Positions 1 through 45,681 of a DNA stretch of 45,681 nucleotides are shown piece after piece. Numbering within the stretch: position 1 is the first letter of the stretch; each line of letters starts with the position of its first letter. Under the pieces are notes generated by a model. It worked only from the letters and a program-made list of their open reading frames with translations. It had not been told where the DNA came from and did no database searches. This stretch comes from Folioceros fuciformis (lineage: Eukaryota), in NCBI GenBank assembly GCA_049999805.1, contig JBNGIO010006247.1, positions 154,817-200,497 on the forward strand. Reading direction: 5' to 3'. Both the position numbers and the translations under genes were made by a program.

Positions 1-483
1 TCGCAGCCCCGCCGCCCGCGCGCTGCGGTCGTGAACCCGGCGCGGGTCGGGGTCCCCAACCCTACCGTGTGCGCGCTGGATGCTGCTTTCGCGATGGGAG
101 CTGCTGTAGCTTGCTCCTCTTGTTGCAGCCACTCCTGGCTCGCTCCGTTCCTGTTGGCGCAAGCCACCAGCTGCCGTGCGGCGATCGCATCATCATGCCT
201 TCATCTCCTACGTCCATCCCGCAACATAAACCAGGCTTTTATACTCACTTTTTAACCTGCCAAGTGATTTTCCACTAGAAGAAGAAGAATTCTAGCGCAC
301 TCCACCAAGCCGTCCAGGGCTCTTTCATTCCCAGATAGATGCAGCCGTCAGATTTCGGGAATTGCAATTTTGCCTAGTTCGGAAGAAAGACGGAAACGGC
401 TGACGGAACACCTTCCACACCGCTCCCGTTTCTTTCCCAAACTAGGTGAGGTCGATTTCCGGACGCACGCTGGCTGGCTGGCT

Positions 484-1287
484 ATGGCGAGTGTTCCATC
501 CGTGCCTTCCGCCCTGCTCCTTCCCGGGCCTGGGGTTTCGGTGGGCCTGGCTGAGCCGCGGATGCTCTTGGCCGTCCGATGTCTCGGGTCAAGGTCGGGG
601 TCCGGCCCGTGGGTGGGGCGGAGGCAGGAGAGGTCTGGCCCCAGGGGCGCCTCGATTCTTGTCAGGAGTTTTGAGGTCTCAGGGCCCGGGGCTGTGGACT
701 CTCCTCTCATCTCTTCCATGAGGCTCAAGGTGCTGATCGTGACAATTGCTTTGTTTCTGTTCGGCCGTCTGGATTGGTGATACGCAGGCTCGGAAACGGA
801 TGTGAGTTGTCCGTACGTGTGCAGCTCAATGGTTGCTGTGCGGGTGTTGCAGATTCAGGAACAATTGAGCGCCGACGATGTGGTTGTGAGGGATGAGCGT
901 GGAGACGGTCGCCATGTCAGGTTGCGAGCGGAGTTGACTTGAGTACCTTGCTGGGCTTGCTGTTTAGGGTTGGTTATGTTGATCTGTATGCAAATGTGGT
1001 CCGTTCCTCGATGCGGATGTGCTCTGTTCCTTCTCTTTTACTCGGAGTGTTAGGCAACCGAGTTTGTCATCGGAAGAGGTTGTGAAATAGTTGTTGGTGC
1101 CGTGTGTGGATGTACTGTGCGCAGCATTCATGTTGTTGCAGCGGCGTTCGAAGGGCAAAGTCGTGTGAACAGACAACGAATGGTTTACAAGGCAATTTGG
1201 GAGGAGTTGCAAGGACTTGTACACGCCGTGGACCAGCTTACAACGAAGACGCCAGCTGAAGCTAGCAAAGATACACTGCCACCGTGA
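484..1287 (+). CDS. BOLA4: BolA-family protein, plastid BolA4-like (3 exons: 484-729, 853-920, 1125-1287)
   Basis: GT-AG splicing gives a transit-peptide-like N-terminus followed by IDSP-like [78 protein letters not shown], the BolA4 signature. Confidence 0.9.
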
Positions 1288-1697
1288 GTCTACAACTCAC
1301 TCTTCCTCGTGAGCTGCTGTGGCTCCGGCGCTGCTTTTCCAGGGAGATGTGCTAGCTAGCGGATCTGAGCTGAACGAACTCCACCTTCAGCAAATCCAGT
1401 TGGGCCAGTGGGGACGAAGCATCCGTGTCGCCGTGAGCGACACTCGTCCGTCCTGCAACGCACGAGCACTTGGTGAAGAACACGCAGCCCTTACTTTTTG
1501 CGGAGAACCCTGCTCACTCCTTGTACATGTTGCACTTTCGAGTACCCATCGTTACAAGATACCTAAGCCATTTAGGTACTCCGTGCGACACCGTAAGGGG
1601 TGTCAGGGATTGGTTTCCGTTACTATGTACAAACATTGGTCTATTATACAGAAGGTTAAGAATTTGGCTTATCCTGAACGGAGCATAAGAAAATGCC

Positions 1698-2445
1698 AAT
1701 TCACTCCAACCAAGCGAAGGAGAGGGATAGATGCTTAGTTTTGTCCTTTCGGATTCACTGGCTTCCTAGCCTTCAAATGTTCAGCCTCGCTAATTGAACC
1801 ATACGATAGAGTCAAATGTTGGCTTTATTCATCCTACAAGGGTAGATGGTGACTATCAAGTAGTCAAATGTTGGCTTTATTCATCCTACAAGGGTAGATG
1901 GTGACTATCAAGCAGCCTCCAACCTCACCAATTCACTTCTCTCCACAAGAGAGAGATGTTGATTTTGCAATGGCATTAGACCTAGCTAATTCACTCCACA
2001 AGGGGATAGATGTACTCCACAAGAGGATAGATGTTATCTTCCTTCATTCATTGTATATGAGAGACAGATGTTGGCTTTACACAGGCCTTAAACCTCACCA
2101 GTTCATCTTAACTCACCTTAACTCACTCCATGATAGAGGTAGGTGCTGGCTTCACACCAATCTTGCACATAGTGAATTCAGAAATGCTTAGTCACATCAA
2201 TTTGCTCTACAAGAGAGACATATGTTGACTTCATAAACTCCACATAAACTCCACATTGTTAGGAGAAGCAAATGCTAGCTTTCCAATGGTCTCGAACCTT
2301 GCTAATTCACTCCATAAGAAAGATAAGCATGCAACTCTTAATGCACTCAACTTCCAAAACACATTGCTAAGTTGCTAATTCACTCCATAAGAAAAATAAG
2401 CATGCTCTCAATGCACTCAACTTCCAAGACACATTGTTAAGTTCC
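1698..2445. repeat. Degenerate repeat array, core about (gct)aattcactccaYaagRgRgatagatgttggctt
   Basis: Related copies start near 1698, 1827, 1879, 1930, 1986, 2045, 2118, 2198, 2301 and 2374. A ~72-bp near-identical duplication lies at ~2301-2373 / 2374-2443. Confidence 0.75.
1810..1912. repeat. Perfect 51-bp direct tandem duplication (period 52)
   Basis: agtcaaatgttggctttattcatcctacaagggtagatggtgactatcaag occurs at 1810-1860 and again at 1862-1912. Confidence 0.95.
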
Positions 2446-2705
2446 AAGTAGCCCACGATGTTATGACAATTCCAAGACACATTGCTACACATTGCTAAGT
2501 TTCAAGTAGCCCATAAGATGGGCACATTGCTAAGTTCCAAGTAGCCCACCATGTTAAGTTCCAAGTAGCCCATAAGATGACACATTGTTAAGTTCCTAGT
2601 TCCCCACCATGTTAAGTTCCAAGTAGCTCATAAGATGACACCTAAGTAGTTCCAAGTAGCTCATAAGATGACACCTAAGTTCCTAGTAGCCCACCTTGTT
2701 ATGAC
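2430..2705. repeat. Minisatellite, core taagttccaagtagccca with alternating linkers (taagatgacacattg / ccatgt)
   Basis: About 8 copies, starting near 2438, 2496, 2531, 2554, 2589, 2613, 2648 and 2676. Confidence 0.9.
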
Positions 2706-3323
2706 GATTTGTAGTGGATACAAGTACACACGACGGCTAAATTACCCTTGGAGGAAGTAGGTTGTTAAGTGCCACGTCCTTAGATAGGGTGCTAAATATC
2801 ATCCTCGCGGCTCGCCGGTAAAGTTATTCGTCTTGGCTGCAGCTGTATGAGAACGATTTCGTCGAACGACATGCTACATATCATCGTGCGCAGCGAATTG
2901 TTAGATATGAGTCACCACATGTTTATGCCATTACAGATACAGTAAGAATCGATGAGTGTGTACAACACGAAGAACACAATGTCATGATTCAGAAGCGATT
3001 ACCTTTCAACTTTTGACCAACGACCTCTGCATACGACATGGACATCACTGGACGGGTTGCGTTCACAACTCACGTTGCGGAAACACATCCTTCAAAAAGG
3101 AGAGTAGCGAGGGGACTTTGAAGAGTTGGGAGGGCAGGGAGCCGGAAACACTCGGGATTGACGAAACATACACATTGAAACCTAACGACAAACCGTGGAT
3201 TCAGTCCAACGCATGGACTTGGACATGTAGCGCCTACTTCCAGCACAGCCACTATCAGGACTGGAGACTCTTGCGACACATTCAATGCCCATACAGGTAT
3301 GTAGTACGGCCGGTTGTCCACGC

Positions 3324-5190
3324 CTATTCCAGTTCTTTGGCAAAGTCAGCATTGTCGACGAAGACCTGTGCAGCACATGTGCACCGATTTCAGCACCGTA
3401 CCCAGCACGTAGCAGAGACAAACGGATAGACAATCCTCGAGTGATGTCACTCACCGATTTCCAACCGTCGGGGTCCAGGGCAGCGGTGATTCTGGTCTTG
3501 ATACCTGGGAGAGGGCCTGGCTCCCTCGTAATTTTCCCACCTGCTGCTCGAATCGCCTCTGCAGTCTTGTAAACATCATCTGTCCCAACAGCAATCTACA
3601 AAGGCAAAGACGGAACCATGAATTCAGTGTTCCACCTGTGTAGCAGAAGACGGCAGTTATGGTCTTTGGATCAGAACTAAAAAACATGTCCCGCAGTTAC
3701 CTGTGCATAAGCATTCCCCTTCTCGTACTCTGTCACTCCGTAGTTGTACGTAAGCTCCAAAATAGTGGTTTTGTCCTCGTCATCATACCCCAAAAATGCA
3801 AGAGTGTACTGCGCACCCGCAACAACCTTGAGCTCGGACATCATCCAATCTCCCGGGTAACTTGAAAAACGCAAGTAAAACACTTGTAGAATACACAATT
3901 CACAGCTCCCCTCACCTTGTACTCTGGAACATCACGCTTCCGCAAAAGCTTCAAGCCAAATGCCTGCAGCCACAAGTAGAGCCCGGAAGCATGCACAAGA
4001 AGCCTTCCTCAGTCACCAACGCACGAAACTGAGAACAGAATGATCGAGCAAGAAATTCGAGTCACGTCCCGTGAAGCACCTTCTCATAGTAATTGATGGA
4101 CCTATCCAAGTCCCCTACTCGCAACATGACTTGGCAAAGAGGCTCATGAATGTTGCCCTCTCTCTGGATCAGCTCGAACTTGTAACCATCCGGGTCGTCG
4201 ACAAAGGCTATCACAGTCGAGCCCCCCTTCACAGGTCCAGCCTCCCGTGAAACTTTGCCTCCCTTGCTCTTCACCAGCTCCACGGTCTTGTAAACCTGCC
4301 TCAGCAAGCCCGGCGTCACTCCCCACATCAAGCAAGCCCAAACCAAGACAACAAATAAAATGCATCAACAAAGCAATGCCCTTACATCCTCAACAGCGAT
4401 CCCAAAGTGCCCAAACGCCGTACCAAGATCATACTTATCCACCCCGTAATCTGCAATACCACGACTCAGCACCCCTCCCACATCCTTACCGTACTGTTCA
4501 AAAATTTTCTTTCAAAAAAAACAAACAAACAAACCACCTACTGTAGGTCAACTCCACTACGAAGTGAGAATCCTCAGGGCCGTATCCGAGAAACGCATTC
4601 GTGTACTTCTCCTCAGGGATGTCGCGCTTGCGCAAGAGCTTCATCCCCAAACACTCCGTATAAAACCTGGCAAACCCGAAACCAGCGGCATCAGCTCCCC
4701 CACGCCACTCCATCCCTTCCCGCAATGTCCCAGCCCCGGGCCCGACTTACTTGATAGTCTTCTCCAGGTCACCCACTCGGTACACCACATGGAGCAGGCG
4801 CCGATTATCCTTCTTCACCCACTCCAGCAGGCCCTCATTGGTGTCGGCAGGCTCAGCGGTGGGAGTGGCAGACATGTTGGCCGCGACCTCGATTCTGATA
4901 GGGAAATCCACCACTCTCTGGGGTTGCTCAGCTGCACACGGGGCACCAAAACCCTACCGCATCAGTGCCACTGCGCCGTGGAACCCCAGCATGCTGGAAT
5001 CCACTCCAGGCCGAGTCCGGCACTGACCTGCACTGGCCCGGGCGGGGAGGAACGGAAGGCGGAGGCTTCCAGTTCCCGATCGCAAGGAGCAAACCACCGA
5101 AGGCACCCGGCGGAGCGAGGACGCGGCCAGAGCCTTGGACAGCAAGAATGAAGCAGGTGCAGCCGATGTTGCAGGAAAGACGCCAGCCAT
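3324..5190 (-). CDS. GLXI: Lactoylglutathione lyase (glyoxalase I), two-domain Ni2+-type, with N-terminal transit peptide; multi-exon
   Basis: Spliced exons give [140 protein letters not shown] and [21 protein letters not shown]. Confidence 0.95.
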
Positions 5191-5839
5191 CGCCTGCCTC
5201 TAGCTGCCTTATTCTCTCTCCCTCACTTCACTCACCCGCACTGTGACTGCCTCCTGCCAGACTACTCCCCGCGACTCCCTCTCGCTTCCCGCTTCACGAT
5301 TATTCTTCTGTACGGCGTCGTATGCTCATACGCCCAGACAGTATCCCTGCCCATAGACTGTGACCGGCGCTTAACACTTGTTCCTGCCACGGGCGGCCAC
5401 GTGTCGACTTGCGGAGGCCTTGGATCGTAGCTGGGTTCGCCGTGTGAATCCGGTTCCTGCGTTTCCTGGTTTCGTCCTGACTCCTGCCCGGAATGCAGAC
5501 CCGATGCATTCTATTATGTGATCAGTGGCTGCTTTTTACGTGGAACTTGCACAGACTGGTGTACCATACATGACATGTTTTTTGGGACTATTGATTTGAA
5601 ATGTCACAGTTCTTGCTGCTTGGTCGTCACGTGGAGCTGGGGACTTTGAGTTTGTTGTACAGTCTCGTGCTGTTGTACAGGGCAACGAGAAAAGGTATGT
5701 CACTGGAGCCGTGTGGACATACGACAAGGCTTTGTGTCAACTTGTATTTAGCCTCAAGGATGTCTATGGACTCTCTCAGAAGTACTGCAAAACCAAAATG
5801 TACGCCTGTCCCCCTGGTAGAATGACTGAAGGAACAATA

Positions 5840-6280
5840 AGGTGGCCACTGTGTTGGAAGCCATTTGCTGCTCCACAGGTGTTTTGCTGAGAACGACAAA
5901 TACAAGAAATGTCTTGCTGGCCCATGCTGGGAATGATACCTGACTGCTGATCAACGCATTACAGCTTGGGCCTTTCTCGGCATCTCTCAAGTTTGTGCCT
6001 TTCTCGGCATCTCTGAAAGATTCTTCTGCACGCCTGATCGAGAAAACAGCCAGCCTGATGCTTACAGCATGGAGGAGTGCAACTTTTCAGCTCGTTAGCT
6101 GAAGAATTGGCACCTCTTAACGTCTAAGCCCTCGGCTTGCTTGTTAGTGATGAAGGCCACCAGTGCCTCTATCAGTGCATTTTCTTATACACGTTTGGCT
6201 CATTTGCAGATATCCGGTACTGGATTCAGGGATGAGCTTTACAGCATCATCAACAAAACGGCACTCCTCCTTGCTGCTCC
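5840..6280 (-). pseudogene. Decayed PLS-PPR gene fragment
   Basis: Minus-strand frames carry broken PPR-like words (DDAVKLI...CIRKC, KLHSSML, LDQACRRIFQR, EMPRK, NALISS, SQHGPAR) separated by frameshifts and stops. A 16-bp duplication, ctttctcggcatctct, lies at ~5972 and ~5999. Confidence 0.4.
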
Positions 6281-6663
6281 ACTTTGGAGAAAGTAAAAAT
6301 GTATTGCCTCTCATGTTCTTCGACTGCCCTACGGTCGTTGATGTAAAGCAGAAAGCAGATCGACGTACTGAACGGAGACCGCAAGGTGAAGACGCACAGG
6401 CGAGCGGTCGATCATGGGGAAGGTGGATGTATGGTGGATTTAAGTCGAGATGGGAGTTCGTCATCACGGTGCATGTCCCGTCCCAGACAGGGTTCGTCCT
6501 CCGTGATGGCGTGGCCTTAGGGCTGTACACTTGGCCTTGATGGCCGTCGGGTATCCATGTGCAAGCTCATCGAGGCAGCCCGTGTGGTGTGGTCTTGTAC
6601 AGTAGCTGGACATGCTGCCACACTCCGTTATTGGACTCGCCTTCCGACAGCGGTACTTGAGCC

Positions 6664-9600
6664 ATGGCCACAGTATGGCAGCCGGACTCGTTGTGGATCC
6701 AACGAACTGGTGTGTGTACAGGGAATCCTCAAGGAGCTCTCGCCCACCTTGTCATGGAGAATCAACCCCTAGCAAGCAAAGCCTTCAGGTGCAACAGTGT
6801 GAAGATCTCAGCACTTCCACTTCCGATAGAATGTGAGGGTGTGGACAGGTTTTCCAGCGATGGTCGTTGTCAGGAGCAGGAGCACTTGTGGCAACAATTT
6901 TTTCTGGACCCTGCCATTTGGTGGGACAACAGACGAGATAAGAAGAGCTCCAGGTCGCCTGACTTCCGACACAAAGGGTCCGGCAAGGTCCTGTGGTTAA
7001 ACAGCGTGTTTAAGCCAGCCTGGGTTGATGAGGAGCTCCTTTCCTTGGATGTGCAGATGAGTCATGGTTCCTCTTCGACCAAGGCCACCTCTCTGGATAA
7101 ACTTGAACCTGACAGGCGTGTAGGATCGAGAGTGCCCGTCATTACAGCTGTAACAGTGAGCACCCTATGTCAGCAGGGGAAGCTTTCTGAGGCCGTTGGG
7201 GCCCTGGAATCACTGGCGCAGACAAACTCTGCTATTTCTCAGTCTCTGTTATGCGTTGTGCTGAAACTGTGCACAGATAAGAAGGATTTGGTTTTGGGGC
7301 GACGAGTTCATGATCTCAGTGTCAAACTTGGCCACGAGTCGAAAGCATACTTGGCGAACCATGTCTTACGCATGTATGCCTGTGGAGGTAGGCTAGAGGA
7401 GGCCATGGATGTGTTCACCAGGGTAGGCAAGCCAGATGTCATTACGTGGGGTTCCATCATATCTGCATATGCTAAACATGGGAAACCTAACGAGGCCATA
7501 CACTTGTACCATGAGATGCGTAGGTCAGGAGTGAAGGCGAATGGTCACGTCTTTGTAGCTGCCCTTCAAGCTTGTTCATTTGCTGCTGACTTGGAATTGG
7601 GCAGAAAGGTGCACTGCGATATCTTGCACTGTGGCATTCCTCCTAACATGTTTGTTGGCAACTGTCTAGTGGACATGTATGCGAAATGTGGTGAACTGAA
7701 ACAGGCACGCCAGGTTTTTGACAGCATGGCCAAGAAGGATGTGGTGACATGGAATGCCCTGATGTCTGGGTATGCAAAATGTGGTGAAGTGGATGAGGCA
7801 CGCCAGATTTTTGACAGCATGACCATAAGGGACGTGGTGACGTGGAATACCCTGATTTCTGGGTATGCTGAGCAAGGGCTTGGACATGAGGCATTTGTTC
7901 TGTATGGACAGATGGAGCAGGATGGGCTGATTTTGGCCAACCATGTTACTTTTGCTTGCCTTCTGAAGGCCTGTGCATGCACTACTGCCTTGCAGAAGGG
8001 CAGGCAGCTGCACTCACTGATTGTTGAAAGGGGACTGCTGGATCACGTACTGGTTGGCAACGCTCTGGTTGACATGTACGCAAAGTGTGGTGAACTGGAA
8101 GATGCACGCCGCCTTTTTGACCGCATGCCCATAAAGGATGTGGTGACATGGAATTCCCTGATAGCTGGGTATGCAAAACGAGGTGAATTGAAAGACGCGC
8201 ACCAGATTTTTGACGGCATGAGCACGAAGAATGTTGTGACATGGAATGGTTTGTTTTCTGGGTATGGAGAGCAAGGACTGGAGCAAGAGGCGCTTGTACT
8301 CTATGAACAAATGGAGCAAGAAGGCCTCATTTTGGCAGATCATGTTACTTTTGCTTGCCTTCTGAAGGCCTGTGCAAGGACTGGTGCCTTACAGACGGGA
8401 AGGCGGCTGCACTCACAGATCGTGGAAAGAGGACTGCTGGATAACGTACTGGTGAGCAACTGCCTGGTAGACTTGTATGCGCAATGTGGTGAACTGGAAG
8501 AGGCACGCCATGTATTTGATAGCATGGCCACTAAGGATGTGGTGACATGGACTGCCCTGATATCTGGGTATGCTAAGCAGGCTCTCAGCCAGGAGGTGCT
8601 TGTCCTGTATGGAAAAATGGAGCAGAACGGCCTTATTTTGGCTAGCCATGCTACATTTGCTTGCCTTCTGAAGGCCTGTGCAAGCACTGGTTCCTTACAG
8701 AAGGGCAGGCAGCTGCACTCACAGATTGTTGAAAGAGGACTGCTGGATAACACATTGGTGGGCAACTGCCTGGTGGACATGTATGCAAAGTGTGGTGAAC
8801 TAGGGAATGCACGCCAGGTTTTTGACAGTATGAATACCAAGGATGTGGTGACATGGACCACCCTAATAGTTGGGTATGCACAGCAAGGACTGGGCCAAGA
8901 GGCGCTTGTTCTGCATGGACAGATGGAGCAAGGTGGTCTTGTTTTGGTTAACCATATTGCTTTTGCTTGCCTTATAAAGGCCTGTGCACGCACTGGTGCC
9001 CTGCAGAAGGGCAGAGAGCTGCACTCACGAATTTTTGAACAAGGACTGTTGGATAACGTAGTGATGGGCAACTGCCTGTTGGACATGTATTCGAAATGTG
9101 GTGACCTGGAAGATGCACGCCAGATTTTTGACAGCATGAGCACGAAGGATGTAGTGACATGGACAAGTCTGATAGCTGGGTATACACAGCAAGGGCTGGG
9201 CCAAGAGGCGCTGATTCTATATGGACAAATGGAGCAAGAATGCCACATTTTGGCTGACGATGTTACTTTTGTTTGCCTTTTGAAGGCCTGTGCGAGCACT
9301 GGCGCCTTACAGAAGGGCAAGCAGTTGCACTCACTAATTGTCAAGAGAGGACTGCTGGATAACTTAGTGGTAGGCACTGGACTGGTGGACATGTATGCAA
9401 AATGCGGTGAACTGCAAGATGCACGTCGGGTTTTTGACAGCTTGGTCACAAAGAATGTAGTGACATGGAATGCTCTGATAGCCGGGTATGCTGAGCAAGG
9501 ACTCGGTCAAGAGGCGCTTGTTCTGTACGGACAAATGGAGCAAGAGGGCCTCGTTTTGGCTGACGAGGTTACTTTTGTCTGCCTTCTGAAGGCCTGTGGC

Positions 9601-10983
9601 AGTACAGGCGCGTTACAGAAGGGCAGGCAGCTGCACTCACAGATTGTAAAACGAGGAGCACTTGATGACGTAGTGGTGGGCAACTGCCTGGTGGACATGT
9701 ATGCAAAATGTGGTGAGCTGAAAGACGCACGCCAGGTTTTTGACAGCATGGCCACGAAGAATGTGGTGACATGGACCGCCATGACAGCTGGGTATGCACA
9801 TCAAGGACTGGGTCAAGAGGCGCTTGTTCTTTATGGTCAAATGGAGCAAGATGGCCTGAATTTGGCAGACCATTTTACTTTTTCTTGCCTTCTAAAGGCA
9901 TGTGCAAGTACTGGTGCCTTACAGAAGGGCAGGCAGCTGCACTCACAGATTGTCAAAAGAGGAGTGCTGGATGACGTAGTGTTGGGCAACTGCCTGGTGG
10001 ACATGTATGCAAAATGTGGTGAACTGGAAGATGCACGCAGGGTGTTTGACACCTTAGGTACGAAGGATGTAGTGACGTGGAATGCTCTGATATCTGCTTA
10101 TGGTACTTGTGACGATGGTCACAGAGCGCTGGCTTGTCTTGAGGAGATGTTAGCTGCCGGCATTCGGCCTGATGGTACTACTTTTACTTGCCTCCTAGCA
10201 GCATGCAGTCATGAGGGATTGGTCCACGAGGGCCGCAAGCTCTTTGATTCCATGGCTAAACAGCATGGCATCAAACCCACTGTGGAGCATTACAACTGCA
10301 TGATTGATCTTTTTGGGCGCGCAGGCCATTTAAATGAGGCACTGAAGATGCTTCTGTCATACGAGGGTCATAGTAATCTTGTGGGCTTGACGGCTTTGCT
10401 GAATGCCTGTAAGAGTCACGGGGATATAGAGAAGGCGATGTGGTGTTTCGAACGTGTTGTTGGGCTGGAGCCCAAGGGGGCGTCTGCTTATGTTCTCATG
10501 GCCAATGCCTTCGCAGATGCAGGTAGGTGGACCGATGTGGACAGGATTGAGACGCAGAGAAGGATAGCAGGAGCTAACAAGAAACCTGCGGTTACGACCT
10601 TAGAGGTGAATAATCAGATCCACAGATTTGTGGTGGGAGAAAGGAGAGAGGATCTTGCACTCAAGGTGGAGAGCACGAATGCACGTCTGAAGCAGGAAGG
10701 AGGCCACATGCCTCACACAAAATTGGTGTTCAAGCCACTGTCTGAGAAGGAAAAGGAAGACGTGCTTTGTGGGCATGCCGAGAAGCTAGCCCTCGCGTTT
10801 GGTCTCTTGAATACTCCAGGTGGGACACCTCTGGTGGTGACGAAGAATCTACGCATGTGCAGTGACTGCCACAGTTCCACGGAGATTATGTCGAGGCTTG
10901 AACAAAGGAACATAGTTGTAAGGGATGGATACCGTGTGCATCGATTCTCAAATGGCTGTTGCAGTTGTAAAGGTCGACAATGA
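6664..10983 (+). CDS. PLS-class PPR protein, 1439 aa, intronless: N-terminal OSB-like PDF motif, ~31 PPR motifs, E1-E2 and a variant DYW:KP (GRP-like) deaminase-fold domain; candidate organellar U-to-C RNA editing factor
   Basis: Repeating P (VVTWxALIxGYAxQG), L (VTFACLLKAC) and S (VGNCLVDMYAKCG) motifs plus two SS motifs, then P2-L2-S2-E1-E2. The terminal domain reads KKPAVTTLEVNNQIHRFVVG...LCGHAEKLALAFGLLNTP...KNLRMCSDCH...RDGYRVHRFSNGCCSCKGRQ*. Confidence 0.95.
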   Translation: MATVWQPDSLWIQRTGVCTGNPQGALAHLVMENQPLASKAFRCNSVKISALPLPIECEGVDRFSSDGRCQEQEHLWQQFFLDPAIWWDNRRDKKSSRSPDFRHKGSGKVLWLNSVFKPAWVDEELLSLDVQMSHGSSSTKATSLDKLEPDRRVGSRVPVITAVTVSTLCQQGKLSEAVGALESLAQTNSAISQSLLCVVLKLCTDKKDLVLGRRVHDLSVKLGHESKAYLANHVLRMYACGGRLEEAMDVFTRVGKPDVITWGSIISAYAKHGKPNEAIHLYHEMRRSGVKANGHVFVAALQACSFAADLELGRKVHCDILHCGIPPNMFVGNCLVDMYAKCGELKQARQVFDSMAKKDVVTWNALMSGYAKCGEVDEARQIFDSMTIRDVVTWNTLISGYAEQGLGHEAFVLYGQMEQDGLILANHVTFACLLKACACTTALQKGRQLHSLIVERGLLDHVLVGNALVDMYAKCGELEDARRLFDRMPIKDVVTWNSLIAGYAKRGELKDAHQIFDGMSTKNVVTWNGLFSGYGEQGLEQEALVLYEQMEQEGLILADHVTFACLLKACARTGALQTGRRLHSQIVERGLLDNVLVSNCLVDLYAQCGELEEARHVFDSMATKDVVTWTALISGYAKQALSQEVLVLYGKMEQNGLILASHATFACLLKACASTGSLQKGRQLHSQIVERGLLDNTLVGNCLVDMYAKCGELGNARQVFDSMNTKDVVTWTTLIVGYAQQGLGQEALVLHGQMEQGGLVLVNHIAFACLIKACARTGALQKGRELHSRIFEQGLLDNVVMGNCLLDMYSKCGDLEDARQIFDSMSTKDVVTWTSLIAGYTQQGLGQEALILYGQMEQECHILADDVTFVCLLKACASTGALQKGKQLHSLIVKRGLLDNLVVGTGLVDMYAKCGELQDARRVFDSLVTKNVVTWNALIAGYAEQGLGQEALVLYGQMEQEGLVLADEVTFVCLLKACGSTGALQKGRQLHSQIVKRGALDDVVVGNCLVDMYAKCGELKDARQVFDSMATKNVVTWTAMTAGYAHQGLGQEALVLYGQMEQDGLNLADHFTFSCLLKACASTGALQKGRQLHSQIVKRGVLDDVVLGNCLVDMYAKCGELEDARRVFDTLGTKDVVTWNALISAYGTCDDGHRALACLEEMLAAGIRPDGTTFTCLLAACSHEGLVHEGRKLFDSMAKQHGIKPTVEHYNCMIDLFGRAGHLNEALKMLLSYEGHSNLVGLTALLNACKSHGDIEKAMWCFERVVGLEPKGASAYVLMANAFADAGRWTDVDRIETQRRIAGANKKPAVTTLEVNNQIHRFVVGERREDLALKVESTNARLKQEGGHMPHTKLVFKPLSEKEKEDVLCGHAEKLALAFGLLNTPGGTPLVVTKNLRMCSDCHSSTEIMSRLEQRNIVVRDGYRVHRFSNGCCSCKGRQ
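7830..10080 (+). repeat. Coding tandem repeat of ~306-bp P-L-S triplet units inside the PPR gene
   Basis: Near-identical nucleotide blocks such as cagaagggcaggcagctgcactcacagattgt and ggcaactgcctggtggacatgtatgcaaaatgtggtga recur every 306 bp, or 399 bp where an SS motif is inserted. Confidence 0.9.
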
Positions 10984-11481
10984 GAAAGTTAGAGGAACTA
11001 GTCAAGCTATCCTGCGACGGAAGGGAAGGTGTAGGCGATCTGTTGTCAGGCCTCGAATTCGGAAGTGAAATTCTCTTCCAGAGCTCGTGAATATTTCCTG
11101 TTTCACCGTGGAATTCTATGCATTCGATGCACCTAACTGGGCTTCTCCGGAAAGGTTTTGTCGATACAAGGGCAGTGTTTTGCAACTTGCAGGGCATCCT
11201 TAAACGCAAAATTGCGAAGTGCCGCACCTGGCTGATGTCTCCTATATACGTTGTTGTTGGGATGGATAAGCCAGGGCACGCAAGGGAGAAACGAAGCTTT
11301 CCTGAGTCTCTTCTCCACACCTTTGGCAGCAGTATCTGCTCTCCTACCATTGCCAGCCAGCAGTGGTGTGGAACAAAAGCACCTCCATGATGCTTGACAT
11401 GGTTGGTTCCAGTGCCGAGACCATCTACTGCTGCCAAGAAAAAATCATGTATGTTACAGCGCACTGTGGCACATAAGGTGG

Positions 11482-12640
11482 CTACTCCTGTGCCATGATA
11501 TCAGAGATGGATAAGGAGCCTGAATTGTCACGGTCCAGCAACTTGAATTCTCTCAGAATCTCGGTAATGTCGTCCTCCTCGACTTTGCCCAACTCTTTGA
11601 GCTTGAACAGCACGAACTCGGAGGACCTGAAGGCAGGGGATGAATGTTGCTGATGAGAACCCACAGTCGGGGAACAAGGAGATGAAGAGAGCAAAATTCA
11701 GCTCGTTTGCTCACCTCACTTTGCCATCGTTGTCGAAATCGGCAGCTTCCAGGTCTGAGATAGTTGTCTTTCGGGTGAGAACATACTTTGCCATGGCTTC
11801 GTGTCTCGATTCCGTTTGCATCTCCGCCAGAGCTAGAAAGAACTGGGCCACGAACAGAGTGCTGAGGAGGATCCAGGCTGAGCCGAAGAGGCGGCCTTGC
11901 CAGGTTCGGAAAGTTTGGTCACCGTAGCCCAGGGTCGTCGCTGTGACGCAGACGAAGTAGACTGCATCTATCAGGCTCTTCTCTTCCACCGTCATGAGGA
12001 CTACCAGTCCAGTGGCCAAGATGCCCAAAACCAGAAATCCTGTGAATATGGCCTTGACGTAAGCCTGCTTGACGTGAGACTCGTCCTTGGTTATGGCGTC
12101 GATGAGGTAACCCTCCTGCTTCATCACTAAGTAGTTGGCAGCACTGCTGAGCAGGATGCCCACAAGCCCAAATCCCAAAAACAGGTACACGATTGTGAAG
12201 AACTTGGCGGGGGTGCTGTTGGGGACAATATCCCCGTAGCCTACTGTGGTCATGGTGACGATGCAGAAGTAGAGAGCGTCCACCAGGTTGCTCCCTGTTT
12301 TGTGGCCCTCCAGGTCGCTGGAAGTGAAGTAGAAGAGGACAATGCCTGCAGCAAGGTAAGCTAGGAGAGCCACCAGGGCGGTTGTCAGGATAGCGGAAGT
12401 CTCCCTTTTCTGGTTGAAGGGCAGCAAGTCCACAGACTTGGCCACAGATGGAGGACATCGGTCTGCAGACTCGGTTGATGGAGATGAAATCGAGCGGGTC
12501 AGTCTCTTCTTGGGTGCTCCTGTGCTTCTGCTGAGGAGGTCCTTACTGGACTGGCTGAGCAGAGGTTCTTGTATGGCCGCATTCGCGGAAGTCACATTTC
12601 CGTGCCCAGACGCTTTGTCGGATTGCGATTGCTTACTCAT
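11482..12640 (-). CDS. TPK: Two-pore K+ channel (TPK family), copy A (exons 12640-11715 and 11626-11482)
   Basis: Four TM segments, two pore loops (TMTTVGYGD, TATTLGYGD), C-terminal EF hands (DLEAADFDNDGKVR-SSEFVLFKLKELGKV, DRDNSGSLS) and an N-terminal 14-3-3-like site (LTRSISSP). Confidence 0.93.
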
Positions 12641-13239
12641 TTTCCTCGTGCGTGTCTGCAGAGGAAAAATAAGTCCACTGTTCCGTGAAATGTGCCAGAT
12701 CTGAGCGAAGCCGACAAGGAGAAATGCGAACGCGCTCACCAACCGCTTGGACCCGGAAAGGTTTGAAATCGCCCGACAGCAGTAGCTCCACCTCGGAGTA
12801 GCCCCCGGTTGACACTGGAAACCCAGCAACGCAGGAGTCCGCTCACCTCATCCAGACCCTGTCTACTCGATTCTCCAGCGCAAAGAGCTGCTCCAGCTGT
12901 GCAACGCAGAGCAGCCTACAGTTTGGCTACGCCAGCTCCATGGCAAGTGGGTCCCGATGGTCTCTATTTGCAAGCCCATGACGCACGTTCACTAGTCTAG
13001 CAGGAGCATCTGTCACAATGCCTACAGCAGGATGTCCTGAAAAGTTTCGGGGCGCCGACCAGCTGATGCTGTGAGAAGCTTGGGCAGACACAACGTACTA
13101 GAATTTATACTCTCTTTCCCGCGCAGCAGACTTCAAGGTCCTGAGATCCCGCAAACCTCTCCATTCCATTGGCACACGCGTTCGCAAGTACGAACAAATC
13201 TGAAATCGCTACAGGAAAAGCAGGATTGCTGGACTGCTG

Positions 13240-14422
13240 CTATTGCCAGCCCAAACCGTGGCGATTCAAATCTGATGCAGACAAAATCCCCGAGCCATCC
13301 ACATCCAGAGCTCTGAATTCCTTGATGAACTTGTAGATGTCAGCCTCTGTGATCTTGCCCAGCTCTTTAAGCTTGTAGAGGACGAAGTCTGATGCTCTGC
13401 AGAAGCAACGAAAATGTGAGGCAAGTGAGGGCTGTGCAGGACCATGGTAAGGAGCTTAGAGAAGGAAGAATGTGAGACGGTCACCTGACTTTCCCATCCT
13501 CATCAATGTCAGCTGCCTCAAGATCTGCAGTGGTGGTCTTACGAGTGAGCACCCAGTTGGCAAGATGCTGCTGCTTCTCCTCCGTCCTCATTTCCACCAA
13601 CGACAGCAAGAGCTGCGTGACACAGAGAGTGCTGAGGATGATCCAGGCCGAGGCAATAAGCCGGCCAGTCTGAGTCTGGAAGCTGTGGTCTCCATAGCCA
13701 AGTGTGGTCATGGTGACACACGCGGCGTAAAATGCATCCAGAGTATTCTTCTTCTCCGCGATCATGAACAGAACCACTCCGAGAGCAAGCATGGTGAAGA
13801 CGAGTATGGTTGTGGTTAATACCTTCCAGTGGGCTGATTGAATGGGGTAGTCCACCCGCAGCTGCTCCTGGACGGATGCATCCGCCTTCCTGTAAATAGC
13901 TTTCAACAGGAATCCCTCCTGTTTCATCACCAGGTAATTAGCAGCCCTGCCCAGGAGGTAGCTGCAGAGCCAAAAGCCCCCTACGAGGTAAACGCAAGTG
14001 AGGATCTTCGCCACAGGCGTTGCCGGTGTGATATCCCCGTATCCGACTGTTGTTATGGTCACAATGCAGAAGTAGATCGCATCCACCAGGTAGCCTGTTC
14101 TCAGCCCCTGCAGACTGTTCGCAGCCCGATAGAAAACTAGCACGCCGGCAGCCACGTAGCCCAGCAACGCCAGAACAGCGTACACCAGAGTCCTGGATGA
14201 TAGATTCTTGGTCCTCAAGGGAAGAACTTGTAGGCTGGTCCTCACATTGCATCTCTCAGCATCGGTGTGAGCCGGAGCCGACTTGGCCCTCATGTATCTC
14301 TTCGGCCTTGGTCCATTGCGATCTGGGTCACCCTCTTGTGAACTGCCCGACTCGCCTATCAGAGGCTCGTGCAAAGCAGCAGCTTCCACAGGCAACGACC
14401 TGGCCTTCACCAAGTCGCTCAT
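13240..14422 (-). CDS. TPK: Two-pore K+ channel (TPK family), copy B (exons 14422-13485 and 13396-13240)
   Basis: Pore loops TITTVGYGD and TMTTLGYGD, EF hands DLEAADIDEDGKVR-ASDFVLYKLKELGKI and DVDGSGILS, and a 14-3-3-like site (MRAKSAP). The intron position matches copy A. Confidence 0.93.
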
Positions 14423-15295
14423 CTTGCTTCTACCCGGAGCCCGTGTCAGCTCCCAACATCATCCCCACTCAGATGCCAACCTCCTCCACTGCACTGGGAA
14501 GCACACTCCGGTACGCAATGCAGCAACAAAAATGTCATTCTCCTTTCCCTGCTCCCTAGGACTGTGCAAAGATGTGGGCGCTGTGCACTGCCCGAGTCCT
14601 GTCCTCCCTTCCTCCATTCCTCCCCAGGTGCACAGCAACAGTGCCCTCCGCATTGTGCTCTGTCCAGCAGCCCCACCGCCGGATCGGTCGGCCCTGTGCA
14701 CAAGCAAGACGACGAGCCCCGGCCAAGTAGTCTCAACACCATACTCCCATCCTCCGACACGGGCATGGCGACATCTGGGTGCCCCTCTGTCCATTTCCCC
14801 AGGTCAGTGACCGCCCAGTTAAAACTGGTTTCACCGCGGCAGGCTACCAGTTCGGTGGACAAGGAGACGGTTGTCGGTTGTGGGCTTCCACCCAACTGCA
14901 GCTTCAATCTGCCGGCAGTCGTCAACCGCATCCCTGCATTTGATCCTTTACGCTGAATGTGGCAGAGCGCAGGGAGGATTCCGGCTACCCTGTGGCTGGC
15001 GGTGGATGCTGCCCTTGCCCTTGAACCGAGACCAGGGCAGATCGCTCGGAAGTTGCTGCGATCTGCTTATCGAGCCACACGCAGCGTGGGATCCGGAAGT
15101 ATACCTGGGCCAGCCCGGGGGACAGGTTTAGGGTTGGGCGGGAGAGCGCAGATTGCAGATTTGAGCGGGGCGCGGTGATCCGAGATAGATAGCATGGGAA
15201 TTGGCGGGGATTTGCGTTCAGGCTCGGGTTTGGAAACATGTTGACGGCTATATATGCGTCGGGTTCTCGAAGGCAGCAGGACATGTTCTGTGGAG

Positions 15296-16283
15296 ATGAA
15301 GACTGTCTTCGTACTTCTGGCTCTGGTGTGGCTGTGCGGCGGGCCCGTTGATGGCAGGGTGATTGCCGCTGCAGACCTTAAGCCTAGGAGAACTGCAGTT
15401 TTTGCTCTGGGGAGTTTTTGGAATTCGGAGGCTGTGTTCGGGTGCTTGGAGGGAGTGATCCGTACCACTGCTGGATATAGCGGAGGCTCCAAGGAAAACC
15501 CTGATTACCATTCAATCGGCGATCATGCTGAGGCTGTGGAGGTGAGGAGTGGAGTACAATTCATCGCACCGCTCTGCTCTGATTCCGGGTTCAGCGTAGG
15601 TTAGATTTCTCTTCTTCTGACCTTTCCTATGCTGGATTGGGCAGGTGGAGTATAACCCTCAGTATATCACGTATGAGCAACTGTTGAATGTGTTTTGGGC
15701 CAACCACGATCCAACTCAAGTTTTCGGGCAGGGTCCTGACGTGGGTGACCAGTACAGGTGAGGTCGTGGATTGGCATGTGCTTGGCCATCCTTCGACTCA
15801 TTTTCGTGTAGTTGATGAGATTGCTTGTTTTCTCAACAGGTCAATAATCTTCACACAAGGAGCTGAGGAACAGACTTTGGCAGAAGCAAGCAAGGTTCGA
15901 GAGCAGGGGAAGTTCACGGACGTTGCTGTGTTGACAAAGATACAACCCCTTACAGTGTTTCACCAGGCTGAACCAGAACATCAGGTAGGTTACCATCCAC
16001 TGCAAAATGTCTTCTAAGATGACTATGGACTTCGCTGGTGACTTGATCCTGATGAGGCCTCGACGTGGCTGCTGTGCAGAAATTTGAGTTGAGGAGACGG
16101 CCTGAGCTCCTCCAAATCCTGTCGGACCTGCCAGAGGAGAGTTTTGCCCGTTGCGCGCGAGCTACAAAATTGAATGCTTACGCGACAGGGGCTTGTTCAG
16201 GTTACTTGCAAATGCTTATCAAGGTCAAAATTGCACCATTTCTGAAAGAGAAGGCAAAGCTGCAGTTCTCCTTCCCCTACTAG
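15296..16283 (+). CDS. MSRA5: Peptide methionine sulfoxide reductase A5-like, with signal peptide (4 exons: 15296-15541, 15645-15757, 15840-15984, 16080-16283)
   Basis: Hydrophobic N-terminus [16 protein letters not shown], then [69 protein letters not shown] and [19 protein letters not shown] in place of GCFW is typical of the plant MSRA5 clade. Confidence 0.9.
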
Positions 16284-16566
16284 GTTCAGCAGAAGGCAGC
16301 TTGCCAATTGCTCACAGGATGCAGCAGTTGCATCACCTTCAGGGCCATCCAGCTTCAGATTGGACATTGAGGTGAAGAAAACCTAGCTACAGCTCCAGAT
16401 GAAAATGGCAACCATCAAAGGAGTCACCTCTTGATTCATGACACGTTATGTTCCTGAAGCCAAAGAATTTGAATAAAAGACAACGATCTAGCCTGGGTTG
16501 GTCTAGCGCACCGGTCTACTCGATCGGGAAAGCAATGCGCCGAGTCTAATCCTAGAGCTACTTCTG

Positions 16567-19151
16567 TCAGGCAGTTACCAGCTCTTCGGGTGGAGGGATA
16601 GGTGTTTCCGCAGACAAATCACCAACAGGAACATCAAATTCCTGTCTCGAAGCCAGGTCCTTCACACGCACGCAGCCTTTCTCCCACTCGGTGCTGCCCA
16701 CCAGGAGAATCCGTTTGGCATTCAAACGTTCCGCATGTTTGAAAACCCTGCACAAGAGACAGGCCACGTTTCTAGGCATACAAGCTGTGTCTGTCCATAG
16801 CAGTAAGCATGTTCAGAAGATGCAAAGCTCTCACCATTTGACTCTTTTACTTTCAATCACAAGATCCACAGAGCGGCCTGACTGTCTCAATTTGGAGGCA
16901 ACCAGACCTGCCTGTGACCTAAGGCTGTCGTCCATGGGGAAGACGATATCATCAACATCTTGATTCAAAGATGGCATCAAGTTTCTCTCCTTCAACAACT
17001 GCACGGGTCAAACCAGTCAACGGATGTCCCAAATGTTATCAACCTAGCATAACAAACAGGTCAGCAACGTTCCTTGTACTTAGGACGGCCAAGTCTTACC
17101 TCCACGATTACCGCGTCGCCAAAACCAAACCCACAGGCAGGAGTGTCCTCACCACCAAATGTGGAAAGAAGGCGGTCATACCGGCCCCCCCCACAGATCG
17201 CACGCAGTTTTCCTTCTTTATCAAAGGCCTGCGTGGAGGAAACAAGGGCATACCAAAGGGGAAAGTTTATGAAGTCTGTTGCTAGACCCCTCTTGTCACA
17301 TGGTACAGTGATTGAACCATGCTTCATGAAGATTGGGCAAAGGGTGCAAAAACACCTCAAAGACGGTGCCAGTGTAGTAGGCTAGCCCACGCACGACAGA
17401 GGCATCGAAAAGCAACCAATCAGCATAGCCATAACTTTCAGCAAGAGAGAACAACTGCGTCAACTCTGTCACGGCATTGGATTCAGATCCCAGCAACTCT
17501 GCATCACGAACACAAGGAGTGAGAGGGCCGAAAAACAGGGAAATGGGATGAAAAGCTAATTCGTGGAGCAAGTACCTGCTAACTCATCAAGGGAACGCAT
17601 TGTGAGGGCCTGTAAGATGCAAGCTATAGCCTCTGTCGGGACCCCAAGAGCTTCCAGTTCTTTCTCAACTTCAGATCTTGGTATTTTCTCAATCTGGACG
17701 AAGTGGAAGATTCCACAGTACTTACAGGGTGTTGACGAGAAGGGGATTCGAACGGAGAATGAATCGAAGCAGGCATGATCAAACCTTGTCAACTATGACA
17801 CAAACAGCAGCGAATGACTGTGCAGGGATTTCATAGCGACCGAGGACAGCTTGAAGAACCTGCGTTGGCACCGCCTATTCGTGTCAGCGTCACACGTGAA
17901 TGCCCCTGGAGACCTTATGACGGGAAAGTAAGGAAGTGATCACCTTTCGGTTAGACGTCTTGATACCCACGTCCTTGGAGGTGATCCCCAAGCGGGTGAA
18001 AAAGGTAACGATGGCAGCAAGGAGCTCAGCTTCTGCCTGCAAGAAGCCCGTTGCATCCATCCATCCATCCATCCATGCCTGGATATTAGGATCCAAGCGA
18101 CACACTGAAAATTCAAAAGCTTATGCTCATCTACATCATCACCTCAACTCCAGAAACCCCAAATATATCCATATTCCATTGATAGTGCTCCCTCCTCCTT
18201 CCCCTAGTCATCCTCTCATACCTCCAGCACTGTCCGATGGCAAACCATTTCAAGGGCTGGCCCAACTTTCTGAAGAGGACAGAAATGCTGTTAAGCCATT
18301 GCATTTCCTTTCCATACAGCAAGAAAACCTCAGGAGCATTCATCACATATACCCTCGCTGGAGAACAAGCCGTGCAAGAGATGGAGTAAGCTCTGGCCTT
18401 AGGGCCACCCTTCGTCCACCTTTGTCTTCAAAATTGTAGAGCTGCTTTGCGCAACACAGCACAGATTCCGATTGGCGAAACGCACTGGCAAATGAATATA
18501 TTTTGTGCCGCACAAAACCCTCATGACCCAGAGCTGTAGAGGCGCAACCTGTTGTGTAATCTCCTCCCCCGCTTTTCTCACAAACAGCTCTTCGGATTCC
18601 AGCACCGGGAAGTCGACTTCCTCAAAGGCAAACAACCTGGAAACCTTCATTCACCGAGAACATGACTCTATTACAATGGGCAACGTCTCCCTTGCAGCAG
18701 GCAGCTGCAGAGATTCTCACCTCCCGAAAGTTCTGAAACAGCCAAGAACGGAGTCTCATCTCTTCCGGAGGAAAATCCCTCGTTCCTCGAGGAGGGTTCA
18801 AGCTAATCAAATCACTCTGCTCGACTGGAGGGCCGGAGGACGTTGGTCCCCTCACACTTTCCTTTGCGGCTGTTGTTAGCACCTCCAACCTCCTCGCCCA
18901 CCCATTCCTTGACATGATCGCGAGGCCTGCAGCAAATGTCATCAGACCGGCATAGACTGCGATGTATTGCCCATTTCCGTGGCCCAAACACACCCACCTG
19001 CCCCACAGAGCTTCTGCTTGTCAACAACGCTCCATACTCCTGGAGCGCTTAGCATCACCAAATTGTGCAGCGGTTCTGGGAGGCCCCTATGCACGAAAAG
19101 AGTATGCAGACTGCGGCATCCTCCAGCGTAGGCACTGAAGCTGGTGGCCAT
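16567..19151 (-). CDS. HisRS: Histidyl-tRNA synthetase, organellar type; multi-exon (start codon approximate)
   Basis: Exons encode [139 protein letters not shown]...GFGFGDAVI and the anticodon-binding tail [10 protein letters not shown]. Confidence 0.95.
18055..18076. repeat. (CCAT)n microsatellite in a HisRS intron
   Basis: atccatccatccatccatccat. Confidence 0.85.
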
Positions 19152-19538
19152 GTCTAGCATTCCAACGCAACACGGAATCGGGAAGGAGAAGACGCAATTG
19201 AAAACAATTGGGTGATACTGAATTGGGATTGGGAAGGAGAAGCTGAAATCCAAAACAACTACATTTGGGCCATATCCAACGGCATGTTCGTTCCAAGGCC
19301 CAATTGTTTGCGGTGCCCAAATACGAGTTCCATTTCAGAGCGCAATTACAAGAGTGCAATTGTTTTGTGTCTGACAACGCCCCAACAGAAGCTCTAACGG
19401 CTGAGGCACAGCATACATAATTAGAGGAGGGCAAGCGACATCAGACACAAAGCGGCTAATCAATCCACCAGCCTCGGTCTCAAGAATGCGTGACTATCGT
19501 CGTTACCACCTCTTCTCAGCTGTTCTTGCATGACCTGC

Positions 19539-20318
19539 TCAGGCAGCAGTGGCTGCAGGCAAACTGGGGATGTAGGACTCCAGCATGAGCCGTGTTGGGT
19601 AGGGGTTGGTGACATCCACAATCAGGTACGTGAACTTCCAAGTCCTATCAGCTTTGTCTTTGTACATCTCGCTGTGCACCTTGCCAGCCCCTTGTGGCCC
19701 GCGGATGTAAAACACCACCTCACATCTCTCCACCCCATCTTCATCTGTCCATGTCCGGTTGGCGATTCGCTGACGAGCAGCCCGGTTTCTGCTCTCCTGC
19801 CCGTAGCCGGTGATCGGTGATCCCAACCGCACTGTCACTTCATTGTCTTTCTGCACCCTTTCCAGTGCCTTGCCGAAAATCTTATACTCCTTAGGCTGGA
19901 GAATCAGCTCCTTGAACACGGCGTAGGCGGCTGCCCCTGCCACGGCCAACCCTGCCAGAATCACAATGCTGTAGGAAGCGCCCTCTGCAACAGTGACCGG
20001 TTTCTCGGGGATCCTGTCCGTCAGCGGATCGAAGGGGTCCTCCTCCTGCGTGGCTAGGTCGCCTTGACTGCTCTCCTTTTGAGTACTTGCTGCCCGCTGA
20101 AAACGGCGGAGGCCTCCAGCAGAGTAGGGGAATCCGCAGCCCACATCACGAAAGCTTCGCGGAAACGGTTGCGGGGCCCTGGAGCATCCAGATCCAGGAA
20201 CCTGGTGCAGCTTCCTTGTATACTGCCCCCCTCCGATTCCATGCCTCACGATGGCGGGATGCACTGCTGATCCAGCCTGCAGCTTCCGGAGGACCTCCCG
20301 CCAAGTTCTCGAAAACAT
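19539..20318 (-). CDS. TIM21: Mitochondrial import inner membrane translocase subunit TIM21, single coding exon
   Basis: Arg-rich presequence ([13 protein letters not shown]), one TM segment ([23 protein letters not shown]) and the Tim21 domain [56 protein letters not shown]...FTYLIVD. Confidence 0.92.
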
Positions 20319-22834
20319 AGCGGACAGTGCCACAACAAGCAGCTGCGCTTGCAACAATGACCAGCAACTCGATGTCCTCAATCACATAATTTCTCAGCCA
20401 TTCTTGTCATCAAATGTCTGTCTCTGCGAGCTCTGCGATGTTGCATCATTGCATCCGATGTCCTAAAACCTAAACCCACGAGCATCTCTCGGGGATCAGA
20501 GCGCTGTGATTGCCAGCCCAGTCAGACACCCAGTTCCATCACACAACGGACCTCCCAATGCTCAGACCAGTGGCAGGCAAAGGAAAGGTTGCCACAAGGC
20601 TGGGAACACACGCAGCGTGAAATTCTTTCACCGGAAGAAACCAGTAAACCTATTCGTATGGGTCGAGGTCCAAAGACCTAATTTCAACTTGAACCGACTC
20701 ACTGCCAGTTCTCAAAATGCGAACAATTCCTGCTCGGACGAGATCATATGCTTTGCAAGGGATACACACAGGATACATCTGAATGCATTTGCACCCTGGA
20801 CCAGCTCGCGTTCTAATTTGGTGCTCTCATTTGCCACATGATTCAGGGCTCACAGCCGTAGTAGGATTGTATTCTTGTTCAGGGCGGAGGAAAAAAATTA
20901 AGGAACATGAGGCATTTGGTGAGTTCACGAGTCCACGGAAGGCTTGACACAAATGAGTAAGGCATGGAAACCAGTGTGTTTAGTATGGCTTCCTTCGTAG
21001 GATTGACCAATGGCTTGATTTGGTAGTTGCCATCGTCTTGAGTGCCATGGCAAGTCTTGCACCCGCAGGAATGGCCTTCCAAGATGTGGTCTGATCTGGT
21101 TTATGTACAGAAGGACCAATTTTGATGCATAGGTACAAGAAGAAGACGGAGGATTTGCTCATTGGAGAGTGTTCCCTCGAACATGTACCTCCTCCGCGTT
21201 CGTACGACGTTGGAAGTAATTGGTGAAGCCTTGGAGTGGTGTGATCCTCTTGAGAACCTCGATGATCCCCGCGTGGATTGTGTACTGGAAACCTGAATGA
21301 TTTGCTCCGACAACGCACGTATGTAAATTGTCTTTGTAACGGGAAATGAGAAATTCTCATTTTCCTCAGGTTACCAAGTCAGACACAGTTACTCGCAGGG
21401 TGGAGTTGGGAATGGCAATCCAAATGAGGAAGGCAGCCTCTGGCGATTCCAAATACGGGACGCAACTCCAGCTTGTGCAGAAACGGTGTAATACCACAGC
21501 ACGGAATGGACAGCTCCATTTTTGTTTTAGGTTTATGGGACTTAGGGTACGGACGCGCGAGGAGGAGATGCTTTTGAGCAGCTTGGGACCCGCTGCGGAT
21601 GAGGCTGCCGTCAAGCATCCAGCCCTCAGCGGTCGCCCACTCCGGGAGATTTATTCTTCACGATTGCAATTTTAGCCATGGAACCGTTGCGACAAAGTGG
21701 CCTCACATCTGAAAGGGGGGCCCGCGTCCCGAAGCTCGTGGCAGGCACACGAGTACGGGCCGCGTCATTCAGCATGATTGATTCATTGATTCATTGATGG
21801 GTAGTGGATACATGCGAGCACCCGAGTGTGCCTCAAGCACGGAAGTTGGGGAGAGCCGCAGGATTGGCACAGAATAGTGATTTTTTGTCACGAGTTCGGG
21901 CCCGCGAATTGGAGGCTACGAGCACCGTGGGAGCGAGGCGTTCAGCTCTTGCAAGGATTGGGTGTAGAATTGGCGCAGGGCTGGGAGCAGAGTGCGTGGC
22001 CAAGGAATTTTTGGCGGTGTGCAGGATTGTCGGAATGATTCTTTTCCTCTGCATTGCTGGAGGGAACAGGGCGTGGCTGCAATGTTGAACAGGATCGTAC
22101 GGAGTCGGATGCGCCCCTCTGGTGTCGGGATTGGCAAAGCTAAGAGCTGATTGAGCTCTGTCTTGGGCTAGTTTGGTCACAGCGAGCCGTGGGGAGGTGC
22201 GCCCGCATGTGTGATGGATGGCTGTTGCGTGACCCGCGCTCGGGTGAATAGCTCCTTGTTCTGGGCAATAATGGATCCGCGGGAATTCAATGCCTTTACG
22301 TCTCTTTCTGTTTCCGTCCAGAACCTGTTGGATGGCAAAGGACTTGCCTTTCGTCAGTTGCAGAATTCGAAATAATATTTGGGACTTCGTTGTGGCGATC
22401 GTGCGCTGAAGGCGTCAACAGGTATTCAACGTGAGTCTCGATGAGATGGTTGGTATTGTTGCTTGCAAATTGGGGTGCCATCTGAAGATATCCCTTCTGG
22501 AAGGTTAACCCGTGATACTACGGTTGCGTTGGATTTACTGGATTTTGTCGGTGTGTGAATCTGCTGAGCCAAATCTCTCTGATGTGTGGAAACATGATGA
22601 GGAGCGAAGTTTCTTGTAGACTATCAGGTATCATCTGATGTGGAGAGAGAGCTGCTTAAGGTTTTTTTAGAAGTAGTAGCTTCAGTACACGGATGTACTC
22701 GAGATTTTCAACAAGCTGTTCAGATGTTTCAGACGTTCCCAACGGAAGTATGGAAGAGTGCCTGTGGTTGATTTTTTTAGGCCTTTTGCTTGTTCTGACC
22801 TGCGTTCCTTCCTGTGCTCCGCCAGGTCCGCGAA

Positions 22835-25800
22835 ATGGCACAGCACTGCTTGTCAGGTGCCATCTCGTTGGGTTATAGCACTTCAGCAAGTTCTCAGATC
22901 GGGTCGTCAAAGACACACGCCAGAATGGCAGCCGTTTCTGTTGTGACTGACGCTACTCACCAGCAGACTCCTGTACCAGGAGCAAACGTTAGGAAATGGG
23001 CTTTTGGAGCTTTCCTCAGACCTGACATGTCTCGGTTCAAAGGTGCATCTCGGTTTCTTCCGTCTTTGCTTGCAGCGTCTCCTAGGAACGTGCCTTGGTT
23101 GCATCTGAAGGCATTCAGACCTGGACCGCCGCTGAAGGCTTTGAATGTTCGATCGAGTCGCTTACCATCGAAAAAGGTGAGACAAGAGGATGCCCCTTCT
23201 GGAGATGACATTCCGGCCGTGGAATTGGACTCGAACTCTGCTGAGATATCTGCCGTACCAAACACCAAAGTCTCTTCTGACACATCACACGAGAAAGTGG
23301 CAGCCGGATCACTTGATGGCATGAGTACAACGAAGGCAGCTACCAGAAAATCTGGGGTAGCGTCTCCATCTCCTTCTTCGCAGACCAAACAGTCGAATGA
23401 GCCAACCTCTCCAAGGAGGAGAAGCAGGAAAAGCCGACAGGATAATGGAGGGGCCACCCACGCTACTAAGATGTTCTACGTGAAGGATCATAAAGGGGAC
23501 ATTGACTACTTGGGAGAGAGCACCAAGGGTGATTTGAATGTGCGACACGATATGACAGACGCCCTCGGTAAGGATTTGCATTATGTACATGGATTGCTTT
23601 CATCATGTGTCTCTTGATGTTTACCTGATTTTGGGCTTTTTCCTTGCCTTGCAACCAGCATGTTATGGGCAAAATGTGCAGAGGACCACATGCCTGAATC
23701 TGTTGCTGCTGGAATAGTTTCCTTATTAGACCTGTTGTACAGGTGCATTTTTCACTCCTTCTGGCTCACAGCTCGGGTGGCCATTGTCCCTCAGAGGCAA
23801 GCAGCATCCCTGCTATCGATCCATCTCATTTGAGTTACCATCCCATAGTGCCCATGTGCACTACTGATCCTTCCTTCTACATACCTATTTGATCCTCAAC
23901 TATCTTTGTCTTCAGATTCTGAGGAAGCACGGACAACCTTTGGTGATCCAATTGAAGAAGTGGCAAGGGCTGAGGTCAAAGAAGCTGAAGCATTGCTGGA
24001 GGAGTTGGATATACGTGTTAAGTTCATAATTGCAATTGACTGCGAATTTTGTGTTGGTAATCTGTGCTCAGTGTGCCTTGTCATTTTGTTGCATGAATGA
24101 CTGATTTTTTCTTCTTCTCAACTTCTCAGATGCGATTTCCACAAGGCATTGCACCTCGAGGTATTTTCTGTAGCAGGACATTGAGTCTACGGTCCATTAC
24201 GACAATTGGCTATGACATGGATTACACGCTAATCCACTACAACGTTGCGGTGACTACTTTATTTCTTTTGTATCTGCATCCGCAAGTCACAATCACATTG
24301 TCCGCAACTTTAAACATCAATTGTACACTCAGCAGCCTTTGTTCTAAGTTGAGGGGCTGGTTCTTGTAGGCTTGGGAAGGGAGGGCATATGATTATGGCA
24401 TGGACAATCTGCGGAACATGGGCTACCCTGTGGATGGCCTTAAATTTGAGTCTGAATTGGTGAGATAGTACTAAGCCCGTCTCAAGTTGTTCCAGACATC
24501 CTCTTTGCTGCGAGTGTTTACTTTCTCTTGCACTTGTGTCCCCCTTGCAGGTCATCCGAGGGTTAGTAGTGGACAAAGAGAAAGGCAACTTGGTGAAGGC
24601 TGATCGATTTGGTTATGTGAAGAGGGCTATGCATGGCACTAAGATGCTTTCTAATCGAGCAATCAGGTCCACGTCCAAATCCAATTTCTTGTAGGAAGAC
24701 AGTTTTGGAGGGTAGGCATGTTTAACGAGTCATCTGTGCTTCAGTGAACTCTATGGGAGGGAGTTGGTGGACTTGAGAAATGAAGATCGATGGGTATTTT
24801 TGAACACACTATTCTCTGTCTCAGAAGCCGTCATGTACATGCAGGTATTGCAGCAACTCACGAGAGAACCAGTGATCAGCCAGTTGCGCTTCTTCTAATT
24901 TTCATTGTTGTGCTAATAGATGGTGGAACGTCTTGATGAGGGTGCCCTGCCCCCAGAGCTTGGCTCGCTGGACTATCAAGGCCTTTACAAGGTAAGTTCA
25001 GCCTCAGCTAAGTTCTCAACATGTCTTATGAAGCTAACTGCGTACACGAGCTTATTGCTCTATTGACGCGTTGTCAGGTTGTGGCGAGGGCATTATTCAG
25101 AGCCCATGTTGAGGGCAAGTTGAAGGCGAGTCTTCTTTGCCCCGTAGTCTTGTTCTGTCTGCATTTCCTGGCGGCTCAGACTTTTAACTTTCATGCCTTT
25201 GCAGGAAGAGATTATAAATGAGCCTGAACGCTTTGTCGAGCCTGATCCTGAACTACCTTTGACTTTGCTTGACCAAAAGGAAGTAAGTATGTGATGTCTC
25301 GTATTGCATACAACTGCACCTCGTATTATGTGCATCTTAAGTTGCTGCAGATTTGTACCATGTGCACGATAAGTTGACGTATATTTTTTGCCAGGCTGGC
25401 AAAAGGCTCATCTTAATAACAAACTCTGATTACCACTACACCAATAAGATGATGCAATTTGCGTTTAACCAATATTTGCCCGATGGGATGGACTGGCGAG
25501 CCCTGTTTGACATGGTATGTGATCAGGCTTCAGTCACCTGTGTGGTTGTCCATATTTGTGTTCCATGTATGATGTGTAAAGTGTCCCTATGTCGCAGGTG
25601 ATAGTCTCAGCCAGGAAACCTGAGTTTTTCCAAAGGTTTCATCCATTATACGAGGTGGTGACAGACGATGGTCTGATGCGGCTCTGTGATACAGCAAGCC
25701 CAGGTGAAGAAATTGCTCCGAGGTTGCTGAAAACCTCTGTTCGAAAATAGGTTGCATCGTCATCAAAGTCCTCATATTACAGGTGGTCGCAGGTGGTCTC

Positions 25801-27048
25801 TACTGTGGAGGGAGTGCGCAGATGGTCGAGAAAGCACTCGGGTTTCATGGTGATGAAACACTTTATGTTGGGGACCATATTTATACAGATGTCAGCCAAT
25901 CAAAACTGCATCTGCGATGGAGGACTGCTTTGATTTGTAGAGAACTTGAGAAGGAGGTTCGACACGCTCCCTTGTCTCATGCACCATCTACTCACACCAG
26001 AAGCAGTTGAGAACATAGGTACATGTGAGGAAGAACTGAAATGAAGGAAATTGTAACCTTGTTTCTGACCTCATTCTGGTTATCGCAGGTGGAAGCATTG
26101 GCACATGGTCGTGATAGTAGGGCCAAGCTAATTCAGCTGATGAATCAGAAGGAGGTAGTAGGTGATCTATTTAACCAGTTTCGGCTTGCTTTGCAACGTC
26201 GCACCCTTGGACACTCCGCCCAGGTCTTTCTTGGGGCCACCTTCCTTTCTTTATCAATACCATGTGAAAGTTTTCTTTCGGCACACGGCAAAGATTACCT
26301 GACCTGCTCATCTCGCAAGTTTTTTTTAACGCAGACAGTCCAGGCAACAGAAATGGACGAGCGAGAAATTGGTGAAAGTATGCAGAAGCTGCTTGTAATC
26401 ATGAGAAGGCTTGATCAAAAGATCGCTCCAATGTTAGAGGCTGATGGGAGCTTTTTCAATGAGAGGTGGGATAGGTGCCTTTTCCTGTTTGATACAACTT
26501 GTTTCTTCCTATTCAAGTGCCTGCCCAACGTAAGTCTCTTCACATGTACATCAGGTGGGGCTACTTGTCAAGGGCAGGGCTATGGGACAAGAGTCACCTC
26601 ACGAGACAAATAGAGAAGTAGGCGCCCTTTGGCCAGCCTTTGTCCGTTCCCTTTTCGTCCTCTAATGTATAGACATAGTTGACTGACAGTGGATCTTGGT
26701 TTTCGCCATGGCAGGTACGCAGATATTTACACGTCCAGGGTCTCAAACTTTTTGCGGTATACGCCATTCATGTATTTCCGCTCTCAGTCACAGGTATGTC
26801 GTTTTCAGTCCCTCTACGCTGCACACAATAATCTGTGGAAGCTGATACAATCTGTGGAGGATGCAATTGGTATGTTCCAGTTTCTCTTCCTTAGGCTGTG
26901 TTCGAAAGTATTGTCGGTGGTGCAGACTCTTGCTCATGACTGTCAAAACGGTCCTGAAACCCGGACATCTGAGCAACTACGACACTTTGCCTGCGGCTAT
27001 CAAGCTGACATGCCGCGTAATGGTGAGCCTAAGTCACAAGGCACTTGA
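22835..27048 (+). CDS. HAD-superfamily subfamily IG 5'-nucleotidase (cytosolic purine 5'-nucleotidase/NT5DC-like) with long N-terminal extension, probably plastid; multi-exon
   Basis: Exons encode [53 protein letters not shown] (HAD motif I, DxD), VIRGLVVDKEKGNLVKADRFGYVKRAMHG, LILITNSDYHYT, LYVGDHIYTDVSQSKLHLRWRTALI, YADIYTSRVSNFLRYTPFMYFRSQSQ and TLAHD. Confidence 0.92.
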
Positions 27049-27281
27049 GTGTGGAGCTTATGGATCACATGTAAAGCTGGGCCGCCAATGATCTATTGCT
27101 GCAGAGCGATTGTACTATAGTTGTACCAGTATTAATTTTCTTCTATACGATGCTGTTTGTGGCGTTGCAACTCAAGTGGTGTAATTGGCGTGCTACTTGT
27201 AAGGTTTGCTTTTGCCATCTTCCGTGGAATGGAGGATGAGAAAATTCGTTTTGTTCCGGAAACTTGTCACCTGAGAGGTCC

Positions 27282-29677
27282 TCAAGCTGTCCCTGCATTC
27301 GGAACATCGGCTGAGTGTCCGATAATGCCCCCGCCAAGATCCGGGAAAGTGTCTTGGCCGGGAAGAGGGTTACAGTTCCATCGTCTTCCACCTGGAGCGG
27401 ATATGTTAAAAGATGACTTCTCATGTCGACCACGGTGTCATCTGCGTAAACGGCCCAGTTATCATCGCCCATCTGCTTCATTCGTTGAGCGCATTCTAGA
27501 GTGTCAGGATCGGCGAAACAGGGCTCCAGAGCTCCGGTGTGCTCTGCCCAAAGCGACAGTCGGTATCCATAAACTTCGCCTTTAGGGTGACCTCCCTTCT
27601 TTCCCCAAGTGTAGGAGGGTTGGTATGCACCAATGGCAATCTCGGTATCGCGGTCCCCAGCCATAGATCGTTGATTTATATTGGCTGAACCCAGGATTAC
27701 AATTTCATCGTCAACAATCATTCCTTTAGAGTGGACAAATATGATGAACCGTCTAGACTTTAGAACAGTCTGGGTTGAGTTGGTTGGTGGTATACGCGGG
27801 CAGCGATCAGATGCAGACACAGTCTCACGGGTTCCCAGACAGAGGAACAGCAGGTAATCCTGAGGCTTGACCTTTTCATGCAGTTTTTTCGTCCGCAGAG
27901 ATTTAGCAATTATGGTGTACATCATCTTCATGGTCTGAGACTGGAAGAAGAGAATCTCCTGGACAACAGCTGGATGCATGTCCCTCCGGAAACATGGGCA
28001 TCACCACGTACACCATAAACCTCTCACCAGCTTTGATTTTGCCTGTTATCTTTAGCGCCAGTTCCATGGGAATCAGGTGATCTGCTTTATCTTTCCTGTA
28101 ATCTGGCCAATTGTAAGAAGACCCCACAAAGTATTGGTTCTCAATGTAGATGAAACGTTGAGCACGCCGAATAGCCTCCACATAAGCTAAATGGACGCTA
28201 TGATCTTTTTCCTGAAGGCCCCTGAAAGACGACATGCTGTCTTTCTGCTTCTTGAAAGTTATCAGGGAAGCATACGCAGGACCCTGAGTCGATAGATCTG
28301 AAAATCTGGGCGTGCCATGTTTCAGGATCATTGTCGGGAACAATATAGAGCTTGGTGTCGCCAATCACTGGAGAAGCCTTCACAGTCAAGCCCCACCACT
28401 GCTCGAAATTGGTCAAAACATCCTACGCTGCAGGGCCCTCAAGTTTGCAATGCAGGTCGTACCAAGGCTCTCTCGGACCGCCGTTTTCTTCCACATTGGG
28501 AAACATAGCTTGGTGATAGTCCCCCACGTGCACATTGTCCACGGTTCTGAACAGACTATGCTGTGGAGTGTTAAAACGCCCTCCACACAAGTCCAGGCCA
28601 CCCAGGAAGGCAACCAATTGGTGTGTCAGAGTTGGGTACAACAGCATCCACCAGCACAAAGTTCTGGTGGTGTGTGTACATGCCTGCCACGACCTTCTGC
28701 CGAAAGCAGCCTATCTTGGTATCTGTGGAACGAGTAGAGAGACGACACAAAACATTCGTGCCCTTGAAGAAGTTCATGGTTTCTTCGCCACGTGTGACCG
28801 TCACTCCTCCCCCTGTCACATTCTTGCTGTCATTCGAGGTTGTGTCGCGCCAAACTAGCAATTGCACCCGGACTCCTTGACTTTTCTGTGTCAAGAGCTC
28901 TCCTAAGGAAATTTGCTCTCCACCAGGAATGCTTGGGGAAGGTCGTGTCAACTTTAACTCGTGCCAAATCGACCAGTCGGCGATGAAAACAAGGTCCTTT
29001 GCCTTCAATAATGGATTGCTGATTTCTTCCCAACACCTTCCACGCTCAAAGTTCTGCCCCCGTTCAAGAGGAATGTCAGGCAGACCTGGCTCGACATGAG
29101 CATCCTGAAACAATCTCAGCCGGCAACCTTTCCTAAGAGGGAAGTAGACCCTGTGTATACCGTGGTACTCTGGACCTGCGCCAACACCTTTAGCAGATGG
29201 GACAGCAAGGAGATGGACCGACAGTCTCAGCTGAGCATCGTCATGCAAAAGTCGTCCTCCTGGCCCAAGAATGTCGAACCAGCCCTCCATCTTCCTGCCC
29301 AGTGATAGATCCTTAGCAGAAATATTCACACGTCCAATTGCTCCAGCTACTATGGAGACATCATCGCCTACTTTGAAAATCAGATCCTCGGCACGATGGG
29401 CTACAGGTATATAAAAGTGCTCATGCCAAACTGGATGCTCTTGATTATTCCTGACCTGAGTCCTTGCAAGTCTTGCACCAGCGAGAGCGACTGAAACATA
29501 AACATCACAGGAGCGGTACCCTGCTGACGTCGGTAAACAACTGCGACAGACATCGAGGCACTGCCGGCATCTCCCAGCTAGCTCATCCAAATCTGGAAGA
29601 CATTTTGCCTCAAGCACCCATACATCCAGTGTTCCATGCAGGAGCACAGAATCTTTTTGGTTGAGTATAGCTGCCAT
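27282..29677 (-). pseudogene. PLD: Intronless C2-domain phospholipase D with disabling lesions (probable processed pseudogene)
   Basis: C2 domain (LLHGTLDVWVLEAKCLPDLD), [61 protein letters not shown] and [29 protein letters not shown]. It carries four frame changes (~28620, ~28220, ~27980, ~27368), an in-frame TAG at 28423-28425, and a first HKD motif that reads HHQNFVLVD. Confidence 0.85.
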
Positions 29678-30095
29678 TTCAAGGACTACGGCTCCTGTAC
29701 CATGCCAGCAGAAGTTGCTCAGGGATTACATTTTCGTCCTCACTGCGTCGACAAAGATGTGTTCATCTTCCAAGTGCGAGAAACAGAAAACCACACCAGG
29801 AGTTCAACAAGCCAGGAAAAACCATCAGATAAGGGGTCACCCTATGTGAAACCTGATGGGTTTGCAACGACTGATCATGGGACAAGGCCTACGCACCAAA
29901 GAAGCTGGAATACTTCCAATAGTCATATCCAGTGTCAGGGAAATGCTTTCCTCAGGTTAGACATCAGTGATCATGTGGAACAAAACTTGGAGCAGAGTGC
30001 TGTGGCAAAGTCCAAAACCTTTAGAATTGGCCAGCGCGCTCATGATCCATCTACCAATCTTGTTAAAAGCAGTTCCCAGTTCCAGTCGAGAAAAG

Positions 30096-30818
30096 TCACT
30101 TAGGATTCCTCAACACGATTATGACAGAGTCACCGCGGAGAAACATCTTGCTTATGAACCTGTCTCTGTTTACGGGCTGTGCCTTCTTCTTGCCTTTACC
30201 TGTTTTGGGCACCTGCACCATGGGAAAGACAGCTCAGACACGCCACCACGCAAACCACAAAGATCGGCTCCAAGGAAATGTTAGAGTTCAACTTGCTCAC
30301 TTCAGTCCACATCTCCCTGACATTCTCGAGCACCATATTGCAGTGTCTGTCAAAGGCCTTCACTCTGCCCAGCAATTTTTTGTTGTTCCGACAGTTGATT
30401 AGGACCTGCGTGTGCCACAGATACAGAGTCAGTACCCTACAAAGCTCGGAACTTGGGAACCATCGCACTACCCACCTCAGATGCTCAACAATTGACCAGC
30501 ACAGCTTTCCGTTTGACACCTTCCCACCTGCGTATTATTCTTCACGCTCATCGTCAGCACGGAAAGGGGCCCCGTACTGAATTCCTGCTCCTCGGTCTTC
30601 TCCTGATAGCATCACGCCAAAGAGCCTCAGGAAAAACCAGCAGACATGTCCAGGGAAGAAGCATTATGAAAGACAAAACAAGCGAATATACCGTCTCTTC
30701 CTCCATAGGACGGGCGCCGCTGCGCCAAATGCCAAGACAGGGAAAGGTTAACAGGGCAGAGCGGAAACAGCATAACAGAATGCTCAGTACGATTTTCGCG
30801 GCCTTACGTCTGAACCAT
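30096..30818 (-). CDS. SMD2: Small nuclear ribonucleoprotein Sm D2 (5 short exons)
   Basis: Spliced product [111 protein letters not shown]. Confidence 0.95.
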
Positions 30819-31630
30819 GGCAACCCAACAACAGCACCGGCCGCAGCACAAGGAAAAAAGCCTGGATTCCAGAGGAATTGGCAATTAGAGCTACCAGCGC
30901 CACGCACAGCCACGCTGCCTCCTGTATTCAAGGTGCCCAGCGACCAGGCGGAATTGCCCCTCTCGCCCGCGACAAATTCAAACGAGTGATACCGTATGAC
31001 GGCGGTAGAAACACCCGAAGGAGACGAGTTAGGGTGCACACTGAAACTAACTCCGGTTACAACAGTCTTTTCGCCGTCCTCCCAGCAATCTCGTAATCCG
31101 CTGTGCCCCTCATCTGCTCGCAACGCTCCCAACGTCAAAATTGAAGCTCTTTCCATGGTCACTCAGATGTTGGCCTGTGTAGAGTGCAGGTTGTTGCTTC
31201 TTTTCTTGTCTCTGTCGTCACCCGAAAGGGTTTGTGGAGGCGGGTGGTCATCCAGAGTCTGCAATTCAGAGATCGACGGAGTTCGAAAAATTCGCGTGGA
31301 GCAAAGGGATGTGACTGCTGGCTTGAGGGTGGCATTCACACGCTCCTCGCAAGGTGCCACCATTGTGGACGACGTGTGTTTTGTATCGTTCATCAGCCGA
31401 GCACGATCCAGCACCGTTACGGTATTTCAAATGTTGGTCTTCGCTGTTTCGACAAAAGTTTGAGCTCGGTTGCGAATGCAGGCTCCCCTCCCCCAGATCC
31501 AGCTCGTCAGGTGGGAGCAGACCGTAGTATGCTAAATTGGTGGGCTCAGAGGTTGAATCAGAAGAATTGGTGAACAAGGTGAAGTCCGATGGCTACAGGT
31601 GTTTTCGCTTCCCTATCGGGAGAGAGGGGC

Positions 31631-31654
31631 AAAAAAAAAAAAAAAAAAAAAAAA
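31631..31654. repeat. Poly(A)24 tract, intergenic
   Basis: A run of 24 A's. Confidence 0.95.
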
Positions 31655-33512
31655 CTGGGGCCCTTACTGGCCCTCATTTTCAGTATGTTGTTGATCGAAA
31701 TTTGCGTGGCTGGATCGCTATTGCGGCAGCAGTACGCAGCGTTGACCTACCTCGATCGTGCGCTAGTCAGAGGTCAGCGCTTTGCCCCCCGTAGTTCTAT
31801 CCCAGACCTGTGCACAGAGTGCGTATGAGAATGCATCGGTTCCTTTAATTGTCCGTTGGTTCCACGCATGTCGACTGTGAGTAACCGATTGTTGGTTCCT
31901 TTGTTCAGGTTTCGTCTCATCAGACTTTGAGTTAATGCGAAATTCACTCATCTCTGCAGTAGTAGGCATTGGAGCCGACTGCGCTGCAGGACTGCAGCTC
32001 ATGCTTACTTGGACCCCCGAGTCCTTAATCACAGACATTGCTGTCACGCTCCTCGATATTGCTTTCTCCTACAACGCTTTTGGGTAACGTCTCCTGGAAG
32101 CTCATACTCTGTTGCACTTGAGATCGGCACAGGATCTCGAGGCTAATAATGCATGCTATGTAAAACCTGTCAGATATGCTTTGCACGGCCTGCACCACTT
32201 GGGTTCAGAGAGGGGCGGGTACAAACGCGACAAACGATTTGTAAGTAATGCTCTGGACTGAGCATGAAAATATATGTTGTTGCCTTAACTGCACCTGTTC
32301 ACAACATGCGTTTTCCTTGCGTTTCCAACTGTAGGTAGTCCTGGACGCGTTTGTGGTGATAACTTCCATCCTAAAGCTGCAGAAGCTGCTCTTGGTGCAC
32401 ACTCCTGTATTCGGAAAAATATACAATTGACGTCAGTTCACATTTTTCTACGTCCTCTAAATCTTGGGCTGATCATATGCAAAAGCTGTCCAGCCCTAGC
32501 AGCACTGCTACGCATAGGCTTCAATGCGACATGCTTTCGTTCTGGGAGACGAAGTTCAGCCAAGGAGATTCCCTCATGAGGCCGTCGACAATCAGATTTC
32601 ACCCAGCGGTATAACTGTGTGCATTACATCAATTCTTCGTGGCCATCTTATCTCTGCTACGTCTACAATAGCAGTCCTTGTGTATCATAGGAGCCAACGT
32701 GTATGAATACGACCGTGATCTGATTTCCAGCGGAAAACTTGTACCAACCGTCTCCAAGATCCTTGGCTCCAACGATAAGAACTTCGGCTAGCGCGTTCGA
32801 CCATCCATACGAATCGCAATGGCCGAGTCCATGCATCCGAAGTTGCTCGTAGCGGCAGTCTGTAGTCCTCTTTGCCTGCATATCATGTACTCGTAAGTAC
32901 ACACTGTAAAACAGTAAGCATTACACAAACTGTATATTAAACGATGCAGACGGTGATATGCAAGATCCACGAAGGACATGTATTGGCATTCTAAGGCTCC
33001 ACCGACCACCACACGCTTATACAGGTGATGCTATCGAGTGGACCTCTGCTGCTATATCTCGACGCTACAGTGAGGGTCGGACACAATTACCACACTGCCT
33101 TGCACCATATTTCCCTCAACGAGGGCATCTTACTAGAGGAAAGAAGGGGGAGTGCCAACAACCGTACGGGTAGTGAAAACTACACACCGCAACTGGGATG
33201 TCTCACATCCGAGCATGGTCCCAGGCATGCTTCAGGAGGTCGGACATTCGAGAGCCCGGCGCATCGCCTTCACCTATGCATCAAATTCCGAGCGTCAGGC
33301 ATCGAGTTGCCAAAACGAGACAGGATTTGTGCGCCCCTCTCCACAGTTCCGTTCGTGGATATTTCATGGCAGTTTTCCACGGTGGTACACGCCTTTCTGG
33401 CACTCTGTTCACCAATGTGAAATTCTACATGCGTGACGTCAATTGCCTCCCGAGCAGGCTTTCAACTACAGATGACCATAAATTTGCCTGCGGGGGAAAG
33501 CCGCACGACGAT

Positions 33513-36500
33513 TCAGGTTTCACCCGCAACTTTTATAAGACCCTGCATGAGCTGTTGAAAATCATCCGCCGCAACGCGTCCCAATTTCAGCTCCTCTACC
33601 AACAGGGTCTCCTGAAAATCTACAAAACACCCAAACAAAAACATCACTCTACAGCACAAGTCCAAAAGTGTCCCCTTCCCACCATCTCCCACACTCCACA
33701 AGTCCAAAGGATCTTCCGTACACCATACCTGGGCAGCAATGGAAGAACTCGTGGACATGTCGGGCAGCTGTTTTCGCCAGGGATGCATCAGGCGATGTCA
33801 GCTGAGCAAGGAGACCTTCGACAATCTTACCAGCAGTCTGCTTGCTGCATGAGAGACCCGAGACAAATAGAAGATGACACGACACTCTTGAGAAACAATT
33901 CTGAACTATCCTTCAGCAGCAGCATTTGACAAAAACGCTTGAGTAGGATTTCTATGGAGTCTAAGCTCACAACGTGACATGGACACTTGTCTGCAGGAAG
34001 GCTCACCTCGGACAATGTAAAAGTTGTCGCAGTAGAAGGCTGTACGCCCTGTCCCGAATGGTAGAGTCTGTCACTTTCGTCAACTCCAGCAAAGGGTCCT
34101 CCAGGATGGGTAAAACTGTCGGCATCCTTGCAGATGCTTTCTCTAAGTCGGTCAGCACTCCAGCTAAATGCACGTCTTCCTCTTCCTCCTGATGACACAC
34201 CGCACACGTTTAGGTTCCAAGGATTTAGGGTTGTGGTATCATTATTCCACGGCGTTGGATAGTAGGAAAGGTAGCTTCCACACAGTGCCCGCAGAAACCT
34301 ACCATGTACAACCCGTGGACGTGCCGTGGGGAACAGCGGATGCCCTTGCCGTAAGTGCCAAGATCAGAATCTTTCCAGTCCGCCGCCTGCCTTAAGCAGT
34401 GCAACAGTTGCCTTCGAACCTTCAAAACGTCATCCACGGGCATGCCAGATGGCCCTGTCGTTGCAACCATATTCACGTGGTCTTCACCTGCGAGGTCAGC
34501 AGGACTACCAGAGGAGCCTGCGTTCTCCAAAAGGTTAAGAAGGTATCCAAGTTTCTTGATTTTCCCAAAGGTCAGTGCTGCTGCCTGAAGAACTGTTTTG
34601 TGATGAGCCACGACATATTCCTTAATTTGTCCACCAGTGGCTACACAATGACACAAAAAATCAGCAAACCGAGCAACCACTTTGGCAAACTGACGTCGGT
34701 CTTGCGTGTCGAGATCCCGCAAGAGTTCAAAGTAGAGCGACAAGGTGCTCTCAAGTTGACCCATTCCCCAAATAGCATTAGGTACTTGTCCGTGCTTGTT
34801 CAACTCTAGTAAGTAAGGCCGCAAGACATCCAGAAGCTCTATTCCCATCGAAAGAGCTCTTGCCATTGCAAGTCGAACCTGGACATCCCCTTGCTTTTTC
34901 AAAGGTAACAAATCCTGCAGTAATTTCGACCACCGTGACTTACTACATTCAGAGCGAAGGTTCTCCTGTCAATCAGAAACTGCACAGGTCTCTTGAATAG
35001 CTAGAGATTACCTTCAGGTGCAGAGTCAGAATTGGAAGGTGTGAGATCAGCAAGGCCGGATGTTGCTGGGCAAATTGATGTAGGAAACCTGCAACAATTA
35101 CCAAGTCAAACATGAACTTTCCAAACGAAATGAAGTTAGAGGAGTACCAATCGAAGTTACACTTACCATATGCCGCGTTGCAGTCCTTCTCAGTATTACC
35201 GCAAAGAAGAGTAAGTGAATTGCGCAGAACCCGACTCAATGGTGAGACCTGATCAAGCCAGCACGTAGTCCAGATTTGAGTGTTTGCAGGGCTCTACATT
35301 GCATTTCATTTCACCGAGCCAGAATATACGCACTGCACATGGGAGTAGATGTTTCTGACATGCTTGAAGGGCGGCATTGAGTAGTCCATTGTTGGAGTGC
35401 AAGCACTCTTCCCATTGTTCTCCAGAACCCCTGAGACTGAGATAGGGAATGTGCTGTAAAGAGCCCACAAAATATGGTTCCTCGACTCTTTCAATGATGC
35501 CTCGATTGAATTCTGACCCTTGAATTGTAATTTCAACATACAGGTCAGATGCATATCGCCATCAGAATTTGTCCTGAAATAGCAGAAAGTTATTACATTA
35601 GAATCGTAAGCAAAGAAGGAGCACAAGACCATGCACTTCAAGATCATTGGTCTATGAACTACACAGCGCACTTGTGTGAGCAATAGGGCGAGAGCTTACA
35701 AGTTTGCAAGTATTTCGCTTATCAAGAGGGGGCCCCCACTTGCTGTCAACATGATCAACCTCAATGCCTGTGAAAGCCGGGATAGCCAGCTGTGATCTCT
35801 ACCACCAACCTCCTGTCCCTCTTGTACTGACAGCCTAACCGCAGCAGATTCCACAACCCCCATACGTACAAGCACACCCGCTGCAGCAGGATCGAGAATA
35901 CATGTCAACAATGTTGATCCATGGTCCTGTGAGCAAGCCACGAACAAGATCAGCTCGTGAAATTCAACCTGCAACTGTTACATTCTCCTTCACAGGTCAA
36001 TTTTCTCGAGTGCTAGGATTGTATGCACCCATGTGAAGCAGACATTCAAATAACTCACCTGAAGACGTGAATTTTCAGTGTAACGACAAGCTATCTGAGC
36101 ACGAGGATGCCGTACACAACCACAAAGAAACTCCAGAAAACTTCTGGCCTCCTCAAGGTCTGTGCAAGGTAAAGCTGCTGCCTTTGCAGCAGTACACGAT
36201 TGGCTTTCTGCTCGACACGGTTGACCCTGGAATTTCAAAATTCCAAGAATGATGGTGGTAATTATGGTCCAGGAACTCTTATGCAACATATGCTCCAGAG
36301 CTAGATCAACAGGTGTTGGAGGATGAGACAATATGCTGATGTCAGAGGAACGGACTCCTAGTAACCCCTTCAACTCTTCAAATGGAATCTCTGGCCTCAA
36401 AAATAAAAACAATTCCACAACAAGAGCAACGCGACCAGCCAACTCGACCTGCTTCTTTTGGACAGGAAATGCACTGAGGTTTTCTGAACGTCTTGCTGTA

Positions 36501-39500
36501 GGGCTTTCAAGCCAGTGACAAACTAAAATTCCAAGCTCTTCTGCGATTGAGAAGCCCATACTCGTTTCATTCTTACATCCATCACAAATGTGTTTCACAG
36601 ATTGTGACTTTCTATTGCCGCACCTAGAGGTGCGAGAAGAAATAACCAAGATCAGATATGCGAGAAGATCTGTCTCCAGCTCGTGGACAGATCCATCCTT
36701 AATCCAAGAGGATATTTTTGAACAGTGAACACAGGCCTTTAGACCTGCCTGCAACGCTGCGAAGGGTCGCCTGACAACAGACATGACGGAGGTTAATTTT
36801 GTCCCCCCAGTCACTTTGGAGCCGCCATCTTTTAGTTCATCCAGTATTGAAATAACCCTGCCAGAGATACTTGAGAGGACCAAATTATCACGTATATGGG
36901 AATCTCCTAGCCTCTCGCACCAGCTTCGCAGGAAAGACAGAACAGCCAAGAAAGATGGTCCACAAACGAATTGACCTGGAGGATATATACCACTATCTGT
37001 AGGAACTGACGCAATGGCATGTCTCCTGCAACGTGATAACAATAATAACACAGCAAGAGCTGAGGGAACAATGCTCATTGCAAGAATTCCTTGGTTCTGA
37101 ATTCCAGTCATAGAACTTTCTACGGACTCCAGGCACCTCTTAACGCCTTCATTCTGTCTGTTAAGCACAGCCTTCCCTAGACCTTTCCTTAACCGTAGGT
37201 ATTTAGGACCCAATATTCCTATGTCACGTGTATTACGTTCCAGATTGTTGAAAACATATGTGGCATCCGAGATCAGCTGCTCAATAAACACATTATCATC
37301 TTGGTTGCCCTGGTACACCTCTGAAACCTCGGCTTCAAATGCATTTCCACTTTTCACAATTTTGGCATCCAAACAGAGATCGCTCGAAATATAATTCACA
37401 TCTTGGACATTAGATGAGCTAAACTTCTGCAATTTTCTGCGAAGCAATGAAAGACACCTGAGTTCTGATTCTTAATCATACGGTTGTGTGCAAAGGTGAT
37501 ATAGTTAGAAGACCTACTGCAAGAAGTCCAGGCCACCGTTACTTCCAGATTTCTGAAGCAATATCACAGAACCGTAGATTTTCTTCGACTTCTCACTTGT
37601 GAAGCCTTTGGACTGAAATGCAGCCATCAGCCTGTAGTAGTGACATAAGAAAGTATTAGCACTAATACTGGTAAGCCTTGGGTTCTCTAGTGAGAATGCA
37701 CCAACGGAAAGAGCACCTGATCTCAGAAACCCCATCAAGTTCCTCCAGCAAAGCAGATCCAGCGCTGACAGATAGCCCAAGCTGCTCCAAAACATCCAGC
37801 TTTGTATTAATCGACAGAGCTGATAAACCTGTAGGCCAATCATGAGAATCAGCTGGATGAACAACAGGCAGAAAGGATATGTTCAAGCATGGATGCTTTA
37901 GGGACCATCACACTGAGGTGACATATACCTGCTCTACTGACTCTGATATCTTTGCTTCTGACGAAGCCTACAGCTTGCATCTCTGACAAGAGGGAAAACC
38001 TCTTCCCACCTCCAATCTCGAGCCATGCCATTGAACAATCGTCCGTCCATGTAGATGTTGAGGAGTTGAAGTCCATGAACCCAGGGATTAAGAGCTTCAG
38101 ATATTGACCATACAATGCTCCCCACATATTCTCTCCATCAGTGTTGGCAAGCACTGAAAGCAGCTGTATTCCTGCATCGACTACCATCTTGTGCAGTTCG
38201 ACTCGCAGAACATCTTTGTTGGTCTTTGGTGAAACCAGTGTTACCAGTGGAGTTGTGCTTGCCGTGATGAGGTTCCAACCCGAATCCGCGGCAGTCCCAC
38301 CATGCAGCGCAGTAAGAACTGTTTCAAGCATAAATTCAACCGTAGAATTATATTTTAAAGGGCCGGGTACAGCCTGCCTATGTTCATAGTCTGAACACAA
38401 GCAAGTGGACAGTAATCTCCGCCGAACCACGAGGACAGATACGCAACACGTTAAGGACGTGCATGGCGGCAAACATTCTGAATGCTTGTGCAAGAAGTTC
38501 AGGTAGGCTATCATCTGCAACAACCCAAAAAAGGAAAAAGAAAATCTGTTCAGTATCCAAGGCAACTGACGCTGGTATCAGTCAATTGAGATGCAAAAGT
38601 GACTCAGGCGATAAAAAGTCATACCACTTGTACTGAGCTCTCCGTCTGAAACGCCAGCTGTAAGGACGGCGCCAATGCTGCAACCAGACTAGACTTCGTT
38701 GGGACCTCGCTTACGGATTGGAGCCAGTCACAGCTATCCCCACCACTTGATCCACATGCAACCCCAGTATCCGACGACCCAATTGTACAGACATGCTCTG
38801 ACCTTGGTTCAGAAACAGCCTCAGTGAATAGAAGTGTAAAACACCTCCGTGCACAGGAACGGGCAAGACTACTTCTGGAAGCCAGCCTTTCGGCGAGGAA
38901 CCCCCCTATCATTTTCACATCACTATCATCCGGTTGACTGTCTGCTCTTAAGATCTTATGCAAGTTGGAAATAACTCCAGATACATCAACCATCTGTGTT
39001 TCACAAGCGCCTCGTGATCCCTCATGCATGTAGAGTAGCTCACACTGTAGAGGCCACCAAAAAAAAGTTAGTTAGTGAATCTACTGAAGTAAGCTCAAAG
39101 GATGTTACAAATCCACGAGGGTCCGTACCTGCCACAGACATGGGAGAGCTGTCACCGCATCTGGATCCGAGAGTAATACTTTCTCCAACCACGGCCACGC
39201 TTCTCGCAATGTCTGCAGTTCAGATTTTAAGTCACCTGTGTGTTTCAATTTTAGCACCTGAAGGACTCGCATCAACCCTACTTTCACATTGGTATGCATC
39301 ACTGGTGGGGTAGCAATAGCCAATCAATCATCTCACAACCAATTTTGTCACACAGCGAAATCAGACACTTGTCCACACCTGGCAGCTTGTAACGTGTCTA
39401 AAGAAATTGGGGCTTCTGCACTTCCGCAGCATGCGACCTAGCTGATACTCTTCATTAATGTGATCCACCTGCTGAAGTACAGATGTAGGGGGTTGCCTGG

Positions 39501-42500
39501 TTGGCCCTTCTTGATTAAATAGCATCACATTCCCCTTCCACTCCTCTCCTTTAAAAGGCCACGGAACAGGAGTCTCACTGGCAGCTTGAGAAGCAAAGAA
39601 TGCAGATATTGCTTCCTCAGCTTTTATGTCCCTCTGAACAGCTTCTGTTTCGAGTTTCTCAACTTCAAAGTTCTGCACTCCATCCTCACTGAGCCCATGC
39701 ACAAAAAGAGGGGGAAAAATCAAGCATATAACACAGCATTTGATAACGTACTATCACAGCAAACTATCTTCACACCTTCACTTACTGATTGAATGCAAGG
39801 CTTTTCCTGCCTGTGAGAAGAACTTCCATGAAGAACCGAATAGTAGGAAAGTTCCGCCAAACAAACTGACCAATGGTTGTTGGATTGCACACAGCTATGA
39901 TCAGAACAACCAGTGAGGCTCGCCAGTACATATCCTTCAACTGCAAATATCCCGAACGACAAACCAGTCAGACATGATCCACAAACAGGCCAGCACTAGC
40001 AAAACGATGGATCACTCCACGTCTCTGGACCAACAAGAAGATAAAGGCGCCGGTTAAACATTACAACAAACTGCGGCCGACAGTTGAGTAGATGTACACT
40101 TGCAAGCTTGAATATAGCGGCAGGCAGCTGCAACACTCAACAAATGTGAACACAGCAGATTACATCCTTAAGTGCAAACACGCCAGAGCAATACCTCTCC
40201 CAAGAAACGACTCCACGTTGACTAACCTGCTCACTTTTCGCGATGAGTGAACCCTCCATAAGGTTCTGGAGCTTCGCTGCTCTCCATACCAGGCCTTCAA
40301 TTATATTTACAGCTTCAACTTGAGTCAAAGGAGACGTCTGTCAGAGAAGAAAACCAACACTTGGATTTGGACACATGGTTTTGGACAAACATAACCGATC
40401 AAATTTTTCTAACGTGTGGGACATAGGACAGTAGAAAACATAGAAGCCTCCTTGTAAAAATTGCCAACGGTAAAAGAACAACGCTCACTGATATTCCCAT
40501 CAAAATCAGGCGAGCCAATATGTCTTCAGGTGCCCGAATACAAGATGTCAGTAATTTGTAAGAAAGCATATCAAGGTCCCCAGCATTATCTGCGTTGATG
40601 AAATACACCTAATTTCATGAACAACACAAAAAACAGCTTAAGCTGTTAAAATACTTCCAGATCTGAATCACAACCTACATAAGCCAAGAACTGGGAACCG
40701 GAAGGAGATGGAACTTTACTTCAGGGCCTTCCAGAAACAGGAACTGTCGTACTATCTGCGAGAACTCGTTTTCTTGAATGTGAGGGAGGTACACAGCAAG
40801 TATTTCAGTGCACCACACCATAGCATCTTCCTGTGTCAGAAAAACTTTTGAGTGTCAACCTGGGCCTCAGACTTCCAGTAATAGAGCAACATTTCTTTCA
40901 AATGTTGTCAAATTGGACTGACGCAAGGCTGATTGTGTATATACCCAACCTGAAGATTTGCAGTGTCAATGCTGAACTTTTCCATTGGGGCAAGCTTCTC
41001 TCGGACTGATGATGCGCTTGAACCTGACGAATGAGCCTGATTTTCAGTTCCAGCCGCTGTAGGAATTGAAGGCGTCGCGATTGCAGCTACTAATCCATCA
41101 TCGGCTGTAAAGACAGCAACGGCATGCAGCAACAGCTGACAGACGAGATCAACTATCTGTGGGACCCACTTGTGTGTTAGATTGTCCGAAAGACTAAAAG
41201 GAAAGAAGATCCCGAACATTGAGCTGCACAACAGAAGGGTGTGCAAGAAAAACCTGCTTAAGCCATGTCTGCTTCAAGGCCTCAGGCTGCTCTTCCATAG
41301 CTGGCCAAGGCTGCATCAGCCCATGACAAAATGCATGCACATTTATATCCGTGCCCACTTGTCTCATAATCCTGTCGAACAAAAACGGTCACTACAATAT
41401 CAGTAGGAGAAAGAGAAATTAGAGAACAATGAAAATCCACAAAATGACAGACCTTCGAACAAGGTCCCTTAGTTGTTGTCGAGACTCATCATTAGCAGCA
41501 AGATCCTGCAAAAGATAAAGCATTACTGACACTGACAGCACACAGTGCAGCCTCAGCTACTCACCAGCCCACACATGTGAGCGACTATCAGAAAGATGCG
41601 GCCACCATCAACTACGAGAGAACTCACTTGAAATATCAAAGCCAGCTCGTGCTCAGGAGGAGGATGGTCAGGCATGGCCTTCAAAACAGTGGCAATGCTT
41701 TTCACGTTGTGTGCATTCCTGTTGTTCATCTCTGCAGTCACGAATGTCTGGAAAAGATTCCAACAAAGTACTTATGGACATGCCAGCAATGTACCATACT
41801 CTCAATGCAGACAATTCCCTCAAGGCTAGAAATGGACACCTTCAATGCTAGTGTTGCATACTCAGGCCTCCTCCGCACCAGCTGAGTGACCATGTCTGCA
41901 AAAATATTCCCATGCGGCGCCTTCATCTAACAAACGACCCGTGCATTAAGAACATGGACTACACAGTCACACAGACAAACTACTCATAAAAATGCTGTAA
42001 TGAATTCAAGTCAATTGGTCAAGTACCGAGGCAGACCTGGCCAGGGACTTGCAGTGATGGCACTCTCAAAGCTAAAAGATTAGCCACAGTATTAAAATCA
42101 TTTTCAGAAGTAGCACGAGTATGTTTAACAATGCGGTCCAGAAGAGCCTTCGCAGAACGCACATGGACAGTATTATTTAACCAGCCCTCCAACATGCTTG
42201 AGCCCACAACCCGTACCTCCTCATACCCAGCTCCTTGCATTAATAATCTGCGCAAATTGGGAGGCCCATTATTGTATGACAGGCATACACCCACAACATG
42301 CAGCACAGACACACCCGGATCTACAGAGATAAAGTGACACGTGATTCGTGAACAATGGCTTGCTGGCACACCTCAAGAGAGTGCGAGGGTTTTCCTTCGC
42401 CACATTAGCCGTCAGCAGCTGGTTCAAGGCCGATAAAAACTTTGTTCGTACCTGTTGCCGTACTTCATCTCCAGGGTACCTATTTCGAAATGCAGGCTGA

Positions 42501-44363
42501 AACAAACATGGGCCCGGCCACCTGGTCAACCAGAAATCTTATCCATCGAACCGCTCACCTCCACCTCAGCTTGATAAGCCCCACAGTCTAGGACTGAAGG
42601 TCGGAGTAGAAGATAGTGCATAATGAAAGTTGTTCGTGTCCTAATACCTGAAAAGCAGGTCCATGAGCCGAATCTGCAGTTCTGCAACATCACAGCGACC
42701 TGGTTACTGAAAACAATCAACACAAAGCACACCACGGTGACAGAACGTCAGCTCCATACATCCCCTGTCACAAGAAGAGCAGACACTCACCCATGAGAGT
42801 CAGGCCTGCTCGTGTCTTCTGAAGACCCCACTCCATCCTGATAGCCCGAGTTGTCAGGGCAACAGAAGAGAACGATCCACCATTGCTATGCATCACAGGA
42901 AAGCGGGGTTCTAAATAGGTGTCACAGGTCTAACCAGACTGGCATCTGGGAAAGCTGTAAGAACGTTCGTGACAAAGTCTTTACACCCTTCATGTTCGAT
43001 CCAGGCACGAGCTCCGGTAGCATCCTCTAAATAGAGCTGCAAATTGTCACAACAGGTTCTTCATGAATGCCCATCAATTGTACATAGCAGGAAAAAAGAG
43101 AAACAACTTCGGGCTGTTGACTACACTCACCTCCACGAAATGTAATGGCCACTCAGCATCGGCTGCAAAAGCTCTATGGAGCAATTTGGCAGCCACAAGG
43201 GGCAGCACGAGCGGTCTCTTGGTCGCAGGTTGGCTCTTGCCCAAACCGAAGAAGCTGAGCAACACCTGAGGCAGACAAAAGTCAGCACTGATGTAACCGG
43301 ATGTTCCGCCAAATGCAGAACGCACGGGACCAACGAGAGGCAACGGTAACGAACCTGGAATGTCCTAGGCAGTCGGAAAGACTCGGGAAACTTCTTCGAC
43401 ACGTACAAGCAACTGAGAAGTTGATATTTACTAGGACTAGTCACGTTCTTCGCCAGTTCTTCACAGGTATCTGCGAGCACGGCATCCAGAGCCTCCACAT
43501 TCGCTTCCTGAAGGGCAGCCCATGCAGCCCGCAGAATATCAAGATCTGCAAGCCAAGGCGAGATCATCCATCAGCCTCCTTCCTTCCACACAGCCACATC
43601 ACCTGGCTCACTCACACCCTAAGTGTACAGGGCAACGAATTCCACCTTCCTCAATTCCCAGGGCTGCCATCTGAATTCCAACGGTGAAGGAACACAACAT
43701 GGCAGAACTGACACGCTGACACAATTCAACCTCAAACAAAACGCAATCAGCACTGTCAACAGGATACACTCTCCACCCGCCGAGCAAGCAACGGTGCCAC
43801 CGCAGCCGATGGCCTCTCATCTTCCTGCTCCACGGAGGCCTCCAAACCCACGGGTTCGTTCACAGCGCCATCGCCCCCCACCTCCTCAGGCCCTTGCCCA
43901 GCCTCAACTCCAGAATCCGGAGCTGCGGACACCGGTTCGAGCAGCGGGTCCAGTTGCTCCGCCACTACCTCCGGTTGCGCAGCCACAGCAGGGGCCTCAC
44001 CCAGCCACCCCGCGCCCTCCTGCAAGCCCTCCTCCTCCGCCACAGGCGCATTGAGATCAAACCCTCGCGGGGTGGCATTCAGATCCAGCTCCGGCGTCGG
44101 GGCAGGGGCCGGAGCCGGAGCCGGGGTCGGAGCGGGGGGCGGGCCCTCATCCTCGTCCGCGCTCGTGTGGTCCACGAGTCGACGAACTCTCTTCCGCGGG
44201 CCCGTGGGATTCTTGGAAGCTCCATCTCCATGCACCGGACGCTGCACCTCGCATCAAAAGGAAAGAAAAAAAACACAAACCAACGAGCAGCCACCCAATA
44301 AGCACAGATTGAGCCAAACCCATCGCCCCCTCCGCTTCAATTCAACAACACACTCACTTTCAT
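33513..44363 (-). CDS. INTS1: Integrator complex subunit 1 homolog; large multi-exon gene (N-terminal exons inferred)
   Basis: Several exons resemble blocks of metazoan INTS1 as I recall them: LPLVAAKLLHRAFAADAEWPLHFVE|LYLEDATGARAWIEHEGCKDFVTNV, GAGYEEVRVVGSSMLEGWLNN, TAEMNNRNAHNVKSI...ELALIFQ, RIMRQVGTDINVHAFCHGLMQ, RQPPTSVLQQVDHINEEYQLGRMLRKCRSPNFF and C-terminal LLAQLTSPDASLAKTAARHVHEFF. Proposed start is ATG AAA|gtgagt at 44363; stop at 33513. Confidence 0.82.
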
Positions 44364-45324
44364 CTCCGCTTCCGTGTCATGCAGTGCTTCCAATTCCAAT
44401 TCCCCTGCCCAGCCTTCACAGCCCGCTCCTGACCCTAGTTTTCTTCTTCCCCGCACCAAAAGCTACAAGCTTGTCGGCCCTGGGTCCCCGATCCCAGCTC
44501 CGCTGTCGCCTCTCCCGCTCCACCTGTACCTACCTGCACAGAGCATGACAGAGCCGAAGGAGGGGGCTCGTTACTGACAGCCGCAGCAAAGGAAACAACT
44601 CCTCACCCAGCCGTTTTACTAATACACGTAGATAATTCATCGCCTGATCCCAATTCGAGACACCTAATTCAACTCGACACAAGTTTGGCAAACCAGTCCA
44701 CTCCAACTCTACTCCTACGCCGAGGCAGGTAGGTATCTACATATGTACATAAACAACGTTCGCATTTCAGACAAAAAGATCTGCAACTCACCCGGCGGGC
44801 TCCACTCCACGTCTCTCGCTTTTCTCCGCCACACAAGAGACTGGACGCCCGTCCTCCTCCCACACTCTCGCGTCGGTTAAGGCCGAATGAGCGACTAGGA
44901 AGGAGTGGACAAAGACGTACAGACGGTGGGGTTAGATGCTCAGAAGGCTTGGCGCACCACAGCGTAGTACCTCACATGTCCTACGGCAGAAATTCGTTCG
45001 GGAAGGAAGGAGGACTCGAGTGCATAAGATTCTTTGTCTTGTTGCGGCATCGATTTCTGCCCTGCCCTGCCTGGCCCTGCTCTGCCTGACCCGGCCCTGC
45101 TCCAGTTCACGCAGTGTGCGTGTTTCTTCGGTGTGTCTCGGTAGAGGGAACGGGCTGACGTGGCTATCAATTATTATGCCGGGATACGTACGTATGGCAA
45201 AGGACTTGTATTTAAGGAGTATGAGGACCAAGTCCAGTGATGTACAGCAAGCGTCCTTAACCTTCTTTCTGCTCTCCCTCTGTTCACATCGCGGAACTGC
45301 GGTTGTTAGTTTCCGGCGAGGGAG

Positions 45325-45681
45325 ATGAGCGGGATGGCTGCTGCGGCTTCGTCTCTGGCGCGGTTGGGAGCCTTGGTTTCGGCGAAGGATTGGGACAAGG
45401 CGGGCGTGGAGCGAGCGCCGGCCGCGTCGTGCTCGCTCAGGTCTGTGGATGCGGCAGTCGCGGGTGTTGGCGTGCGGGTGGCGGGATCTGTTCCCGGGAA
45501 TGGCAGAGTTCGGGGGGATGAAAAGAAGCGGAAGGCGGGCGGCGCCGTGGGCGTCAGGGCGGTGCAGGCCCCCGAGGCCCCGCTCGAGACAGTGAGGTTG
45601 AGCGATTGGAGCCCAGCAAGCTGGAAGACCAAGCGTGCGCTGCAGATGCCCGAGTACCCCGACCAGGGGGAGCTGGAAGTG
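45325..45681 (+). CDS. DHS: Class II DAHP synthase (3-deoxy-7-phosphoheptulonate synthase), plastid; 5' part only, runs off the window
   Basis: An open frame from ATG 45325 (or 45334) gives an Ala/Ser-rich transit peptide, then VRAVQAPE...WSPASWKTKRALQMPEYPDQGELEV, the N-terminal signature of plant DAHP synthases. Confidence 0.85.
   Translation, partial: MSGMAAAASSLARLGALVSAKDWDKAGVERAPAASCSLRSVDAAVAGVGVRVAGSVPGNGRVRGDEKKRKAGGAVGVRAVQAPEAPLETVRLSDWSPASWKTKRALQMPEYPDQGELEV

Follow-up and report, generated by a model that had tools for sequence, protein, structure and literature searches.

A short motif typical of plant organellar single-stranded DNA-binding (OSB) proteins precedes the PPR array of a putative RNA-editing factor in the stretch of DNA analysed here (45,681 nucleotides in all, hereafter the window). 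This raises the questions of whether the motif is truly of the OSB kind, which other proteins share the combination, and what such a module might do on an editing factor.

Architecture of the gene product

Translation, Pfam and homology searches confirmed that a PDF motif, a PLS PPR array and a DYW domain are joined in a single intronless ORF (Table 1), as a preliminary description of this DNA had stated. The 51 residues quoted there are the exact translation of 6886-7038 (+), i.e., aa 75-125 of the 1439-aa ORF. Pfam placed an E motif after the PPR array, which is the order of a PLS-class editing factor, and the final 8 residues of this motif overlap the start of the DYW:KP domain. This domain content identifies the gene product as an RNA-editing factor of the PLS class of PPR proteins, with DYW:KP as its catalytic domain.

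Table 1. Features of the PDF-PPR gene (positions in the window)
Feature	Positions	Strand	Residues	Remarks
Whole ORF, PDF - PLS PPR - E - DYW:KP editing factor	6664-10983	+	1439 aa + stop	intronless
N-terminal presequence	6664-6879	+	1-72	predicted disordered, unconserved, net charge -1
PDF module	6880-7044	+	73-127	encloses 6886-7038; predicted helix, three short strands, helix
Flexible linker, PDF module to first PPR helix pair	7045-7131	+	128-156	from pLDDT and low identity
PLS-class PPR array	7132-10416	+	157-1251	PF01535, 22 stretches, E 1.1e-169; helix pairs from aa 157
Tandem amplification inside PPR array	8169-10096	+		306-nt
E motif	10417-10605	+	1252-1314	PF20431 (Pfam), E 4.1e-14
DYW:KP domain	10582-10980	+	1307-1439 (last 133 aa)	PF14432 at aa 1347-1437, E 2.7e-32

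The DYW domain had been described as one of the KP kind, and its KP start (positions 1-2), HAE (65-67), K88, M92 and GRQ end bear this out; it is 133 aa long and carries CSDCH at 93-97. Passages of two published studies (PMC9478123, PMC11845758) give as features of DYW:KP domains a length of 132-133 aa, a KP start replacing the PG box, HAE and not HSE, CxxC, a conserved Lys88, M92, a non-DYW end, and DRH and GRP types in hornworts. The same passages report designer KP proteins for which U-to-C editing was shown, on RNA, and by analogy with these the window domain is probably of the U-to-C kind. The PPR-DYW:KP factors of hornworts, lycophytes and ferns (GRP subgroup; designer KP2/KP3) have the same PLS array, E motif and 133-aa domain, and share with the window the KP start, HAE, K88, M92 and CxxCH. 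The window domain ends in GRQ instead of their GRP, a one-residue variant, and this GRP-like ending points to a hornwort as the probable source. An N-terminal PDF module is not mentioned in the relevant passages of PMC9478123 or of a kingdom-wide survey of editing factors (PMC13386178).

An OSB-type PDF motif

A phmmer search of 1.84e9 sequences with aa 68-135 retrieved 654 representative proteins at E<=1e-3, of which 187 had E<=1e-10. The HMM comparison with OSB PDF repeats that had been proposed as a check gave a significant match. Specifically, a profile restricted to OSB-type sequences, i.e., 194 PDF motifs from 81 proteins with an OB domain, scored 68.4 bits against the window protein (E 1.8e-14 at Z=1.84e9), a score that is somewhat inflated, not by tens of bits, with the 81 proteins having been chosen as best matches to the window motif. 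Shuffled versions of the N-terminal 212 aa, in contrast, reached at most 10.9 bits (20,000 shuffles, 14,368 scored). The envelope of the profile match (aa 73-127, i.e., 6880-7044) reaches slightly beyond 6886-7038. The segment has the makeup by which PDF motifs are defined: about 50 residues with a Pro-Asp-Phe signature, flanked by W..WWDNR..K and KHK..LW..P.W. The consensus residue is kept at all strongly conserved positions (W76, P83, W86, D88, R90, K93, P99, D100, F101, H103, K104, L110, W111, P118, W120, V121, and L125). A six-frame motif scan found one copy of the motif in the window.

Among the relatives named by their sources are 'protein OSB3' (Chenopodium) and 'Protein OSB1, mitochondrial' (Vigna). 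In a protein search, the sole match among 279 candidates was a 304-aa protein with PF00436 (SSB), E 3e-6, whose C-terminal motif has 28/71 identities with the window (E 2e-17). The profile score, the phmmer matches and the relatives named OSB1 and OSB3 uphold the OSB-type identity given to the motif in the preliminary description, and show the module to be homologous to the C-terminal repeats of plant OSB proteins. Pfam holds no model for the PDF motif and returned 0 families on the N-terminal 212 aa. A word-indexed protein search yielded 31 candidates for region 60-140 of the whole protein and 4 for the motif alone against longer proteins, none of which scored; because the exhaustive search gave so many matches, these empty results reflect the index. 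The ESM Atlas gave no usable match.

The window protein thus shares with OSB proteins the same ~50-residue motif with all its conserved residues. An OB domain was found in it neither as PF00436 by Pfam nor by a profile made from 74 OB domains of the OSB type, one that recognises 81 of the 151 proteins classified below. Since it has no SSB-like OB-fold domain, it does not count among the OSB proteins despite its OSB-type motif. In the window the motif is single and N-terminal, whereas in OSB proteins it is C-terminal and present in one to three copies; a PPR array and a DYW:KP domain come after it, unlike in those proteins. The conserved P-x-W-V of PPR-linked PDF motifs also usually has two additional residues (x-K) ahead of it and a D behind it. 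PPR-SMR and similar proteins likewise join a helical-repeat RNA reader to a second nucleic-acid-related module, although in them the second module stands at the C-terminus and has no sequence relationship to PDF. The primary paper on OSB1 is that of Zaegel et al. 2006.

PDF-PPR proteins in ferns and lycophytes

A set of 151 proteins was classified by domain content. Eleven of the 151 were PDF-PPR proteins (ferns 6, lycophytes 2, other relatives of the window 3), with Adiantum, Ceratopteris, Pteridium, Selaginella, and Diphasiastrum as sources. The window protein is thus no isolated case: the fusion is conserved in ferns, lycophytes and other relatives of the window. No seed-plant PPR protein was found among the best 150 of the 654 matches. 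Like the window protein, those of Selaginella (XP_024517303), Ceratopteris (KAH7429238 and KAH7415344), Adiantum (KAI5076972) and Diphasiastrum (KAJ7231026) have N-terminal PDF modules (one to three), a short linker and a PLS-type PPR array. Unlike it, they have no DYW domain and an E-like end, and their database annotation reads PPR or hypothetical protein only. Full-length fern and lycophyte PDF-PPR proteins stop after the E-like motif, and Pfam found a DYW domain in one of ten PDF-PPR proteins scanned (nine of the 11 representatives plus one longer isoform). Since most PDF-PPR proteins do without it, the idea that the fusion is tied specifically to DYW:KP had to be given up.

Identity of the PDF segment to the 11 PDF-PPR relatives is 49-60%, against 23-51% for the first PPR motifs and 0-36% for the flanks, and by this measure no other segment of the N-terminal third is as well conserved as the module. 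In a tree of motifs, the window motif fell inside a supported set of 15 motifs (SH-aLRT 96), 11 of which are PPR-linked and to which the fern PDF-PPR motifs also belong. A tree uniting all 15 PPR-linked motifs was not rejected (p-AU 0.823), and the data thus leave room for a single origin of the PPR-linked motifs. In P0136, the nearest relative that has the same DYW:KP end, the motif is degenerate: it scored only 40.7 bits and has lost W86, N89, and P99 (window numbering), which are near-invariant positions. Some paralogues may accordingly be able to do without the module. Nothing in the literature searched joined PPR proteins with OSB proteins or the PDF motif, although the 2020 surveys of PPR diversity in seedless plants may mention such a link. 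The PDF-PPR combination is apparently new to description, while both of its halves are well known.

Predicted fold and possible roles of the module

AlphaFold2 predicted the PDF module as a helix-strands-helix unit (pLDDT 90.9, pTM 0.75). The segments on either side, a presequence and a linker of ~28 residues, are predicted to be disordered (pLDDT <50 for aa 1-64 and aa 130-157), and the module itself is predicted as an independent folding unit. For the module, Foldseek gave 0 matches against the PDB at E<=0.001, and VIA-align against 48,161 chains recovered helix-pair look-alikes only (best Z 4.4). A sequence search of the PDB returned nothing on the PDF motif, with a designer PPR matched to aa 147-206 only. 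The fold, having no solved structural relative, thus gives no hint of function, and these comparisons neither assign it to a fold family nor argue against any. It also means that an experimental structure of the PDF module would be new, given a confident prediction for which there is no solved look-alike.

As for function, passages of two reviews support the description of the PDF motif as a ssDNA binder in OSB proteins, at least for OSB1: its motif binds ssDNA and is sufficient for this (PMC6963530), and OSB1/2 prefer ssDNA over dsDNA and RNA (PMC6963530, PMC4166229). By analogy, the PDF module is most likely a sequence-nonspecific anchor for single-stranded nucleic acid, whereas sequence specificity would be provided by the PPR array. 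PPR arrays bind RNA with the N-terminus toward the 5' side, and the tethered module would therefore come within reach of RNA upstream, or else of ssDNA close by in the transcribing nucleoid. Such anchoring could raise the local concentration and the on-rate of the factor at nascent transcripts. We give this reading, i.e., an auxiliary single-stranded nucleic-acid anchor on an editing factor with the ligand carried over from OSB1/2, a probability of roughly 0.6. That the module binds single-stranded nucleic acid at all seems probable to a similar degree, and within that a ssDNA or nucleoid tether and an auxiliary RNA contact appear about even. Counting against an anchor, many of the conserved tryptophans and phenylalanines may just pack the interior of so small a domain and take no part in base stacking; the degenerate motif of P0136, the atypical presequence and a fold without a solved relative weigh in the same direction.

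The module could instead serve protein-protein docking or oligomerisation, recruiting the factor to nucleoid proteins, of the OSB type or otherwise, or pairing PPR proteins with one another. Up to 13 PDF modules are found in tandem, and the modules can therefore lie side by side, AtOSB2 is reported as a tetramer in a passage of PMC6963530, and a compact, hydrophobic-rich predicted fold on a flexible tether is typical of docking domains. We nevertheless regard docking as rather unlikely: in the account of the same review, the OSB1 motif alone suffices for ssDNA binding (PMC6963530), and the invariant polar or basic residues D88, R90, K93, D100, and K104 suit a nucleic-acid site at least equally. 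Even less probable is that the module is a decaying, functionless relic of a fusion, or that it is removed with the presequence to leave a mature factor without it. P0136 illustrates how the motif can degenerate in the closest DYW:KP relative, and the window module lies only 72 residues from the protein start, behind an atypical presequence. However, every conserved position is intact in the window copy, the PDF segment exceeds the adjacent PPR motifs in conservation, in ferns and lycophytes as well as in close relatives, and the module is predicted to be well folded, unlike the disordered aa 1-64 ahead of it. In several relatives the module begins 5-25 residues from the annotated N-terminus and so leaves no room to be a presequence.

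The architecture by itself, with a motif of the ssDNA-binding type and a deaminase-fold domain in one chain, would also suggest that the module holds ssDNA (R-loops or replication intermediates) while DYW:KP modifies DNA bases instead of, or besides, RNA. The ssDNA preference of OSB1/2, as passages of PMC4166229 describe it, points the same way. Editing of DNA is nonetheless highly improbable, as a PPR array of ~1100 residues, of an RNA-reader class, separates the module from DYW:KP, and the DYW:KP activities published in the passages cited (PMC9478123, PMC11845758) are on RNA. The catalytic domain is, moreover, absent from nine of the ten PDF-PPR proteins scanned, and the role of the module therefore cannot depend on a deaminase.

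Returning to the anchor, we can extend it to a broader proposal that we hold to be rather unlikely: PDF-PPR proteins would be an ancient class of editing and RNA-processing factors of hornwort-like plants, lycophytes and ferns, loaded on transcription-bubble or R-loop ssDNA in organelle nucleoids. Editing would be coupled to transcription in these plants, and the coupling module would have been lost in seed plants. Hornwort-like plants, lycophytes and ferns are lineages with massive and reverse editing. Should the module bind ssDNA as in OSB1, it would give a concrete, testable means of asking at which place and time organellar editing factors encounter their substrates (i.e., in the nucleoid, during transcription), and this in exactly those groups of plants with thousands of edited sites. 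Binding to RNA instead would call for a new view of the PDF motif as a general binder of single strands, with consequences for how OSB proteins act. DYW:KP domains are under engineering as U-to-C editors, and the PDF module is a candidate for a small natural affinity add-on.

N-terminus and transcripts

A single codon separates the ATG of the 1439-aa ORF from an in-frame stop ahead of it. The net charge of the presequence is -1 over 72 aa, which makes it no obvious transit peptide. When the N-termini of six relatives were used in tblastn, similarity began only at ~6823-6874, with no sign of a conserved coding piece farther upstream. It is possible that an intron links the ORF to an upstream exon. 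Contigs from run X3, guessed to be RNA, were identical to 5960-6308 and 6444-6898, the latter extending 13 bases into the PDF motif; contigs of X3 and of the DNA run X1 both end at 6898. Many other contigs, at least 88% alike, cover the sequence from ~6872 onward in all four runs, with a few loose ends at 6875. They hint that the DNA of the module is common to paralogues and relatives, a hint that is given no weight here because summed depth is no copy count.

The PDF motif and its open reading frame

Translation of the plus strand yielded exactly the 51 residues that the preliminary description had read as a PDF motif, and these lie within a single uninterrupted ORF (see the table below). The placement of the motif ahead of a PPR array in one reading frame is thus upheld. 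An in-frame stop stands two codons before the ATG at 6664, and the reading frame could reach further upstream only through splicing. A six-frame motif scan detected the motif in single copy in the 45.7-kb window (50.1% G+C).

Features of the PDF-PPR gene and its surroundings in the window
Feature	Nucleotides (strand)	Residues	Details
Same-frame upstream ORF	6232-6540 (+)		Ser/Thr/basic-rich stretch at start
ORF of the window protein	6664..10983 (+)	1-1439	1439 aa, uninterrupted
Presequence	6664-6879 (+)		72 residues; net charge -1
PDF module	6880-7044	73-127
Originally proposed motif	6886-7038 (+)	75-125	51 residues
PPR repeats			22 stretches; E 1.1e-169 (Pfam)
Second tandem array, PPR region	7654-8573		period 399
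Tandem amplification, PPR array	8169-10096		period 306 nt; 6.3 copies; 80% matches
E motif		1252-1314	Pfam
DYW deaminase domain		1347-1437	E 2.7e-32 (Pfam)
Neighbouring gene	11714-12847 (-)
Neighbouring gene	13484-14458 (-)
Neighbouring gene	19542-20381 (-)
Neighbouring gene	27146-29725 (-)

Homology to OSB proteins

Pfam, which has no model for the PDF motif, assigned no family to the N-terminal 212 aa of the window protein, and homology of the motif was therefore tested directly. With these 212 aa as query, one of 279 candidates matched (E 3e-6 for 5.8e9 sequences): an angiosperm protein of 304 aa with a PF00436 (SSB) domain, aligned through its C-terminal motif (BLASTP, 28/71 identities, E 2e-17). 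An exhaustive phmmer search of 1.84e9 representatives with aa 68-135 returned 654 proteins at E<=1e-3; of these, 187 lay at or below 1e-10 and 17 at or below 1e-30. The best 150 of these 654, which were used for later classification, include a Chenopodium quinoa protein (P0006) with the source name "protein OSB3, chloroplastic/mitochondrial-like" and a cluster (P0104) containing "Protein OSB1, mitochondrial" of Vigna mungo. Together with the 304-aa protein they were classified by BLAST and a local profile (n=151), revealing an OSB-type OB domain in 81, PPR arrays in 11 and PDF repeats only in 59; these proteins and the window protein carry 406 PDF modules, from 1 to 13 each.

A profile built from 194 motifs, all from the 81 OB-bearing proteins, matched aa 73-125 of the window protein with 68.4 bits (E 1.8e-14 at Z=1.84e9), a score somewhat flattered by the choice of the OSB-type set as best matches to the window's motif. 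By comparison, shuffled versions of the N-terminal 212 aa reached at most 10.9 bits (14,368 scored out of 20,000 shuffles), and the motif proposed earlier thus withstood the profile search. None of the strongly conserved PDF positions departs from the consensus in the window copy. On these sequence comparisons, the motif is confirmed as an OSB-type PDF motif.

Tandem PDF arrays with neither an OB nor a PPR domain were widespread among the phmmer matches (e.g., among P0009, P0019 and P0011); examples are a 7-repeat array in the dinoflagellate Cladocopium sp., one of 4 repeats in the green alga Astrephomene and one of 11 in a metagenome protein. Kingdonia has a protein with 13 repeats (P0003), which does carry an OB domain.

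PPR array and DYW:KP domain

The last 133 residues of the window protein begin with KP, carry HAE at 65-67, K88, M92 and CSDCH at 93-97, and end in GRQ. Excerpts of the literature on DYW:KP domains describe a KP-specific HAE, a length of 132-133 aa, a conserved Lys88 and M92, and report DRH and GRP as the end types of hornworts (PMC9478123, PMC11845758); the window protein shares the length, HAE, K88 and M92 of the domains in those excerpts. Since these residues carry the published features, the gene is assigned from its sequence to the GRP-like subgroup of PLS-E-DYW:KP factors, which points to a hornwort as the probable source. Profile match, Pfam domains and C-terminal residues agree with the structure originally proposed, an OSB-type PDF motif joined to a PPR array and DYW:KP.

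At the DNA level, the long PPR array contains two tandem arrays, which indicate recent growth by internal duplication; the 306-nt unit corresponds to about one P-L-S triplet.

A family of PDF-PPR proteins

All 11 PPR-type representatives among the 151 classified proteins have one or more N-terminal PDF modules, which a short linker connects to a PLS-type array. Six are from ferns (Adiantum capillus-veneris, Ceratopteris richardii and Pteridium aquilinum, two each), two from lycophytes (Selaginella moellendorffii and Diphasiastrum complanatum, one each), and three from further assemblies. Judged by this shared architecture, the PDF-PPR fusion is a family and not a singleton. Two short proteins resemble N-terminal fragments of PDF-PPR genes, P0125 by eye and P0111 with the source name "pentatricopeptide repeat protein". 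No PPR protein of seed plants or mosses occurs among the best 150 of 654 matches, a list with single-motif proteins near its bottom. Two other short proteins, P0083 and P0092 (162-164 aa), consist of a long presequence and one PDF module, which groups with PPR-linked motifs in the motif tree; each could be a protein in its own right with a single PDF module, or the first exon of a PDF-PPR gene.

A Pfam scan of ten PDF-PPR proteins (nine of the 11 representatives and, for one, a longer isoform as well) found PPR repeats in all ten, and E and DYW in P0136 only, whose DYW domain has a GRP end, HAE and K88. Full-length fern and lycophyte proteins terminate after an E-like motif. A specific tie of the PDF module to DYW:KP, a question raised by the preliminary description, was accordingly not borne out.

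Across 11 aligned relatives, identity to the window protein was 49-60% in the PDF segment, 23-51% in the first PPR motifs and 0-36% in presequence and linker; by this measure no other part of the N-terminal third is as constrained as the PDF module. Constraint varies among paralogues, as suggested by P0136, the nearest DYW:KP relative with the same GRP-type end, whose degenerate PDF motif (aa 82-138) is altered at three near-invariant positions and reaches only 40.7 bits with the OSB profile, versus 68.4 for the window copy. In PPR-linked motifs, the conserved P-x-W-V tends to be preceded by two additional residues and followed by a D. In a tree of 155 motifs, poorly resolved with only 55 columns, the window's motif fell inside a supported set of 15 (SH-aLRT 96). 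In this set, 11 motifs are PPR-linked, out of 15 such motifs in total, and four come from short PDF-only proteins; it excludes both lycophyte motifs and the two motifs of a single Adiantum protein. A tree uniting all 15 PPR-linked motifs was not rejected (AU test, p 0.823), and a single ancient PDF-PPR fusion is compatible with, though not proven by, these data.

PDF-PPR proteins are public, annotated merely as PPR or hypothetical. Full-text searches found no literature linking the PDF motif or OSB to PPR proteins, although an earlier mention may exist. The co-occurrences of the terms that were followed up proved spurious, and neither "OSB" nor "PDF" appears in excerpts of a 2026 survey of domain fusions in editing factors across the kingdom (PMC13386178). 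The pairing of PDF and PPR is a clean, conserved domain combination by sequence, apparently undescribed so far.

N-terminal anatomy and predicted fold

AlphaFold2 predicted aa 66-138 as a helix, short strands and a helix (40-sequence alignment; mean pLDDT 90.9, pTM 0.75). In a second model of aa 1-420 (12-sequence alignment), the module (aa 65-133) was confident, aa 1-64 and 130-157 had pLDDT <50, and regular PPR helix pairs started at aa 157. As modelled, the module is thus a self-contained domain held by a flexible linker. Foldseek found no solved relative at E<=0.001 and exhaustive structural alignment against 48,161 chains gave a best Z of 4.4, results that speak to neither fold novelty nor function.

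The presequence is neither conserved nor transit-peptide-like. An upstream targeting exon may be joined to the 6664 ORF via an intron; homology lends this no support, since similarity to relatives begins only at about 6823-6874. The upstream ORF in the same frame opens with a Ser/Thr/basic-rich stretch.

Possible roles of the PDF module

Reviews report that the PDF motif of OSB1 is by itself enough to bind ssDNA, and that OSB1/2 favour ssDNA over dsDNA and RNA (PMC6963530, PMC4166229). By analogy, the module of PDF-PPR proteins, whose homology, intactness, conservation and recurrence with PLS arrays are documented by the alignments and whose independent fold and flexible tether emerge from the models, probably binds nucleic acid of some kind (probability about 0.6). 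It would act as a putative nonspecific single-strand anchor complementing the sequence-specific PPR array. The anchor might hold ssDNA of the transcribing nucleoid, allowing co-transcriptional recruitment, or, about equally likely, RNA upstream of the PPR footprint.

A role as a protein-docking or oligomerisation unit is unlikely, and it is more doubtful still that the module is a relic or a segment that is cleaved off. Redirection of the deaminase to DNA is very improbable, given that the majority of PDF-PPR relatives lack such a domain altogether.

Gene neighbourhood

The neighbouring loci are ordinary nuclear genes. Two of them, in tandem, encode two-pore-type ion channels (PF07885 twice each); the others are a TIM21 homologue and a phospholipase D gene with C2, PLDc and PLD_C on separate exons.

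Follow-up and report, generated by a model that had tools for sequence, protein, structure and literature searches.

A land-plant PLS-class PPR gene with a GRP-like DYW:KP domain ending in GRQ, a candidate U-to-C RNA editing factor

The DYW:KP domains are the sole enzymes known for U-to-C conversion in RNA, and the versions assayed so far are consensus designs only. They are distinguished by a KP box, an Ala or Cys in place of the Ser of HSE, the lack of xHP and an end other than DYW (PMC11845758, PMC9478123), as well as by a length of 132-133 aa and a Met at position 92, in KNLRMC, where PG domains have Val (PMC9478123). Within DYW:KP, GRP is a hornwort subgroup with two specific changes, the tail Asp (D134 of PG) to Gly and a conserved Lys (K103 of PG) to Glu (PMC9478123). 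Its consensus designs KP2 and KP3 carry out U-to-C editing, with no C-to-U editing, in both E. coli and HEK293T (Ichinose et al. 2022, PMC9478123). Lys88, which is kept in PG domains as well, is essential for U-to-C editing by KP domains; a mechanism involving a Lys88 crosslink has been proposed, and designed KP proteins stay crosslinked to their RNA. The fern-based designer KP6 edits both U-to-C and C-to-U, and it is tipped toward C-to-U by single substitutions, among them those of Lys88 and of positions 64, 113 and 133. The choice between HAE and HSE does not decide editing direction (PMC9478123). As of 2025, natural KP proteins were described as being of unknown activity (PMC11845758).

Here, we describe a gene that is probably a land-plant nuclear gene, most likely from a hornwort, encoding a PLS-class PPR RNA editing factor with a DYW:KP end of the GRP subgroup, a GRQ variant of the tail and a predicted role in U-to-C editing. 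It is the only PPR/DYW gene detected by tblastn in the window, that is, the whole stretch of 45,681 nucleotides analyzed. The gene consists of one unbroken ORF of 4.3 kb (1439 aa plus a TGA stop), in which an N-terminal OSB-type PDF motif precedes approximately 34 PLS-class PPR motifs, E1-E2 and, at the C-terminal end, a DYW deaminase-like domain (table 1). The PLS-class order is borne out by the Pfam PPR families, the E_motif and segmentation, with P1-L1-S1 triplets followed by P2-L2-S2, E1, E2 and DYW. Positions 10579-10983 (+) translate into the final 134 residues and the stop, the last codons being tgt aaa ggt cga caa tga. Contigs from two sequencing runs, X1 and X3, span position 10918 onward, including these last codons, with zero differing letters; both runs derive from one sample, which may be the assembly's own source. 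In X2, a run guessed to be RNA, the intergenic 3' flank is covered as evenly as the gene, so that this coverage is no sign of expression. Matches to the neighboring PLD exon, none of them above 58% identity, are spread over many land plants and do not narrow down the taxon.

Table 1. Coordinates of the features of the PPR gene in the window.
Feature	Position	Strand	Basis
ORF: PDF motif, PLS-class PPR array, E1-E2, DYW:KP	6664..10983	+	translation, Pfam, motif segmentation
OSB-type PDF motif, aa 73-132	6880..7059	+	sequence match to SSB-domain plant protein P0296; AF2 pLDDT 89.4
Three degenerate PPR-like motifs, aa 157-258, the third being a clear S motif of 31 aa	7132..7437	+	by-eye segmentation
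PLS array, aa 259-1135, P1-L1-S1(-SS) units, 26 motifs, 36-aa P1	7438..10068	+	Pfam, segmentation
P2-L2-S2 triplet, aa 1136-1238	10069..10377	+	segmentation
E1 and E2 motifs, aa 1239-1305	10378..10578	+	Pfam E_motif PF20431 (residues 1252-1314, E 4.1e-14), segmentation
DYW:KP deaminase-like domain, 134 aa long when counted from the first K and 133 aa when counted from the K of KP	10579..10980	+	translation, Pfam, trees, profiles, AF2 model
HAE: zinc-binding His, KP-type Ala, catalytic Glu	10774..10782	+	H and E invariant in 44 aligned domains
Putative active-site lysine of KNLRMC, Lys88 of the published KP numbering	10843..10845	+	invariant in 44 domains
CSDCH zinc motif	10858..10872	+	translation, 44-domain alignment
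Glu in place of the conserved lysine	10882..10884	+	85-90% of other DYW domains have Lys
C-terminal KGRQ and TGA, variant of the GGRP tail	10969..10983	+	translation

The assignment of the C-terminal domain to the DYW deaminases is clear. Taken alone, it matches Pfam DYW_deaminase (PF14432) with 116.3 bits (E 5.5e-34; cut-off 24), and the sequences of three proteins in the PDB, a synthetic PPR-DYW (9kfx, 2e-67), DYW1 (7w86, 7.6e-28) and the OTP86 DYW domain (7o4e, 6.7e-27). The AF2 model has a pLDDT of 93.3, and a Foldseek search with it retrieves 9kfx (E 1.8e-16, TM 0.94, rmsd 1.4), 7o4f (TM 0.79) and 7w86 (TM 0.75). The HxE(x)nCxxC signature is present as HAE and CSDCH, with H, E, C, C and H each unchanged across an alignment of 44 domains. 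The domain carries every printed hallmark of DYW:KP, namely the KP-A box, HAE, the lack of xHP, M92, a length of 133 aa and a non-DYW tail. The fourth column of the box is A, as in 71% of the KP clade, versus G in 93% of PG domains; the middle residue of HxE is Ala, versus Ser in 100% of 105 PG rows; M at position 92 is found in 81% of KP domains, while 74% of PG domains have V; and the end is GRQ, against a W in 94% of PG rows. At the sixth box position the domain has T, and 85% of KP domains have A. Gaps at the xHP columns of a 160-domain alignment are common to this domain and all 15 of its hornwort-like relatives. From the consensus of these 15 members it departs at 8 columns whose conservation among them is 85% or more. 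The 8 departures include the Glu, a GRP hallmark, and F74, which agrees with the consensus in the wider KP clade. In two other proteins of the comparison, P0010 and P0017, the zinc motif reads HAE; the labels HKE and HDE given to them by a regular expression were rejected as artefacts.

The branching pattern of the phylogenetic analysis agrees with this placement. In a quick tree of 160 domains, the domain falls in a KP clade of 53 rows (SH-aLRT 98). In a more careful tree of 82 rows, KP separates from the rest with a support of 99/96 and the domain lies within KP, in a 16-row clade (100/96) that also holds Nothoceros sequences; among relatives with a named source, the closest belong to the hornwort Nothoceros aenigmaticus. 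An AU test of moving the domain to the PG side did not reject that position (p 0.148, delta lnL 38.3). The KP state is found at five of the six columns that discriminate KP from PG, and the KP profile outscores the PG profile by 36.8-40.6 bits over 5 folds, with none of 157 held-out domains misassigned, the labels for both tests being taken from the 160-domain tree and the tests thus not fully independent of it. A previous sequence-only reading had put forward a GRP-like DYW:KP domain. Its class assignment is borne out by the motifs, the trees, the profile scores and the GGRP-ending neighbors described below. The motifs that it listed (a KKPA start, HAEKLA, CSDCH and the end CSCKGRQ before the stop) are exact in the translation of 10579-10983, and the shortened stretch that it noticed after the box is real, consisting of gaps at two columns where PG domains have H (91%) and P (76%) in the 160-domain alignment.

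Both GRP-specific changes are present, with a Gly at a tail position that is Asp in 65-88% of other domains, and the Glu at the lysine position (table 1). Two of the three residues of the Gly-Arg-Pro end match, the sequence here being Gly-Arg-Gln, and we therefore file the domain as a GRP-like variant and not as a canonical GRP. It forms a trio with P0002 and P0006, both ending in GGRP (100/97 in the 82-row tree, SH-aLRT 97 in the 160-domain tree); these two nearest relatives have 66-71% domain identity to it and the same PDF-PLS-DYW:KP layout. The proposal that GRQ is a variant of GRP thus finds backing in the two changes and in the trio, and on sequence grounds the tail is best regarded as a minor variant. 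The same reading had placed DYW:KP domains, GRP included, in hornworts, lycophytes and ferns, which for GRP is too broad, the subgroup being described from hornworts and not from lycophytes or ferns. Its view of these domains as leading candidates for a poorly understood chemistry is out of date, since U-to-C editing by designed KP proteins has been achieved in both E. coli and human cells, and a mechanism based on a Lys88 crosslink has been put forward.

The N-terminal region provides the least documented feature of the protein, a fusion of a PDF motif to a PPR protein that is common to both GRP relatives. No Pfam family was recovered with residues 1-157 at E <= 10, and a plant protein with an SSB domain, P0296, is their sole database match (E 1.1e-6). 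The similarity of residues 73-132 is to the motif located after the SSB domain in a plant OSB-like protein (39% identity over 71 columns, E 2e-17), and the P-D-F signature is present. An SSB/OB-fold domain was not found by Pfam in the 1439-aa protein, which because of this absence is not an OSB and shares the PDF motif only. The AF2 model of the motif has a pLDDT of 89.4; against the PDB, Foldseek returned nothing at E <= 0.001, and a wide VIA-align search reached a best Z of 4.5 with no nameable solved fold. A Protein Atlas match of the region to a phage cluster (best score 0.75) was discarded as noise. Further carriers of the motif are P0002, P0006, P0059, P0061 and P0086. It is present in three of three members of the GRP trio versus none of the 13 other hornwort-like KP proteins, some of which may be truncated at the N-terminus, and three PG-type proteins from a moss and a lycophyte carry it too. 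A literature search found no paper tying the PDF motif to PPR proteins. Tentatively, GRP-type U-to-C editors might form an architectural class of their own (PDF, PLS array, E1-E2, DYW:KP), in which the PDF motif would take an active part in editing, perhaps in target capture or holding, or in tethering to nucleoids.

Could the protein be an active editor in the canonical C-to-U direction, or in both directions, instead of in U-to-C alone? The precedent is KP6, with its two reactions and its shifts upon single substitutions, and the domain described here has G64 and V113 (published numbering), the residues that raise C-to-U editing in KP6; the HAE motif, for its part, has no say in direction. 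Against this, both GRP-based designs are strictly U-to-C in two hosts, Lys88 is present (a numbering checked against the published M92 and K88), and G64 is also the KP-wide consensus, found in 73% of the KP clade and in 100% of the hornwort-like rows. The KP6 positions were rejected as a predictor of direction because the mutant effects were measured in the KP6 background only. We thus regard editing toward U, alone or in addition, as improbable.

A further scenario is that of a recent or decaying paralog with no role in editing, the frame being intact but the target absent or the catalytic tail dead. The KGRQ tail is unusual, the 8 departures from well-conserved columns noted above point the same way, and short contigs that are 90-99% alike over the P2-to-DYW part number in the hundreds in three runs that share an organism label (733, 566 and 701 pieces), suggesting that the family is large and that redundancy among its copies is to be expected. 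Against this scenario, the 4.3-kb frame is unbroken. The PLS array contains a tandem repeat of 306 bp (8169-10096, 6.3 copies, 80% matches), and among 7 internal units the median dN/dS is 0.28, with 21 pairwise values of 0.17-0.47; the specificity residues vary from repeat to repeat. In the DYW domain, all 13 columns invariant across the 44-domain alignment keep their residue, and the zinc residues, the catalytic Glu and Lys88 are all retained. The confident model of this domain and the layout shared with P0002 and P0006, despite a domain identity of only 66-71%, likewise speak against decay, which we consider a poor explanation. Finally, many PPR proteins act without catalysis, and a very long array plus a second predicted nucleic-acid-binding motif could serve RNA binding alone, for example in stabilizing or processing RNA, but full conservation of catalytic residues would be needless for binding alone, and we consider this the least probable of the three scenarios. 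From the intact gene and its catalytic residues we infer instead, as did the sequence-only reading, an intact natural U-to-C editor.

As a U-to-C editor, the protein would, by analogy with its family, be imported into the chloroplast or the mitochondrion, where its approximately 34 PPR-like motifs may bind some 30 transcript nucleotides at one motif per base, with the S2 motif placed four bases upstream of the target. Read from the P and S motifs, the predicted target signature, 5' to 3' and with its last base at position -4, is U ? ? U U Y ? U Y U ? U ? ? U A ? U G ? A U ? Y G ? U U ? Y. The PDF motif would probably provide a further point of contact to single-stranded nucleic acid. The zinc center is predicted to consist of the HAE His and the CSDCH cysteines, with the HAE Glu as the catalytic residue. 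Lys88 would then attack C4 of the target uridine, producing a Schiff-base intermediate that is converted to cytidine, so that the expected net outcome, again as in the family, is U-to-C editing. With natural KP activity stated as unknown and only designs assayed, an intact natural gene of GRP type offers a usable test object. Pertinent questions for such a gene are whether the native protein completes turnover, how much weight the last residue (Pro or Gln) has and what the PDF motif contributes. Its value is nevertheless incremental, as genes of this kind are numerous in hornwort genomes and nothing about this copy makes it stand out strongly from them.

The comparison with known systems places the gene closest to the GRP subgroup and to KP2 and KP3, with which, by their published descriptions, it shares the KP-A box, HAE, the lack of xHP, 133 aa, M92, Lys88, the tail Gly and the Glu for Lys. 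It differs from the subgroup in its tail, KGRQ as opposed to GGRP (a final Gln for Pro, and Lys before the Gly), and the highest domain identity among all proteins found is 71%. Being consensus designs, KP2 and KP3 sit on a short synthetic PLS array, whereas the present protein is natural, with about 34 motifs plus PDF. The DRH subgroup (P0004 of Nothoceros aenigmaticus and other DRH-tailed proteins) belongs to the same 16-row clade, with 59-67% domain identity and the same KP hallmarks, but keeps the tail Asp (GDRH), mostly has Lys at the position of the Glu and shows the PDF motif in none of 13 proteins, of which some may be cut at the N-terminus. In OSB proteins, one or several PDF motifs come after an OB-fold/SSB domain, in contrast to the N-terminal PDF motif fused here to a PPR editing factor with no SSB domain. 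The canonical PG domains (OTP86, 7o4e/7o4f; DYW1, 7w86; the synthetic 9kfx), which catalyze C-to-U editing, have the fold (TM 0.75-0.94), the HxE...CxxCH zinc signature and the KNLR lysine in common with this domain, which in turn lacks the PG box, HSE, xHP and the DYW tail and scores 37-41 bits lower with the PG profile. The gene is a further member of the described DYW:KP family and not a new kind of enzyme.

The DYW domain described in the sequence-only reading translates as reported there (134 residues and a stop, starting with KKPA, containing HAEKLA and CSDCH, and ending in CSCKGRQ) and forms the C-terminus of an uninterrupted open reading frame (ORF) of 1439 amino acids. Pfam detects DYW_deaminase (PF14432) at an E value of 2.7e-32 with the whole protein and 5.5e-34 with the domain alone, together with PPR families along the entire protein (PF01535, 1.1e-169) and an E motif at residues 1252-1314 (4.1e-14). 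Sequence matches in the PDB are the synthetic PPR-DYW protein 9kfx (2e-67), DYW1 (7w86) and the OTP86 DYW domain (7o4e). An AlphaFold2 model of the domain, based on 44 aligned sequences (mean pLDDT 93.3), superposes with a TM score of 0.94 and an rmsd of 1.4 on 9kfx; for OTP86 and DYW1 the TM scores are 0.75-0.79. Since translation, Pfam, PDB and model results agree, the sequence details of that reading are all correct and a chance match is excluded.

The branching pattern of the DYW domains supports the proposed affiliation with the DYW:KP class. Relatives were collected by a word-based search (26 matches among 326 candidates) and by HMMER over 1.84 billion representatives (2426 matches at E <= 0.001, the best 150 being used); 160 domains from 175 proteins were retained, the other 15 being partial matches or without the HxE...CxxC motif. 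In a quick maximum likelihood tree of these 160 domains (HMMER part, best 150 of 2426), the window falls inside a 53-row clade (SH-aLRT 98) with KP-type boxes and mostly HAE or HCE (HSE in seven rows), whereas PG boxes, HSE and a DYW or DFW tail prevail in the rows outside. A more careful tree, with ultrafast bootstrap and SH-aLRT, comprised 82 rows: the window with the 52 further rows of the KP clade, and 29 outside rows (every fourth of the 107 remaining, plus the homologues P0070 and P0167). Here the KP clade is separated from the rest with support of 99/96, and the window groups with two GGRP-ending homologues, P0002 and P0006 (100/97). This trio is nested in a clade of 16 rows (100/96), most of them with a GDRH, GGRP or GERP tail, which includes two transcripts of the hornwort Nothoceros aenigmaticus (P0004 and P0008). 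However, forcing the window to the PG side costs 38.3 log-likelihood units, which is not significant in the AU test (p 0.148) and counts against the KP placement. In five-fold cross-validation the KP profile scores the window 36.8-40.6 bits above the PG profile (held-out KP domains, +6.3 to +53.1; held-out PG domains, -60.5 to -12.9; none of 157 misassigned), although the labels used here and in the column comparison below derive from the 160-domain tree, so that neither is fully independent of it.

According to the available parts of three papers, DYW:KP domains carry a Lys-Pro pair at the Pro-Gly of DYW:PG, Ala or Cys in place of the Ser of HxE, and Met92 versus Val95 in PG; they are 132-133 aa long, mostly without the xHP tripeptide, have a variable, non-DYW tail, and are found only in hornworts, lycophytes and ferns (PMC11845758, PMC9478123, PMC11332814). 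The window's domain has 133 aa counted from the K of KP, and the K and M of its KNLRMC are Lys88 and Met92, in agreement with the published numbering. Six columns of the 160-domain alignment (HMMER part, best 150 of 2426) discriminate KP from PG, each having one residue that reaches 70% or more of the KP rows but no more than 15% of the PG rows; five of these show the KP state in the window (counting from the first K: K2, A4, M93, E108 and V120), and the sixth has T instead of the KP residue A. In the same alignment the window has HAE where all 105 PG rows have Ser, is gapped at the H/P columns and lacks the terminal W. Hornwort DYW:KP domains form two subgroups named after their last three residues, DRH and GRP; as described in the part of the paper available, GRP proteins lack the otherwise conserved tail Asp and have Glu in place of K103, the Lys that bonds to this Asp in PG domains (PMC9478123). 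Both changes are found in the window, with Gly where 65-88% of other domains carry the tail Asp and Glu where 85-90% carry Lys. Eight residues depart from the hornwort-like consensus at columns conserved in at least 85% (L8, I14, A27, F74, V86, E102, G117 and K131, from the first K), with E102 being the hallmark of GRP proteins and F74 agreeing with the consensus in the wider KP clade. What the gene encodes is a natural editing factor of DYW:KP type that belongs to the hornwort GRP lineage and ends in GRQ.

The encoded protein is most likely a U-to-C editor. In the family mechanism, the PPR array would put the domain in position, and the HAE Glu together with the zinc centre would activate the base; the available parts of two papers have Lys88 attacking uridine at C4, which yields a Schiff-base conjugate that is resolved to cytidine (PMC11332814, PMC11845758); the active-site Lys88, conserved also in PG domains, is described as essential for U-to-C editing (PMC11845758). 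The designer proteins KP2 and KP3, based on GRP sequences, are reported to perform U-to-C editing, with no C-to-U activity, both in HEK293T cells and, at about 26% and 22%, in E. coli (PMC9478123). A 2025 paper, in its available part, gives the activity of natural KP proteins as unknown (PMC11845758), the accessible part of a December 2025 review cites synthetic proteins only, and titles and abstracts from 2023 onward yielded no paper with a native KP protein tested. Given that the family is well described and activity has been shown with consensus proteins, one added member is of modest interest.

The 4.3-kb reading frame is open, and the domain has the common residue at all 13 columns invariant across the 44 aligned domains, the Zn ligands, Glu and Lys88 among them. 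The PPR tract has about 34 motifs, running from three degenerate motifs through P1-L1-S1(-SS) units to P2-L2-S2 and E1-E2; the P1 motifs are unusual in having 36 aa rather than 35. The P1-L1-S1 units correspond to a tandem repeat, and among the 21 pairs of seven units dS is 0.34-0.77 and dN/dS 0.17-0.47 (median 0.28), so the units diverged under purifying selection. Their fifth and last residues vary (ND, NN, TN, TD and TS), as a working recognition array should show. In the PPR code, N-N stands for C or U. As printed in one paper, A is read by T/S-N, C by N-S, G by T-D and U by N-D, and the edited base lies 3' of the one aligned with S2, at a distance of four nucleotides (PMC12733224). Read by P and S motifs, the predicted target would be U-rich; taking the motifs from aa 227 through S2, the putative sequence runs U ? 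? U U Y ? U Y U ? U ? ? U A ? U G ? A U ? Y G ? U U ? Y.

Features of the window
Feature	Position	Strand	Evidence
PPR protein ORF	6664-10983	+	
PDF motif (aa 73-132)	6880-7059	+	
Tandem repeat	8169-10096	+	306 bp, 6.3 copies, 80% matches
DYW:KP domain	10579-10983	+	
Two ORFs, two Ion_trans_2 pore domains each	11711-12829, 13481-14422	-	E 1.4e-34 and 1.3e-30
TIM21 ORF	19539-20381	-	E 1.6e-26
Phospholipase D (PLD) ORF	27143-29677	-	C-terminal, active-site and C2 domain matches
Integrator subunit 1-like ORF	37849-38565	-	Weak match

The window consists of plant nuclear DNA that is compact and rich in genes. The two Ion_trans_2 ORFs, which lie directly downstream of the PPR gene, resemble a tandem duplication of two-pore K+ channel genes; no protein found exceeds 58% identity to the PLD exon. 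In sequencing runs X1-X3 of the same organism label, short contigs that are 90-99% alike pile up by the hundreds (733, 566 and 701) on the P2-to-DYW part (10100-11017), whereas coverage of the 3' flank comes from single contigs; this suggests that the source organism has a large family of DYW genes resembling one another. X1 and X3, which come from one sample that may be the source of the assembly, have contigs without differences from 10918 onward, so the GRQ-stop ending is no isolated error of the assembly. In X3, three loose contig ends would read Pro-stop past 10978, with an agreement of only 0.6, a weak hint of paralogues ending in GRP.

The most novel lead lies at the N-terminus, which matches the PDF motif of OSB proteins (organellar proteins that bind single-stranded DNA); this motif of about 50 aa suffices for ssDNA binding in AtOSB1, according to the available part of the paper (PMC6963530). 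Residues 1-157 have a single database match, a plant protein with an SSB domain (E 1.1e-6); the alignment lies in the part following that domain and has 39% identity across 71 columns (E 2e-17). The modelled motif (pLDDT 89.4) is a helix, a small sheet and a helix, and had no match among solved folds. Iterated search of the 296 collected proteins found it in 5 of 174 other DYW proteins (HMMER part, best 150 of 2426): P0002 and P0006, and the PG-type P0059 (Sphagnum compactum), P0061 and P0086 (Diphasiastrum complanatum). It was found in none of 13 other hornwort-like KP proteins, some of which may be truncated. A literature search, whose reach excluded subscription papers and supplementary files, returned no paper connecting the PDF motif with PPR or pentatricopeptide. 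In the window's PPR protein, the PDF motif of OSB proteins is fused to the N-terminus of an editing factor, an arrangement shared with its closest, GGRP-ending relatives.
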